A DNA stretch of 64,000 nucleotides from Candidatus Poribacteria bacterium. Its GTDB lineage: Bacteria > Poribacteria > WGA-4E > PCPOR2b. The position numbers and the translations under genes are program-made. Location: the NCBI GenBank assembly GCA_965116925.1, contig OZ220744.1, forward strand, positions 4,768,001 to 4,832,000. Reading direction: 5' to 3'. Shown here one piece after another: positions 1-64,000 of this stretch. The first letter of the stretch is position 1. The number at the start of each line of letters is the position of its first letter. The notes beneath the pieces were generated by a model. That model ran no database searches. It was given only the letters and a program-made list of their open reading frames with translations, and was not told the DNA's origin.

Positions 1-628
1 GCGGTGTGGTTGAGCGCAGCTGTTCGAGCATCTCTGCCGAGATCTCATAGATCATATCCGTATTAATGGCACCGGGGGCAAGCGAATTAATCCGAATGTT
101 ATGTTGTGCTAACGGATCGCAGGCAGATTTTGTGAAGGAGATTACGGCCGCCTTTGCCGCTGCATAGGCGAACTGACTGGGACGCGGTGCCAACGCTGCG
201 ATTGATGAGACATTGACAATTCGCCCAAACTTCTGCTCCACCATCCCGCCCTTGACCGCCCAGATAACATTGAAGTGACCGGTCAGATTAATTGCAATAA
301 TCCGATCCCAGTGCTCGGGTGTAAGTTGATCAAAATCCATATTGCCGACATCGCCGGCGTTATTCACCAGTAGCTCGATGGGACCGAGTGATGCTGTAGC
401 TTCCGCTACCATTTCGTTGACCCCAGCACGGTCTGCAATGTCAACCTGAAGGGCGACTGCGCGTCGTCCCAGCGCACGGATCTCTTCGCAAACCGTTTCT
501 GCCGGTTTTGCTGACCTCACATAATGCACCGCGACATCAGCACCTTCGCCGGCTAGCTTTATCGCCGTTGCCCTGCCAATACCACGACTGGCACCCGTCA
601 CCAATGCAACTCTTCCCTCAAATCTCAT
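1..628 (-). CDS. SDR-family oxidoreductase (FabG-like), runs off the window's left edge
   Basis: Manual translation MRFEGRVALVTGASRGIGRATAIKLAGEGADVAVHY..., with LVNNAG and YAAAKAA motifs; AGGAG RBS upstream. Confidence 0.9.
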   Translation of the reverse strand, partial: MRFEGRVALVTGASRGIGRATAIKLAGEGADVAVHYVRSAKPAETVCEEIRALGRRAVALQVDIADRAGVNEMVAEATASLGPIELLVNNAGDVGNMDFDQLTPEHWDRIIAINLTGHFNVIWAVKGGMVEQKFGRIVNVSSIAALAPRPSQFAYAAAKAAVISFTKSACDPLAQHNIRINSLAPGAINTDMIYEISAEMLEQLRSTTP

Positions 629-664
629 ACAGCAATCTCCTTCTGTGAAATGTGAAAACGATAG

Positions 665-1831
665 TTACCCAATGCCTTCAATCGCAGCTTTGACCCATTG
701 GAGGTTACGTTTGGGCATGATCCCGTAGTTGTAGAAAGATACAGCACGGACGCCGAGCCCTACCACCGCTTTTACGTTTGCGGCAAGCGTCTCGGCGATT
801 GGACTCGCTGGAGGATAAGCACAGGTCCCAACCCAGACCCGATCCACCTCCCCGTTCATTAGGTCTGCGGCGTCCCTCACAGATGTTTCAACGGATTCTT
901 GCGACGGGGTGTAGCATAGAATCTCAAACCAATCCGCAATATCCCGAACCCCTTCTGTGTTGAGACCCGAATATCGCCGGTCTCCCATTGCCATTGATGA
1001 AATTGAAGCTTGGGAAACAGATTTAATTTCTGCAATGAGCGAACTCACAACGGATTCGCGCATTTCGAGATACGCACGGATTTCGGGAATTTTATCGCAA
1101 AATTCGTCAAACCCGATCTTGATCGGAGCCCCAGATTCAAAACTGGCTGCGAGTTCCGATTGAACACCGTTTGCAAGGGCGGTAACATCAATTCCCTCCG
1201 CAGTCGCACGCTTGCGACAACTTTCGCAGAAGCACAGCCCAAGCAGGAGTCGATCTGTTTCTCCGAGCGGGATGCCAATTTTCTCATGTCCGTGGTAATG
1301 ACGGCCGCCTTGATAATCGCACGATTCCAGCTCGACGGTGGCAAAATTATAATTCGTCGTCAAGTCCGTTACAACCGCCCGCATATACTCGCGTACATCC
1401 TCATTTGCCGGACAGAGCGCGTGCCAACACGGGTTCCCAAATACATCGTGCTGCGCCACCTCTGGCTGATTTCGTCCAATTGTTGAGTTGTGGAGGCACA
1501 CCGTCCATGATGAGAGTTTCATGCCGTGCCGCTCACAACCGTCGGAGATCCCTCGCAGAGGGTTCATTTCTTCCGCAAGTGGTGACACAGGCGGCTCGAT
1601 TTGGGTGTTCCGATACAGTGATCGATCGGGCTGAAAATAGATCGCTGCCTGCGAGCTATAAAAATTGTTCTCCAAACGATGAACGCGCAAGTGATCGACG
1701 CTATGATAACATGTCGCAACACTGAGTGTGTTCAAGCCAATCTCGTTCTTGAGGGTCGGAATTATCGAATCAACCTCTTCATCGACTATATCCCAAATGT
1801 ATGCCCAGAGACTCAAAATGTCCATATTCAT
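665..1831 (-). CDS. Hypothetical protein, possible glycoside-hydrolase-like TIM barrel
   Basis: 388 aa ORF with GGAGG RBS; LCPANEDVREY and CFCESC motifs resemble GHL10-like proteins. Confidence 0.55.
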   Translation of the reverse strand: MNMDILSLWAYIWDIVDEEVDSIIPTLKNEIGLNTLSVATCYHSVDHLRVHRLENNFYSSQAAIYFQPDRSLYRNTQIEPPVSPLAEEMNPLRGISDGCERHGMKLSSWTVCLHNSTIGRNQPEVAQHDVFGNPCWHALCPANEDVREYMRAVVTDLTTNYNFATVELESCDYQGGRHYHGHEKIGIPLGETDRLLLGLCFCESCRKRATAEGIDVTALANGVQSELAASFESGAPIKIGFDEFCDKIPEIRAYLEMRESVVSSLIAEIKSVSQASISSMAMGDRRYSGLNTEGVRDIADWFEILCYTPSQESVETSVRDAADLMNGEVDRVWVGTCAYPPASPIAETLAANVKAVVGLGVRAVSFYNYGIMPKRNLQWVKAAIEGIG

Positions 1832-1864
1832 TTTGTCCGTTTATCCTCCATAAAAGCATCGTGC

Positions 1865-4291
1865 TTATTGTAGCGGGAACATCTCCAATTGCCCTTTCGC
1901 GGTCGGTACAAAGACCACACATGGTATAATCATCTCTTGTATAGAAACCCCGCCGTGCACATAACGTTTTGCAGAAAGAACTTGCGTACGCCCCGTCGCA
2001 AACCCATAATGTGATATATCTCCGGTAGGTTGCAAGCCGATTTGGTCCGCACTGAAAAAGACAAAGGGCCCTAAATCTGTGTGCGTGGGAGGGTTTGATA
2101 AACCAACGTAGCGTTGATGACGTGACACACCGGAGGACATTTGAAGAGCTTCCTCCGAAAAGCCATGAGAATCTGTCGACTCAATAAAACCACGATCCGA
2201 AATCAGAAAGATGAGTGAATCACTCGGAATCCGCTCAAGATACGGTTGGACCAAGCGTTCAAAGTTGACCTTCATCTCCTCATAAACCGTGGACAGGTTT
2301 TGTGTCGCCCCCTGAAGTTTCTGGTCAATAAACGAAAAATTGAGAACCTTAACAGGAACATCATCTGCCTCAATGAGAGCGAGCATCTCCGCCTGATTGT
2401 TTCCACCGTCATTTATCCATCGGACACCGTGGATTCCGCGTTTTTGAAAAGCGGGTATCAGCGCCTCCTTCCAATCGTTATCCACCTCCCCATTCGGAAA
2501 TTCGCCTGTAAAAATGGCGTATTTATTATATGCTGTCGTCGAAGGTAGAATCGAAACCAACGGAAAAACACCGTCGAGGGCAAGCCGTCCTTGAAACGTA
2601 CTCAACACCTTCGGTTTGATTGCCTCCCACGTATCCCACCGCATCCCATCAAACATGAAAATGTAAGCCGATTGTGATTTTTCTTGAAGGTATTGTTGAT
2701 AGCGAGGTAAAAAAAGCATCTCCAAGAAATCGACTGTCAGTAGTGGCTTATCTCCATTCGAGGATATCCACGTAGGGAAGGATCCCCCAATCCGTTGGGC
2801 AAATTCTATGTTGTATTCATCTACCAATCCCTTGACACGCCCCAAGACCTTACCAATCACGGGGACGGGCAAGAAATCGCATTGGAAGTTAAGCTGCTCC
2901 AATTCAGCTGCCATTAACTCTAACTTTGCGAGATCCGCTAGATATCCCCAACCCGTTACACCCCCGATTTTGTCGGGACAACCCCCCTGCGAAGGGGGGA
3001 AAGATAAGGGAGGGCCTCCCTTCGCCTCTCCCCTTGTCAGGGGGGTCAAAGGGTCCTGATTTTGCTCTTGACTGCGATTCTCCTCAGCCGACCAACGCTT
3101 GCGTTCTACTCTTGCAATTAACTGATTCAACGCAACCAGATCGGCAAATGCCCGGAACAGATCTTTAATCCGTAGGTAGTTTGCGGTATCCGCCTGAAAC
3201 AGATGTCGTCGCTGAATGTTTTCAATAATTTTGCGAATCTCAGCTGCATCCAACGATTCAGGAGAATGGCAGAGCTGCGCCGCAAGCAAACGCAAGGCTT
3301 CACGCACCGGAACGCAAAAGAGGATCTCTTTTTTTACATATTCTATCGTCTTGCTCAGATTAGAAGCATCAAGCCCCACCCACTGCTGGAAGAGTTCCAA
3401 TCGTTGTTGATCTTGGGTCAGCCAGATCTCTGTCTGCCTAATCTGGTCCATGACCCGTTCTGGATCGCTCCGGATGAGTTGAGGGCACGCTCTCCATATC
3501 TCCTCCGGTGGGGTATTGCCATATTTCTTCCAGATCGTATCTCCGAAGAGTTCCGGAAGAAAAAGATCATAGTCCTCATTATGCTGTGCCAATGAATACG
3601 AAGTCCAGAGAAAATGCACAAAATCTGCATCCCCCTCCAACTTGTCCATCAGAGGCAGCGCGGCCCGAACCTTGAGATTGAGCGACTGAAACAGCCGAGG
3701 GTATTTCTCGCCCCACGCAATCAGATCTGTATCTCTCTCCATCCGTTGCCATATCTCTATCGCCTCCCGCACCGATAAATTGCCTCGCAAATCGATATCC
3801 AGCTGCGCCGAAAACAGGAGATTCGTCGCTTCAGCAGGCGTTATAGACGGGGGATAGTTTAAGCGGTATGTCTGAAGCCGTTCAAAAAGCGTCCAGAAAT
3901 CTTCGCCACATAATTGGTTGACCGAATGCGTCCAACTGTATTCCGGCTGGGCAAATTCCAGAATCGATTGCGGCGTCATCTCGACCGATTGACTCCGCAC
4001 AATGTAGTCAAGAATGTGGAGATTCGTCTCATGCGATTGGCGAGAAACAATACAGGCAGCAGGTGCCTCCGGGCTATCTTTGTAACGCTCCAAACTTTGC
4101 CGTATCCGTAGATCGCTCTCGAAAAAGATGACCTCGTATTCACGGTCAAAGAGTTTGAAAGAATGAAGATTTGGGAAGATACATGACGTATCATGGACAA
4201 AGAGCCAAGACTCCGTAATAGGAACGAAATCTGTCAAATAGTCTTCAATCCAAGAACCGTCAATCCAATCTTCTGATCTGTTAGTGGACAT
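1865..4291 (-). CDS. PglZ-domain (alkaline phosphatase superfamily) protein
   Basis: C-terminal FMFDGMRWD, SILPSTT, ISDRGF and YVHGGVSIQEMIIP motifs are typical of PglZ; 808 aa. Confidence 0.8.
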   Translation of the reverse strand: MSTNRSEDWIDGSWIEDYLTDFVPITESWLFVHDTSCIFPNLHSFKLFDREYEVIFFESDLRIRQSLERYKDSPEAPAACIVSRQSHETNLHILDYIVRSQSVEMTPQSILEFAQPEYSWTHSVNQLCGEDFWTLFERLQTYRLNYPPSITPAEATNLLFSAQLDIDLRGNLSVREAIEIWQRMERDTDLIAWGEKYPRLFQSLNLKVRAALPLMDKLEGDADFVHFLWTSYSLAQHNEDYDLFLPELFGDTIWKKYGNTPPEEIWRACPQLIRSDPERVMDQIRQTEIWLTQDQQRLELFQQWVGLDASNLSKTIEYVKKEILFCVPVREALRLLAAQLCHSPESLDAAEIRKIIENIQRRHLFQADTANYLRIKDLFRAFADLVALNQLIARVERKRWSAEENRSQEQNQDPLTPLTRGEAKGGPPLSFPPSQGGCPDKIGGVTGWGYLADLAKLELMAAELEQLNFQCDFLPVPVIGKVLGRVKGLVDEYNIEFAQRIGGSFPTWISSNGDKPLLTVDFLEMLFLPRYQQYLQEKSQSAYIFMFDGMRWDTWEAIKPKVLSTFQGRLALDGVFPLVSILPSTTAYNKYAIFTGEFPNGEVDNDWKEALIPAFQKRGIHGVRWINDGGNNQAEMLALIEADDVPVKVLNFSFIDQKLQGATQNLSTVYEEMKVNFERLVQPYLERIPSDSLIFLISDRGFIESTDSHGFSEEALQMSSGVSRHQRYVGLSNPPTHTDLGPFVFFSADQIGLQPTGDISHYGFATGRTQVLSAKRYVHGGVSIQEMIIPCVVFVPTAKGQLEMFPLQ
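2955..3058. repeat. Palindromic repeat cassette inserted in-frame in the PglZ gene
   Basis: CCCCCTGCGAAGGGGGG, CCCCTTGTCAGGGGGG and CCCGATTTTGTCGGG palindromes; related motifs lie in intergenic DNA at about 53040-53135. Confidence 0.75.
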
Positions 4292-4344
4292 GATTTCGAT
4301 ACGCCTCGGTGGGAGTTATACAACAGCTAAAATGCACTTGGCAT

Positions 4345-4373
4345 ATTTTACTTGGTTGTTGAAGGGCTGTCAA
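4345..4373 (-). promoter_or_regulatory. Sigma70-type promoter of the PglZ gene
   Basis: TTGACA-17 bp-TAAAAT on the minus strand. Confidence 0.7.
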
Positions 4374-4384
4374 GATGATTCAAA

Positions 4385-4505
4385 TAGGGTCGTTTAATTC
4401 TCCCATAGCTCGATCCCCCGGTTAAGGCTACGGCGGGGCAAGATGCCCCGCCTACGGATTCGGGTCAACTCGAACGGTCAAAAAGCGAAAAACTAAATGA
4501 CCCTA
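4385..4505. mobile_element. MITE family E, complete copy
   Basis: Terminal inverted repeats TAGGGTCGTTTAATT...AACTAAATGACCCTA, internal CCTAC hairpin; homolog at 11592. Confidence 0.65.
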
Positions 4506-4522
4506 GACTACAAAAATAGGAC

Positions 4523-4551
4523 TTGACCTTGTACGTTCTTTGTAGTAGAAT
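4523..4551 (+). promoter_or_regulatory. Sigma70-type promoter
   Basis: TTGACC-17 bp-TAGAAT; the inverted repeat ACTACAAA/TTTGTAGT (4507-4546) brackets the -35. Confidence 0.6.
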
Positions 4552-4686
4552 GCTACTAACACGGATTTGAGACAGGCGCGCCGATTCGGCCAATAGGTGA
4601 TGAGGCCCGCACTGCTTTGATTCGTGGGGTGTTAGAATTACAAACACTTTCACCAACCAAACCCTCCACAATCGAAAGGGAGAACG

Positions 4687-5112
4687 ATGGCGCCAGAACA
4701 ACAAGGAAGAAGAGATCTGGTCGAATATCCGCTAGAAGATAATGTCCGATTGGAAGTCTACTGGCGGGATGACCGCGCCGGGTATGGACCCGCAGCATCT
4801 GTCTTCGCCTATGACCAAGAAATCTTGCGGCTTGACTGCTTTGGCGAGGCAAAAAAACAGGGCGGAACAGGACACTGTCACATCAACCTGAAACAGAACA
4901 GGGCGCGGCAGTGGATGTATCCCGCCGGGCCCGTCAGCGCTCATATTGAGCAAGCGATGCACGATCTCAAGTACAACCTCGGTTTCTGTCTTGCGACAAA
5001 CACCGATGAACGGATTCAGCAGACAACAGTCGATTCCGAAACGCTGGAGCAAGTTGCCGAACAAGCGGAAGCAAAAATGGTTGCATTTATGCAGCAGCTT
5101 GATCTCGACTAA
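4687..5112 (+). CDS. Hypothetical protein
   Basis: 141 aa with GGGAG RBS, own promoter and terminator; LRLDCF...HCH motif. Confidence 0.75.
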   Translation: MAPEQQGRRDLVEYPLEDNVRLEVYWRDDRAGYGPAASVFAYDQEILRLDCFGEAKKQGGTGHCHINLKQNRARQWMYPAGPVSAHIEQAMHDLKYNLGFCLATNTDERIQQTTVDSETLEQVAEQAEAKMVAFMQQLDLD

Positions 5113-5130
5113 ACCGCCAAATCCACTATA

Positions 5131-5174
5131 GAAGGGGCTGACACCTCTGTGTGCGGTCCCTTCTTTTTATTTTT
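5131..5174 (+). terminator. Intrinsic terminator
   Basis: GAAGGGGCTG...CGGTCCCTTC hairpin followed by a T tract. Confidence 0.75.
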
Positions 5175-5314
5175 GATCGATACCACCCCAACGCGAGATA
5201 ACCATCTCGTGCTAATTTTCTGCTATCACATGAGAGATCCCCATTCAGAAATAGTATCATCTCAACTTTTGTGGCTTCCCTCCTTGAAACGGTTTCAAAC
5301 CCTCGGATAGACCG

Positions 5315-6178
5315 ATGAATTTCATTTCTAACGCTTCTACGATTACGCTGCGGCGGCTATTCATACCCCTATTTTGTATCACCACGTTTTGCTCCTCTCA
5401 CCTTTGGGCAGCCCCATACTGCCGGGATAGCGGCTTGGTAGATATACCGACGGGAAAGGTTATCGAACACGGGATATTTAACCTTGGAACCTATTTTGGC
5501 TTCCGTAACGAGGGCGAATTGCCACGCGACGAAGCTGCACTCCAACTCGATTTTGGACTTTTCGACCGCGTTGAGATCGGTTTGACAAGTGTTCGGCACA
5601 ACCAACAGAGTTTTTTATTGGGAAATCTCAAAGTGCTGCTGCTGCGCGAGGCGGGAGTTGTCCCCAACGTCGCAGTCGGACTGGAAAATATTGGCGACAG
5701 TATTGAGGACGGACTAAACGATATTGAACGCTACGAGCGCAAATCGGCGTTTCTCGCGATCAGCAAGCAGTTCACCTTACCAAGTATCCATCATATCACC
5801 GGACATATCGGTATTGGGAATCGTCGTTTTGTCGAAGATATCGGCATGAGCGCGGTATTGAACGGCGTGTTCTTCGGTATCAGTAAAGATTTTCACCCCG
5901 CCTTCGCAAGGGGCGGTCTGACTTTCAGCGTTGAGGTTGATGGCAGAGGTGTTAATACGGGACTTCGCCATACCGCAGATAACGGTTTGCAAGTTTATCT
6001 CGCTGCGGAGGCGTTGAACGCGCCGGCGACGGATGGAAAGGAGATCCGGTATTTGGCTGGTGTTTCTTGGACGAACCGCGCATTGATGAAGCGGGTCGAA
6101 GAAGCCAAACGCTTGGCAAAACAAGCCGGGCGGCTTGCAAGTCAGGCGAAGAAAACGGTCAAAGAAAACAACAAATAA
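5315..6178 (+). CDS. Exported YjbH-like outer-membrane protein
   Basis: Signal peptide, GLVDIPT motif, amphipathic beta strands. Confidence 0.6.
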   Translation: MNFISNASTITLRRLFIPLFCITTFCSSHLWAAPYCRDSGLVDIPTGKVIEHGIFNLGTYFGFRNEGELPRDEAALQLDFGLFDRVEIGLTSVRHNQQSFLLGNLKVLLLREAGVVPNVAVGLENIGDSIEDGLNDIERYERKSAFLAISKQFTLPSIHHITGHIGIGNRRFVEDIGMSAVLNGVFFGISKDFHPAFARGGLTFSVEVDGRGVNTGLRHTADNGLQVYLAAEALNAPATDGKEIRYLAGVSWTNRALMKRVEEAKRLAKQAGRLASQAKKTVKENNK

Positions 6179-6209
6179 TACCAATGAGTATGGAAAGGAA
6201 CGGTAAGCT

Positions 6210-6455
6210 ATGCTGACGAATTATATCCAAGCAGCTATGCGTAAAGCACACTATGAAATATTACCTGATGGGGAAGGTTATTTTGGCAGCATTCCCGATC
6301 TTCAGGGAGTTTGGGCAAATGCGGATACGCTGGAGGCTTGTAGAGAGGAATTACGAGAGGTTTTAGAAGAATGGATTTTAATCGGTTTGAAAATGGGACA
6401 CTCCATTCCACAGATTGATGGCATTGAATTGAATGTTAAAGAGGACGCTGCCTGA
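6210..6455 (+). CDS. hicB: HicB-family antitoxin
   Basis: GYFGSIPDLQGVWANADTLEACREELREVLEEW is a typical HicB RNase H-like fold. Confidence 0.85.
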   Translation: MLTNYIQAAMRKAHYEILPDGEGYFGSIPDLQGVWANADTLEACREELREVLEEWILIGLKMGHSIPQIDGIELNVKEDAA

Positions 6456-6673
6456 TGCCAACATTTGGCCCAATTAAACGCAGAGAGTTGATTAACTACT
6501 TGCGACAGGCTGGATTTAGTGGTCCTTATTCAGGGAGTAAACATCAATTTATGATCAAAGGACATCTAAGAGTTAGCATTCCTAATCCACATAAGGGTGA
6601 CATAGGGAGAAACCTGCTCAGACGGATTCTCAGGGAAGCAGAAATTGATAGAGAAGAATGGGAAAACCTTTAA
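6455..6673 (+). CDS. hicA: HicA-family toxin
   Basis: GF...GSKHQFM...SIPNPH...LLRRILREA; stop/start overlap with hicB. Confidence 0.85.
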   Translation: MPTFGPIKRRELINYLRQAGFSGPYSGSKHQFMIKGHLRVSIPNPHKGDIGRNLLRRILREAEIDREEWENL

Positions 6674-6824
6674 GCCTGCCTTGTGTCGAACTGTCCTGCG
6701 ATAGGGTAAGGTGGACACTGAGATGTTACGTTGGGCGAACCTACTTGCTGATTTCGCTTTCTATTGCGGCACCGGCTATAAAACGACGATGGGGATGGGC
6801 CAAACACGACGCCAAGAATCTCGA

Positions 6825-7184
6825 TCACAAAATTGACATTAAATCAACATCAAGTGCCTCAGCAAGCACCTTCAACGTTTTGACAGAGCCGGATTTTCGT
6901 CCTGTCTCAATTTCTGCCAAATATGCACGTTGAATGCCCACTTTATCCGCAAGTCGCTTCTGTGTCAGCCCTCGGTATTCGCGGTATACTTTGATAGGGT
7001 TCTCATCATTGAGAATCAGCCGATTAATCACTTCGGCGGGGAAGGTTTCTTCATCAACGGCTTTCGCGCCGCGAAAATCACGAATGTCTCTTAACATCTC
7101 CAGATCCGCGAGAAGCTGGTTATACTGCTCCATCGGGACAAGGACAAATTTCTGACTGTTTCTTTCAACTGTTTCAAAGTTCAT
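6825..7184 (-). CDS. XRE-family HTH regulator / antitoxin
   Basis: NPIKVYREYRGLTQKRLADKVGIQRAYLAEIETG HTH. Confidence 0.85.
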   Translation of the reverse strand: MNFETVERNSQKFVLVPMEQYNQLLADLEMLRDIRDFRGAKAVDEETFPAEVINRLILNDENPIKVYREYRGLTQKRLADKVGIQRAYLAEIETGRKSGSVKTLKVLAEALDVDLMSIL

Positions 7185-7240
7185 CTATAGACACCACCTC
7201 TCGGTCCAATTTTTACGATTTCAATGACGAGCGTGTCATC
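7181..7240 (-). pseudogene. C-terminal remnant of a RelE/ParE-family toxin
   Basis: Reads DDTLVIEIVKIGPRGGVYR* with ATGA overlap onto the XRE gene; in-frame TAA immediately upstream and no start codon. Confidence 0.7.
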
Positions 7241-7410
7241 TTATTACGCTGTGACAGATTTCTCCTGAAGATTCGATCGGTTTTGAATTCGTGTTATCCG
7301 CGTCATCTGCTTAATCCGCGATTCAGACAATTTTGTGTGTAAAATGTTACCTTTTTCGGTGTTCTGATCTACTTTTGTTTTTCGTCCTATGTAACAAGGC
7401 GCATAAACCC

Positions 7411-8154
7411 CTACCAACGCGGTATCCCACCGAGGAGAAGCTGCTGCTCCGGTGTACCATTTTCAATCAGCTTTGTGACACGGGGCCCATCGAACGGCTC
7501 GCGGGACTTCATCCACGAATTCTGGTAGCACATTAGGCACACCCGTCGCTGCTGGTCAGAGTTGTTGGCGACACCACGATGATAAATCCATCCGTCAAAC
7601 ATAACCGCCTGACCCGGTGTGGCAAGGACGAATTTTTCGTCGGGGAAATGTGGATGCCCTTCAGGCGGACGGAAAGGAACCCGTTGGCTGCCGGGGACAA
7701 TCGCAATCGGACCATTCTCCATCGTCAATTCATCGAGAAAATAGCCGCAGTTTATCTGACCGGGGATACTGCCGTAAGGTGTGTTTTCCGGTGCCATGGG
7801 CCATGGTCCATCACGGTGCCAGTTCTGATCTGGCTCACCCGGCTGCGTCACGCGAGCGGTCGCACTGTGGAGTTGGACGCAGTTGCCGAGAATGGCTTTC
7901 ATGCGTGTAAGCACCGGCGGGTTATCCAAAAGAAATGTAAAGCGGTCGTCCTCCTCCAACAGTTGGTGGGTGAACTGCTCCCCTTTCCTGTCAAAGGTTT
8001 CATCCAACGCCTCGCGCAGTGCCTCCACCTGTTTTTGGCTGATGGCTTCCTCTACAACGAGATACCCCCACTTGAGAAAAAAAGCGACCTCCTGCGCTAA
8101 TTCAGGACTAAGCTCAGGATTCAACTGTTGTGGGATAATTGAACGATCAACCAT
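7411..8154 (-). CDS. Phytanoyl-CoA dioxygenase (PhyH) family protein
   Basis: WHRD, VPGSQ, YHRGVAN motifs. Confidence 0.9.
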   Translation of the reverse strand: MVDRSIIPQQLNPELSPELAQEVAFFLKWGYLVVEEAISQKQVEALREALDETFDRKGEQFTHQLLEEDDRFTFLLDNPPVLTRMKAILGNCVQLHSATARVTQPGEPDQNWHRDGPWPMAPENTPYGSIPGQINCGYFLDELTMENGPIAIVPGSQRVPFRPPEGHPHFPDEKFVLATPGQAVMFDGWIYHRGVANNSDQQRRVCLMCYQNSWMKSREPFDGPRVTKLIENGTPEQQLLLGGIPRW

Positions 8155-8184
8155 AGTTTATCTTCCTTTAAGCGATGGGAGATT

Positions 8185-9510
8185 TCAATCCGCAGCCATC
8201 TCAATGGATTGCTCAACATCTGATAACATCCCGCGAACCGTTCCCAACATTATTTCCACATTCTCCGCCATATATCGCGTCAGGAGTTGATTGGCGGTCC
8301 TTTCGCATCCCCGCTCAATGAGGAATTTACCCTCTTTCGCTATTTCATAAGCGGTTGTGAACAGTTGGGTTTGGAGTTTTTGCCATTTTGCTTGGACAGT
8401 TGGAATTAGTTCAGGTTCCTCCAAGCGCAGTTTGAGACTCAATTGGCGAAAGAGCCACCACGGACTATCATCCGAAGGGGTCTCATCACCGATCGCTAAG
8501 ACCTCTGGCAATCTCCCTTCAATAAACATCGGCAGAAAAACAGCCAAACAGGGTGAATAGAAGCTACACCAATAGACAGGTAACCGCGAACCATCGTCGC
8601 AGAGGTGTGCAACTAGGCTCGCAGCGGTGTTTCCACCCTCCCCCTTATCATCGTGATGAACACAGATGGAGGTCCCGCCCGTAATTTCCCTTTGAAACGG
8701 TTCATCGGGGTTGCTCCCATCGGAGTGATCACTCAACAACGCCATCATGGTTTGTATCTCAACGTTCCCGGTATATTTACTAAGTACCGCACAGGAACGT
8801 CCTCGCCGCATGGCGCCACTTCCGACCGAGCGGTCTGCTTCACGGCTGTAGGCTTCCGAAAAATTAAACCGCGCTGAAGTATCCGCCCACCAACCCTGTG
8901 CAATTGCTTCGCCCACACCGTTGAGAGATAGGCGATCCCAGTCCTCCTCAAGGGAATAGACGTTGCTGATTCCTACCGCGCCTTGAATCTGCTTAACCGC
9001 CCACTCATGACCCGCAGTCTGGAGGATATACGCTTCTCTCGGATCAGCGATGATGTAGCCGTTGTCGTAGGTGCGAACCCCTTGATCATTGCTGAATTTC
9101 CCCTGACCATATTTCGTAATCAACTCTGTCATGACGGTAACAGCTTCGGCGGCAGTTTCCGCGCGTTCCAAACCGAGCCGTATCAACTCCATACCAATCA
9201 ACTTCGGTGAATCAAACTCATATTTGGAGGCTAACCCCTCGTTTCCGATTACGACCTGATGCTCGTTAAACCCATGTTCGTATCCCCAACACCAATACGG
9301 GCGCGAACCGATATGACGATAGGTTGTAGTCACTCCGGGAAGTTCCACAAATTGGCATTTCGTGCTCGCACCGGCAGGATGGGCCTCTCTTGCGCGTTGC
9401 ACAAGTGGTTGACATTCGGTCGCTGGGCGGTCGCTATTTTTGGCAAAGATCGTTTGATTCTCTTTAGTTGCACTCGGTAGAGCAACCATCGTGTCACAAC
9501 TTTTAGGCAT
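8185..9510 (-). CDS. Peptidase C69 / secernin-like Ntn hydrolase
   Basis: N-terminal CDTMVAL, FAKNSDR, GYEHGFNE; start may be 9525. Confidence 0.85.
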   Translation of the reverse strand: MPKSCDTMVALPSATKENQTIFAKNSDRPATECQPLVQRAREAHPAGASTKCQFVELPGVTTTYRHIGSRPYWCWGYEHGFNEHQVVIGNEGLASKYEFDSPKLIGMELIRLGLERAETAAEAVTVMTELITKYGQGKFSNDQGVRTYDNGYIIADPREAYILQTAGHEWAVKQIQGAVGISNVYSLEEDWDRLSLNGVGEAIAQGWWADTSARFNFSEAYSREADRSVGSGAMRRGRSCAVLSKYTGNVEIQTMMALLSDHSDGSNPDEPFQREITGGTSICVHHDDKGEGGNTAASLVAHLCDDGSRLPVYWCSFYSPCLAVFLPMFIEGRLPEVLAIGDETPSDDSPWWLFRQLSLKLRLEEPELIPTVQAKWQKLQTQLFTTAYEIAKEGKFLIERGCERTANQLLTRYMAENVEIMLGTVRGMLSDVEQSIEMAAD

Positions 9511-9535
9511 TACAACCCCCTTCATGTTATTCGGG

Positions 9536-11473
9536 TTAATAGTAAAAGGTATATGTTGGTCGGTTAATCATAATACTTAAGATATTCCAAAAACTTCCAA
9601 CCACAAAATCTCCCAATATCAGTCCCAAGAAAAACGGGACAGCCCTCCGATAAAGCCTGATGCCTCCATACTTCAGCACTCCCCATTTAGCAATAGCGGC
9701 GACGATGAACGCCGCCCAAAAGGTGTACATGTGGAAGGAGACACCGTAACCGAGGGGGTGGATGGGCCACCAGAAAAGATGACCACGTACCACCGCTAGC
9801 AGAATAGTAAACAGGAATCCGATGGTTATAGCGATGATGTGTGCGGTGTCCGCATCTCGCGGTGCGGTGAGCCAACCGTGCAGAAAGCGATACGAGCGTC
9901 CCCCAAAACTGTTGATCTGCCCGCCTACTTTGCCGGTATCTACGCCGAGATCAAAAAAGACATTCACCAACATCAGAATACACAACGGCATCGCAATAAT
10001 GATGAGTGTCAGCATCAGACGGGACAATCCTTTGACATCAAGGTTTCCGCGCTCCGCAAGTTTGAATGCTTCGAGCTGGTGCGGCATCGGGTGGCTTCGA
10101 TTGTCTCGATTGAACCAGAAAAACAGGGAAAACCAGGTGAGATTTTGCCCGCCAATCCTTCGAGTACCAAACAGACTGACGAGGCTATGGTGGGGTCCAA
10201 TGAAGGTTGTATTATGGATGGAAAGACCAATCTGAGCACGGATGCGCGTGACGGCAATGGCAATGGTTAGAAAATGTGCCACGAAAAACAGGACAGCAAT
10301 CCAGAGTGCCATTCCGCCCCGCATCGCAAACCAGACGAGGAATATCCCACCGAATAATAGACCGAGAAATGCCGTCCGATATCGCATCGGTTCGTTGTCA
10401 TCTTCACGTGGTCTCCGTCCAACAGCCTGCTGAAGTGCCCGCCATATCTGCCGTCGTGTTCCCCACAGCACAATCACGGAAACCCCTGTATACGCCCCAA
10501 TGTTCTGCTCATAAGGGAAAGGAAAACCGGGCAGACTGTCCAGCCCAGATATAATTCCAATGAAGGCTTGCATCTTATATAAGAAGAAAAAGAGGATACA
10601 TGACATGAGCAGGTCAAGTGGCATTAAAAAGCTAAGTCCAACCGCAAACGGATAGACCAGAATCGCACTTCCGCCCGTCAAAAAGGCAGTCCACGGTTTT
10701 TCCGTGAAGAACATATTTAAGGAGAAATGCTTCACCGGAATCTCAGGGAGAACAGGGAGAAAGAGGTGGAGCCCATTGAGAATACTGATAAATGCCGCGA
10801 TCGAAAATCCCCACCACATTGGGACACTGCGAAAGAAGTTTCGACTGTTGTAAGAAATCTGGTAAGGCAGCTCAACAATCGGATAAACAAGCCGTTCCTG
10901 CTCCGCCCACTGCTTACGGATAATTGTATTGATACACTGCATCACAAAAAGCAAGGCAAAGCTGAAGGCACACCACCAGATTGTAGGTTCTATCCAGTGA
11001 CGAATATAACGCCACTGAAGGAAGTCTTCATCACCACGATAAAAAGGGATTAGAATATCCGGGTCGTTAATGGTCAACCACTCTGGTAGGTACTTCCAGA
11101 ACAGGTCGCGCCACTCATTCTCCGGCGTGGCGAAATAGAAGGCGTGGACAATGATCGAGACCAGTGGCAGGAACATGTCGTACGACATGAACAGGAGCGT
11201 CATTGACATCAAGACGTAGAGGGAGATTAATTCCCCACCCGTAAAGGCGTACTTGGCTGCGAACTTTTTTAGGGGAGCATTGATTATAACTAAAATTAGG
11301 ATGGTAAAAACGACACTGTAAAAGGGAGCCATCAGCGTCGGGAAGGTGTATCGCAGTGCCTCACACTCGATGTGCCAAACATAGATGAACGGCAGGAAAA
11401 GCAGTGAAAGTATTATCGTTCGCCAAGTAATTTTTTCGGGCGGTTGTCTGGAAGACAGGGCAGGCGTCGTCAT
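9536..11473 (-). CDS. Polytopic membrane protein, DUF6785/DUF6784-like putative peptide transporter
   Basis: 645 aa with many TM segments; RKQWAEQERLVYPI, WWPIHPLGY, PFFLGLILGD motifs. Confidence 0.7.
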   Translation of the reverse strand: MTTPALSSRQPPEKITWRTIILSLLFLPFIYVWHIECEALRYTFPTLMAPFYSVVFTILILVIINAPLKKFAAKYAFTGGELISLYVLMSMTLLFMSYDMFLPLVSIIVHAFYFATPENEWRDLFWKYLPEWLTINDPDILIPFYRGDEDFLQWRYIRHWIEPTIWWCAFSFALLFVMQCINTIIRKQWAEQERLVYPIVELPYQISYNSRNFFRSVPMWWGFSIAAFISILNGLHLFLPVLPEIPVKHFSLNMFFTEKPWTAFLTGGSAILVYPFAVGLSFLMPLDLLMSCILFFFLYKMQAFIGIISGLDSLPGFPFPYEQNIGAYTGVSVIVLWGTRRQIWRALQQAVGRRPREDDNEPMRYRTAFLGLLFGGIFLVWFAMRGGMALWIAVLFFVAHFLTIAIAVTRIRAQIGLSIHNTTFIGPHHSLVSLFGTRRIGGQNLTWFSLFFWFNRDNRSHPMPHQLEAFKLAERGNLDVKGLSRLMLTLIIIAMPLCILMLVNVFFDLGVDTGKVGGQINSFGGRSYRFLHGWLTAPRDADTAHIIAITIGFLFTILLAVVRGHLFWWPIHPLGYGVSFHMYTFWAAFIVAAIAKWGVLKYGGIRLYRRAVPFFLGLILGDFVVGSFWNILSIMINRPTYTFYY

Positions 11474-11544
11474 AAAGGTTTCTGTTGAATTGAATTGTGT
11501 TGCTCTCTGGAGGTGGCAATTAAAGTTACATCATCAAAGAAGTA

Positions 11545-11573
11545 AGTATACCCGATTTCTGTTTTATTGACAA
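11545..11573 (-). promoter_or_regulatory. Sigma70-type promoter
   Basis: TTGTCA-17 bp-TATACT on the minus strand. Confidence 0.6.
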
Positions 11574-11591
11574 CTTAAAAACCGACATTCC

Positions 11592-11680
11592 TAGGGTCAT
11601 TTAATTCTCCCGTAGTTCGATCTCCCGGTCAAGGTTACGGCGGGGAGACCAGATGCGCCGCCTACGGATTCGGGTCATTC
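11592..11680. repeat. MITE family E, partial copy
   Basis: Aligns by eye with 4385-4470; right end not recognisable. Confidence 0.7.
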
Positions 11681-11818
11681 CGAAATTATCCAATATCAGT
11701 CAGCAAAATTTGCATAAACAGATATGTAAAATCCAAGCGCAAACCTTTTTGCTGGACACGCCTTCGCCCCTGTGGTAAACTAATTTAGGTTGCTATCAGA
11801 CATTGTTTCCATACGGAA

Positions 11819-12598
11819 GTGATTGATCCGATGAATATGCTCCCATTTACCATCAAAACAACAGATCAGGCGACGATGCATCTCTGTCGTATTACATCAC
11901 CGGCGCAGCACGAGGAGCTCGATGTTGAGGTTGGATTTCTGCTCCGTTCATGGGAAATTCATCGCCTGCACGCGCTCAGAGATAGCACACGCCGTAACCT
12001 CACGAAGCAAATTCTCAATGAGGTCCCCAACGATGCGTACAAGATGTTTATAAGGTTCTTGAGAGGTGCTGCTGAGCCCGAAGTCTTTTTGCCAACAGTC
12101 CGCTTAGACCACTATCTACATCGTCAATATTGTCTCCTTTTATCTTCCGGACGGACACGCGAACTGTTTGAGGTTTATAACAGGGGCAGTCGCTATAGCC
12201 GACGGCTTATCAACTTCAGTGGATACGATCTTATTGTGGGTGCAGGGATTCAACTGTTAGACACGGAGGCTTACCTAATTGCTCCAAACAAGTATACAAT
12301 TTTTCTTCGTCAGGTCAATGCAGCCAATGAGATCAACGTCTATCATAGCGATTTCATTGATCTCGCCGGCAGTACGCCTCCGCCGTTAGCACTCCGCCCC
12401 CAAGAGATCATTGATACTGTTCGGAATAACATCAGCGCAGAGACCGAAGCCAAAGCCCCTCATCAGCAACGCGATCAGGAAAAATCATCCGCCACGATAG
12501 CAGAATGTCCGGAATGTGGTGGGGAGGTTCAGCAGATTGGCGGGGAGAACTGCTTCTGCCTTGAGTGTAATTGGGATAATTTGCCGGCACTGAGGTGA
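11819..12598 (+). CDS. Hypothetical protein with C-terminal zinc ribbon
   Basis: CPECGG...CFCLEC at the C-terminus; start uncertain. Confidence 0.7.
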   Translation: MIDPMNMLPFTIKTTDQATMHLCRITSPAQHEELDVEVGFLLRSWEIHRLHALRDSTRRNLTKQILNEVPNDAYKMFIRFLRGAAEPEVFLPTVRLDHYLHRQYCLLLSSGRTRELFEVYNRGSRYSRRLINFSGYDLIVGAGIQLLDTEAYLIAPNKYTIFLRQVNAANEINVYHSDFIDLAGSTPPPLALRPQEIIDTVRNNISAETEAKAPHQQRDQEKSSATIAECPECGGEVQQIGGENCFCLECNWDNLPALR

Positions 12599-12614
12599 GA
12601 ACCTACGGCTCAGA

Positions 12615-13044
12615 TTAATTCCGCACTCAGCGGAATCCAGAATTCGGTGGGTTAGGCTTAGGACGCTGCCAACTCCGATTCGCAACGCGGATTTGGATGC
12701 GTTTGTTGTTCCAGGCACCGCCACGTAGCACACGCACACCCCCTGTTTCAACGCCGGTCGGATTTCGGATCGGGCTAACCGCGTAATAGTCGGGTTCGTA
12801 CCAATCGTGGCACCACTCCCATACGCTGCCTGCACAATCGTATAAGCCGAATCCATTCGGTGGAAAACTCCCCACCGGCAGCGGTACGCTGTGCTTTTGA
12901 CCGAAGTCCGCACGATCTTTCGGAGATTCATCGCCCCATGGATATTCCTTTAGGACGAGACCCCCTCTTGCCGCTTTTTCCCATTCCGCTTCGGTAGGCA
13001 GCCGTTTACCAACCCATTTGCAGTAGGCAACGGCATCGAACCAA
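12615..13044 (-). pseudogene. Truncated formylglycine-generating enzyme (SUMF1) family gene
   Basis: [28 protein letters not shown]...PNGFGLYD...GFR*VRN*; N-terminal half absent, TGA where the conserved Cys is expected. Confidence 0.8.
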
Positions 13045-13150
13045 TGAGCACAGGATCCCCTATTGTATTTTGATTTGCTTAATCGCCAACATGCTGCTAT
13101 ACTTTTGTTTAGTAGATCCCGTCAAATTAATGAGAAAGGATAAATCTCCT

Positions 13151-13696
13151 GTGACTTTAGCAGAAGTATTCAATTTATGTCAAGATATAGAACTAAGACA
13201 TGCAAAACTATACGCAACGCTATCCCTTCTGCTGGGGAACGTCGATGAGCGGGTCGCTCGGTTTTGGGAACAGATGAGCACAGAGGAATGGCAACACTAT
13301 ATCCTTGTCGATTTTGGAAGGTCACTGTGCGCTCGAAGCTTTGGATTGAACACGCCAGCCACAGAAATGCCACCTGTATCTATTCAGCAGATTACGCAAG
13401 CACTAGACAAATATGAGGGACAAGTGGGTTCAGAACAGGTTACGCTCCAAGAGGGATTTGAGATTGCTATTGAGATAGAAGGAAGCGAAGCGGACACGGT
13501 CTATATGTATCTGCTTTCAATTATCAGAAAGGCGATTTATCAGAGCCAAGAAACCTACTTACTGGACCGTATTTCCCAAATCGAGAAGGACATGCACACA
13601 CACATTGATCACCTAATTGATGCAACAAAGCGGTTTGCCAAGGATCCGGAACTCGTCCGAAGAGCGTATAGCTTGAAGGAACACCACTCCCACTAA
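13151..13696 (+). CDS. Ferritin/rubrerythrin-like diiron protein
   Basis: Helical protein with E..H motifs (IELRH, EEWQH); start either GTG 13151 or ATG 13130. Confidence 0.65.
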   Translation: MTLAEVFNLCQDIELRHAKLYATLSLLLGNVDERVARFWEQMSTEEWQHYILVDFGRSLCARSFGLNTPATEMPPVSIQQITQALDKYEGQVGSEQVTLQEGFEIAIEIEGSEADTVYMYLLSIIRKAIYQSQETYLLDRISQIEKDMHTHIDHLIDATKRFAKDPELVRRAYSLKEHHSH

Positions 13697-13750
13697 CTGA
13701 GGCAGTATTAACTCCTAATGATGCAGTGGAGGTAGAAAACTGGGTATGAT

Positions 13751-13970
13751 TTATAGTGGATCTTAGAATTAATGAGACGCTCCCAACCGGTGCGGTTAGA
13801 TGAAGTTTAAGTATTTAAATCGGTAATCCCTATTTTCCTCGAAACATACGGTAGGCGCGGTTTTCAACCGCGCCGGCGTCGCTAGCAAATTACCGAATTA
13901 TTTTTTTAATTTTCATGAAACCGCACCTACCGGGGGGCGCAAGTGTCTATTTTTTTAGAATTCACCATAA
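13751..13970. mobile_element. MITE family A with a nested family B element (13800-13916)
   Basis: Ends TATAGTGGATCTTAGAA...AGAATTCACCATA match the uninterrupted copy at 25519-25623; the insert has ATGAA...TTCAT ends. Confidence 0.8.
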
Positions 13971-14025
13971 TGTATTATTTCACCCGAGTTTTGAATCACA
14001 AATATCTTTAGAGAAGGAAATAGAG

Positions 14026-15039
14026 ATGACATACTACGTTTATATTCCGATTGCAGGCGAGAATAAAATTTCAACCTTTACCTTGAATCCAGATACAGGG
14101 CAGCTCACGTTTCAGCGTGATGTAGCGGTCGGCGCCGGACCTGGGCCGCTGGCAATCGATCCTGAGAGTAAATTTCTTTACGCAGGACTCCGCTCGATAC
14201 AGGAAATCGCAAGTTTCAGCATTGACCCAAGCACAGGCGATTTGTCGCCCATAGGATCGGTATCGCTTGAGTCAGATCCCTGCTATATCTCCACAGATGG
14301 AAACGGCAACTTCTTACTCGCCGCTTACTACGGTGCCGGGGCGATATCGGTACATCCCATCGGTGAGGACGGGGTTGTGGGTGGTCCCACCATCGAATGG
14401 CGCGAGACAGCAAACAACGCGCATTGCGTCATGACCGATGCGTCCAATAAGTTCGCCTTTCTGCCCCACGTCGGTGAATCCAACGCAATTTTTCAATTCC
14501 AATTTGATGAAAACACCGGCGCACTAACTCCCAATACTTCCGTTCCTGTGCTTGCCGCTGGCGAAGGGGAAGGACCCCGCCATTATGTTTTTCATCCAAA
14601 TATAGATGTGCTCTATACCTCAAACGAGCAGGGGTGCAGCATAACCGCCTACAATTTTGACTCTTCAGCGGGCACCTTGTCCGCTTTTCAGACGGTTTCG
14701 ACGCTACCGGAGGATTTCAATGAGGAAAACTCCTGTGCACAGATCCATATCACACCCAACGGAAAATTCGTGTATGTTTCAAACCGTGGGCATGATAGTA
14801 TCGCCGGGTTCGCAACCGATGATGAGACAGGCGCACTCACCGCAATCGGACAGCAGCCAACAGAGCCAACACCGAGAGCGTTCAATGTTGACTTGACGGG
14901 GAACTTCCTGTTTGCCGGCGGTCAGGGGTCGGGGAGACTTGCTACCTACCGGATTGATTCCCAGAGCGGTCAACTCCAACCTTTGGAAACGTACACGGTT
15001 GGGGACAACCCGATGTGGGTGCTTTTTGTGCAGTTATGA
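14026..15039 (+). CDS. pgl: 6-phosphogluconolactonase (beta-propeller lactonase)
   Basis: AHCV, GPRHYVFHP, YVSNRGHDSI, PRAF motifs; AAGGA RBS. Confidence 0.85.
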   Translation: MTYYVYIPIAGENKISTFTLNPDTGQLTFQRDVAVGAGPGPLAIDPESKFLYAGLRSIQEIASFSIDPSTGDLSPIGSVSLESDPCYISTDGNGNFLLAAYYGAGAISVHPIGEDGVVGGPTIEWRETANNAHCVMTDASNKFAFLPHVGESNAIFQFQFDENTGALTPNTSVPVLAAGEGEGPRHYVFHPNIDVLYTSNEQGCSITAYNFDSSAGTLSAFQTVSTLPEDFNEENSCAQIHITPNGKFVYVSNRGHDSIAGFATDDETGALTAIGQQPTEPTPRAFNVDLTGNFLFAGGQGSGRLATYRIDSQSGQLQPLETYTVGDNPMWVLFVQL

Positions 15040-15077
15040 GGAGGACAGCAAGGGGTTGTGATTCTTGTTCTTCAGTT

Positions 15078-17102
15078 CTATGAAGGATTCTCCTCATTTG
15101 TTTGTATTGGGTTTTGACTTTCAGGGTTATCAAACAGATCGGCGACCTGAGCGATTTTCTCAGGATTTCCGAGCAGATAAACTTCGTCATCGAACTCAAT
15201 CCGTAGTTCACCGTGCGGATTAGTTAAAATCTGTTCGTTTCGTCGGACTGCTAAGGCTGTTACCTCGTATATCCCTCGTAAAGCGATTTCTGCCAGCGAT
15301 TTTCCAACAAAAGGTGATTTCGGATCGACCCATAGGACTGAAATCTCAAGGTCAGGAAAATGCACTTTCAGATCGGAAACGGGCGGCACGTCTTGGGACA
15401 GGGTACGGAACATTTTATAACCGTCGGCGCGCACCTCCGCGACGAACTGTTCAATCTGATCGTGAGGGATGAGGTATTCCATCAACACCCGCGTGAAAAT
15501 TTCGACGGATGTCTCGAACTCCTCTGGAATCACTTCGTTTGCCCCGACACGGTATAGCGGCTCCACTTCAGCAAGATGGCGCGTTCTGGCGATAATGTGC
15601 GCCGTTGGATTCAAGGCATGGGCGGTTGCCACAATTCGACGCGAGGCAGCGTCGTCAGAAATCACCACCACCACCACTCGCGCCGCCTTGATGTTCGCAT
15701 GATAAAGCACCGCATCATAAATAGCATCACCGTAGAAAATCGGCTCACCATTTGCCCGTTCTACGCGGACGGTTTCAGGATTCATTTCGACGATGACATA
15801 CGGGATATTTGCCGCCTGCGCCGCTTTTGCGACGTTTCGGCCGTTGACTCCGAAGCCAATGATGATGACATGGTTCGTCTGCTCGACATCCTGCGTTGAA
15901 GCGATGGGTTTCAATCCTGACACGAGTCGTCTTGGCAGCGGCAATCGTAATATCCCACCGGCGACATGAGGTGCCGCCGAGATAATAAACGGCGTTGCAG
16001 CCATCGTTACAACCGAAACAGCGAGAAACAGTTTGTAATTTGTGTCACTGAGCAAGCCGTGTTCGATACCCGATTTGGAGAGGATAAACGCAAATTCCCC
16101 CACCTGACTGAGTGTGAGCCCTGCCAAAATCGCCGTGCGTAGTGGGTATCCGAGCATCGAGGTTACCCCTCCTGCAATGATACTTTTTGCAACGAGAACA
16201 CCGATTGTCACTCCTGCAATTAACAACGGCTTTTGAACTAGCACGTGAAGATCAAGTAGCATCCCAACGGACACAAAGAAGAAACTGGTGAACACATCCC
16301 GAAACGGTGAGATGTGGCCAAGTGCGTCGTGGCTCGACTCCGATTCGGAGACGATCAGTCCCGCGAGGAAGGCACCAAGTGCCAAAGACACGCCGAAACG
16401 CGACGTCAACCAGACGACAGCGAGGCAGATGGCGAGAACGCTCAACAAGAAAACCTCTCGGCTGCGCGTTTGAAGTACCTGTGATAGAATCAGTGGCACG
16501 ATGTACTTTGCACCAACAAACACCACACCAATCATTACAGCGGCTTTTGCCAACAGTAAAATGAGCGCTCTGCTTATGTCACTCGCTTCACCAGCGAGGA
16601 TTGGGGTGATGAGTATCATCGGGACAATGGCAATATCCTGAAAAATCAGGATTGCCAATGCGGTGCGCCCGTGTGGTGTCCGCGTTTCGTCGCGTTCTTG
16701 TAGCAGTTTCATCACAATTGCTGTGCTGCTGACGGCGGCGAGGCACCCCATAAAAAGCGATTCGTTGGTCGCCAGACCGAAGTACCGGGCTACTGCAAAC
16801 GCCACCAGAAGCGTTAATCCGACTTGTAACGATCCGCCCAGCAACACCGCTCGCTTAATCTGGAGCAGATTTTTCAGCGAGAATTCAATCCCGATAGTAA
16901 ATAGCAGCAAGATGACACCAATTTCCGCTAGAATTTCGACTTCATGGCTTGCCTGAATCAGACCCAATCCGTGAGGGCCTGCAATCAGTCCTGTCAAGAG
17001 AAAGCCAACAATCGAAGGCACACTCAACCTATGACAGATCAGTAGAACACCAATCGATAAACCGAATATGATGCAGATGTCATAAAGCAAAGGAATTTCC
17101 AT
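15078..17102 (-). CDS. CPA2 cation:proton antiporter (Kef-like) with TrkA-N/TrkA-C domains
   Basis: AEIGVILLLFTIGIEFS, IFQD and GFGVNG Rossmann motif. Confidence 0.9.
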   Translation of the reverse strand: MEIPLLYDICIIFGLSIGVLLICHRLSVPSIVGFLLTGLIAGPHGLGLIQASHEVEILAEIGVILLLFTIGIEFSLKNLLQIKRAVLLGGSLQVGLTLLVAFAVARYFGLATNESLFMGCLAAVSSTAIVMKLLQERDETRTPHGRTALAILIFQDIAIVPMILITPILAGEASDISRALILLLAKAAVMIGVVFVGAKYIVPLILSQVLQTRSREVFLLSVLAICLAVVWLTSRFGVSLALGAFLAGLIVSESESSHDALGHISPFRDVFTSFFFVSVGMLLDLHVLVQKPLLIAGVTIGVLVAKSIIAGGVTSMLGYPLRTAILAGLTLSQVGEFAFILSKSGIEHGLLSDTNYKLFLAVSVVTMAATPFIISAAPHVAGGILRLPLPRRLVSGLKPIASTQDVEQTNHVIIIGFGVNGRNVAKAAQAANIPYVIVEMNPETVRVERANGEPIFYGDAIYDAVLYHANIKAARVVVVVISDDAASRRIVATAHALNPTAHIIARTRHLAEVEPLYRVGANEVIPEEFETSVEIFTRVLMEYLIPHDQIEQFVAEVRADGYKMFRTLSQDVPPVSDLKVHFPDLEISVLWVDPKSPFVGKSLAEIALRGIYEVTALAVRRNEQILTNPHGELRIEFDDEVYLLGNPEKIAQVADLFDNPESQNPIQTNEENPS

Positions 17103-17221
17103 AATTCATTCCAAGTTGTGATGCGTCGTGAGTATTAAATATCTGTTGATTTGATTTCGTCGAGGTCGTTGGTTTTCACCGCTGGATAAGACCTCTTGAT
17201 TGACACGAGTGCAAATGTCTG

Positions 17222-17387
17222 AACGCCGAGAGCGTTTAATGTTATGGCGGGAAACTTTCTGTTCGCTAGCGGTCAAGGGTCGGGAAGCCTCACCACCTGC
17301 TGAATTGATCTACAGAGCGGCGAGTTCTAGCATTTGGAAATATATAAGGTTGGAAATAATCCAGTGTGAGACTTTTTGTGCAGCTAT
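17222..17387 (+). pseudogene. Decayed duplicate of the pgl 3' end
   Basis: Colinear similarity to 14868-15039 with indels and stop codons. Confidence 0.8.
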
Positions 17388-17505
17388 CTGGCTAGTAGTC
17401 TACTATATCAGTTTCTAGGCGGTTTGAGTCAAGTTCGCTGCTGGTTCAAGGCGGGCCAGCAGCTCGCTCGACTTAGCATTGAACATTCAACAGCATTTAC
17501 CCATT

Positions 17506-17637
17506 GGCTCATGTAAAAAGAAAGTGCAAAACACGAAGCAAAATCGTAGGGGCGGGGTCTCCCCGCCCGCCGTAAGGGTTGGGTGACCCAACCCCTACGA
17601 ATATTCGGTTTCTTTGCACTAAATCTTAACATGAGCG
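17506..17637. mobile_element. MITE family C with 8-bp TSD (TACCCATT)
   Basis: GGCTCATGT...ACATGAGCG ends; the TSD is on both sides; cargo is a GTAGGGG...CCCCTAC REP pair. Confidence 0.85.
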
Positions 17638-17644
17638 TACCCAT

Positions 17645-19048
17645 TTAGGCGGCGGTCAGTTCATCCGCTATATCTTCTGCCGGATAACTGAGTGCCTCCC
17701 CAAGGGTTGGATGCGGATACGGGATATTCAGAACATCAAAAACGGTGTCGTTGTGGTAGAGGTGTGGCAGCGCAATCTGCATAATATCGGTCGCGTGGGG
17801 TCCAAGAATATGTAGACCAACGATGCGCCCTGAAGGTCGTTCGGCAATCATTTTTACGAAGCCATCTATCTCACCGATTGCTACAGCTTTGCCAATATAG
17901 TCCATCGGCGTTTTCACAGTTATCACGTCCAACCCCTGTGCCTTTGCCTCCGCTTCGGTAAGCCCCACTGTCCCAATCTCTGGGTGAGAGAAAATGATGT
18001 TGGAAACCAAGTCGTAGTTCATTTTAGTCTCTCGTTTTCCCGCCGCATGTAAGCCAGCAACCTTTCCTTCCATCGTAGCAGCGTAAACTAATCCCGCTTT
18101 GCCGGTGACATCCCCGACCGCATAGATGTGTGGAACATTGGTCTGCATATAGTCATTGACCTCAATCTCACCCTTTTCACCGAGAAGCAAGCCAGTTGTT
18201 TCCATGCCCAAACCGTCTATTGCGGCACGACGACCTGTATTTACCATAATCTCTTCTGCACTGACTATCTTCTCCTCACCGTTCTGCACAAAATGGACCT
18301 CTTTACCTTTATCCGTGCGCGTAAATGATTTCAGTTGGGTCTCGGTCAGGATATTCATCCCATCTCGCCGAAGCAGGTCCTGTAATTCAAAGCCGATATC
18401 TGGATCAAGCCGCCTTAAAACCCGCGGGCTGCGGACTAACATAGTCACCTCAACCCCCACCATGTGGAAAAGGTATCCCAACTCCAGAGCGATATAGCCG
18501 CTGCCGATGACAATCAAAGAACTCGGGAGATGTTCCAGATAGAGTGCCTCATCACTGGTGATGTATCCCGTCTCTGCTAACCCATGCAGGGGAGGAACAT
18601 CCACCACGGATCCGGTGGCGATAACGATTTTCTCACCAACGTAGCGGTTATCCCCAACCTGAATGGTATGGGGATCAGTAAAACTAGCACTACCTTCTAC
18701 AATATCGACCGATGCGTTGAGGATTGCCTCCCTGCGTGCAGCAAAAAAATCATCTTCCACTAAGGTTCGGACACGTTTCTGAACGGTTGACCAATTGACC
18801 TGTAAATCGCTAGCTGTGATACCGAACTCGGGACTCTCTTCAAAGATACGCTTTACACTCGCGGAGGCGAGCAGGGTTTTGGAGGGCATACAGCCTTCGT
18901 TGGTGCACAAGCTGTATCCGACGCGACGTTTCTCTATCAAGAGAATTTTCTTCATTCCTTCGGCTTTGGCGGCCATCGCCGCTGAAAACCCGCCGCTACC
19001 GCTGCCGATACAGATAAGGTCATAATGATGTATATTCGTATCGCTCAT
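17645..19048 (-). CDS. Dihydrolipoamide dehydrogenase-family disulfide oxidoreductase
   Basis: GSGSGG, CTNEGCMPSK, GSGYIALE, HPTLGE motifs. Confidence 0.85.
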   Translation of the reverse strand: MSDTNIHHYDLICIGSGSGGFSAAMAAKAEGMKKILLIEKRRVGYSLCTNEGCMPSKTLLASASVKRIFEESPEFGITASDLQVNWSTVQKRVRTLVEDDFFAARREAILNASVDIVEGSASFTDPHTIQVGDNRYVGEKIVIATGSVVDVPPLHGLAETGYITSDEALYLEHLPSSLIVIGSGYIALELGYLFHMVGVEVTMLVRSPRVLRRLDPDIGFELQDLLRRDGMNILTETQLKSFTRTDKGKEVHFVQNGEEKIVSAEEIMVNTGRRAAIDGLGMETTGLLLGEKGEIEVNDYMQTNVPHIYAVGDVTGKAGLVYAATMEGKVAGLHAAGKRETKMNYDLVSNIIFSHPEIGTVGLTEAEAKAQGLDVITVKTPMDYIGKAVAIGEIDGFVKMIAERPSGRIVGLHILGPHATDIMQIALPHLYHNDTVFDVLNIPYPHPTLGEALSYPAEDIADELTAA

Positions 19049-19091
19049 ATAAATCTTCTCTCCTCGGGTTCTGGTTTATCCTGACTCAGAC

Positions 19092-19124
19092 AAAAAAATA
19101 GACCCCGATCTTCGACCGGGGTCT
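19092..19124 (-). terminator. Intrinsic terminator of the tig-clpPX-lon-hslR operon
   Basis: AGACCCCGGTC-GAA-GATCGGGGTCT followed by a T tract on the minus strand. Confidence 0.8.
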
Positions 19125-19130
19125 GAGAAT

Positions 19131-19397
19131 TTACTCACTATCTTCTGATTCATTGATTCGCCGGTAGAGGGTTGAGGCTTTCCCTCTCGGCACATTGCCA
19201 GAAGGGACCTCCAGCACTTCATACACGGCGGGCTCTTCTTCCCCAAAGTCAATTGACAATATGTCACCGACAGACAGTTCTTTGCCAGCCTTCGCTGGGT
19301 GTCCATTGATCAGCACACGTCCACGGCTACAAATCGAATTGGCAACGGTACGACGCTTAATGAGGCGGCTCACCTGTAGGAATTTGTCGAGGCGCAT
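19131..19397 (-). CDS. hslR: S4-domain RNA-binding protein (Hsp15/YabO-like)
   Basis: MRLDKFLQVSRLIKRRTVA...GRVLING. Confidence 0.85.
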   Translation of the reverse strand: MRLDKFLQVSRLIKRRTVANSICSRGRVLINGHPAKAGKELSVGDILSIDFGEEEPAVYEVLEVPSGNVPRGKASTLYRRINESEDSE

Positions 19398-21837
19398 CGG
19401 GTGTCCCCAGAGGTAAATCCAATACTTCAGCCATATCATCACCCTCTTGGGTGAGATCATCAGACGAATCGGACTTCTTCAGAGCGAGATCTAACACTTC
19501 ACTCATATCAGAGACTTTGTGAAAATGCAAAGTGTCTCGAATTTCTTCAGGAATATCGGGGATATCTTTATCGTTTTCTTCGGGGATAATAACGTTCTTG
19601 ATGCTATTGCGGTGCGCTGCGAGTACCTTCTCTTTCAGTCCACCGATCGGCAGGACATGCCCACGCAAGGTGATCTCACCGGTCATAGCGATATCCTTAC
19701 GGACCCGCTGCCCCGTCATCGCAGAAATCATCGCAGTAGCGAGCGTAATGCCCGCCGAAGGTCCCTCTACGGGAATCGCGCCTTCAGGCACGTGGATGTG
19801 GATATCCTGCTTATTAAACTCAAAATCAGATGGCACCTCAAGCGATTCTGATTGAGAGCGGATGTAACCGAGTGCGGTTTGAACAGATTCACGCATAATC
19901 TCCTGAAGCCTGCCTGTCATGCTCAGTTTACCCTCCCCAACCATTGTCGCCACTTCAATAGGAACGACATCGCCACCAGCCTGTGAAACGACTAAGCCCG
20001 TCGCAACACCGACCTCATCCTCTTTTTCCGCCTTTCCCTGTGCAAATTTTGGAGGACCGAGATATTCTGTCAAATCCTCGACACCGACCTCAATTTTGAC
20101 CTCTGTGTCGCCGCTTTTTACAACCTCTTTAGCGATTTTGCGACAGATACTGGTAATTTCGCGTTCTAGGTTTCGGACACCCGCTTCACGCGTGTACCGG
20201 TGAATGATGTCAAAAATTGTATCGTCCGCGAATGTGAGGTTCTCCTCCTTGAGCCCGTGGGCTTCGATCTGCTTGGGTATCAAGAATAGGTTAGCGATTT
20301 TATGCTTTTCATATTCCGTGTAGCCGGGGAGTTCGATAATCTCCATGCGGTCTTCCAACGCGGGTGGGATTGGTTCCCGTGTATTTGCGGTGGTTATAAA
20401 CATAATCTCCGAGAGATCGAACGCTACATCTAGGTAGTGGTCACGAAATGTCCCATTCTGCTCTGGGTCAAGCACTTCAAGCAGCGCCGATGCCGGATCG
20501 CCCCGGAAGTCCATGCTCATCTTGTCGATTTCGTCTAGGAGGAAGAGAGGATTTCTCGATTTTGCATCCCGCAGCCCTTGAATAATTCTGCCCGGCAAAG
20601 ATCCGATGTAAGTCCGGCGATGTCCACGGATTTCGGCTTCGTCCCGGACACCACCCAAGGACATGCGGACGAAGTTTCGCCCGGTTGCTCTAGCAATTGA
20701 CTGACCCAATGAGGTCTTTCCGACCCCCGGAGGACCAACGAAACAGAGGATGGGGCCTTTGAGTTTCTTGACCAATTGGAGCACAGCAAGATATTCAAGG
20801 ATGCGTTCTTTCGGCTTTTCGAGCCCATAGTGATCTTCCTCTAATATTTTCTCCGCTCCCTCTAAGTCAATTTCGCTCTCCGTCTGTTTGTCCCAAGGCA
20901 AAGCGACAAGCCAGTCGATATAGGTGCGGATGACACCCGATTCTGCCGACATCGGCGGCATCTGCTGTAATCGATCAAGCTCTTTCAACGCTTTTTCTTG
21001 TGCTTCCTCGGTCATGCCTGCTGCTTCAATCTGTTCCCGCAGCTCATCAAGGTCCCCCTGTTCATCCCCTCGACCGAGTTCCTTCTGGATGGCTTTCATC
21101 TTTTCCTGAAGATAGAACTCCCGATGCGTCCGCTCAACGGACTTACGCACCTGCGTATTGATTTTATCGTCCAGTTTGAAAAGTTCTAGATCTTCCTGAA
21201 GCAGTTCGACAACAATCTGAAGTCGCTTAATCGGGTTAATCTCGTCCAATACCCCTTGCAACCGCTCCGCCTCCATACTGGTGAAGCTAGCAATCGAATC
21301 CGCAAGATGACCCGGTTCAACCTCTTTCTGGACAACCATCATCGCTTCTTCAGGCGTTTGGCGATTTCCTTTGATATACTCCTCAAAGGCTGAAATCGCT
21401 GCTTCCATCAATGATTTTGCTTGGTTTGATTGCTCCAATTCCTCGTGAACAATTTTTACCTCCGCTTGTAGAAACCCATCCGTTTCAAAGCAGCGTAGCA
21501 CGATTGCACGGCTATAGCCTTCAATCGCAATCCGAATGCTTCCATCGCGTGGATCATAAGAATCTGCAATGCTCGTGGCTGTACCAACACGATAAAAGCC
21601 ATCGGGGCCCGGGTTTTCCTCGTCTTTGTCCTTTTGATTGAGCAACAGCACATCTTGATTTGCTTTTACGGCGTATTTTGTTGCCCGGACTCCCATCTTG
21701 CGAATGACATTTAAGGGGGTACTTATACGGGGGAAGAAAACTTTTCCGGGGGTAGGAATAACTGGAAGTATAACAACTTCATCAGGCTGATTATCTTGTT
21801 CATCAGCCTGACGGTCTTTGGTCGAATCTTGGCTCAT
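19357..21837 (-). CDS. lon: Lon protease
   Basis: GPPGVGKT, LLDEIDK, GPSAG, GGLKEK. Confidence 0.97.
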   Translation of the reverse strand: MSQDSTKDRQADEQDNQPDEVVILPVIPTPGKVFFPRISTPLNVIRKMGVRATKYAVKANQDVLLLNQKDKDEENPGPDGFYRVGTATSIADSYDPRDGSIRIAIEGYSRAIVLRCFETDGFLQAEVKIVHEELEQSNQAKSLMEAAISAFEEYIKGNRQTPEEAMMVVQKEVEPGHLADSIASFTSMEAERLQGVLDEINPIKRLQIVVELLQEDLELFKLDDKINTQVRKSVERTHREFYLQEKMKAIQKELGRGDEQGDLDELREQIEAAGMTEEAQEKALKELDRLQQMPPMSAESGVIRTYIDWLVALPWDKQTESEIDLEGAEKILEEDHYGLEKPKERILEYLAVLQLVKKLKGPILCFVGPPGVGKTSLGQSIARATGRNFVRMSLGGVRDEAEIRGHRRTYIGSLPGRIIQGLRDAKSRNPLFLLDEIDKMSMDFRGDPASALLEVLDPEQNGTFRDHYLDVAFDLSEIMFITTANTREPIPPALEDRMEIIELPGYTEYEKHKIANLFLIPKQIEAHGLKEENLTFADDTIFDIIHRYTREAGVRNLEREITSICRKIAKEVVKSGDTEVKIEVGVEDLTEYLGPPKFAQGKAEKEDEVGVATGLVVSQAGGDVVPIEVATMVGEGKLSMTGRLQEIMRESVQTALGYIRSQSESLEVPSDFEFNKQDIHIHVPEGAIPVEGPSAGITLATAMISAMTGQRVRKDIAMTGEITLRGHVLPIGGLKEKVLAAHRNSIKNVIIPEENDKDIPDIPEEIRDTLHFHKVSDMSEVLDLALKKSDSSDDLTQEGDDMAEVLDLPLGTPDAPRQIPTGEPPH

Positions 21838-21899
21838 GATGAACTCCTTGAACGTAGAACGTAATCCGTCATAGGTAATTCGCCCATTTTGTTAATTTG

Positions 21900-23171
21900 C
21901 TAGGCAGTTAAAGCTTCTTGTTCGTCCTCATAAACTAGTATAGGCGATTTACTTTCTAAAATAGCCTCCGCTGTGATAATACATTCTTTGACCAGTTTAG
22001 GAGAAGATGGTATCTCATACATGATATCTAGCATCAGGTTTTCCAAGATTGCCCTTAGCCCTCTCGCGCCTGTTTCACGCCTTATGGCTTCTTGGGCAAT
22101 AGCTTTGATTGCATCTTCCGCGACATGCAGAGATACCTTATCGTAATGAAGCAGTTGGGTGTATTGTTTTATAAGGGCATTCTGAGGCTCGGTCAAAATC
22201 TGGGTTAAAGCCGATTCGTCAAGGTCGTGCAGCACCGCAGCGACAGGGAGGCGTCCGACGAATTCTGGGATGAAACCGTACTGGATTAAATCCTTCGGCG
22301 CAACCTGTGAGAGGGTTTCGTGGAGCTTTCTTTCGCTCTTCGCTTGAACTGCGGATCCAAACCCTAGCCCTTGGTGTCCGGTCCGTTGTTCGATAATTTT
22401 ATCAAGCCCCACAAATGTCCCGCCGCATATAAATAAAACCTTTGAAGTATCCACCTCAATTAATTCTTGATGCGGGTGTTTTCGACCTCCCTGCGGGGGA
22501 ACATTCGCTGTTTTTCCTTCCAAGATTTTCAACAATGCTTGCTGAACACCTTCTCCTGAAACATCTCTCGTAATCGAGGGATTTTCGGATTTACGACTGA
22601 TCTTGTCGATCTCGTCAATATAAATAATTCCTTGCTCTGCACGTGTGATATCACCGTCTGCAGCTTGTACCAGTTTTAGGATTATATTTTCAACATCTTC
22701 ACCCACATATCCGGCTTCCGTCAGCGTCGTTGCATCGGTGATAGCGAAAGGCACATTTAGAATCCGTGCTAAGGTTTGCGCCAGAAGGGTTTTGCCTGTG
22801 CCTGTGGGACCAATTAACAGGATATTACTTTTTTCTAACTCGACATCTGAATCTGTATGAAATTGTAGTTTTTTGTAATGATTGTATACAGCAACGGCAA
22901 GAATTTTCTTTGCATCATCCTGACCAATTACATATTTATCAAGCTGTGCCTTAATTTCAGAGGGATGCGGGAGAGACAAGGAATCTGAAATTTCAGTGTA
23001 TTCTTCCTCCTCCTCTATCCCATACAGATCAGCTAAGATGTCGTTGCATAGTTCAACGCACTCATCACAAACGTAGACACCAGATCCAATAGGGCTTGCA
23101 ATGAGTTTGCGCACTTCCTCTTGGCTCTTATCGCAAAAGGAGCAGCGCTGGGCATCAATAATGTCCTGCAT
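21900..23171 (-). CDS. clpX: ATP-dependent Clp protease ATPase ClpX
   Basis: CSFC...CDEC zinc finger, [20 protein letters not shown]. Confidence 0.97.
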
Positions 23172-23247
23172 AAAAATCTCCAAATTTGTTCAATAATGAC
23201 TACAATATCACCCTATGTATGTATGAATTATTTGATGTCAATGCACA

Positions 23248-23859
23248 TTAGGCATCACGCCCAACTTCTTCAGTAGACCGGCGGGAAGCAACTGAATCAA
23301 TAATACCATATTCGAGTGCCTCTTGGGCTGTCATATAAAAATCGCGGTCTGCATCCGCTTCAATTTTATCCGGCGATTGTCCTGTGTGTTCTGCTAAGAT
23401 AGCGTATAGCCTTTCGCGCTCTCGTAGAATCTCCCTCGCATGGATATCAATATCGGACGCCTGACCGCTAATACCACTGGTAAGAGGCTGATGAATGAGG
23501 GTCTTGGAGTGTGGCAAGGCATACCGTTTTCCACTTGTGCCGCCGGCAAGCAAGACCGCACCCATGCTGTAGGCTCGCCCGACGCACCACGTTTGCACAT
23601 CAGGTCTGATATACTGCATTGTGTCATAGATTGCTAACCCGGCCTCTATCCCGCCACCCGGAGTGTTTACGTAAAGCACGATATCCGCATCAGGATTATC
23701 ACTCTCTAAAAAGAGCATCTGAGCCGTGACACTGTTCGCTACATTATCATCAATTACCGAACCAACAATAATGATTCGATCTCTCAGCAGTCGCGAGTAA
23801 ATATCGTAAGAGCGCTCGCCACGACTTGTTTGTTCCACAACAATCGGAACAAGGTTCAT
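23248..23859 (-). CDS. clpP: Clp protease proteolytic subunit
   Basis: [21 protein letters not shown]. Confidence 0.97.
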
Positions 23860-23902
23860 GCTAAAATTTCTCCTCAAACCCTGATAGGATGCCTTCCTGT
23901 TA

Positions 23903-25204
23903 TCAAATAATCAGAGACTGTTTGGCAGAAGAACGCTGGATTAAAAGACGGTAAACTTTTTCATTCCGCAGCGTGTCTCGAAACTCCTCCAAACGATTGC
24001 TCTCCCTCAGCAAACTCGCATATTTTTGAGGGTCTCGATTTTGCTGTTCAGCGATGCGCCGAATCTCTATGTCCAACTCATCGTCCGTGACCCTAATATT
24101 TTCACGTTCGGCAATAACATCAAACATCCACGCCTGCTTCGTTTGCCTGATTGCATCTTTGCGCAATTCCGTCGGCAGCTTTGCCATGTCTATTCCTGCT
24201 TGTTCAGGAGTTTGTCCTTCTTGCCTTAATCGTAGGAGAATGTTTTGAACCGTTTGCTGCACATGCTGATCAACAATAGATTCAGGAATATTAATCGCCG
24301 TTTTTTCGATTAACTGTTCAAGGATGTCCTCTTGCTGACGATGAGTGTGGATTGCCTTCTGCTCCTCAACGAGATTATTCCAAATTGCGCCCCTCAGTTG
24401 TTCGTAGTTTTCGTATTCCAGATCTTTTGCGAATTCATCATCAAGGGATGGCAGCTGTTTCTCTGTGATTGCTCGAAGCGTTACGTTAAACACGGCATGT
24501 TTGCCGGCAAGCTCAGGATTTTCGTGATCGCCATCGAAATCCATTTCAACTTGTCGGCTCTCCTCCACACGCATACCAATGATCTCAGACTCAACCGCTG
24601 GCAGCAGCATCCCCTTGCCAATGTCAATATCCGCGTCCTGTTTGCTCCCATCGGTAATTGGCGCGCCATCGACAAGACACTCCCAGTCAATCCGCACGGA
24701 GTCACTTTCCTCGGCCGGACGGTCCACTTCAAGTGGGATGTAGGTCGCAAACTGTTCTTGTAACCGCTGAATATACTCCTCCACTTCCTCACGAGGAACA
24801 TTCGGCGGCGATTTATCAATAACTAAATCTTCGTACTCTGGGAGGACAAAATCAGGTTTGACATCAAGCGTTGCTTCAAAAGCAAGCGGCTGACCCTCCT
24901 TAAGTTCCATCCGGTTCATGGGCGGCGAAAGCTCAAGGTTACCCAGGGGAATCAGCCGTTCAGAAATCAAAGCCTGTTCATAGGCAGGTGGGACGAGATT
25001 TTGGATGGCTTCAGCTTTGAGATGCTCTGCAAATCGTGATTTAAGAATACTTAAGGGAACTTTTCCTTTGCGGAAGCCGGGAACTGAAACCTTGGTTCGC
25101 AAAGTCTGGCAGTTACGTTCAAGTTCTTGGCTGATTTCTTCAGCAGAAATTTCGATGCTTAAACGGACCTGACTGTTTCCCAGCTTTTCAACTTCAACCT
25201 TCAA
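23903..25204 (-). CDS. tig: Trigger factor
   Basis: PGFRKGKVP signature; TTG start with GGAGG RBS; upstream of clpP. Confidence 0.95.
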
Positions 25205-25236
25205 GTAGACCTCCAGATTCTATCAGAAAAGGCGTT

Positions 25237-25324
25237 TGGTGGGCGAGGAGGGATTTGAACCCTCACGGGGGATAACCCCAATAGATCCTAAATCTATCTT
25301 GTCTACCGGTTCCAACACCCGCCC
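25237..25324 (-). tRNA. tRNA-Leu(TAG)
   Basis: Cloverleaf with long variable arm, ATAGA-TTTAGGA-TCTAT anticodon arm, CCA end. Confidence 0.93.
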
Positions 25325-25333
25325 ACGTCAAAA

Positions 25334-25410
25334 TGGTGCGCCGTGAAGGAATCGAACCTTCAACCGCCTGATTAAGAGTCAGATGCTCTGCCTGGTTGAG
25401 CTAACGGCGC
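25334..25410 (-). tRNA. tRNA-Lys(CTT)
   Basis: CTGA-CTCTTAA-TCAG anticodon arm, TTCGA, CCA. Confidence 0.95.
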
Positions 25411-25420
25411 AGAAGAAAAG

Positions 25421-25494
25421 CGCGCCCGGAGGGACTCGAACCCCCAACTTATAGATCCGAAGTCTATTGCTCTATCCAATTGAACTACGGACGC
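25421..25494 (-). tRNA. tRNA-Arg(TCG)
   Basis: ATAGA-CTTCGGA-TCTAT; CCA not encoded. Confidence 0.93.
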
Positions 25495-25518
25495 ATGATA
25501 TTATGGTAGATTTTAGAA

Positions 25519-25623
25519 CTATAGTGGATCTTAGAATTAATGAGACACTCCAAACCGGTACAGTTAGGAAACCGCACCTACCGGGGGGCGAAAGTGTCTA
25601 TTTATTTTTAGAATTCACTATAA
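25519..25623. mobile_element. MITE family A, uninterrupted copy
   Basis: TATAGTGGATCTTAGAA...AGAATTCACTATA ends with an internal CCGCACCTAC REP. Confidence 0.8.
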
Positions 25624-25630
25624 ATTTCAA

Positions 25631-25975
25631 TAGGCCTTACGCAGTTGAATCCTCAAAGCTACCCCCCCGATACTCAGTTCCATTTCAATGCCCCACCGGC
25701 ACGATTCGGCGATTTGGCAGGGCACTGGCAGGTCCAAAAAAAAAATTCAACCTCATATCGGGGGTTCATCATTAGCCGGTGTCTCTCTGAACCCTGACGG
25801 GGCCTAGCTTCAGGGCGTTTGTAGATTTTTACCACGCAACAGAAGATACGCCCAGAAGGCTTTTTAACCTGCCAAATACGCACTGTTTATGAACCGTTTT
25901 TCACTCAAATGGCACCATAACCAAGCCAAATGGCAGGGATTTGGCAGGGCAAAGCTCTAAAATGCGTAAGTCCTA
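25631..25975. mobile_element. Family D-type element inside the tRNA cluster
   Basis: Ends TAGGCCTTACGCA...TGCGTAAGTCCTA match the 54212-54350 ends; internal TGGCAGG repeats. Confidence 0.65.
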
Positions 25976-25984
25976 TACAATAAA

Positions 25985-26059
25985 TCGGGGCGAGAGGATT
26001 TGAACCTCCGACCTTCTGCTCCCAAAGCAGACACGCTAACCGGACTGCGCTACGCCCCG
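25985..26059 (-). tRNA. tRNA-Pro(TGG)
   Basis: CGGGGCG acceptor, TCTGC-TTTGGGA-GCAGA. Confidence 0.95.
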
Positions 26060-26066
26060 AACAAAG

Positions 26067-26140
26067 GGTGGATGATGGGATTTGAACCCACGACCACTTG
26101 ATCCACAGTCAAGCGCTCTACCGCCTGAGCTACATCCACC
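26067..26140 (-). tRNA. tRNA-His(GTG)
   Basis: CTTGA-CTGTGGA-TCAAG, encoded G-1. Confidence 0.95.
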
Positions 26141-26150
26141 ATAAAAAGGT

Positions 26151-26227
26151 TGGCACGCCCGGCAGGATTCGAACCTGCGACCACCTGATTAGAAGTCAGG
26201 TGCTCTATCCAACTGAGCTACGGGCGC
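26151..26227 (-). tRNA. tRNA-Arg(TCT)
   Basis: CCTGA-CTTCTAA-TCAGG, CCA end. Confidence 0.95.
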
Positions 26228-26249
26228 ATACAAAAGGCGAAAAAAATAA

Positions 26250-26326
26250 GGTGGCAAAGGATTTACCTCCCCACCCTTCCGGATATTTTAGATCAGAAGA
26301 CATTAACCGGGCCATGCTACACCCGT
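26250..26326 (-). ncRNA. tRNA-like element / leader terminator
   Basis: Colinear with tRNA-Pro (D arm, anticodon-like arm, shortened T arm); the 3' part forms a hairpin followed by a T tract. Confidence 0.4.
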
Positions 26327-26359
26327 CTTTTTTCGGACTTGCTGCAAAAAGGTTTGGAA

Positions 26360-26388
26360 AATATACCACATTTTATAGGTAGTTGCAA
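26360..26388 (-). promoter_or_regulatory. Promoter of the tRNA-tig operon
   Basis: TTGCAA-17 bp-TATATT with an extended -10 TG. Confidence 0.6.
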
Positions 26389-26602
26389 GTCAAAATTCAG
26401 ATTGATAGAGAAGGAAAACCCATTATCGCAGCAACCCTCAAACGACTTTGGTGTAACGAAAAGCGTGATAGGACAAGGGAAATCTTTTATGCTCAAGACA
26501 TTTGTCTGGCAGTTTAGGCAACGGTCTGGTAAAATAGTATCCTGTTGCAGCAACTAATGACAACCTGAGTTGTCTTTTGATTCGTTTGGAGGTGGACAAC
26601 CA

Positions 26603-27478
26603 ATGCCCCTTTTAGACGCAAAATTTCTCAAACAGATTGCGCGCCTCCAAATTCGTTCCGAGGTTGTATTTCGGGGAAAGTTCAAAGGCGAACGACGCAG
26701 CCTCAATCGGGGTGCGAGCGTTGAATTTGCGGATTATCGCACCTACGAACTTGGCGATGATTTGCGCCACATCGACTGGAACGTTTATGCCCGATTGGAT
26801 CGGCTTTTTCTTAAATTGTTCAACGCAGAAGAGGACCTACCAGTCTTCATCTTGATTGATAACAGCATCTCAATGGATTTCGGACAACCCACGAAACTGG
26901 AGTGTGCCAAACAGATTGCTGCGGCACTGAGCTATATCGGTTTAATCAGTTTTGATCGCGTCTCCGTTTACACGTTTTCAGATCAGCTGACTCCTATCGT
27001 CCCCTCCATGTACGGAAAAGCGCAGTTTCCAAAGCTGTCAGATGCGATTGAAGGAATCGCCGGGGGTGGAGAAACACATCTGGCAACGTGCTTGCAACGT
27101 TTCCTCACCGAAATAAAGGGACCTGGTGTTGGAGTTATCATCTCCGATTTTTGGGATATGGACGGTTATGAGACAGCCATTAAAGGGCTCCTATCCCGAA
27201 GTTTTGACTTAACACTCATTCATCTCCTCAGTGATGAAGAGATACACCCACAACTTTCGGGTGAGCTGCAGTTGGCAGACGCAGAGACGGGACAGGCTAA
27301 AGAAATTACCGTCAATGAGGGGGCACTCGTGAGTTACACCGAGCGATTGAACGCTTTTTGTGAAAATTTGAAACGTTATTGCCTGAATCGCGGTGCGACG
27401 TATATTCGTATGAATCAGCAGACACCCATTGAACAGTTCATTTTGCAAGATTTACGACGGAGCAGCTTTATCCATTAA
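26603..27478 (+). CDS. DUF58-domain (vWA-like) protein
   Basis: GASVEFADYRTYELGDDLRHIDWN, DNSISM, IISDF. Confidence 0.9.
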   Translation: MPLLDAKFLKQIARLQIRSEVVFRGKFKGERRSLNRGASVEFADYRTYELGDDLRHIDWNVYARLDRLFLKLFNAEEDLPVFILIDNSISMDFGQPTKLECAKQIAAALSYIGLISFDRVSVYTFSDQLTPIVPSMYGKAQFPKLSDAIEGIAGGGETHLATCLQRFLTEIKGPGVGVIISDFWDMDGYETAIKGLLSRSFDLTLIHLLSDEEIHPQLSGELQLADAETGQAKEITVNEGALVSYTERLNAFCENLKRYCLNRGATYIRMNQQTPIEQFILQDLRRSSFIH

Positions 27479-27496
27479 GGACAGGGAGGATAACTC

Positions 27497-28918
27497 ATGG
27501 CACAACCAATCGTAGCAATCGTTGGAAGACCCAACGTGGGGAAATCTTCCCTCTTCAATCTGATTGCGAAAGAGCAGATCGCTGTCGTTCACGATCAGCC
27601 GGGTGTAACGCGAGACCGGATTTATGCTGATGTCGAGTGGGATGATGGTTATTTTACCGTTGTGGATACCGGCGGTTTAGATCTCGATCCGGAGGATCCC
27701 CTCATCGACAGCGTCCAGTGGCAGGTCGAAGTGGCTTTAGAGGAGGCGACGGTTATCCTGTTTGTCGTTGACGCGCAGACGGGAATTATGCCGCAAGATT
27801 TGCTAATTGCGGATATGCTGAGAAAAACGGATAAAGAGATTTTTGTCGTCGTCAATAAAGCGGATAACGCTCGGTTAGAGACCGAAGGGACAGAGTTTTA
27901 CCAACTTGCACTCGGCGAACCCTTCTTTACCTCGTGTGCACAGAACATGGGGATTAATATTCTACTTGACGAAGTTGTATTCGCCATGCCGGAAGCAGAG
28001 GCTGAAAGTCCCGATGCCGTTACCGAACCGATTAAAATTGCCATCGTCGGCCGTCCGAATGCAGGTAAATCATCTCTCATCAATGCAATTCTCGGCGAAG
28101 ACCGGATGATTGTCGATGACCGTCCTGGCACAACGCGCGACGCCGTAAACATCAGTTTTACCCATGACGCTGTGCCGTTTGAGTTGATTGACACCGCAGG
28201 GATGCGTCGGAAATCTGCTATCAATAGCCAACTTGAACAATCGACCGTCCAACGCGCTATCCGTAGCATTCGCAAAAGTGATATTTCATGGCTCGTCGTC
28301 GATGCCACCCGCGAAATAGCGCATCAAGACAAGACCATCGGCAGTTACATCGCCAGACAGGGTAAACCGTGCATCTTGGCGGTCAACAAATGGGACTTAA
28401 TCGCAAAAGATAACTCCACCTTTAATGAGTTCGTCAAGTCAATTCGCCGTCAGATGCCGCAGCTATTCTATGTCCCGATGCTCTTCGTTTCGGCACTTAC
28501 AGATCTGCGTGTGATGAAGCTGCTTGACCTCACACTTACTATTCATCGTGAGTATTCAACGAGTGTCCCCACACATGAGTTAAACAACCTGCTCGCATAC
28601 CTCAAAAATGCCCATCAACCCCCACGCTCTGGAAATGTGCGCCCCTCTCTGAAATATATGACACAGATTAAGACCCAACCGCCAACCTTTCTGCTTTTTG
28701 CTCGCCATGCAGATAAAATCCAGCCTCATTACGAAGCCTACTTGATAAACGGTATCCGTGAGGCATTCGGGTTCAGCGGGACGCCGTTACGAATTTACTA
28801 TCGATCGGCAGACGCGAAACCGGAGCCAAATTCCCGTGGCAAGCGGAAAGCAGGCAGAAAGAACGAGAGGCGCAATTTGCCGCTGCGGGAAAATGCAGGG
28901 CGTGAAACAGGAGAATAG
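27497..28918 (+). CDS. der: Ribosome biogenesis GTPase Der
   Basis: Two GRPNxGKSS G-domains; PGVTRD and GTTRD. Confidence 0.97.
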   Translation: MAQPIVAIVGRPNVGKSSLFNLIAKEQIAVVHDQPGVTRDRIYADVEWDDGYFTVVDTGGLDLDPEDPLIDSVQWQVEVALEEATVILFVVDAQTGIMPQDLLIADMLRKTDKEIFVVVNKADNARLETEGTEFYQLALGEPFFTSCAQNMGINILLDEVVFAMPEAEAESPDAVTEPIKIAIVGRPNAGKSSLINAILGEDRMIVDDRPGTTRDAVNISFTHDAVPFELIDTAGMRRKSAINSQLEQSTVQRAIRSIRKSDISWLVVDATREIAHQDKTIGSYIARQGKPCILAVNKWDLIAKDNSTFNEFVKSIRRQMPQLFYVPMLFVSALTDLRVMKLLDLTLTIHREYSTSVPTHELNNLLAYLKNAHQPPRSGNVRPSLKYMTQIKTQPPTFLLFARHADKIQPHYEAYLINGIREAFGFSGTPLRIYYRSADAKPEPNSRGKRKAGRKNERRNLPLRENAGRETGE

Positions 28919-28919
28919 C

Positions 28920-29747
28920 ATGTCATTAGAGCAAGACTTGGGATTTTTTGCAACAGACGTTTCACTGGAAGGCAGAAGCGCGATCGTCACCGGTTCGAGT
29001 CGAGGCATCGGCAGGGCGATCGCTATTGAACTCGCACGGCAGGGGACGAATGTCCTTGTTAATTACAACAACAATCGTGAAGCGGCGGAGGAAGTTAGGG
29101 ACGAGATCGAAAAACTCGGTCGAAAAGCGGTTATCGTGCAAGCGGATGTCAGCGATCTTGCACAACACCAGAAATTGCTTGATACGGCGATGGATGCCTT
29201 TGGCGGGGTTGATATTCTAGTCAACAATGCGGGCATTACACGGATCGCCGACATCCTTGAAGAATCCGAAGAGGATTTTGATATCCTCATTAAGACCAAT
29301 CTCAAAGCACCGCACTTTTTGACACAACGGGTTGCAAACTACATGATCGCCGAGGGGATTCGCGGGTGTATCGTTTATACCCTATCCATTTCAGACTCGC
29401 TCGCATCTGACAACCGCGCTGCCTACTGTATTTCCAAAGCGGGTTTAGAGATGGATATGAAGGTCTACGCAGGACGATTGGCAGAAGAAGGCATAAAGGT
29501 CAACGGAATTGAGGCGGGTGTTATCGACACAGATCTATCGCGGATTCGCATTCCAGACTACGAGGAGGCGTCGAAAAAGGGATATGTCTTTATGGTTAGG
29601 CCGGGTAAACCGGAAGATATCGCCTATGCTGCCATCGCTGCGATGAAGATATACGACACAGGCCGATTGATTCCTGCGGCGGGGGGAACCATGACCCACC
29701 TATTGAATCTGCGGATGATGACCGAATTGGACAGCAATCGATCGTGA
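28920..29747 (+). CDS. SDR-family oxidoreductase
   Basis: TGSSRGIG, LVNNAG, YCISK. Confidence 0.9.
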   Translation: MSLEQDLGFFATDVSLEGRSAIVTGSSRGIGRAIAIELARQGTNVLVNYNNNREAAEEVRDEIEKLGRKAVIVQADVSDLAQHQKLLDTAMDAFGGVDILVNNAGITRIADILEESEEDFDILIKTNLKAPHFLTQRVANYMIAEGIRGCIVYTLSISDSLASDNRAAYCISKAGLEMDMKVYAGRLAEEGIKVNGIEAGVIDTDLSRIRIPDYEEASKKGYVFMVRPGKPEDIAYAAIAAMKIYDTGRLIPAAGGTMTHLLNLRMMTELDSNRS

Positions 29748-29947
29748 GGATAACGTAACTTTTTAGCAGAAATGTTAAAATTAGACTAAACGGCAACTCG
29801 TTGGGCGAGGCAACCTCGCCCCTACGATTGGATGCCTATCGGTAATTGACATACTCCCAAACCTAAAGGATTGGGATTCTTATCCCGATTTATCGGGACT
29901 CCGAGAATCGGAGCGCGCCCCGTGCCAATAGGAGTCGAATTGCGCTA

Positions 29948-31084
29948 TCAACAAGGACAGCTATCCGAAGATAGTCTTACGTCCTCTCCTTCGAGGGTTG
30001 ATGCCCCAACCCGGTAGATGTTAATCGCAGCGTTGCGGTCTCGGTCATGCCGCATGCCACAATCGCTACACTGCCAGTTTCTATCACGCAGATTCAACGT
30101 TTCATTGACCACACCACAAACCGAGCAAGTTTTACTGGAGGGATACCACTTATCAATGAAGGTGATTTTGACACCTTTTTTCTTGGCGATATACACCAAT
30201 TTCTTGACGAAATCGGCAAATCCTAAGTCACTGACTTTGCGGCCCCATAGGGCTTTCATGCCTTTAAGGTTCAAGTCTTCAAGACGGATTTCGTCGTATT
30301 CATCGGTCAGTTGGTGTGCCAACTTCCAGTGGAAATCCTCCCGTTGGCGCTCAATCTTACGGTGTTGTCGGGCTAAATCAAGCCGTGCACGTTCACGGTT
30401 ATTTGACTGCTTCTTTTTCCGTGAATGGTTACGATTGGCACGTTTGATAACGTTGATGCTTCGTTTGAAAAACTGTGGCGATTCTATATCGTGTCCGTTA
30501 TGACCGGCGAGATACCGTTTCAGACCGAAGTCGAAGCCTGCGATTTTACCCGTCATGACTCGATTGAGGTCTGGTTCATCATAGTCCGTTAGAATCGTGA
30601 TATAGACATCACCTACGGTGTCCCGTTTAATGGTGCAACGTTTTGGACTACCAAACACATCACGGGACTTGAAATACTGATAGATACGTTTACCAATTCT
30701 AATACGATTGCCCGGCAGTAACTTCCAACCGGCTTGAAGTAAGGTGAATGATTTGTACTTACGACGGGGCTTGAAACGGGGACGACCCCATGCTTTGCCT
30801 TGCACACGCGCTTCAAACATTGCCTTATACCCTTTGTCAATACGGGAAGCCACGTCCTGTATCGATTGGCTTGGCAGCTGATTCCAATGGGAAAAACGAG
30901 GTAATCGTTTCAGTTTGGATATATGATTGATTAACCTAAACTTGCTGATATATTTGCCATAGATTGCATAGTAACGACGCTGAAGGGCAACGCAGTGATT
31001 CCAGACGTGAGCATGACCATCTATCGTCTTATGCAATTCGCGATTGCCGTGATTGCTATACAACTTGAACTTGTAAGTTTTCAT
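29948..31084 (-). CDS. tnpB: RNA-guided endonuclease TnpB
   Basis: GFDFG, LEDL, SSKTCSVCG...CSDCG, DRDRNAAINI; RuvC D-E-D intact. Confidence 0.95.
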   Translation of the reverse strand: MKTYKFKLYSNHGNRELHKTIDGHAHVWNHCVALQRRYYAIYGKYISKFRLINHISKLKRLPRFSHWNQLPSQSIQDVASRIDKGYKAMFEARVQGKAWGRPRFKPRRKYKSFTLLQAGWKLLPGNRIRIGKRIYQYFKSRDVFGSPKRCTIKRDTVGDVYITILTDYDEPDLNRVMTGKIAGFDFGLKRYLAGHNGHDIESPQFFKRSINVIKRANRNHSRKKKQSNNRERARLDLARQHRKIERQREDFHWKLAHQLTDEYDEIRLEDLNLKGMKALWGRKVSDLGFADFVKKLVYIAKKKGVKITFIDKWYPSSKTCSVCGVVNETLNLRDRNWQCSDCGMRHDRDRNAAINIYRVGASTLEGEDVRLSSDSCPC

Positions 31085-31180
31085 CGGAGAATAGCTTTCT
31101 GGCTTTCATTTCCATGACAGTGGAGCGTGGGAGACCCTATCGTGCGATAGGGCTGTCATTCTCCCACGAAAGCCGAGACA

Positions 31181-31209
31181 AGTATACCATTTTTGACCTA
31201 CAAAATCAA
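31181..31209 (-). promoter_or_regulatory. tnpB promoter
   Basis: TTGATT-17 bp-TATACT with an extended -10. Confidence 0.6.
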
Positions 31210-31325
31210 TGAAAAATCACGCTAAAGCGTGTGTGTATCCCAAATCTAAAGATTTGGGTTTTACACCTAAAGGATTTTTTGATAACAGACACACTTCACA
31301 CAAACGTCAACACGCCCGAACCACA

Positions 31326-32453
31326 TCACGGATTCACATAGGTTTCATTCATATACCGAGCGATGATTTTGATATCCTCCTCTTCGAGGAAAAGGCCGTT
31401 ATCAATCATGCGAGCGATAAGTTCTGTAGTTTCCTCCTCCGATGTTGGCGGAACGTTATCAACGTCTGAAAGGTCATGGCAGAGGGAACAGGTGATTTCA
31501 AATAGTTCCCTCGCAGCTTCCGGGTCGTAGGCATCTTCAACCGGCGTTTCATCGGTCTCCCCAACCTCATCCGGATTCACAATTTCTTCGTCTGGATTCA
31601 CAATCACTTCATCCGGATTTACAATCACCTCATCTACCACTTCATCCGGATTTGTCAAAACAGCTAAAGCGTTTTGCGCTTGGCTAGCCTGCATTCGCTG
31701 CCTCCGCTGTTCTTTCGCTGAAACTTGCAGTTCGGGCGTGATCGCGATAAGATATGCGGATACCGTCCACTGATCTTCTAGGGAAATTGGTTCCCCTACC
31801 ATCGGCTTGATCGCCATCCGATCCACCGTTCGCACCCAATCCGGCGGGGTACGTGGACGCGCTAAGATAGTTCTTAAATCGTGGCACTGAACGCACTTCT
31901 TCAATAGAACGTCCTGCCCCTCGCGCAATTTCCGCCTCGTAGCCAGCTTATCAAGTGGCGCGTCAGGCGGCAATCCCGCCATTTGCAGTCGTGTATGTGT
32001 CCGTTCGATGCTGGCATCGCTGAAGACGCGCAGGGTACTTTCCCGTAATGTGAAGGGTATGGATAGACCAATTAGGAGATAGGTACATATCAAGAGTGCC
32101 GTCCCGATATAAGGCATCGCTTCCTCAAAGTGTCGGAAGAAGCGGAGAATCGAAATTTTGACCAGAAGTAAAACGCCGATTGTGATGCCGAGCATCAGGT
32201 GGGCGACGGTACGCGGTGGGAGCTCAACCTGATAATTCCACAGGCGAGGCACCATGTGCCACATCATGAAGATATAAAGGATCAGATACGCATAGCCGAT
32301 AGCCCGGTGGACAAACATCAGCGATTTCGGTGCGGCACTGGTACGGGTTTCATGGTCGAAGGGATACCCCCACAGTTTATACATCAAAAACACGGAAGCA
32401 TTCCCCAGACCGAGGAAAATCAACCCAAGTATTGTACTAGTTGCAGTTGACAT
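31326..32453 (-). CDS. Membrane-anchored diheme c-type cytochrome with N-terminal 4-TM His-bearing domain
   Basis: About four TM helices with three His; CVQCH and CSLCH, each followed by a Met about 20-25 residues later; NPDE repeats between them. Confidence 0.8.
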   Translation of the reverse strand: MSTATSTILGLIFLGLGNASVFLMYKLWGYPFDHETRTSAAPKSLMFVHRAIGYAYLILYIFMMWHMVPRLWNYQVELPPRTVAHLMLGITIGVLLLVKISILRFFRHFEEAMPYIGTALLICTYLLIGLSIPFTLRESTLRVFSDASIERTHTRLQMAGLPPDAPLDKLATRRKLREGQDVLLKKCVQCHDLRTILARPRTPPDWVRTVDRMAIKPMVGEPISLEDQWTVSAYLIAITPELQVSAKEQRRQRMQASQAQNALAVLTNPDEVVDEVIVNPDEVIVNPDEEIVNPDEVGETDETPVEDAYDPEAARELFEITCSLCHDLSDVDNVPPTSEEETTELIARMIDNGLFLEEEDIKIIARYMNETYVNP

Positions 32454-32481
32454 CGTATCCCCCTATAGATAGACCTCTGGT

Positions 32482-32510
32482 AGTAGGGAACGCAGATCTG
32501 CGTTCCCTAC
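32482..32510. repeat. GTAG-type REP hairpin
   Basis: GTAGGGAACGCAGATCTGCGTTCCCTAC; near-identical copy at about 47004-47032. Confidence 0.8.
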
Positions 32511-32517
32511 AATTGCG

Positions 32518-33699
32518 TCAGAACCAAAAATGCGACATCAGGATGAGCTGATCTGTACCCTCAAGTTGGCGGTCGGTGCTCGTTGTATCGCGCTCATCGT
32601 TTGCGATGTTGAGCCAATAGAATAGCTCAAGGGAACCGTTTTCCATAAAGATATATTGCGCTGCAAGTGTCACACGTTGGCTTCCATCTCCTTTGACCGT
32701 GCGATCTGGATCGAACAGTCCGTAACGTCCGGAGAGCGTAAGTTCCGGCATCACGCGATATTTCGCACCAAAATAGTAACCCTTGGAGGTGATGTCATCA
32801 TCGCTGAAGCCGATACTCTCATCGTCGCCGTAACTGCCCCCAAAATTGAATTCGCCTTCAAGGGTGAGATTTTTGAGGGCGGCAGTCAAAAAAGCCCCAG
32901 CAGTCATTTCACGATCTAGGTCTCTGTCTCTATCAAGGAGAAAGGAGACACCGCCTCGCAAGGGTCCAAGCGTAGTGCCGGCAGTTGCAGCCATCCCTTT
33001 ATGTTGGTTGCTATCTGCGGCCTGTCCAGCACTCCGATTTCCGTTGACCAGAGCGGCATTGTAAAATACCTTGCCGTAAGTACCACCGACCTCAACGCCG
33101 ACATCCCGTTTATGTGATCCGAGGTTATACCCTTGACGAACCAAGATATTGTGGTCTCTCTGTTTAAGGCCAAACGGAAGGCGGAATTGCCCCACTTTGA
33201 CGTAGAGGTGTTTGGGGATAGCATCAACCGTCGCAAACATGTTGAGAGTCGCACCCATATTGTTGGATAGGGTCAGTCTGAGTTTGTCCGATGCTTGTGC
33301 ATTGACGGTCAATTCGCCCTGCATCAGAAGGAAACTATCAACGGATGAATGGCATGAGGTACAGGTGGCTCTTGCGCGTCCTTCGAGATCGACATGGGTT
33401 GTTTTGATATACGCGGTACGGATGTTGACCGCTGTTGTGAGTCTTTGGCGCACCTCTTCCGCCTCTTTCATAATTGCTTCCGGATCGAAATCCTCCGGAA
33501 ATTCAAAGTAGTTATCTTCATAAACCTGCCCAATCGCATTGCGCGGTCCGCCGCCTGCCGGATCGAGATGGCAGAAGATACACTCTTTGTCTTCCATCGC
33601 TGCAAACTCCGGGCGCGCCATGCTATCAGAGACGAAAGAAAGCGTCAATAATGCGCTGAATAAAAAGACTAAAAATCCAAACTGAAACCTGTATATCAA
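32518..33699 (-). CDS. Cyc2-like porin-cytochrome c fusion with two CxxCH motifs
   Basis: Signal peptide; PEFAA...CIFCH; second motif CTSCH; VGQFRLPFG; amphipathic strands; C-terminal HFWF. Confidence 0.75.
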   Translation of the reverse strand: MIYRFQFGFLVFLFSALLTLSFVSDSMARPEFAAMEDKECIFCHLDPAGGGPRNAIGQVYEDNYFEFPEDFDPEAIMKEAEEVRQRLTTAVNIRTAYIKTTHVDLEGRARATCTSCHSSVDSFLLMQGELTVNAQASDKLRLTLSNNMGATLNMFATVDAIPKHLYVKVGQFRLPFGLKQRDHNILVRQGYNLGSHKRDVGVEVGGTYGKVFYNAALVNGNRSAGQAADSNQHKGMAATAGTTLGPLRGGVSFLLDRDRDLDREMTAGAFLTAALKNLTLEGEFNFGGSYGDDESIGFSDDDITSKGYYFGAKYRVMPELTLSGRYGLFDPDRTVKGDGSQRVTLAAQYIFMENGSLELFYWLNIANDERDTTSTDRQLEGTDQLILMSHFWF

Positions 33700-33764
33700 T
33701 TGATGACCTCCTCAATGTATAGCTAAAACGTAAAAAACAGAGATATTGATTTGCTTGTCGTCTA

Positions 33765-34547
33765 TTATTCGAGTGTTACGAACACAAAATCTGTAGCAGC
33801 AGCACCTGAGTGGCAACCTGTGCAGACCCCCCCTTCAAAAGCCAAGCGAAACTCTGCGTCTGGTGCGCCTCGCAAAAATTCCTCAAATCTCCAGTCTCCA
33901 AAAGCGGGATTACTTCCTGCTTCCTTCCACATCACTGCGACTAGTCCAATAAAGTCTTGATCCGGACGAGTTGCATCCTTCACGACAATCGAGCCGTCCG
34001 GATAAGGGAACTGCTGTTGACCATTCGGAGCAATTTCCGCACGTGTTTTGTTGACATAGACATTTTTCGTTCCGCGATGCGGGTCAAAGCCCGGCACCGG
34101 CGGAATCGGTTGCGCGTTTAACTTCAGCCACTGATCATACCCTGCTATATCCTCCGGCAGGCCTGGAAGGGCAGCCGGTGGTTCGGGTTCCGGTTGTGGC
34201 ATCGGTTCTACTCGCGGTGGTTCGGGTTGTGGCTGCGGCTGCTGGACAGGTGGTTCAGGCATCTGACCACCCGGCTGCGGTTGTGGTTGGGCAGGCGGTT
34301 GTGGCATCTGTTCACCCGGTTGCGGCTGTGGTTGGACAGGCGGTTGCGGCGTCTGCTCACCCGGTTGTGGCTGCTGTTGGGCGGGTGGTTGTGGAGTCTG
34401 TTCACCCGGCGACGGCTGTTGGGCGATGGGTGGCTCAGGTTTGACCACTTCCCCTTCATCTCCACAAGAAACGAAAATTATACAGGCAACAATAATAAGG
34501 TTCAAAATCAAGGGACCTAGATATTTTTGGATCATCTTTTTCTCCAT
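33765..34547 (-). CDS. Cytochrome P460-family lipoprotein with Pro/Gln-rich linker
   Basis: Lipobox FVSC; VYVN, YPDGSIVVKD, VMWK, GDWRF, CTGCH...DFVF. Confidence 0.8.
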   Translation of the reverse strand: MEKKMIQKYLGPLILNLIIVACIIFVSCGDEGEVVKPEPPIAQQPSPGEQTPQPPAQQQPQPGEQTPQPPVQPQPQPGEQMPQPPAQPQPQPGGQMPEPPVQQPQPQPEPPRVEPMPQPEPEPPAALPGLPEDIAGYDQWLKLNAQPIPPVPGFDPHRGTKNVYVNKTRAEIAPNGQQQFPYPDGSIVVKDATRPDQDFIGLVAVMWKEAGSNPAFGDWRFEEFLRGAPDAEFRLAFEGGVCTGCHSGAAATDFVFVTLE

Positions 34548-34565
34548 CGTTAGATTTAAGTCAAT

Positions 34566-34656
34566 GGCTCATGTTAAGAAATAGTGCAAAGAAACCGAGT
34601 TTTCAAGAAAAAACTCGGTTTCTGTTCGAATTTCCCACTTTCGTTTCATATGAACC
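34566..34656. mobile_element. MITE family C with 8-bp TSD (AAGTCAAT)
   Basis: GGCTCATGT...ATATGAACC ends; AGAAACCGAG...CTCGGTTTCT hairpin. Confidence 0.85.
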
Positions 34657-34689
34657 AAGTCAATAAGTTTGGGCGATGTTAAAGTAAAA

Positions 34690-35871
34690 TTAGAGTTCAA
34701 CCGGCTCAAAAACAATCTGGTTGCCAACCTGAATCTGCACAGGGGTTAAATATGCGCCCATTGCGTCCGTATCAACGTGCACGCCTAGCCCAGGTTTACC
34801 CGTCAACCCCACTTTTCCGTCAGATCCAACCTCCAACCGCTCAACCGTTAGGTGTTGAGCGAGTTCAGAACCTTCAGCCGGATACTCCAACAGATCGAAC
34901 GATTCGCTGGTCGCAAACACATGCAGCGAAGCGGCAAGACTCAAATGGCTTTTGAAGGTGTGATTCACATACTGAACCCCATGTTGTTCGGCAAGTTGTC
35001 GCACACGGAAAGCTGCTGTGATACCGCCGATGCGTCCGACATCGATCTGCACAAACTGAATCCCGCCATGCAGAATCAGGTCCTCCGCCATACGATACGT
35101 CCCAGATCCCTCACCGGCAGCAATGGGCACGGGCGGATTCTGCTTTGATAGTCCCATGTACGCTTCTATTGCGTCGGGGGCGAGCGGCTCCTCCAACCAT
35201 GTGGGCGAAAACTGCGCGAACCGTTTTGCACGGGCGTAAGCCGTTTCATAGTCTTCGCCCCAGACGACGCCGGCATCAATCATGATCTGGGCATCCTCTC
35301 CCATACCCTCGCGTGCTGCACGTACTAGCGCAACATCGTTCTCCTCTCCAAATTTCCCCATCGGTCCCCACCCGAACTTTGCAGCACGATAGCCCTGCTC
35401 GCGCAACTGTGTTGCAATCTGATATGTCTCTTCAGGGGTATCGCCAAAGAGGACAGAGGCATACGGTAGCTTGGAATGGCTTTGGCTTTGAGGTTCAAGC
35501 AGACGGTAGATCGGCTCACCGAGCTTCTGCCCAACGATGTCCCATAAAGCAATGTCTGCACCGCTATAGGCGTGGTGGATCTGCTGAATGTCAAGCCCAT
35601 TACGCAACGCCTTTTGATGAAGTCGTACCACATCGTTGGGATCGTCTAACGTCTCCCCAATCAAAGATTCGCGAATATTGATGATGTTCCCGTGTGACAT
35701 TGGACAACAATACACCGTTAAGGATACAAGCGGCGAAGCATCGCACTCGCCCCACCCGGTTATCCCCTCGTCCGTCTGGATACGCACGACAAGTGTATCC
35801 TGTGTACCGTCTGCTGCATCAGTAATCTGCGGCATTTTGAGGTAAAAGGGATCGACAGCGATAATTTTCAT
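34690..35871 (-). CDS. Mandelate racemase/muconate lactonizing enzyme family protein
   Basis: GWGE, DIALWD, MIDAG, WLEEP, AAGE. Confidence 0.9.
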   Translation of the reverse strand: MKIIAVDPFYLKMPQITDAADGTQDTLVVRIQTDEGITGWGECDASPLVSLTVYCCPMSHGNIINIRESLIGETLDDPNDVVRLHQKALRNGLDIQQIHHAYSGADIALWDIVGQKLGEPIYRLLEPQSQSHSKLPYASVLFGDTPEETYQIATQLREQGYRAAKFGWGPMGKFGEENDVALVRAAREGMGEDAQIMIDAGVVWGEDYETAYARAKRFAQFSPTWLEEPLAPDAIEAYMGLSKQNPPVPIAAGEGSGTYRMAEDLILHGGIQFVQIDVGRIGGITAAFRVRQLAEQHGVQYVNHTFKSHLSLAASLHVFATSESFDLLEYPAEGSELAQHLTVERLEVGSDGKVGLTGKPGLGVHVDTDAMGAYLTPVQIQVGNQIVFEPVEL

Positions 35872-36179
35872 AGATCAGATCCTTTGCCCATCACCTGAGA
35901 TTCGCACATAATACATGAGCGACAAATCAAAGTCAAGGGATTTCTATCACTGCTAGCAAAGGCAATAATGGGTGGGACCCTGCTATTATAGATGTCATTT
36001 GTAATTCACTTTGATTTTTTTCAGTCAGATGTGATAACATAATTTGATGGTTACAATTTCATCGAGGACATGTGTTTCGATTCTTCTGGTCTGATGCACA
36101 TGATCTGTAAATTTAAGTTCAGAAGCGTCATCAGTTTCTGAGAAAACTCAAAATCTGAAAGGAAAAGTTACTAGATTAA

Positions 36180-37058
36180 ATGAAATTTGGGAAAGTACGT
36201 CATCAATTCGTTACATTATCGTTAGTTGCTAGCTTATTCACCGTATCGGCATGGGGTGCCGATTTTACATTTACCGCCATTCCGGACCAGGATACAACTC
36301 GCCTACAAGAACGGTTCGGCAAGATAGCCGATTACCTTTCGGAGGAATTAGGAATCACGGTGAAGTACATACCTGTGAAATCGTACAGCGCATCGGTTCA
36401 GGCGTTCAAGAACAATGAAGTTCAGTTGGCTTGGTTTGGTGGGTTGTCAGGCGTCCAAGCCCGTATGGCAGTTCCGAATTCAGTCGCTATCGCGCAAGGG
36501 GCGGAAGATCCCGACTTTATCAGCTATTTCATCGCCAATACCAGTACGGGACTGTCGTTCTCCGAAAAATTCCCGAAAGCGATCGCTGATAAGACATTCA
36601 CTTTCGGTTCTAAGGGATCCACATCAGGACGGCTCATGCCTGAACATTTCATCCGACAGGCATTTGACGGGAAGGCACCCCGTGAGGTTTTTAAGCGCGT
36701 CGGCTTCAGCGGCGACCATTCCAAAACCCTCGCACTGGTTCAAGCCGGTAGTTATGAAGTCGGAGCGATGAATTTCAAGGTTTGGCTGAAGGAGGTCGAG
36801 GCTGGCAAAGTGGACCCAACCAAGGTGCAGGTCATCTGGCGCACTCCCGGCTACCCAGACTACAACTGGACAATCCGCGGCAGTGTGGACGAAACTTATG
36901 GCGAAGGGTTCATCAAGAAGGTTCAGAAAGCCCTTCTCGACATCAAGGATCCAGCGATACTTAACGCTTTTCCGAGGGCGAAGTTCATCCCCGCCGATAA
37001 TTCTATGTACCAACCGATCCTTGATACCGCTATTGAGGTTGGGATTATAAGGAATTGA
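36180..37058 (+). CDS. PhnD/PtxB-type ABC substrate-binding protein (putative selenate-binding subfamily)
   Basis: Signal peptide; FTAIPDQD, AWFGGLSG, GSTSGRLMP, YPDYNW. Confidence 0.85.
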   Translation: MKFGKVRHQFVTLSLVASLFTVSAWGADFTFTAIPDQDTTRLQERFGKIADYLSEELGITVKYIPVKSYSASVQAFKNNEVQLAWFGGLSGVQARMAVPNSVAIAQGAEDPDFISYFIANTSTGLSFSEKFPKAIADKTFTFGSKGSTSGRLMPEHFIRQAFDGKAPREVFKRVGFSGDHSKTLALVQAGSYEVGAMNFKVWLKEVEAGKVDPTKVQVIWRTPGYPDYNWTIRGSVDETYGEGFIKKVQKALLDIKDPAILNAFPRAKFIPADNSMYQPILDTAIEVGIIRN

Positions 37059-37146
37059 GTTTCATCGAAAAAGTGCAGTGCAGCTCAGAGAAACCGAGTT
37101 TTTTCGGAAAAACTCGGTTTCTTTGCACGATTGCTTAACATGAGTC
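37059..37146. repeat. Degenerate MITE family C copy
   Basis: AGAAACCGAG...CTCGGTTTCTTTGCAC...TTAACATGAG; no TSD visible. Confidence 0.7.
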
Positions 37147-37432
37147 CCGTAAGATAGGGTATGTTGACATTTTGCTGTCACCAATAAAAATTAGTCTGAA
37201 TCGGGATTTTCAGGATTGAAGGATTTGCAGGATAGAAAACGGAACGGGAAACGGGAGGCGGTGTATTGGTTCATTTAGCCCCAGAGGGGCGACATGTACC
37301 CGTTGTCTGAATCACAGATTAGATGAATTTAGCGGAGGACGCGGATAAGCAAACCAAGCAACCTACGTGCCCGGCAAATCGGGCAACTATAGCAAGGCTT
37401 TAGGCTTGCAGTAGGGCGATTTATCGCTCGTC

Positions 37433-37672
37433 GTGACGCGCAATGAATTGCGCTACTACAAACTGAGGTGGGTAATCCCTAAGAGTTCTAAGGTGATGAA
37501 TGGTGCCCTCGTTTTCGCTGGCACCCGTGTTCCGGTTGAGAGTTTAATTCAGCATCTAACAGCGGGAGACTCGCTTAACAAGTTCCTTGATGACTTTCCA
37601 ACAGTATCTCGTGAGCAAGCGATCGCGTATCTAAAGATGACGCTGGAGGCTGTTGATGCGCGTGCTGCTTGA
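37433..37672 (+). CDS. DUF433-domain antitoxin, 5' end probably disrupted
   Basis: VFAGTRVPV...FLDDFPTVSREQ; the first codons overlap a REP repeat. Confidence 0.7.
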   Translation: MTRNELRYYKLRWVIPKSSKVMNGALVFAGTRVPVESLIQHLTAGDSLNKFLDDFPTVSREQAIAYLKMTLEAVDARAA

Positions 37673-37763
37673 TGAGCATCTGCCCCGCAAAAACCCGATG
37701 GCGATTTCAAAATGGCAGATTGCGTTCACCTCGCCCCTTGCGATAATGTGGTACTTATGCTAA
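37656..37763 (+). pseudogene. Truncated PIN-like (DUF5615-type) toxin
   Basis: MRVLLDEHLPRK start overlaps the DUF433 end; similarity is lost after 12 codons and a stop follows at codon 36. Confidence 0.7.
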
Positions 37764-37787
37764 CATGCTATCTACATTGCGCTCCTC

Positions 37788-37902
37788 ATGAAGATTAATT
37801 TATTAATTGGGTAATTTCCGAGCGATGTCCGGTGCGGTTAGAAACCGCACCTACCGGGTCTGGGGAAATATAGAATTACCCGTTTAATTTCTTAAAACCC
37901 AT
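37788..37902. mobile_element. MITE family B inserted in a REP hairpin loop
   Basis: Reverse-complement homolog of 13800-13916; flanks rejoin to GCGCTCCTCTGGAGCGC. Confidence 0.75.
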
Positions 37903-38010
37903 CTGGAGCGCGGGTATTGTAGTATCGCTATTCTATAGACATATCGCTCCGCCCCGATAAATCGGGATTCAAAACTGGAGCGAAGGTTTTTATCGGACAA
38001 AGGAGCAAAG

Positions 38011-39060
38011 ATGAAAAACTGTAGCATCTTGAGAAAATACCCCTTTTGGGTGTTAGGACTACTTTTACTCTGTAGTTGTGACTTAGTTCAGGAGCTCATC
38101 CCTTCCGAACCACCAAGCAGTGCAAAAGATCCTGCGCCGATCCGTGTCACTATGATATATCCGGACGATTGTGTGGGGGATGAGGGGTACTGTGACACCC
38201 TCCATCTTGGTGTCAAACGCGCTGAGGCGGAACTTGAGATCCACCTCAACGAGGTTATCGGTCAGCGGAGCGACCCGGTATTGATAGAAATGGTTTTCAG
38301 AGAGGCAGCTCAAAATTCCGACCTAGTTTTAACCGCCGGTTTCCAAATGGGAGAACCGTTGTCGCGCGTAGCAGCCGATTTTCCCGATGTCAAATTTGCG
38401 ATTGTTGATGTTGCCCTTGACATTCCCAATGTCGCCAGTCTCAACTATAAGGCAAACGAAGGCTCATTTCTGGTCGGGGCGATCGCCGGGTTAAAATCGG
38501 AGAGCGGTAAAATCGGCTATATCGGCGGAGTAGATGTGCCCTTACTGCGAGAATTTGAAGCCGGCTACGTCGCTGGGGTTCACGCCGTCAATCCAGATGC
38601 GGTTGTCTCCATAGCATACATCAGCGAAGATACAAGCGGCTTCAATCAGCCGGACAAAGCAAAAGAGATCGCGTTAGTCCAATATGAGAGCGGCGTCGAT
38701 GTTATTTACACCGTTGCCGGTAGATCCGGTCTGGGTGTGCTTGAAGCCGCCCAAGCGCAGGGGAAATATGTCATTTGGGTTGATTCCAACGGTAATCATC
38801 TCGCCCCGGGGACAGTTCTGACAAGTATGGTTAAACAGATCGAGAATTCTGTCTATGGAGTCATCAATGAAGCCGCTGACGGCACTTTTATGGGAGGTCT
38901 CCGATACCAAGGACTCGCAGATGGCGGCGTCGACTATGCCCTTGATGAACATAACCGATCTGAGCTTTCGGACGAAATTATAGCAACCGTCGAATCATTG
39001 AGGGCAAAAATCATCGCCGGTGAAATTATTGTTCCGAATGAGGTCTCGCTTCCACGCTAA
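38011..39060 (+). CDS. BMP-family ABC substrate-binding lipoprotein
   Basis: Lipobox, EGSFLVGAIAG, IGYIGG, IWVDSN, LTSMVK. Confidence 0.9.
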   Translation: MKNCSILRKYPFWVLGLLLLCSCDLVQELIPSEPPSSAKDPAPIRVTMIYPDDCVGDEGYCDTLHLGVKRAEAELEIHLNEVIGQRSDPVLIEMVFREAAQNSDLVLTAGFQMGEPLSRVAADFPDVKFAIVDVALDIPNVASLNYKANEGSFLVGAIAGLKSESGKIGYIGGVDVPLLREFEAGYVAGVHAVNPDAVVSIAYISEDTSGFNQPDKAKEIALVQYESGVDVIYTVAGRSGLGVLEAAQAQGKYVIWVDSNGNHLAPGTVLTSMVKQIENSVYGVINEAADGTFMGGLRYQGLADGGVDYALDEHNRSELSDEIIATVESLRAKIIAGEIIVPNEVSLPR

Positions 39061-39139
39061 CGCTTTGGTTCATTAGTGCATTGGTTCATTGAGCAACAGG
39101 ACATCAACTTTTGACAAGGACTAATTCTTTAACTTTCAT

Positions 39140-39231
39140 GGCTCATGTAAAAAGAAAGTGCAAAGCACGAATAGAAACCGAGTTTTCAAGAAAAAACTCG
39201 GTTTCTGTTGCACAATTTCTTGACATGAGCG
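39140..39231. mobile_element. MITE family C with 8-bp TSD (ACTTTCAT)
   Basis: GGCTCATGT...ACATGAGCG with the TSD on both sides. Confidence 0.85.
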
Positions 39232-39253
39232 ACTTTCATTTTTATTTGAGGAT

Positions 39254-39940
39254 ATGAAGTCATCTCCCAGCACCGAACTATTTAACTTGGCTGCAGAAAG
39301 TGTAGCCTACGAAAACAACGTTGTTCTAAAAAATATTACTCTCCAAATTGATAGAGGCGAAAAGGTTGCATTGGTCGGTCCGAGTGGTGCCGGCAAAACG
39401 ACCTTGCTGCGTAGACTCTACAATAGCGTTGCGGATCAATCTGCATTTGTGGACCAACACTATGCCCTTGTACCGCAGCTCTCTGCTTTCCACAATATCT
39501 ATACGGGACGGCTTGATCGATATTCCACATTCCACAACCTTCTGAACCTGATTAAGCCACAGAAGAAGGTGTTGGGGGAAATTACTCCCATTTTGTACGC
39601 GCTGGGAATGGAGGAGAAAATTTTTGAAAAGGTTGCAGCGATGTCTGGCGGACAGCAGCAGCGGGTCGCTGTTGCACGTGCGATTTATCGTGGAGAGGAT
39701 ATCCTATTGGCGGATGAACCGATATCCTCGGTGGACCCCCTTCAAGCGGACACGGTGATGGAAATCATTGTTCAGAACACCGAAACCGTTGTGCTATCAC
39801 TACACGCGGTGGAATTTGCCCTAAAGTTTGCACAGCGGATAGTCGGGCTGAGTGATGGGGAGATTCAATTTGACTTGCCAACAGGAAAGGTGACGCAAAC
39901 GATGCTTACGGAACTGTATCGGAACGGGAATTCCCTTTGA
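39254..39940 (+). CDS. PhnC-like ABC ATPase
   Basis: GPSGAGKT, MSGGQQQRV, LADEP. Confidence 0.9.
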   Translation: MKSSPSTELFNLAAESVAYENNVVLKNITLQIDRGEKVALVGPSGAGKTTLLRRLYNSVADQSAFVDQHYALVPQLSAFHNIYTGRLDRYSTFHNLLNLIKPQKKVLGEITPILYALGMEEKIFEKVAAMSGGQQQRVAVARAIYRGEDILLADEPISSVDPLQADTVMEIIVQNTETVVLSLHAVEFALKFAQRIVGLSDGEIQFDLPTGKVTQTMLTELYRNGNSL

Positions 39941-41463
39941 ATATAGGACCATTCAAGGGTGATACTATCACCATGTTAAAAACCAGTCTGTTCTTCGTTG
40001 CGATTGCCCTGATAGCCCTCCTCTTGGCGGATCTTGAAATCTCCACGCTACACCCTTGGACAGAACTGAGTCGAATGGCTTGGGGCGCAGTCGCCCCGGA
40101 TGTTCCTTCTCTCTGGAATTTGAAACTTGCGCTGCTCAACACAGTGGTTTTTGCCTTCTGTGGTATTTTTCTTGCTGTTGTATTGGGCATCGGACTGGCT
40201 TTTGCCTTCCGCTTTACCCCTGTCAGGTTGTTCTGCGCTTTTATCCGCGCCATCCATGAGATTTTCTGGGCGTTCATCTTCCTCCCTATTGTTGGACTTA
40301 ACCCAACCTGCGGTGTACTCGCCATCGCAATTCCTTATGCTGGTATCTTTGCAAAGGTATACGCAGAGATTATCCAAGAGTCGGATCGACATCCGCTGGA
40401 AGGTGTTCCCAGAGCGTCTGGGGATTTGAGCCGCTTTGTCTACGGCATCCTTCCCGTCATCTATGCTGACACCAAACACTATACCGGTTACCGTTTCGAG
40501 TGCGCCCTACGTTCCAGTGCGATTCTCGGATTCATCGGACTGCCGACGCTTGGATTCCACCTTGAGACCGCGTTTCGTGAAGGCATATACTCGGAGGCTT
40601 GGGCACTGCTCTATGCGTTCTATATCTTGATTGCCTCCCTCAAGTACTGGCTCAAGCCGCGTCTTGTTGCACTTTATGTTGTGACGTCGTTTGTGTTGCT
40701 GTCAAGGACAATCACGGTGTCGTGGGACAACATCGTTCGCTTTTTCACCTACGATCTCCTCCCGTGGCCCATGCGCCGGGAGGGCGTCCTCGACGGTACG
40801 CGCGAGATCTCGTTTGCGTGGGAACCTATCGTAAGTTGGGTAAACGAGATTTTTATCCAAGAGGCGTGGGAAGGGATATGGAACACAGTGGTGCTGACGC
40901 AGGTTGTGTTGGTCGGGACAGGTATATTTGCGCTGCTCAGTTTTCCCTTTGCCTGCCGGCACTTCTCAGGAAAGATTAGTAGCCGGATTTCGCACTATGG
41001 ATTGATTGTTATCCGCACCACACCGGAGTATATCCTCGCGTATATCCTTGTACAACTCTGGGGTCCGTCTATGCTCCCCGCTGTCTGGGCGATCCTCCTG
41101 CATAACGGAGCGATTCTTGGTTTCCTGTGCAGCAACAACGCCGACTTGGTGCAGCTGCGGATAGATGCGCCTGGGAGACGGATAGATCGGTATCTGTTTG
41201 AAATCTTGCCGCGCGTATACGGACAATTCCTCGCGTTCCTGTTTTATCGCTGGGAGGTGATGATGCGAGAGTCGGCGATCCTCGGCATCCTCGGTATCTA
41301 CACGCTGGGGTTCTACATTGACAGTGCAATTTCCGATGATCAGATCGATAAGGCAGTTTTGCTTATTCTGATCACAGTTCTACTCAATATGGGCATCGAC
41401 TCCGTATCACAGTTTGTACGGCGTCGCCTCAAAATCTCTACGAAATTGGTGACATCTGTATGA
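39937..41463 (+). CDS. Double-domain PhnE-like ABC permease
   Basis: Two repeats: YRFECALRSSAILG and YRWEVMMRESAILG. Confidence 0.88.
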   Translation: MNIGPFKGDTITMLKTSLFFVAIALIALLLADLEISTLHPWTELSRMAWGAVAPDVPSLWNLKLALLNTVVFAFCGIFLAVVLGIGLAFAFRFTPVRLFCAFIRAIHEIFWAFIFLPIVGLNPTCGVLAIAIPYAGIFAKVYAEIIQESDRHPLEGVPRASGDLSRFVYGILPVIYADTKHYTGYRFECALRSSAILGFIGLPTLGFHLETAFREGIYSEAWALLYAFYILIASLKYWLKPRLVALYVVTSFVLLSRTITVSWDNIVRFFTYDLLPWPMRREGVLDGTREISFAWEPIVSWVNEIFIQEAWEGIWNTVVLTQVVLVGTGIFALLSFPFACRHFSGKISSRISHYGLIVIRTTPEYILAYILVQLWGPSMLPAVWAILLHNGAILGFLCSNNADLVQLRIDAPGRRIDRYLFEILPRVYGQFLAFLFYRWEVMMRESAILGILGIYTLGFYIDSAISDDQIDKAVLLILITVLLNMGIDSVSQFVRRRLKISTKLVTSV

Positions 41464-41648
41464 CAAGGTAATGCTCGTTTGTGACTGTTGGTAACGTGAT
41501 GCGTGAAACGTGGAAATGATTTGTTCATTTGTTCATTAGTTCATTGATACAGTCGGGCTAGAAAGAACGTCCTGAAAAGTAAAGTGCAAAATGCAGAGAG
41601 AAACCGAGTTTTCAAAAAAAAACTCGGTTTCTAATGAAAGGAAAACGG

Positions 41649-43124
41649 ATGGAAAATCGAGAATACCTCCTCAACGACGAAGAGATGCGCCGTTTCATCA
41701 TTGATGGCTATATCAAGATACAGACCGACTTCCCCACCAACTTCCACCAAACAATTTTTCAGCAGATCGAAGATATGTTCGAGAATCAGGGGAATCTGGG
41801 GAACAACCTGCTACCCCTCATCCCTGAGATTCAGCAGGTCTTTTCGCATCCGGCGGTTCACGGTGCTTTGACCAGCGCGCTTGGCGAGAATTATGTCATG
41901 CACTCGCACCGCTATTGCCACTTTAATCCGCCGGGGAGTAGCGGACAAAACTTTCATAAAGACTCCTACGAGGGGGACGAGCAGATACGGCGGCACCGAT
42001 GCCGCTGGATGATGGGGTTTTACTATCCCCAAGATACCACCGAAGAGATGGGACCGACAGCAATTCTCCCCGCAACGCAATACTATGAGACGCACGAAAG
42101 CGCACACGCTCAACCGGAATTGGCTCTCTGTGGTGAAGCCGGTACGGTGACGCTGGTGCACTATGATCTCTGGCATCGGGCAATGCCGAATCAGAGCGAC
42201 AAAAAGCGTCACATGCTGAAATTCCTCTTCACCCGATTGGACGAACCGAAGGCACCTTCTTGGAACAGCGCGGATTCAACGTGGGGTTCGTCTGACGGCG
42301 AAGCGTCGTCAGAGGGGCATGAGGTTATGTGGCAAAGCCTCTGGAATTGGTTCTATGGGAAGCAGAATGGCACAACAGAAGATATGGGGGTGGCTGAAAA
42401 TGATCTCCCCGTATTGATTGCAGCTCTAGGGGATAAGGATGAGGTTGTTCGTCTCAACGCGGCGTATGGGTTGGGGACGATAGGCGCACCGGCAGTACCG
42501 GCGTTGATTGAAACATGGCAGAAGGCATCGGAGGATCCAGAGAATGAGAGTTCCCAACACGCGGACTTTGCGCTGAGTGGGATCGGCGGGTGGTCGTCTC
42601 CACAATTATCATGGCTGCAAACTCACGCGACTTATGCGTTGAGCGCAATCGGAGGACCGGCGGTGCCTGCATTGATAAACGCACTACAGGATAAAAATGA
42701 GTCAATTCGTGCGAGTGCGGCTTATGCCCTCGGCGATATTGGGGATGCCGCTCGGGCTGCAGTCCCTGCGCTCACTCAGGCTTTGCGGGATGAATCGACG
42801 TGGGTGCGTCGTCATGCGACGGAAGCGTTGGGACTCATCGGTCAACCCGCTCAGAACACGGTTCCTGCGCTGATCGACCTGCTGTATGATGAGCATTACT
42901 GGATTCGCGATAACGCAGCGCGGGCGTTAGCTCGGCTCGGTCCCGCTGCTGAGGAGGCAGTGCCCGCGTTGATGGATACACTGAACGATGAGAACCGGTA
43001 TGTACGTTTCCATGCAACATTTGCGTTGAAACAGATCGGCACACCTGAAGCGACAAACCTTTTGTTTGATCACCTCCTGAGCTCTCGGTGGTGTCCGCTG
43101 ACAACATCACATAGCGCATTTTAG
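41649..43124 (+). CDS. PhyH dioxygenase fused to HEAT repeats
   Basis: FHKD and WHR motifs; repeated AVPALxxAL.D..xVR.xAA.ALG. Confidence 0.88.
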   Translation: MENREYLLNDEEMRRFIIDGYIKIQTDFPTNFHQTIFQQIEDMFENQGNLGNNLLPLIPEIQQVFSHPAVHGALTSALGENYVMHSHRYCHFNPPGSSGQNFHKDSYEGDEQIRRHRCRWMMGFYYPQDTTEEMGPTAILPATQYYETHESAHAQPELALCGEAGTVTLVHYDLWHRAMPNQSDKKRHMLKFLFTRLDEPKAPSWNSADSTWGSSDGEASSEGHEVMWQSLWNWFYGKQNGTTEDMGVAENDLPVLIAALGDKDEVVRLNAAYGLGTIGAPAVPALIETWQKASEDPENESSQHADFALSGIGGWSSPQLSWLQTHATYALSAIGGPAVPALINALQDKNESIRASAAYALGDIGDAARAAVPALTQALRDESTWVRRHATEALGLIGQPAQNTVPALIDLLYDEHYWIRDNAARALARLGPAAEEAVPALMDTLNDENRYVRFHATFALKQIGTPEATNLLFDHLLSSRWCPLTTSHSAF

Positions 43125-43151
43125 CTCGATCTGCCTTACAATAGGCTTACT

Positions 43152-43976
43152 ATGACAAACCACCTACGTCCGGATCCATTCTGGACATTTGAACACACCG
43201 CTTGGGAGAGGAGCGCGAGGGCGTATCACAATTTTTGGACGCACCTCACCAGTCAAACTATTGAACCACTTTTATCCGCTGTCCAGAGCGGCGATGCAAT
43301 AAGCATCCTTGATGTCGCAACCGGCGCGGGCAACGTCGCGCAAGCAGGTATAAGAAAAGGGATGCGGGTTGTTGGGATCGATTTCTCAACGGCAATGCTC
43401 ACCCAAGCACGAAAACAGCCTCCAGAGGTTGACTTCTGTGAAGGCGATGCAGCGGCGTTGCCCTTCACTGATAACAGTTTTGATGCGGTTGTCATCAATT
43501 TCGGATTATTACACTTCGGCAACCCTGAGCAAGCGTTGAGGGAAGCGTATCGCGTCCTCCGCTCCGGTGGGCGGATCGGTTTCACGGTTTGGGCGACTCC
43601 CGAAGCCGCGATCGGATTTCAGATAATGCTTCAGGCGATCGAGACCCACGGCGACCCTAACGTTCCACTGCCTGAAGGTCCACCCTTCTTCCGTTTTAGC
43701 GATCCCGCCGAAAGTGAACGAACCCTACGGGCAATCGGCTTTACCAATCTCTCTATTACAGAGATTCAGCAGACATGGCAGCTTTCCTCGCCCGATGATC
43801 TCTTTGTCGCATTCTATGAAGGGACAGCGCGCACCGGCGGATTGCTTCGCGCCCAATCTAGGGTGGCACTAGACAACATTCGCGCAGCTGTTATTAAGGC
43901 AGCCTCCCCTTACAAAAAGGACGGGAGTGTGGAGATCCCGATGCCTGCAATTCTCACCTCAGCGCAAAAACCGTAA
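43152..43976 (+). CDS. Class I SAM-dependent methyltransferase
   Basis: LDVATGAG, GDAAALPF, RVLRSGG. Confidence 0.9.
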   Translation: MTNHLRPDPFWTFEHTAWERSARAYHNFWTHLTSQTIEPLLSAVQSGDAISILDVATGAGNVAQAGIRKGMRVVGIDFSTAMLTQARKQPPEVDFCEGDAAALPFTDNSFDAVVINFGLLHFGNPEQALREAYRVLRSGGRIGFTVWATPEAAIGFQIMLQAIETHGDPNVPLPEGPPFFRFSDPAESERTLRAIGFTNLSITEIQQTWQLSSPDDLFVAFYEGTARTGGLLRAQSRVALDNIRAAVIKAASPYKKDGSVEIPMPAILTSAQKP

Positions 43977-43987
43977 TGCCGAGTGTC

Positions 43988-45070
43988 TCAATCAAACATC
44001 AAGACGCTACGCGCCACCTCTCCTCTCCCCAACGCCTCAAACGCTTCGTTGACTCCCTCCAACGGATACTGCCGCGTCACCAGCTCATCCAGATTTAACT
44101 TTCCTGCCTTGTAGAGACGAATCAGACGCGCAAAGTCCACATGGGGACGTGCAGAGCCGTAATAGGAGCCGATAACTGTCTTCTCGTGCATCAACATCCG
44201 GGCGTCCAACGCCACAGGCGTGCCTTCGGGGGCATGACCGACGAAAACAGTGATGCCGCGTCTGCGGGTGCATTGGATAGCTTGGAGGAACGGCTCACCT
44301 GTTATCCCAATCGCTTCAAACGCATAGTGGACACCAGGACCACCGCTGAGTTCCTGAATCCGAGCGACGGTGTCCTCCTGAGAAGCGTTGACGGTATGGG
44401 TCGCGCCAAAGCGCTTTGCCATCTCCAACTTGTTGTCTCGGACATCTACCGCGATAATCGGTTCGGCACCTGCTATCGCTGCGCCCTGAATACAATTGAG
44501 CCCCACGCCGCCACAACCGAAGACCGCCACAGAGCTCCCTTGTTGCACCTGAGCGGTATTGATCGCTGCGCCCACCCCCGTCATAACGCCACATCCAATC
44601 AGCGCTGCCTGCGCGAAGGGCATATCTTTATCTATGGGAACAACCGCATCTTGAGGTATCAGCGCGTGTGTGCCAAAGGTCCCCAAACCTGCCATCTTTT
44701 CCATCGTTCTCTGTTCGCCGGGAAATCGGGGGAGTGTGGAGGTATCGGGCGGGAGCTCACACAAGGTAGGAAACCCTTTCTGACACATCTCGCAATAACC
44801 ACAACTCCGCTTCCACGATAGGATAACGTGGTCGCCCTCACGAACTCCAGTGACTTGACTCCCCACCTCTTCAACAACACCCGCCCCTTCGTGACCTAGG
44901 ATAGTCGGGATTGGAATGTGGGGCCAATCGCCCTTGACGACGTGCCAATCGGAATGGCAGACACCGCTGGCGACGATTCGTACCCGCACCTGATTGGGTC
45001 CTGTATCTGGCAGATCAAATTCTTCGATTTTTAGTGGTGTATTGATTTCATATAACACAGCAGCTTTCAT
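43988..45070 (-). CDS. Zn-dependent alcohol dehydrogenase
   Basis: GVCHSD, GHEGAG, CGYCEMC, GCGGVG. Confidence 0.92.
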   Translation of the reverse strand: MKAAVLYEINTPLKIEEFDLPDTGPNQVRVRIVASGVCHSDWHVVKGDWPHIPIPTILGHEGAGVVEEVGSQVTGVREGDHVILSWKRSCGYCEMCQKGFPTLCELPPDTSTLPRFPGEQRTMEKMAGLGTFGTHALIPQDAVVPIDKDMPFAQAALIGCGVMTGVGAAINTAQVQQGSSVAVFGCGGVGLNCIQGAAIAGAEPIIAVDVRDNKLEMAKRFGATHTVNASQEDTVARIQELSGGPGVHYAFEAIGITGEPFLQAIQCTRRRGITVFVGHAPEGTPVALDARMLMHEKTVIGSYYGSARPHVDFARLIRLYKAGKLNLDELVTRQYPLEGVNEAFEALGRGEVARSVLMFD

Positions 45071-45297
45071 GAGATTTGCCCTCCTTCGGGTCGCCTCCAA
45101 GACGGAGCATTATTGCCCAAATTTTAACGTTTAGATTTATATTATGACGAAACCGAAACAAGGTCAAGAGAGAAATGTACAGTTCCCGTGTAGACACCTT
45201 TTTTCATTGCGGAATTGTCCGAACTTTGCTATGATACCGGACAGTGTAAAACCCAACCTTGCGACAGCATAAAATCTCCGCAAAGGGGGATACTCAC

Positions 45298-46119
45298 TTG
45301 AATCAAACGCCGATTCAAAATGGAACGCCTTTCAGCAAAGAACGAACCCACGAAATTATCCGTGAATTTAAGCGGGATGGGTTTGTGTTGATTCCGAACG
45401 TACTTGAAGAAGACGAAACGAGAGCGCTTCGCGATAAAACCGACGAACTTTTCGATGACCCCAAAACAGTTGAAAACGGTTATCTGCGCGAAAACCACTT
45501 CATTGTCTGGCAGCCCAATGAATTGGACAGAATCTTCTGTGATCTGCTGATTCGTGAGCCAATTTTCAGTCTGATGGAGGCGATTTTTGGCAAGGGTTTC
45601 CAACACTGCGGCAACCAAGTGTTGCGTAATGACCACACCCAAGCGATCGACCACTGGCATGTGGATGATTCTCTATTCTACCCGTTGCCCGATGACGTTC
45701 CGCATCACGACCCGCGCATCGATATGCCGATCATGTGGTTGACGGTACAGATTGCGCTTACCGATATCGACTCGATTGAGCGTGGTCCCTCACAATACGT
45801 CCCCGGTAGCCACTATTCTGGCAGAAATCCACCAAAAACAGACACCCCAACATTTGAAGGGCGGGGTCCCGTTTCCGTGCTTTGCAAAGCGGGTGACATC
45901 TACCTACACAATCCCCAATGTTGGCACCGTGGGACTCCCAACAGGTCGGGTCAAGTTCGCTATCTGCTCCAGCAGCAATACGCTAGGCGTTGGCCCTTTC
46001 CGCGTTATAATGCTTACATCAACTACAAGATGCCGGAACATATCCTCGAAGGTGCGAATGACCGTCTGCTTCAGGTGCTCGGCGACTACCGATTCCACCC
46101 TGGAGAACGCTACCAATAG
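45298..46119 (+). CDS. PhyH-family dioxygenase
   Basis: WHVD, VPGSH, WHRG; TTG start after a GGGGG RBS. Confidence 0.88.
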   Translation: MNQTPIQNGTPFSKERTHEIIREFKRDGFVLIPNVLEEDETRALRDKTDELFDDPKTVENGYLRENHFIVWQPNELDRIFCDLLIREPIFSLMEAIFGKGFQHCGNQVLRNDHTQAIDHWHVDDSLFYPLPDDVPHHDPRIDMPIMWLTVQIALTDIDSIERGPSQYVPGSHYSGRNPPKTDTPTFEGRGPVSVLCKAGDIYLHNPQCWHRGTPNRSGQVRYLLQQQYARRWPFPRYNAYINYKMPEHILEGANDRLLQVLGDYRFHPGERYQ

Positions 46120-46158
46120 GATGGGCAGATAGGTATTCAAATTTGAAAGGAGATCGAT

Positions 46159-46986
46159 ATGCAAAAAGCCTCTACCGTTTCCCCACGAAGTCGATTTGAA
46201 CAAATTGAAACGCCGTCACTGAATACTGAAAAACCGACCGAAGATCAGGTTTCGCAGTGGGAGGCGCGACTGATTGACGTGGGATACGTCATCATTCCCA
46301 ACGCCTTGCCTCCAGCAGCGTTTGAGCATTTTCGGGAACGCATCGCCGGGTTTGAACCCTCCGTCGGCTACGGTTCAAACTCACTGGTGCGACTGTTTGA
46401 AAAAGGGATGGATTTTGTAGATCTGCTGCTGAACGAGCCTATCTATACCTTGATGGAACGCATCCTCGGTGAACGGATGCACATCATCGGGTTACAGGGG
46501 CACCGGATGTTCACAGGGAATGAGGTGTCGAGATTCCATTCCGACGAAATTTACTTGCAGCGTCCGGCAGATGTCAGTGACGATGTAGAATATCCACCCA
46601 TCATCAATACAATCAATTGCCACTATTACGTTGTGGATGTTCCGATGGAATTGGGGCCCACAGAGGTAGTTCCCGGCAGTCATCGTGCTTGTCGGCAGCC
46701 GGCGCCGGAAGACGGCGATCCACCGCATTGGCGGGGTAACGGACCTGTATCCCTTACCTGTCACGCCGGGGATTGTATCATGTATAGTAACCAGATGTGG
46801 CATCGTGGGGCACCGAATCGGACAGATCGTACCCGGCTATCGGTCGTTCCGAGCTACGCCCGTCGGTTTGTCGCACAGCGATTTTGGCCCTTTCTCAATT
46901 ACAGCCTGTCCCGCGATATTCTCGACCAATGCAATCCTCGCCAGCGGGAACTACTCGGCGAACATCCGCGTGGGGCGTATGGATAG
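46159..46986 (+). CDS. PhyH-family dioxygenase
   Basis: FHSD, VPGSH, WHRG. Confidence 0.9.
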   Translation: MQKASTVSPRSRFEQIETPSLNTEKPTEDQVSQWEARLIDVGYVIIPNALPPAAFEHFRERIAGFEPSVGYGSNSLVRLFEKGMDFVDLLLNEPIYTLMERILGERMHIIGLQGHRMFTGNEVSRFHSDEIYLQRPADVSDDVEYPPIINTINCHYYVVDVPMELGPTEVVPGSHRACRQPAPEDGDPPHWRGNGPVSLTCHAGDCIMYSNQMWHRGAPNRTDRTRLSVVPSYARRFVAQRFWPFLNYSLSRDILDQCNPRQRELLGEHPRGAYG

Positions 46987-47050
46987 CAAAACCTGTGATT
47001 GCTTGTAGGGAACGCAGATCTGCGTTCCGTACGAAAGGAGTGAACGCATA

Positions 47051-48571
47051 GTGACCAACGAAATCGAAAAGACCGAACAACTCATCCAAGGGGCACAGGA
47101 GCTGAGAGAGAAGTTTCAGAAAGACCCCCATCGACCAGCGTATCATTTTACCCCGCCGTGGGCTTGGATGAACGACATCAATGGACCCCTCTTTTGGAAC
47201 GGTAGATACCATATTTTTTATCAACACAACCCGGACGGTGCCTATTGGAAATGGATTCAGTGGGGACACGCATCGAGTCCAGACCTTGTGCATTGGACAC
47301 ACCACCCGATTGCACTGACGCCGACGTTGGGCGGTCCTGACCGGGACGGCTGCTTCAGTGGCGGCGCGGTGATCAATGATGGCGTTCCCACGTTGATTTA
47401 TCACGGTGTTCCCGAAGGAACATGTATCGCCACCAGCGAGGATCCAGATTTAATCGAATGGACCAAACACCCTGCGAATCCCGTTATACCGGTCCCACAA
47501 CCGGGCGATCCAGACTACGGGAAATACCGCGTCTATGATCCGTGTGCGTGGAAGCACGGCGACTTTTGGTATGCGTTGTGTGGCAGTCGTGACCCGGCGG
47601 GAGGCGATACCGCTTATCTGTTCAAGTCTCCCGATATGGTTCATTGGGAGTATCTGCACCCATTTTACAAATCAAATCGGCGTTGGACTGAGGCGGATGA
47701 GGACTGTGCTGTTCCGAATTTCTTTCCGATAGGGGATAAACACATGTTGCTGTTTTGCAGCCATTTGCAGGGAACCCAATACTATATCGGTCGATACGAG
47801 GACGACTATCTTTATCCGGAGCAATACGCGCGCATGAGTTGGCCCGGCGGGCACCTCGGAGGTGGAATCACCGTGTTGGATGGGAATGGACGTCGTATCT
47901 TCTTCGACTGGATCCGCGAGGCAAGAACACAAGAAGCTGAACGTGCCTCCGGTTGGTCTGGCGTGATGACCGTGCCACGGATCTTGTTACTAGCCGAAGA
48001 TAGCAGCTTGGTGATTGAACCTGCTCCCGAACTAGAGGTGCTGCGGCAGAATCACCGGCATTGCGGGAGTATTCATCTGACCGCCGATTCGGAACTGGAA
48101 CTTGATGATGTCCGAGGAGATTGTCTGGAGCTGGCTGTGGAGGTTGATGTAGCAGAGGCGAGTGAGTTTGGCGTGAAGATTCGTTGCTCACCGGAGGGGG
48201 AAGAACAGACCGCCATTGTGTGTAATCCGAGCGCAAAGACATTGGGCGTAAACATTAACAAGTCGAGTCTTGATAAAAGCATAAGATACATCTTTTACCG
48301 CAATGAAAGCGCAACCCAGCGGGTGCCTGAAAACAAGAGAATCGTGATTGCCCAAGAAGCACCGTTTGAGCTGCCCCCCGGAGAATCGCTCAAGTTACGG
48401 ATTTTTCTAGACCGTTCGGTGCTGGAGGTGTTCGCCAATGGACGCCAATGCGTGACCCAACGAATCTATCCAACCCGAAGCGATAGTCTAGGTGTGACCC
48501 TATTCAGCCGTGGTGGGAGTGTAGACGTGAAATCCGTTGATGTGTGGGATATGGCTCCAGCAAACGTATAA
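47051..48571 (+). CDS. GH32-family glycoside hydrolase
   Basis: WMNDING, FYQHNP, WGHA, FSG, DRSVLEVF. Confidence 0.88.
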   Translation: MTNEIEKTEQLIQGAQELREKFQKDPHRPAYHFTPPWAWMNDINGPLFWNGRYHIFYQHNPDGAYWKWIQWGHASSPDLVHWTHHPIALTPTLGGPDRDGCFSGGAVINDGVPTLIYHGVPEGTCIATSEDPDLIEWTKHPANPVIPVPQPGDPDYGKYRVYDPCAWKHGDFWYALCGSRDPAGGDTAYLFKSPDMVHWEYLHPFYKSNRRWTEADEDCAVPNFFPIGDKHMLLFCSHLQGTQYYIGRYEDDYLYPEQYARMSWPGGHLGGGITVLDGNGRRIFFDWIREARTQEAERASGWSGVMTVPRILLLAEDSSLVIEPAPELEVLRQNHRHCGSIHLTADSELELDDVRGDCLELAVEVDVAEASEFGVKIRCSPEGEEQTAIVCNPSAKTLGVNINKSSLDKSIRYIFYRNESATQRVPENKRIVIAQEAPFELPPGESLKLRIFLDRSVLEVFANGRQCVTQRIYPTRSDSLGVTLFSRGGSVDVKSVDVWDMAPANV

Positions 48572-48582
48572 GATAAAAATCA

Positions 48583-48684
48583 GGCTCATGCAAGGAGAAA
48601 GTGCAAAATACTAAGCGCGTGAAACGTGATGCGTGACACGTGAAAATCATTGGTTTATTGGCGTACAATTCCTTAACATAAGCC
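48583..48684. mobile_element. MITE family C carrying CGTGA heptamer repeats
   Basis: GGCTCATGC...ACATAAGCC ends; degenerate TSD AAAAATCA/AGCAATCA. Confidence 0.7.
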
Positions 48685-48728
48685 AGCAATCAGACCTCTG
48701 TGAGGTAGGATGAGGAGAAGATAGAAAT

Positions 48729-49718
48729 ATGGAAAAACGAACGCTTGGTCGCACGGGACTTGAAGTCAGTGTGTTAGGAATGGGGGGGCTATACGTCTCT
48801 CGCGCGGGTGATCTTGGACGTGATGAGGGATGCCGTGCTGCCCGTCGTGCGCTTGAACTCGGCGTAAATTATGTGGATACAGCACCTAGCTATCGTGACA
48901 GCGAAGAGGTTTTGGGCATCGCACTTGAGGGGGTGCCGCAGCCGTACTTTCTCGCAACGAAACTTGGCGGACGTCCGCAGCCGTTCAATCCGCAAGATAA
49001 GGATATCTTGCGGCGATCGGTCGATGAAAGCCTCCGATTACTCAAACGCGACTATATTGATGTCCTGTTGGTGCATGAACCTGACCGTCCCGGTCAGTAC
49101 GATTGGTGGACAGACTACGACAACTTCCACGGACCCGTCTGTGATCTGCTGGAAGAACTGAAAGCGGAGAAAATTATCCGATTCACCGGACTCGGCGGCA
49201 CGACCGCTTATCAGCTTCCACTCATTATGGCAACGGGAAATTTCGATGTCGTTCTGACAGCGTTCAACTACAGCCTACTCTGGCGGGAAGCGACCATCTC
49301 GATCTTCCCTGAAGCCCAACGACGGGATATGGGGGTTGTCGTCGGTTCGCCACTGCAACAGGGTGCCCTATCCCGACGTTACCCCGAAATAGAGACAGGC
49401 GCACCGTGGTTAAGCCCGCCACGACAGAAACAGTATCAGCGGTTATACGGGTTTCTGGATGAAATTGAGATGACGCTGCCGGAGGCTGCCCTCCGCCTGA
49501 TGGTGGCAACACCTGAAATCTCGACGGTCTTGATGGGGGCACGATCGGTGGAGGAGGTTGAACAGAATGTGTGTGCGGTTGAAGCGGGCCCGCTGCCATC
49601 GGATGTCCTCGCCGAGCTGCAGGAGATTGCGGATATGGTGCCGTTCCGCCCCAATGAAGAGCCTTTTGGTCTACCGTTTGGACGACCATACAGGTGGCCA
49701 GGTCAAGCTGGCAGATAA
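48729..49718 (+). CDS. Aldo/keto reductase
   Basis: LGRTGLEVS, DTAPSY, ATK, LVHEP. Confidence 0.92.
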   Translation: MEKRTLGRTGLEVSVLGMGGLYVSRAGDLGRDEGCRAARRALELGVNYVDTAPSYRDSEEVLGIALEGVPQPYFLATKLGGRPQPFNPQDKDILRRSVDESLRLLKRDYIDVLLVHEPDRPGQYDWWTDYDNFHGPVCDLLEELKAEKIIRFTGLGGTTAYQLPLIMATGNFDVVLTAFNYSLLWREATISIFPEAQRRDMGVVVGSPLQQGALSRRYPEIETGAPWLSPPRQKQYQRLYGFLDEIEMTLPEAALRLMVATPEISTVLMGARSVEEVEQNVCAVEAGPLPSDVLAELQEIADMVPFRPNEEPFGLPFGRPYRWPGQAGR

Positions 49719-49731
49719 AGAGGAGAGCTCA

Positions 49732-50850
49732 ATGAAAGTTACAGACATCAAAGTGCACCTCGTGCGATCAAACCGCAATACCATAATTCCTTCGCCGTGG
49801 ATCCTCGTGCAGGTATTCACCGATGAGGGCGTGGTAGGTCTAGGCGACGCAACGAATTGGCCCGGCGGAACAATCATTAAACAATCAATTGAGGAGTTGA
49901 GCCGGTTTGTTATCGGAGAGGACCCATTTAACATCGAATACATCTACCATCTGTTGTATAACGCCTTGCAACAAATCGGGCAAACCGGGGCGGTGATTGC
50001 TGCAATCAGCGGCATTGAGATCGCGCTATGGGACATCGTGGGGCAGGCAGTGGGCCAGCCGATCTACAACCTACTAGGCGGATCCTGTCGAGATAGAGTG
50101 CGTTTTTATAGCCACGCGGGTGAGCCGGAGGAGTGCGCTCGCTTGACGGAGAAAGGGTGCACCGCTATTAAGGCTTACTTCCCCGGCGGCACACCCCGAC
50201 CGGGGGAACGGATCAACATCCCTTGTTCCATCACTCTCAGCGAGGAACGGATTGCGCTAGCGCACATGCAGCGGTGTCGAGAGGCTGTAGGGGACGAAGT
50301 AGATATTGCAACCGACGTGGGTGCCCGATATACCACGAGTGCAGCGATTCGCTTAGGCAACAGGTTGGAGGAAATTGGACTGTTATTCTATGAGGAGCCG
50401 GTGGGACCAGAAAACATTGACGCACTCGCGAAGGTGACCGCAGCGGTGAACACACCTACCTGCGTTGGGGAACGACGTTACACGCGCTTCGGATTCCGTG
50501 ACCTAATCGCTGCACAGGCGGTGGATATGATCATGCCTGATGTGGTCCGTGCGGGAGGCATTGCGGAGACGAAGAAAATCGCTGCCATGGCAGAGAGCTA
50601 CTATATGCAGGTTTCACCGCACAATCCCAACAGTGCCATCTCGACGCTTGCCAGCGTCCACCTGATGGCGAATATCCCCAACGCGCTTGTCTTGGAGTAT
50701 GTCGATGACGAGCAGGATGCACCGTGGCGTAACGACCTGATGACGGATCCACCGGAGGTAGACAACGGCTATCTGCGACTTCCAACGAAACCGGGACTGG
50801 GGTCACAACTTGTGATGAAGGAAGTGGAAAAACACCGGTTCGATGGGTAG
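49732..50850 (+). CDS. Mandelate racemase / galactonate dehydratase-like enzyme
   Basis: EIALWD, FYEEP, VGE, SPHN; AGGAG RBS. Confidence 0.9.
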   Translation: MKVTDIKVHLVRSNRNTIIPSPWILVQVFTDEGVVGLGDATNWPGGTIIKQSIEELSRFVIGEDPFNIEYIYHLLYNALQQIGQTGAVIAAISGIEIALWDIVGQAVGQPIYNLLGGSCRDRVRFYSHAGEPEECARLTEKGCTAIKAYFPGGTPRPGERINIPCSITLSEERIALAHMQRCREAVGDEVDIATDVGARYTTSAAIRLGNRLEEIGLLFYEEPVGPENIDALAKVTAAVNTPTCVGERRYTRFGFRDLIAAQAVDMIMPDVVRAGGIAETKKIAAMAESYYMQVSPHNPNSAISTLASVHLMANIPNALVLEYVDDEQDAPWRNDLMTDPPEVDNGYLRLPTKPGLGSQLVMKEVEKHRFDG

Positions 50851-50929
50851 AAGGGGTTCATTAGTGCATTGGTTCATTGGGGTAATTGTAGTGGGCACGC
50901 TCCACCCCCACTAAGAACGGATTTATGAG

Positions 50930-51373
50930 GTGAAATATAAGATGGAACGAGTAGAATCCTCACCTGATGATTACATCGCGAGCCAACCGTCAGATATCCG
51001 GGTGGTTTTAGAGGAACTGCACACGCTGATTAAGACCGCGCTACCAGATCGGGAGTGCTGTATGTGGGAAGGTGTTTTTTGGGGCGGCAGCGAACAGCAA
51101 ATCATCGGCTATGGTGATTATTCCTACCAGCGTTCTGATAAGATGCAGGTCGAGTGGTTTATCGTTGGGTTGACCCGGCAAAAAAATTATTTCAGTGTGT
51201 ATGTCAATGCGGTTGAAGGAAAAACCTATCTGGCTGAGCTCTATGGCCCCCGACTCGGCAAAGTCAAGATCGGAAAAAGTAGTATTGGTTTTCGGAACCG
51301 GGCGGATATTAATCTGGATGTGTTACGTGAGATGGTCGAACACGCAGGAAGAATAGTAACAACTGACGTTTAA
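50930..51373 (+). CDS. DUF1801-domain protein
   Basis: IIGYG.Y.Y, QKNYFSVY, GKSSIGF. Confidence 0.8.
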   Translation: MKYKMERVESSPDDYIASQPSDIRVVLEELHTLIKTALPDRECCMWEGVFWGGSEQQIIGYGDYSYQRSDKMQVEWFIVGLTRQKNYFSVYVNAVEGKTYLAELYGPRLGKVKIGKSSIGFRNRADINLDVLREMVEHAGRIVTTDV

Positions 51374-51396
51374 CGCACTCACTCTTGACATGAGCG

Positions 51397-51533
51397 AAAA
51401 AAAATGCCAGACCGTGAGGGAGGCGGTCTGGCAATACTGACGTTCAGGAAGAAAACGCCAGTTGACGTCTAGTTCAAAGATATTGAGAGCAAGACGAAAA
51501 ACTGTGAGCAATTACTATATTGCTCATCAACAG
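51397..51533 (-). ncRNA. Candidate small RNA (about 135 nt)
   Basis: Bounded by a near-consensus promoter and a 10-bp terminator hairpin with T8; no credible ORF. Confidence 0.55.
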
Positions 51534-51538
51534 ACTAT

Positions 51539-51567
51539 AGTATACCCTATCAGGTAACGAAAGTCAA
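51539..51567 (-). promoter_or_regulatory. Sigma70-type promoter of the candidate sRNA
   Basis: TTGACT-17 bp-TATACT. Confidence 0.7.
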
Positions 51568-51619
51568 GGCAATTTTAACAAATGTGAAACAAATATGAGC
51601 CGATAGAAACTTTGTGCTC

Positions 51620-52831
51620 CTATGCGCCATCCGTAATCCTCTCAGTGATAGCACCGCTCTCCTTATCTCTGATAATCTGCTTCAGGCGACCGTCGGGCAT
51701 TCGCTCTTCCTTAACCAGTGTATAACCCCCGTCAACTTCAACCGCTGTAACGCCAATCTTCTCTACCCCAGTTGCTCCACGCCAATCCTCCAATTCGACT
51801 GACTCCCACTGCTTCGATTTCGCTGACCGATAACACGCATCAATGATGGCGTTTACGACGTATCCATCGTAAAAGGTTTCCATCGGTTCCGTGCCGTTAT
51901 CTAAAGCATTGAGTATATCAACGAACATATCACGGTATCCGAGTTCCCCGACCTCATCACCAACAGGGAAAAGCCATCCTGTATCGGTTTCGGCTTTTTC
52001 AGCGACGTAGCCACCCTGTCCACCCGATGTAAACATCTCCATACCTGTTCGCAACCAGTGGTTGAGCCAGATGGTGCCTTCTGTGCCTGAGACTTCATCG
52101 CGTATATCCATGCCGCCGCGAAACGCCCAACCCACCTCAAACTGTCCCATTGCGCCGTTCTCAAATTTGATCAAGGCAATCCCGTGATCTTCAGCCTCAA
52201 CGGGATGAACGAGGGTATCCGCCCAACACATGACCTCAACGGGTTTAATATCTTTGCCGATAAAGTTACGGATAATTTCGATACAGTGGCAGCCCATGTC
52301 AACGATAGCACCGCCGCCCGCCTGCTCGATATCCCAGAACCAGTCGCTGTGAGGTCCGGGGTGGGTTTCGCGGGAACGCACCCACAACACCTGACCGATC
52401 GCGCCGTTTTTAGCAGATTCAATTGATTTGAGCGTCTTCGGTGGGTAGACCAGATCCTCAAGATAGCCGTGAAAGACACCTGCTTTTTCGACTATATCAA
52501 GCATCCTTTTGGCTTCGGCTGCGTTGCGTCCTAACGGTTTCGTACACAAGATCGCTTTGCCCGCTTCGGCAGCTAGTGCAACCGCTTCCTCGTGCAGATC
52601 GTTGGGAAGACCGATGACCACCACATCGGTTTCTGGATCGTTAATCGCTTCGGCGAGGTTAGTTGTCGATTTAGGGATGTCCCATTCAGCTGCAAAATCT
52701 TTCGCTCGCTCCTCAGTGCGTGAATATACCACATGAACGCGGTCCCGGCTCCGCTGCCCGTGGAGCGTCATTGTATAGAACATACCGATGAGCCCTGTCC
52801 CTAACATTGTAACCTTATGTGTTTTGTCCAT
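51620..52831 (-). CDS. Gfo/Idh/MocA-family oxidoreductase
   Basis: [24 protein letters not shown]. Confidence 0.92.
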
Positions 52832-52990
52832 TAGTTCTCCTCTTTTCTGTGCGCTGGGGTTATAGTGAGATCTTGTCGCGTGGGTTTGACATTCTGTGTA
52901 AAACCTGTTAGGAATATCTTATCAGATTTCTTGAGTTGGGTCAATTTCAAAGTAAGAAGTCGGGATTCGGAAATCCCTCCTACAGGAGAA

Positions 52991-53197
52991 CTATAGTAGA
53001 TGTTAGAATTAATGAGACACTCTCAATACACAGCCAACCCCCTAAATTCCCCAACTCTCCTGACAAGGGGAGAAGATAAGAGAGGATCTTCTCCCTTGTC
53101 TTTCCCCTCTTATCAGAGGGGTTCAGGGGGACTTTGAAGATTTTGCACCGGTTGAAATTATTAGTAAATGTATCCTTATTTCTCGTGTTTACTATAA
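52991..53197. mobile_element. MITE family A with a different palindromic cargo
   Basis: TATAGTAGATGTTAGAATTAATGAGACACTC...TTTACTATA ends. Confidence 0.7.
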
Positions 53198-53266
53198 ATG
53201 AATCGTGCGAATCTTGATAAAAATCAGGAGGTATGTTAGACTTGATTTTCAAAGGAATGGTGAATT

Positions 53267-54085
53267 ATGTGCAGCTATCTACCCAATCTGATGTCTTACG
53301 TTTCACGCCTCACGTTTCACGTTCTACTATTTGTTGGCGCAATTGGACACCCTCAAGGGTTCGCATCGTCGGAGATGGTGCGTATCCCCGCTGGCTCCTT
53401 TCAGATGGGGAGCGATAACGGTAGACCCAATGAAACACCCGTGCATCAGGTCTCAATGGAAGAATTTTATATTGACAAGTATGAAACAACCAATGCCGAC
53501 TATCGAGCATTTGTTTTGGCAAACCGTCAATGGCAAAAGTCAGCCGTCAAGGTAAGGGATTATCTCAAGCATTGGGTTGGAAACGACTTTCCTGTTGGTA
53601 TGGATCGGTATCCCGTAACGTATGTCACCCATGAAGCAGCGCAAGCGTATTGCGAATGGCATGGGAAACGGTTGCCGACGGAAGCGGAATGGGAGAAAGC
53701 AGCGCGAGGCGGGCAGCCGGGGCAGCTCTATCCGTGGGGAAATCAGGTTGACCCAGACGCAGCGAACTACGATTCAAGAGATATACGCAGCGGCGGGTTG
53801 AAAAACATGCGGCGATACCTGAAACCTGTTGACCACTTTCCACCGAATGGCTACGCCCTCTACAACATGGGAGGTAACGTGGCGGAATGGTGCACGGATA
53901 GATACCTGCCAAGTTACCGTAGAAATGACGTGAATCAACGAACATCTCCCGCCAAGGGACCGTTTGTTATTCGAGGCGGAAGTTGGTTTGATCCGATATT
54001 CGATCTGCGTTGCGCCGCGCGCGCTTATGCCCTATCAGGCGCGTATTACCATATCGGCTTTCGGTGTGTCAAAGCCAAGAATTGA
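53267..54085 (+). CDS. Formylglycine-generating enzyme (SUMF1) domain protein
   Basis: [35 protein letters not shown]; start uncertain. Confidence 0.9.
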   Translation: MCSYLPNLMSYVSRLTFHVLLFVGAIGHPQGFASSEMVRIPAGSFQMGSDNGRPNETPVHQVSMEEFYIDKYETTNADYRAFVLANRQWQKSAVKVRDYLKHWVGNDFPVGMDRYPVTYVTHEAAQAYCEWHGKRLPTEAEWEKAARGGQPGQLYPWGNQVDPDAANYDSRDIRSGGLKNMRRYLKPVDHFPPNGYALYNMGGNVAEWCTDRYLPSYRRNDVNQRTSPAKGPFVIRGGSWFDPIFDLRCAARAYALSGAYYHIGFRCVKAKN

Positions 54086-54211
54086 GGGGGATTGTCATTG
54101 CGCTGTGATTACGGCATACGGAGTATGCCTGCTACTATCCCTTTTCGTTTGCGTGCAACTGACCTATGTGCTAAAATGCACAAAACATCGGCTTACAATC
54201 TTATAACCTAT

Positions 54212-54350
54212 TAGGACTTACGCACTTGAACGCTCAAAGCGGGCAACCACAAGGGTTGCCCCTACAGTCAGATTTTCGGTTTATAGTCGGGCGAGCCTGT
54301 CGGGACGCGCAATGAATTGCGCTACTACAAACTGAACTGCGTAACTCCTA
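54212..54350. mobile_element. MITE family D with 6-bp TSD (ACCTAT)
   Basis: TAGGACTTACGCA...TGCGTAACTCCTA ends; REP hairpins inside. Confidence 0.8.
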
Positions 54351-54386
54351 ACCTATACTTAAAACTGTCGAGAGGAGTATCAATCA

Positions 54387-55391
54387 ATGGAATATAGTAT
54401 CCTAGGCAATTCTGGCGTCCAAGTTTCACGACTTTGTCTTGGCGCGATGATGTTTGGCAGCCCAACGAATGAGAGTGATTCAATCAAGATTATCGAACGT
54501 GCAATCGATGCCGGAATCAATTTTATTGATACGGCGAATGTCTACAACGCAGGCGAATCGGAACGAATTGTCGGCAAGGCTGTCCAAGCTTGTCGTGACG
54601 ATGTGCTTATCGCAACAAAGGTGAGCGGAGCGATGGGGGAAGGACTTAACCGATCCGGTACGAGTCGTCACCACATCATGATGGCGGTGGAGGATAGTCT
54701 CAGACGACTTGATACAGATTATATCGACCTGTATTACCTACATCGTTGGAATGCGCTGACACCGATAGAAGAGTCGGTCCGTGCGTTGGATGATTGCGTC
54801 AGGCAGGGTAAAGTTCGATATATCGGTGGCTCCAACTTCGATGCGTGGCGACTTTGCGAGGCGTGGTGGAAGAGCGATCGCATGAATTTAGAAAAATTTA
54901 TCTGTCTGCAACCACTCTACAACATTGTCAATCGGGACGTTGAAGTTGAGTTACTGCCGTTTTGCGAAGCTTATAACGTAGGTGTCGTGTCCTATAGTCC
55001 CTTAGCACGCGGTGTGCTAACTGGCAAATATCTGCCCGGGCAACCGCCTCCTCCCGGCTCACGGGCGGCCCGTCAGGACCGTCGGATACTGCAAACCGAA
55101 TTACGCGAAGAAAGCTACGAGGTCGCGCAAAAAATCCAACCGTTGGCAGCGGCACACGATAAAACGCTGGCACAATTTGCCTTGGCTTGGACCCTTGCAA
55201 ATCCAACCATTACTTCCGTTATTATTGGTCCCAAAAATTTAGAGCAACTTGAAGACAATCTCGGCTGCCTCGATTGCGCTATCAGCCCGGAGGACGAAGC
55301 AGCGGTAGACCAACTCGTTCCGCCCGGCGAGCATACTGGGAAAGGCTATAACGATCCCATGTACCCTGTCTTGGGACGCTCAAACCAGTAG
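54387..55391 (+). CDS. Aldo/keto reductase
   Basis: DTANVY, ATK, YLH, YSPLARG. Confidence 0.93.
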   Translation: MEYSILGNSGVQVSRLCLGAMMFGSPTNESDSIKIIERAIDAGINFIDTANVYNAGESERIVGKAVQACRDDVLIATKVSGAMGEGLNRSGTSRHHIMMAVEDSLRRLDTDYIDLYYLHRWNALTPIEESVRALDDCVRQGKVRYIGGSNFDAWRLCEAWWKSDRMNLEKFICLQPLYNIVNRDVEVELLPFCEAYNVGVVSYSPLARGVLTGKYLPGQPPPPGSRAARQDRRILQTELREESYEVAQKIQPLAAAHDKTLAQFALAWTLANPTITSVIIGPKNLEQLEDNLGCLDCAISPEDEAAVDQLVPPGEHTGKGYNDPMYPVLGRSNQ

Positions 55392-55468
55392 CAAACCCGA
55401 AAACCATTAGTTGATTGGTTCAGTAATGAACTAATGAACTCTTGAACCCATGAACCAAGGAGGATAAC

Positions 55469-57235
55469 CTAAAAGGCGTGCCCGATTGCGTAGGTGAAAA
55501 CCGGTATGAGCGATGGTTTTTCCGGTCCGTCCAATGGGTACGCCAAATCCGCACGATAGACTCGAGATCCACTCAGTTTGGGGAGCCCCAACCGCAGCCC
55601 AAATCCTACACTCCGCTTGGGGGTTTCTATATCAACAGCATCCCCCGTCCAGATATAACCGATATCAGCAAAGATTGCTGACCCAACCACGATCAGCGGG
55701 TGTTCCCAGAAAATTGTTCGGCTTTCAAGGTTGAGGCGAATCTTTTTGGTGCCACTGAATTGCCGGGGGTCATATCCACGCAGTCCACTGTTTCCACCGA
55801 GAAGCACTTGCTGTTCTCCCTCAAGTCCGAATTGCATCTCCGCAGAAATCCGTGCGGCAAGGGTTTGACGCAGAAAGAGATTCTTGCGTACTGCTTTGAT
55901 GCTCATCTGAAACATCGAATCCCCTTCTTCATGTGCAAGAAAACGGGTTGTAACCCCGGTGCGACCATTTACGAAAAGTAGATCTTGATATGCTTGGGAG
56001 GCGTTGAGAAACAAACTCACCCTTGTTTCTCTGCGATCTGCACCGTAAAACGGGTGAGCGCGACCGATTGACACACCGTACCCATATCCGACCCCAATAT
56101 CTTCAACACGACCCATCTTATTGAGAAAGCGTGTGCGGACAAAGTTGACTTTTCTATGACCGAGTGAAACCCCAATCAGTCTTGTGTTTCTGTCCTGAAA
56201 GTTAACGGTGGAAGATGGCAATCTCTCAATCTCATTGAAATGATTGCGCTCAGAGACCATCCAGAGCGCGATCTGCGTCTGTCGCCGACGGTCACCAAAG
56301 GAACGGATGATCTGCCCGGACTCCGATTGCCTACTTTGGGTGAAGACAGCTGTTTTCACACCCTGTTCATACCAGCGGGCTTCATCTCTAGATTCAGCGG
56401 CTGTAAACTCCGCACTCCAACGGGTCTGGAGTGAATACAACGGACGTTTTAGACTCGCATCCCATGAGATGCCTTCCCGCTTTTGGGTATACACACCGTC
56501 GAATTCCCAATGTGAATCAAACAGGCGAAAGACTCTATAGAGGCCACTGATAAGGTGGCGTGGATCTTCTCCTTCTTCACGAATCTGCTGGTAACGGAGG
56601 CGACCGCTGTCCCCGGAACCAAATACATTTGAATCGGACAGCGCGACTAAAAAACCGGTTTTATCTTTACTGAACGCGGGGACATCTAAGGCGGGGAAAA
56701 AAGTCCATAGGTCTGTGACTTCAACCTCTATTAAAATAAGATTGGTTTCTGGGTCCCGCGTCGCAAGGATTTCCGCGCTTCCTAAATACGGCTTTCGGCG
56801 CAGGATACGCTCACTTTCCAGTTCATCGTCCTGTATGTAAACATCGCCGCGTTTGAAAAGCAGCTCTTGCCTGATTACATCAGTTTTAGTACGGGTATTT
56901 CCTTTTATTGTAATTCGTCCAATCCTTCCCTCGTCGATGTAGATTCTGAGATAAACACCATCAGAGAACTTTAAGAATACAAGCTGCTCTTCATCAACTC
57001 GAGCGAACTGATATCCGTGCATTTGGTAAAAACTGGCAATCCATTCAAAGTCCTGGCGGAGCAGGTTAGGATCATAATCATCACCAGCCTGTGACTGCAT
57101 CAAGCTGAGAATTTTCTCGCTAGAGAACGCTTCATTTCCTGTGACAATAATATTGCGGATTGGAACCGAATCGGCAGGCAATGTTTGGGGAAGGAGAATT
57201 AAAATGATAAGGGTGAGGGGGCAAAGACATTTCAT
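55469..57235 (-). CDS. Omp85/BamA-TamA family protein (two POTRA domains plus barrel)
   Basis: VTGN and IKGNTRTK POTRA starts, LRGY, C-terminal F. Confidence 0.85.
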   Translation of the reverse strand: MKCLCPLTLIILILLPQTLPADSVPIRNIIVTGNEAFSSEKILSLMQSQAGDDYDPNLLRQDFEWIASFYQMHGYQFARVDEEQLVFLKFSDGVYLRIYIDEGRIGRITIKGNTRTKTDVIRQELLFKRGDVYIQDDELESERILRRKPYLGSAEILATRDPETNLILIEVEVTDLWTFFPALDVPAFSKDKTGFLVALSDSNVFGSGDSGRLRYQQIREEGEDPRHLISGLYRVFRLFDSHWEFDGVYTQKREGISWDASLKRPLYSLQTRWSAEFTAAESRDEARWYEQGVKTAVFTQSRQSESGQIIRSFGDRRRQTQIALWMVSERNHFNEIERLPSSTVNFQDRNTRLIGVSLGHRKVNFVRTRFLNKMGRVEDIGVGYGYGVSIGRAHPFYGADRRETRVSLFLNASQAYQDLLFVNGRTGVTTRFLAHEEGDSMFQMSIKAVRKNLFLRQTLAARISAEMQFGLEGEQQVLLGGNSGLRGYDPRQFSGTKKIRLNLESRTIFWEHPLIVVGSAIFADIGYIWTGDAVDIETPKRSVGFGLRLGLPKLSGSRVYRADLAYPLDGPEKPSLIPVFTYAIGHAF

Positions 57236-57256
57236 TGGTAGATTGGGAGATATTAT

Positions 57257-59353
57257 TCATGTCTGACTTGGCACAGAATCATCAGCAATAGCACTTTCCC
57301 GATTGGATAGAATCCCCTCAATCAACATTAAAATGAGGGCGATAAGTAACAACTCACTCCAGATTTCCACTCCAACCCGGTATGTGTTGAGCATCTGTTC
57401 TAAAGCCTCTGATTCTGAAATGACCGCTGTCTGCGCCCCAATTCGCTCTGCAGCTTCCTGAATGGGGATGGGTTGTAGTTCCGATTCCGTTGCATCAACA
57501 TTCACGGCGAAAAAATCTTGCAGGAGTGTATCTCTACCCTGTCCCTCAACTTGATAGATGCCGGGGACATCTGTCCCACCAAACGTGAGCGAACCATCCT
57601 CGGCAAGTGAAAGTGTCTCTGACAAATGGGGTGTATCCCCCAAGCGCGTTATCTGTGTGGTTGTTGCCCCACTCCAGCGGTAGTTTGCCGTGTACGACTC
57701 ACCAACAATTAGATTTCTTTGATGCACAGATTGAGCCGCCTTTGTGTAAAGTACAGCTTGTTGCAACAAAGGGAGGAAGTTCTGATTGACCAATAGGCTC
57801 GATGCGTCGGACTGAATCGCAGACACATTAAAGAGCAGTGCTATCCCTCGGTCAATAGAGCGTTCGATAAGAAATGGTGTGCCATCGCTCAATTGCGCAA
57901 CAATCCTTGCATCTTCAGCCGGCTCCAACTCCACACCACGATAAAATTGTGGGGCGTATTGCCCTTCAAAATCTTCCCCCTTAAAGACCTCAAAGATTGG
58001 GGAATCCGCTTTGTAATTTGCCAAGGTTAATGGCGGCTGCCACGCTGTCGGTTGCCCCACAGCTGCAGGCAACCAATCAGCAAACGCATTATAACTAGCT
58101 GTATCAACGTCATCCCCCACAAAGTAGATTACACTTTTGCCTGCCCGCATGAACGCTTGCAATTGTTGCTGAACACGGGTTGAGAATGCGGGCACGTCCG
58201 CTAAAATCAGGATGTCATACTCTGTTAGCGTTAGGTCCTCTAATGCTTCCAAGGAAGCGGTTGCTGGTAAAAAAGAAGAACCGGTGTTTGGTCGCGCCTG
58301 AACTGCTGGGTTTAATGCGAGTGCCAAGTACATCGTTTGAACACCGACGCAAAGCACACGAATTTGGCCATAAGCATCAAGAACGAAGTAACGACGATTA
58401 TCAATAGGCAGCCGATCCGTAGTCAATTCCAGATAGCCGGTGTGCGTGCCGGGCGATTCAAATTGATGCGTAAAAGTCAATGTCACCGACTCGCCCGCCC
58501 CCGCTTGAGGACTGATGGATCGCCGTTTCTGTTCGTCGATAAACAGCGTCAGTGTCGTATCAGCCAGAGGTGCATCGGAATGAACCCCTATTGCTACCTC
58601 CAATTCAATGGGCAATCCCAAACCAATTAGTTGGTTAGAGGCTTGAACTTCTTCAATGCTTATATTATCGGTAACTTCATCATCAAGCGGAAGTAGAAAA
58701 ATCCTCGCCCCAGATCGGTTGGGCACACGATTCCAGTGCGTCCAGCCATTACGATTAAAATCGGAGATTAAGTAAATCTCCTTGTTCGGATCGTTGGACG
58801 TTTCAAGGATGTCGTGCGCCATTTCGAGGCTGGGTGGAACCAGCGTTGCGCGGTAAGAGATCTGGGCACGACGAATTACCTCCCTTATCTGATTCAGGTC
58901 CTTCGTCAATTTGGGAAAGAGTGAATCGGGGATATCAGACATTAAAATCACGGAGGCACTGTCGCCGCGTTGAAGGGATTGAGCAATCTCAAGTGCCATC
59001 CCTTTTGCGACTTCAAATCTTCCTCCCTGAATGCCCTGATACCCCATACTGTAAGAATTGTCCAGAATAATGACGACGCTGGTTTTTGTTCTTCCACCGG
59101 CGAAGGCGAATCGGTTTTTAAGCAGGGGACGTGCAAGTGCAAGGGCAATCAGTATGATGATCAGCACTCGCAAGAGCAAGATTAGCAGATGCTTGAGTTG
59201 AATGCGTCGAACATTTTGCCGATGGGCGGCCAAGAGAAACATCAGGCTGCTAAAATCTACCGTTTTCGCTTGATGTCGTCTCCAAAGGTGGATGATTAGC
59301 GGTACGGCGGCAGCAAGTATGCCCAACAGGAAAATCGGATTAAGGAATCCCAA
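57257..59353 (-). CDS. BatA-domain / vWA protein
   Basis: FLNP...PLIIHL, ALARP, DNSYSM, LISDF, C-terminal TM segment. Confidence 0.88.
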   Translation of the reverse strand: MGFLNPIFLLGILAAAVPLIIHLWRRHQAKTVDFSSLMFLLAAHRQNVRRIQLKHLLILLLRVLIIILIALALARPLLKNRFAFAGGRTKTSVVIILDNSYSMGYQGIQGGRFEVAKGMALEIAQSLQRGDSASVILMSDIPDSLFPKLTKDLNQIREVIRRAQISYRATLVPPSLEMAHDILETSNDPNKEIYLISDFNRNGWTHWNRVPNRSGARIFLLPLDDEVTDNISIEEVQASNQLIGLGLPIELEVAIGVHSDAPLADTTLTLFIDEQKRRSISPQAGAGESVTLTFTHQFESPGTHTGYLELTTDRLPIDNRRYFVLDAYGQIRVLCVGVQTMYLALALNPAVQARPNTGSSFLPATASLEALEDLTLTEYDILILADVPAFSTRVQQQLQAFMRAGKSVIYFVGDDVDTASYNAFADWLPAAVGQPTAWQPPLTLANYKADSPIFEVFKGEDFEGQYAPQFYRGVELEPAEDARIVAQLSDGTPFLIERSIDRGIALLFNVSAIQSDASSLLVNQNFLPLLQQAVLYTKAAQSVHQRNLIVGESYTANYRWSGATTTQITRLGDTPHLSETLSLAEDGSLTFGGTDVPGIYQVEGQGRDTLLQDFFAVNVDATESELQPIPIQEAAERIGAQTAVISESEALEQMLNTYRVGVEIWSELLLIALILMLIEGILSNRESAIADDSVPSQT

Positions 59354-59394
59354 TAGTTTTGTGCCTTATCTCGTTAATTAGCAACCGTAACGAC

Positions 59395-60339
59395 TTAATA
59401 CCCCTTCCGTTTATCTATGACGCTCAACAGGGGTTTATCCGCCATAAGCCTTTCGAGGTTATCACAGAACAATCCAATTGTCCGGTCAAGCCGAATGGGT
59501 GAACCACCCGCCGCATGAGGCGTGATGATAACTCTAGGCATATCCCAAAGTGGGCTATCCTGCGGCAAAGGCTCCTCTGGTGTTACATCAAGTCCTGCTC
59601 CGCCTATCCGTCCCTCATTCAATGCACGGAGGAGACTTGGTCCATCAACGATCTTGCCGCGTGTTACGTTAATGAGTAGCGCGTGCGGTTTCATCCGCTG
59701 AAATGCCGCATCATTAAACATACCGTGCGTTTCCGGCGTCAAAGGGGCGCAGATTGACACAACGTCCGATTCCTCAAGGAGGTCATAGAACCGGTCCATT
59801 TTCCAAACTTCGTGGACAAACGGGGGCGGATCCACATCTTCTGGATCAACCGCGATCACGCGCATATCAAAGCCTTGCGCGCGTTTAGCAACATCAATCC
59901 CTGTGCCACCAAGTCCAACGATGCCAAGTGTACGTCCTTCAAGTTCCCACGTCTCTCCACGAATGGACATCCGGTTTTCCCAAGTCCGTTCGCGGACAGC
60001 ACGACCAATACCTCTGAGTATACCGAGGATTAATGCCCACGTCTGATCTGCGAGATGGGGTCCGACAAATCCTTTCGCACTTGTCAGGATGACATCGCTT
60101 TCAACAAACTCAGGGAAAAGCACACCGTCAACGCCTGCGCCGAGTGTTTGTACCCATTTGAGTTGTTGAGCGTTATCAAAGAGGGCGCGGCTAAGTCCAC
60201 CGAGGATCACATCGGTGTCTACGACCTCCTTGAGCTGTGCCTCATTGTCTTGGGGTTGGACGATCTGAATATCAGCGGAAACGAGTTGAATACGTTGCAG
60301 GTGTTCCGGCTCAACTTCCGTATTTATCATGACTTTCAT
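59395..60339 (-). CDS. D-2-hydroxyacid dehydrogenase
   Basis: GLGGTG, INVTRG, LDVTPEEP, TPH. Confidence 0.93.
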   Translation of the reverse strand: MKVMINTEVEPEHLQRIQLVSADIQIVQPQDNEAQLKEVVDTDVILGGLSRALFDNAQQLKWVQTLGAGVDGVLFPEFVESDVILTSAKGFVGPHLADQTWALILGILRGIGRAVRERTWENRMSIRGETWELEGRTLGIVGLGGTGIDVAKRAQGFDMRVIAVDPEDVDPPPFVHEVWKMDRFYDLLEESDVVSICAPLTPETHGMFNDAAFQRMKPHALLINVTRGKIVDGPSLLRALNEGRIGGAGLDVTPEEPLPQDSPLWDMPRVIITPHAAGGSPIRLDRTIGLFCDNLERLMADKPLLSVIDKRKGY

Positions 60340-60434
60340 TTGCCAATCTCCTCATGGTTTTGGAATCGTCCTTACAGATTTCAGACGGTTTCCAGCCTAA
60401 AATTTCACATCTCAATTTGAAAGGAGCAACAACC

Positions 60435-60977
60435 GTGGAGTATTCACGCTTAAATCTGTTAGTAACTGCAATTAGTTGTTTAGCTGTTTTAGCACTGCCC
60501 CTCCTCGTCGCAGGATGTGGCGATAGTGGTGATGATGACGATGACATGAATGGCGATGTCGTTGCACCCGATCCGGAGCCTGTCTCGGAGCCGACACCAC
60601 AACTGGAACAACAGCCGCAACCGGAGCCGCTGCCTCAACAACAACCGGACCAACAACCCGAACGCCAACCCGAGCAACAACCACCACCTCAACCGGAGCC
60701 GCCACCCGGAGTTTCGTTCCAGGAAGACATTTTACCGATCCTTCAAGCGAGTTGTGCTGTCCCTGGATGCCATGCTGCCCCCAATCCACCGAAAGGGCTC
60801 AATTTGGAGACGTACGCAGGCTTTGAGAGAGGTGGCGTATTTAACCCCGGAGATAGCAAGGGAAGTGTGGTTATCCAGCGGATTGATGGCGGTGGTATGC
60901 CGCCGGGCGCACCGTTGGCTGATGACCAAATCCAACTCTTCAAAGATTGGATCGATGAGGGTGCAGAAAACAATTAA
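60435..60977 (+). CDS. Lipoprotein cytochrome c (planctomycete-type domain) with acidic and Pro/Gln linker
   Basis: Lipobox VAGC; VSFQEDILPIL, CAVPGCH (CX4CH), MPP, WIDEGA; GTG start after AAGGAG. Confidence 0.8.
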   Translation: MEYSRLNLLVTAISCLAVLALPLLVAGCGDSGDDDDDMNGDVVAPDPEPVSEPTPQLEQQPQPEPLPQQQPDQQPERQPEQQPPPQPEPPPGVSFQEDILPILQASCAVPGCHAAPNPPKGLNLETYAGFERGGVFNPGDSKGSVVIQRIDGGGMPPGAPLADDQIQLFKDWIDEGAENN

Positions 60978-61001
60978 GGAACATCAACATACACCCACTC
61001 T

Positions 61002-61032
61002 AGGTCGGGGGAGCAATCTCCCGGCCTTTTTC
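61002..61032 (+). terminator. Intrinsic terminator
   Basis: AGGTCGGGGGA...TCTCCCGGCC hairpin followed by a T tract. Confidence 0.7.
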
Positions 61033-61077
61033 ATATCGTAACCGATCCCCTGCCTTGAGTCAATGAGATAATCGTAT

Positions 61078-61959
61078 CTATCCCATTGCTTCAAGCCTCC
61101 GCACCAACGTCTCCCCAATCGTCGCGGGGCTTTCAGCGACAGCGATGCCAGCCGCTTCCAACACTTCAATCTTCTCCGCCGCCGTGCCGTGTCCGCCGGA
61201 GATAATCGCCCCGGCATGTCCCATCCGCTTGCCGGGTGGTGCTGTCTGTCCGGCGATAAAGCTGATGACCGGTTTGGTCATGTTTTCTTTCACAAATTGA
61301 GCCGCTGTTTCCTCCGCAGTGCCACCGATTTCACCGATCATGAGCACCGCTTCTGTATCCGTATCCGCTTCAAACAACGCTAACACATCAACAAAATTTG
61401 TACCGATGACCGGATCACCGCCGATGCCGACGCAAGTAGATTGCCCCATCCCCAGCTTGGTCACCTGATCTACGGCTTCATACGTCAATGTCCCGCTGCG
61501 GGAAACGATGCCGATTTTGCCGGGGCGATGAATGTAGCCGGGCATAATCCCAATTTTGCATTCGCCGGGCGTGATGACACCGGGGCAGTTTGGCCCAATC
61601 AACCGTGTTGACTTGTCCTCCAAATACCTTTTGGCTTTTACCATATCAAGGGCAGGGATGCCTTCCGTAATACAGATAACCAACCGGATGCCCGCATCGG
61701 CAGCTTCCATAATCGAATCTGCGGCGTCAAACCTCGCCGGCACAAAGATGACGGATACCTCCGCCCCTGCCCCCAGAACCGCTTCGGAAACGGTATCGAA
61801 AACGGGGATACCATCAACATCTGAGCCACCCCTGCCGGGGGTAACGCCTGCAACGATTTTTGTGCCGTACTCCACGCACTGCTGCGTATGGAATCGTCCG
61901 GATCGACCGGTAATCCCTTGAACAACCACTTTTGTATCTTTATTTACCAAAATGCTCAT
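61078..61959 (-). CDS. sucD: Succinate-CoA ligase alpha subunit
   Basis: QGITG, IGPNCPG, SRSGTL, MGHAGA. Confidence 0.97.
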
Positions 61960-62005
61960 TTTAATTCCTTGTTTACGGCACGCGGAGCGTGCCTACTACG
62001 GTTTT

Positions 62006-62713
62006 CTAAAAGAGTGTAAGCTGCTTTTCCACTTCAATCTGTTTGTTGGGCAGGGAAATCTGCCCCGCTGCTGCTTGATGTGCGTATCTCGTGGTTTCGG
62101 GCAGCCTGTACCGCTGACAACAGGCGAGCGTCAACCGAATTGCTGAATCTAGGGAGATCCGATGCCCAACCGAAATGTAAACAACGCTGACGTTGGACCG
62201 TGTACGAACTGCTGCACCGATAATTTCAGCATTGTCGTACAAATATTCAATCGATCCCGCTTCATCTTTGGGTTGTTTGTGTCTGCCCCACAGACGCGAC
62301 TTCGCACACCCCACCGTCGGTTTGTCCAGAATTAATCCCAGATGCGACGCTATTCCAAAACGCCTCGGGTGGGCGATCCCTTGGCCATCAGCGATAATGA
62401 GATCCGGTTCGGTATTAAGTTGAGTAAAGGCTTTGAGAAGGGGAGGGGTTTCGCGGAAAGATAATAGACCGGGTATATAAGGAAAGGAGACAGGACTTTC
62501 AACGAGGACGCCATCAATCAGCTGTAGGTCTGGAAAACTCAAGACAACAACTGACGCACGGGCAATGTCTTGCTTAAACCCAAGATCGACCCCGGCGACT
62601 GTTTTGATGTCACTAAATTGATCTTGGGATATTACCTGATTACGCAGTTCGTTTTGGATCTGGCGTGCTTCAGCGGGAGTTATCTCCCACGGATGGAGCT
62701 GCTGATAATTCAT
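62006..62713 (-). CDS. nfi: Endonuclease V
   Basis: GVD, FPYIPGLLSFRE, DGQGIAHPRRFGIA, GCAK. Confidence 0.96.
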   Translation of the reverse strand: MNYQQLHPWEITPAEARQIQNELRNQVISQDQFSDIKTVAGVDLGFKQDIARASVVVLSFPDLQLIDGVLVESPVSFPYIPGLLSFRETPPLLKAFTQLNTEPDLIIADGQGIAHPRRFGIASHLGLILDKPTVGCAKSRLWGRHKQPKDEAGSIEYLYDNAEIIGAAVRTRSNVSVVYISVGHRISLDSAIRLTLACCQRYRLPETTRYAHQAAAGQISLPNKQIEVEKQLTLF

Positions 62714-63232
62714 GGATGAACCACCGATTTATGGATAGCTTTTTCGCTTACACATCGCTGCGATAGGGTCAACCTTGCGAAGGTTTGGAACCGTCAATTC
62801 CGAGTTGGCAGAGAGGTAAGGACAAATAGCAAAACTGTATAATATGCTACCCATAAGGGGGTTCAAGTGTCAAGTTTTTTCTCCATGTTTTGGTCTAACG
62901 TGCGGTGCTTAGAGATTAATTGAATACCGGCAAAAACAGTTGAAAGCAGCAGGTATCCGCCTGCGATTCCTATGAGAGAGCAAGCAACTCCTAAGATGAT
63001 TCCAATACTATTAAGCATTATTTATTCTCCAATATCGATTTTTAGATTTTGATTTCCAATTTACTATCTGAGCATAAAGCACTGTTTGACATCCATATAC
63101 GGAAAAACTCAATTTCAGTTTCGGACTTAATCGGCAATTGTTGTGTATATGCTAATTTTACCGTTGCGAAACGCTAACGATTCTGTTATGATGTTTTTGG
63201 TTAAACAACACAACCGGTGGAACAGGAGTTCT

Positions 63233-64000
63233 ATGAACCAGAAACCTAACATCATCTTCATTATGCCCGATCAGCTGCGTACCGATTTCCTCAGTTGCTA
63301 CGGTGCTGACTTCATTGACACCCCTCACATCGATGCGCTCGGGGCGCAAGGGGTTCGCTATAATCGTGCTTACTCGGAGCATCCGGTATGCGTTCCGGCA
63401 CGCGTCGCGCTCATGACCGGCATGAACGGTCTCAAGACTGGCGTACTTGACAACGGTCAGTTCTTACGCCCTGATTACCGAGCGTGCGGATTGGCGACGT
63501 GGCCCGAACTACTTAACGCACACGATTACTACACCATCGCCGTCGGCAAGATGCACTTTTACCCTTGGGAGAAGCGTCTGGGCTTCCAGCGCAGGATCAT
63601 TGCTGAAGACAAACTTTGGGGCTATATTCAGGACGACTATGACCACCTTCTCAAAGCCCACGGCTATATCAAGAACGCTTTCTTCGATGAGCCTGACTAT
63701 CACAAGAATTTCGGTGCCTTGATTAGCCCCATCCCGTGGGAATACTCGGTTGACCACTTCGTTGGCAACGAGGCGGCAAAATGGATTGAGGGGTACAATG
63801 GCGACCAACCCTTTGCTATGATGGTCGGCTTCCCGGGACCGCACAACCCGTACGATCCTGCGCCGGAATACGCGACCTTTCGACCTGAAGATATGCCCGA
63901 ACCGCTCTCAGCTGTCCCAGAAGACACGAAATTGATGCAACCGAGGCGACCCTCCCGTTCCGAATCATCCCAGAAATCGTGGTACGCTATTCAGAACGAA
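63233..64000 (+). CDS. Sulfatase-family hydrolase, runs off the window's right edge
   Basis: MNQKPNIIFIMPDQLR...CVPAR (CxPxR), GKMH, GPHNPY; AGGAG RBS. Confidence 0.92.
   Translation, partial: MNQKPNIIFIMPDQLRTDFLSCYGADFIDTPHIDALGAQGVRYNRAYSEHPVCVPARVALMTGMNGLKTGVLDNGQFLRPDYRACGLATWPELLNAHDYYTIAVGKMHFYPWEKRLGFQRRIIAEDKLWGYIQDDYDHLLKAHGYIKNAFFDEPDYHKNFGALISPIPWEYSVDHFVGNEAAKWIEGYNGDQPFAMMVGFPGPHNPYDPAPEYATFRPEDMPEPLSAVPEDTKLMQPRRPSRSESSQKSWYAIQNE

Follow-up and report, generated by a model that had tools for sequence, protein, structure and literature searches.

The window analyzed here is a stretch of 64,000 nucleotides of a Candidatus Poribacteria genome, and three genes at its positions 31326 to 34547 were followed up. 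All three ORFs lie on the minus strand, separated by 65 bp (P0001/P0002) and 64 bp (P0002/P0003), and they encode five CxxCH motifs: one in P0001 (residue 242), two in P0002 (residues 40 and 113), and two in P0003 (residues 187 and 322). This layout agrees with the initial annotation, which had described three co-oriented genes with short spacers and five such motifs. The features of the locus are as follows.

33765..34547, minus strand: P0001, P460-fold monohaem c lipoprotein, 260 aa (PF16694, PDB c'-beta and P460 matches, linker composition)
34077..34079, minus strand: His157 of P0001, distal capping position (McCP-beta Phe32) and candidate sixth iron ligand (PDB/profile alignment; invariant, 31/31)
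33978..33980, minus strand: Lys190 of P0001, haem cross-link position (McP460 Lys78, McCP-beta Phe61; profile alignment to 9HRK and the F61V mutant 7ZQZ; invariant, 31/31)
33936..33938, minus strand: Ala204 of P0001, distal-carboxylate position (McP460 Asp102; profile alignment; nearly invariant Ala in alignment A5)
33810..33824, minus strand: CxxCH of P0001, residues 242-246 (sequence; invariant in 31/31 rows of alignment A5)
33706..33713, minus strand: Shine-Dalgarno-like sequence, 6 nt upstream of the TTG start of the barrel gene
32518..33699, minus strand: P0002, predicted two-haem cytochrome-porin fusion, 393 aa (signal to Ala28, N-terminal haem plug, predicted 16-strand OprP-like barrel, C-terminal Phe)
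33568..33582, minus strand: CxxCH 1 of P0002, residues 40-44, at the Cyc2-type N-terminal position in a predicted periplasmic plug; invariant
33349..33363, minus strand: CxxCH 2 of P0002, residues 113-117, predicted to face outward from the long loop that joins strands 1 and 2 (DSSP of the model)
32483..32510, strand-neutral: perfect 28-bp palindrome in the spacer between the barrel gene and the inner-membrane gene
31326..32453, minus strand: P0003, inner-membrane dihaem c protein, 375 aa (DUF6529-like four-helix bundle, residues 1-140, then two c domains)

The palindrome was ruled out as a locus-specific element because it is a REP-like genome-wide repeat with 77 exact copies in G000. A promoter/terminator scan did not discriminate the locus (9 vs 4.3 ± 1.9 and 7 vs 4.1 ± 2.1).

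The Pfam profile search matched P0001 to PF16694 above the cut-off (E 4.2e-12), and its PDB sequence matches were c'-beta and P460 proteins. The protein consists of a signal with lipobox Cys28, a Pro/Gln tether (~29-130), and a P460/c'-beta domain (~131-260), which bears out the earlier assignment of a P460-domain lipoprotein. The linker, previously given as roughly 95 residues, is indeed Pro/Gln-rich (37 Pro and 24 Gln) but is 102 residues long. P0001 shares with the cytochrome P460/c'-beta superfamily (McP460 6HIU/9HRK, NeP460, NsP460, McCP-beta 6HIH, TtCP-beta 7EAD; PMC11928373) the PF16694 fold, the C-terminal CxxCH, and the Lys at the cross-link position. This residue, Lys190, corresponds to the Lys of strict cytochrome P460 and is the putative cross-link site; the hydrophobic replacement of this Lys that defines cytochrome c'-beta is absent. 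P0001 differs from the superfamily in its lipid anchor and long Pro/Gln tether, and at two positions near the haem. The distal carboxylate of NH2OH-oxidizing cytochrome P460 (Glu96/Asp102) is replaced by Ala204, as in the inactive NsP460 (PMC11928373). The capping residue is His157 and not the Phe or Arg of characterized members; Table 2 of PMC11928373 gives Phe or Arg as the only caps for its six proteins. Characterized members of the P460 family oxidize NH2OH or bind NO (PMC11928373). Because the catalytic base is absent and an invariant His lies above the haem, hydroxylamine oxidation by P0001 appears unlikely despite the retained Lys, and an electron-carrier role likelier. A reading of the domain as an NH2OH enzyme thus fails at the distal base.

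The AF2 model of P0002 has 16 strands, with OprP as the top structural match (Z 23.5, rmsd 3.4, 285 aligned). Loop 1, which carries the second CxxCH, was modeled with pLDDT <50. Both motifs were present in 121/121 close homologues, and C113/C116/H117 were kept in 76 of the 77 aligned rows amid variable neighboring loop columns, which argues that the motifs are not there by chance. A beta-barrel with haem motifs had been proposed, and the model supports it as a predicted OprP-like barrel with two near-invariant CxxCH. P0002 is part of a large family in which a single haem motif is the rule: 112/121 full-length representatives carry one CxxCH only. Candidate sixth ligands of haem 1 were H183 and M126, found in 32/32 rows, yet in only 88/121 and 86/121 full-length representatives, respectively, and H390, found in 101/121. 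The PDB sequence search with the barrel gave nothing significant (best E 0.075, N-terminal motif only), and no Pfam or NCBIfam family scored above its cut-off. None of these searches yielded a Cyc2 model or sequence.

Like the Cyc2 proteins described in PMC8406198 and PMC13692758 (A. ferrooxidans Cyc2, Mariprofundus Cyc2PV-1, Ghiorsea Cyc2TAG1), P0002 has a signal peptide and a short N-terminal CxxCH domain. It also shares with them AxPxFA before CxxCH and a predicted 16-strand barrel with OprP as top template (PMC8406198); OprP served Keffer et al. as template for Cyc2 too. The comparison with Cyc2 made in the initial annotation is therefore apt, and the barrel can be described as a Cyc2-like cytochrome-porin. 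However, of the Cyc2 signature AXPXFAR[Q/K][T/Y] upstream of CxxCH, as given in that source, P0002 matches only AxPxFA, and the full signature occurred in 0/121 full-length family representatives. The PXL downstream of CxxCH is likewise missing from P0002 and from all 121 representatives (0/121). Instead of R[Q/K][T/Y] and PXL, P0002 has a PxGGGxRN motif common to a large unnamed family. It also differs in having two CxxCH, not one, and in having genes for a P460-fold lipoprotein and for a 4-TM cytochrome as neighbors, whereas the partners of Cyc2 are Cyc1 or rusticyanin. For one Poribacteria MAG from a vent, published HMM calls include cyc2 cluster 2-3, which may or may not correspond to P0002. 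Literature searches found no work joining Cyc2, second heme, porin, and extracellular loop, and none joining P460, porin, lipoprotein, and Cyc2.

P0003 begins with four hydrophobic helices, which are followed by two cytochrome c domains, in line with the 4-TM protein with two heme-c domains first described. Both c domains resemble those of SorB, cytochrome cz (PscC), and QHNDH-alpha; the first pairs CxxCH 187 with M213 and the second CxxCH 322 with M349. The SorB model NF052246 matched them at E 2.5e-9, below its cut-off, 3A9F matched structurally (TM 0.73 over the target), and PF09098 was also matched. P0003 differs from these proteins in that its c domains are fused to a four-helix membrane bundle with conserved His and Met. 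In distant homologues, H49 was kept in 119/120, H85 in 120/120, H108 in 118/120, and both M64 and M67 in 120/120. His66 was rejected as a ligand because, although constant across 24 close rows, it varied among the 120 distant ones. The match of P0003 to DUF6529 scored 15.3 bits against a Pfam gathering cut-off of 23.3; weak DUF6529 matches occurred in 62/100 family members at E≤0.05 (best 6e-5), and the Atlas neighbors of P0003 carry this domain. No literature on DUF6529 and no characterized protein of the P0003 architecture were found. Fold searches returned generic four-helix bundles only (Z at most 12.2) and no Foldseek match at E≤0.001, which is not evidence of a new fold. Fusions with a third cytochrome c or with a cupredoxin occur in some homologues. 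The suggested link to the quinone pool is not supported as first stated and stays tentative, being based on the conserved His/Met of a bundle that had no specific structural match, to a cytochrome b or otherwise.

The barrel was matched in 165/176 genomes of the phylum, mostly once per genome, and in 155/158 other genomes of the same order, with weak one-haem relatives as the outlying matches. Its near-universal presence in the main Poribacteria order points to a probable core redox function that has gone unrecognized. The three genes were adjacent in 21/61 genomes. All three were present in 51 genomes, where they were adjacent in 21 and split in 30; the latter include single-contig g5 and g11 genomes in which they lay 0.1-4 Mb apart. 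The P460 gene and the barrel gene were adjacent in 37/53 genomes having both, and in 5/5 further genomes of family f2. The barrel occurred without both partners in 8 genomes (7/7 of family f4 and G030), reflecting about two independent events, and in these the P460 orthologue and the inner-membrane protein were jointly missing. Adjacency of the trio was limited to three genera of one family (g1, g4, and probably g7). Within g1, gene order and strand were kept in 20/20 genomes, with spacers of 35-640 bp. The barrel end followed by the inner-membrane gene was also found on a G025 contig and on L094.

When unlinked in Poribacteria, the inner-membrane gene had no other CxxCH gene within ~4 kb in the 10 neighborhoods checked. 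Outside the phylum it was mostly stand-alone, with a barrel nearby in 1/75 loci and a P460 fold in 3/75, and no recurring redox neighbor was found in these 75 loci, only 29 of them with ≥1.5 kb of upstream and ≥1 kb of downstream sequence. One unrelated metagenome contig (L148) carried a one-haem barrel relative, the inner-membrane gene on the strand opposite to it, and three P460-fold genes within ~6 kb; at L160 and L162, a P460-fold gene adjoins the inner-membrane gene. No plasmid match was found for P0003 or the L148 barrel. As a unit, the trio therefore recurs (21/61 genomes and L148), but it is not obligate, given the split in 30/51 genomes and the 8 barrels without partners. It is no obligate cassette or fixed module: barrel and lipoprotein form the conserved core, and the inner-membrane protein is a facultative neighbor.

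A lack of cytochrome c maturation genes would have spoken against haem attachment, and the genome carries CcmA, B, C, E, F, and H; System II was not found in a ResB search. A haem-copper oxidase (COX1) and a Rieske/cytochrome b cluster are encoded elsewhere in the genome. The predicted porin, lipoprotein, and membrane-anchored cytochrome each carry CxxCH, in keeping with the proposal of one component per envelope layer. The reading that we favor, tentatively and with somewhat less than even confidence, is an inward electron relay from a donor through porin, lipoprotein, and inner-membrane cytochrome to the aerobic respiratory chain. The predicted surface-loop haem (motif 2), if loaded, would accept electrons from an outside donor, for which Fe(II), another metal, a reduced organic or sulfur compound, or a partner cell are candidates. 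The predicted plug haem (motif 1) would hand them to the P460-fold lipoprotein, whose haem His157 may turn into a pure carrier and whose tether of 30-105 residues may allow it to shuttle. From the lipoprotein, the electrons would likely pass to the inner-membrane protein, probably a general membrane electron acceptor, and thus to the respiratory chain. P460-fold haems are low-potential, and His/Met c domains are usually higher; these relative potentials suggest the inward direction.

An unlikely but serious alternative is that the barrel and the P460-fold lipoprotein alone form a unit, either an outer-membrane relay or a redox-gated pore, with the inner-membrane cytochrome acting independently and lying downstream in one lineage, so that the appearance of a three-layer wire would be owed to chance gene order. 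The confinement of trio adjacency to three genera of one family fits this, as do the mostly stand-alone foreign loci, the opposite strand in L148, and the REP-like repeat inside the spacer before the inner-membrane gene. Against it stand the constant order and strand throughout g1 despite the variable spacers, the joint absence of the inner-membrane and P460 genes from 8 genomes, and the independent co-location in L148, L160, and L162. The doubt about motif 2 is of a different kind, namely that it forms a disulfide or binds a soft metal on its surface loop, in a barrel with one haem like most of its family. The G040 barrel does lack motif 2, and no diheme-specific sixth ligand was found; yet the His that follows CxxC varies no more than the cysteines do, and the motif is retained in lineages down to ~40% identity, which leaves this explanation very improbable.

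The same wiring could also run outward, with quinol or the cytoplasm supplying electrons to b-type haems in the four-helix bundle, and with Fe(III), some other metal, or an extracellular acceptor being reduced at the surface haem, for instance in reductive iron uptake. The conservation of H49, H85, H108, M64, and M67 fits membrane haem ligands, one Cyc2 is reported at -130 mV in PMC13692758, and the host is described in PMC10367259 as carbohydrate-degrading, not as an iron oxidizer. Nevertheless, we consider outward flow distinctly unlikely: the structural matches listed for P0003 include no cytochrome b561 or ferric reductase, no iron-uptake genes were found flanking the trio, and an outward path from quinol through His/Met c domains to a low-potential P460-fold haem would be uphill in its middle step. 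A module among nitrifying sponge symbionts that binds or detoxifies NO, hydroxylamine, or peroxide, in which ligand binding or turnover at the P460-fold haem would be coupled to removal of the electrons by the other haems, is highly unlikely. Although the retained cross-link Lys and the characterized roles of the family are consistent with it, Ala occupies the distal-carboxylate position and the His cap could block the haem site. Moreover, G000 had no NirS match, no NirK above the cut-off, and no HAO match, though the HAO search matched no control genome either.

If the trio works together, it would resemble MtrCAB and MtoAB-CymA, as presented in PMC8406198 and PMC10654088, in having one redox component per envelope layer. 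The barrel of those conduits has 26 strands against a predicted 16 here, their wires are decahaem proteins where the trio would total five c haems, and the trio includes no quinol dehydrogenase of the NapC/NirT family; the P0002 route would need far fewer haems than Mtr/Mto. Cyc2 is described in PMC8406198 as single-haem, and Fe(II) is therefore thought to need entry into its pore. A second haem in the outer loop would let a 16-strand porin trade electrons with donors unable to enter. P0002-type barrels should not be taken as markers of iron oxidation, nor a PF16694 match as hydroxylamine oxidation, and the His-capped P460 subfamily suggests an additional use of this fold. The fullest version of the proposal is possible, though rather doubtful: a minimal wire of five c haems across the whole envelope, made of a single-chain porin with a haem on each outer-membrane face, a His-capped, Lys-retaining P460-fold shuttle repurposed from nitrogen-oxide chemistry, and an undescribed His/Met b-type inner-membrane cytochrome. 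If true, it would represent an unrecognized extracellular electron pathway in a dominant lineage of sponge symbionts, and the same pathway in unrelated bacteria with the same three families, which Cyc2 motif screens would have missed.

The cytochrome cluster, initially read as a possible trans-envelope electron conduit, consists of three genes on the same strand with spacers of 65 bp (P0001/P0002) and 64 bp (P0002/P0003). The short spacing, shared orientation and total of five CxxCH motifs were as first described.

33765-34547, minus strand: P0001, P460-fold haem lipoprotein, one CxxCH
32518-33699, minus strand: P0002, barrel porin, two CxxCH
31326-32453, minus strand: P0003, predicted inner-membrane dihaem cytochrome, two CxxCH

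Homologues bearing taxon names belong to Candidatus Poribacteria. The conduit claim had been made to depend on cytochrome c maturation genes, and it holds on this point because CcmA, B, C, E, F and H are encoded in the host genome, a single 6.47 Mb contig (C1:5.755-5.763 Mb). On the same contig, at C1:418-437 kb (L081, G000:C1:418000-437999), lies a cluster of Rieske, cytochrome b and multihaem genes. It encodes a Rieske protein, a split cytochrome b, a 1041-aa protein with eight CxxCH motifs, a protein resembling bd subunit I and several cytochromes of the c type, one of them a c/EB_dh fusion. Together with COX1 (haem-copper oxidase subunit I) at C1 444 kb, the cluster forms an unusual respiratory supercluster. 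Immediately downstream of the trio lies an IS200/IS605 TnpB gene (window 29948-31084, minus strand; Cas12f1-like TNB and OrfB domains), with a 99.7% identical copy at C1:4.93 Mb and several of 80-84% identity elsewhere in the genome. REP-like palindromes were found at window 32483-32510 (77 exact genome copies) and 34591-34624 (about 50 near copies). At a separate locus, L088:969-5488, a bacterioferritin-like ORF and a probable TonB receptor lie next to probable genes for a porin, an imelysin and a di-haem DHOR; it is likely an iron-uptake locus, some of these gene labels being read from sequence.

P0002 gave no significant match in Pfam, NCBIfam or PDB sequences. Its AF2 model (77 sequences; pLDDT 71, pTM 0.69) has 16 strands, and motif 2 (residues 113-117) sits in a long loop joining strands 1 and 2, where pLDDT is <50. 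Because porins usually have long loops outside and short turns inside, this loop is predicted to face outward. The closest structure was OprP (Z 23.5, rmsd 3.4, 285 aligned), with chitoporin tied (Z 22.9). OprO/OprP is also the Cyc2 template in Keffer et al., where Cyc2 is a single-haem protein with the motifs AXPXFAR[Q/K][T/Y] and PXL (PMC8406198). Compared with Cyc2 as described there, P0002 has two CxxCH motifs, keeps only the AxPxFA part and lacks PXL. At E<=0.001, a barrel-family profile search returned 1646 representatives. The best 150 of these were filtered by length, which left 121 of >=330 aa and removed 29 shorter ones. The N-terminal CxxCH is present in all 121 full-length representatives from the best 150, and neither Cyc2 motif occurs complete in any of them; 112 carry one CxxCH motif, 6 the loop motif and 3 two N-terminal motifs. 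Since the fold, template and N-terminal CxxCH match but the full Cyc2 motifs are missing, P0002 is Cyc2-like in architecture, yet not filed as Cyc2; it belongs to a two-haem branch within a related family that is large and has no name.

The barrel gene was matched in 61/61 relatives and in 165/176 phylum genomes. Both CxxCH motifs occur in 121/121 close homologues, and C113, C116 and H117 are kept in 76/77 aligned rows, whereas flanking loop columns drop to 14-50%. The loop motif was also found in families f7 and f9, and one-haem forms in f8 and G040. Three distant barrels (P0369, P0371, P0373) likewise bear a loop-1 CxxCH, and three family members with two N-terminal CxxCH (P0377, P0392, P0431) represent a second, independent two-haem layout.

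P0001 scored over the PF16694 cut-off. Its tether is a 102-residue Pro/Gln stretch after Cys28; orthologue tethers span about 30 to 105 residues, with a lipobox match in 25/27. Three pocket features are named for P460 and cytochrome c'-beta proteins in a review (PMC11928373). In the profile alignment, K190 corresponds to the McP460 cross-link Lys and McCP-beta position 61, A204 aligns with Asp102, and H157 with the capping residue Phe32. Both H157 and K190 are kept in 31/31 rows, among them four rows that come from unrelated contigs and two that are domains of a paralogue. Because the catalytic base is missing (A204), P0001 is predicted not to oxidise NH2OH, as for NsP460. None of the six proteins tabulated in the review (PMC11928373) has a His cap, and H157 could serve as a sixth ligand. 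A paralogous lipoprotein (L082:3584-4630) has a tandem pair of P460-fold domains, each with the His cap and Lys.

In the P0003 model (pLDDT 87), four helices at the N-terminus are followed by a pair of small c domains, which are joined by one long helix and a linker of acidic character; hydropathy is consistent with this. Both c domains are similar to those of SorB, cytochrome cz and QHNDH alpha, and their M213 and M349 are invariant. Among 120 longer, distant homologues (44-62% identity; those named are from Polyangiaceae, Nannocystis and a gammaproteobacterium), H49, M64, M67, H85 and H108 are 98-100% conserved and 88/120 have three CxxCH motifs. A cupredoxin occurs in 13/100 members of the P0003-family set A4. 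The match to DUF6529 was weak. The fold search gave generic bundles only, so P0003 is at most a candidate for binding haem b in the membrane and for contacting quinone.

From 357 confirmed P0003-family metagenome matches, the best 80 were taken, and five Poribacteria-like loci (60-67% identity) were excluded. One of the resulting 75 loci, L148 (67% GC), clusters all three gene types within about 6 kb: a one-haem barrel relative (E 1.4e-5) on the opposite strand, three P460-fold genes and a P0003-family gene. In this cluster (L148:2606-8680), one P460-fold gene has CxxxCH, and small cytochrome-like lipoproteins are also present. A P460-fold gene adjoins the P0003-family gene in L160 and L162. 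The remaining loci among the 75 showed no recurring redox neighbour, with reasonable flanks in only 29/75. Six loci of one lineage (L101, L106, L107, L108, L116, L154) have the gene among housekeeping genes; from N-terminal sequences, we take the ORF preceding it to be gatA-like and, in most of the six, the one following to be sucD-like.

Within Poribacteria, synteny was tabulated for 61 genomes, as raw counts that include non-independent kin. The expected co-occurrence of the trio was borne out in part: the genes are adjacent in 21/61 genomes (g1 20/20, g4 1/1), but all three are unlinked in 15/61 and the barrel stands alone in 8/61, partner absence being confirmed with broader profiles. In 15/61 the P460 and barrel genes adjoin while the third gene lies at another place, in many cases on another contig, and in 1/61 they adjoin and the third gene was not found; in one further genome (1/61) the P460 gene is unlinked and the third gene was not found. 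In G025, a second contig has the barrel end and then the third gene. Five further f2 genomes have the P460-barrel pair with a distant third gene. The separated arrangements would suit P0003 being an incidental neighbour and the adjacency throughout g1 would not; we consider this neighbour reading rather unlikely.

The most likely reading, still a tentative one, is an inward electron relay. Electrons would pass from the surface haem of the barrel to its plug haem (motif 1, residues 40-44), then to the tethered P460-fold carrier, to the His/Met c domains of P0003 at the inner membrane, and finally to the respiratory chain. The inward direction is proposed because of the Cyc2 analogy, the low potential of McCP-beta and the typical potentials of His/Met cytochromes, which are usually higher. 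For McCP-beta, -205 mV is reported in the review (PMC11928373). Outward reduction would employ the same barrel against this direction and is decidedly unlikely. NO/NH2OH handling would agree with the P460 fold, but NH2OH oxidation is not expected of P0001; no NirS was found in the host genome, nothing there exceeded the NirK cut-off, and HAO was not found, although the HAO family matched no control genome either. This possibility is given little credence. A motif 2 without haem, against which the conservation of its Cys and His residues speaks, is judged highly improbable.

A literature search, largely of open-access main texts, returned no description of the barrel, the barrel-P460 pair or the trio. 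We regard the feature as genuine and place it with cytochrome-porins of the Cyc2 type, its P460-fold partner being unusual. A conduit spanning all three layers is a plausible but unproven interpretation, and outer-membrane electron relay by the barrel, in some form, would be common to the inward, incidental-neighbour and outward readings.
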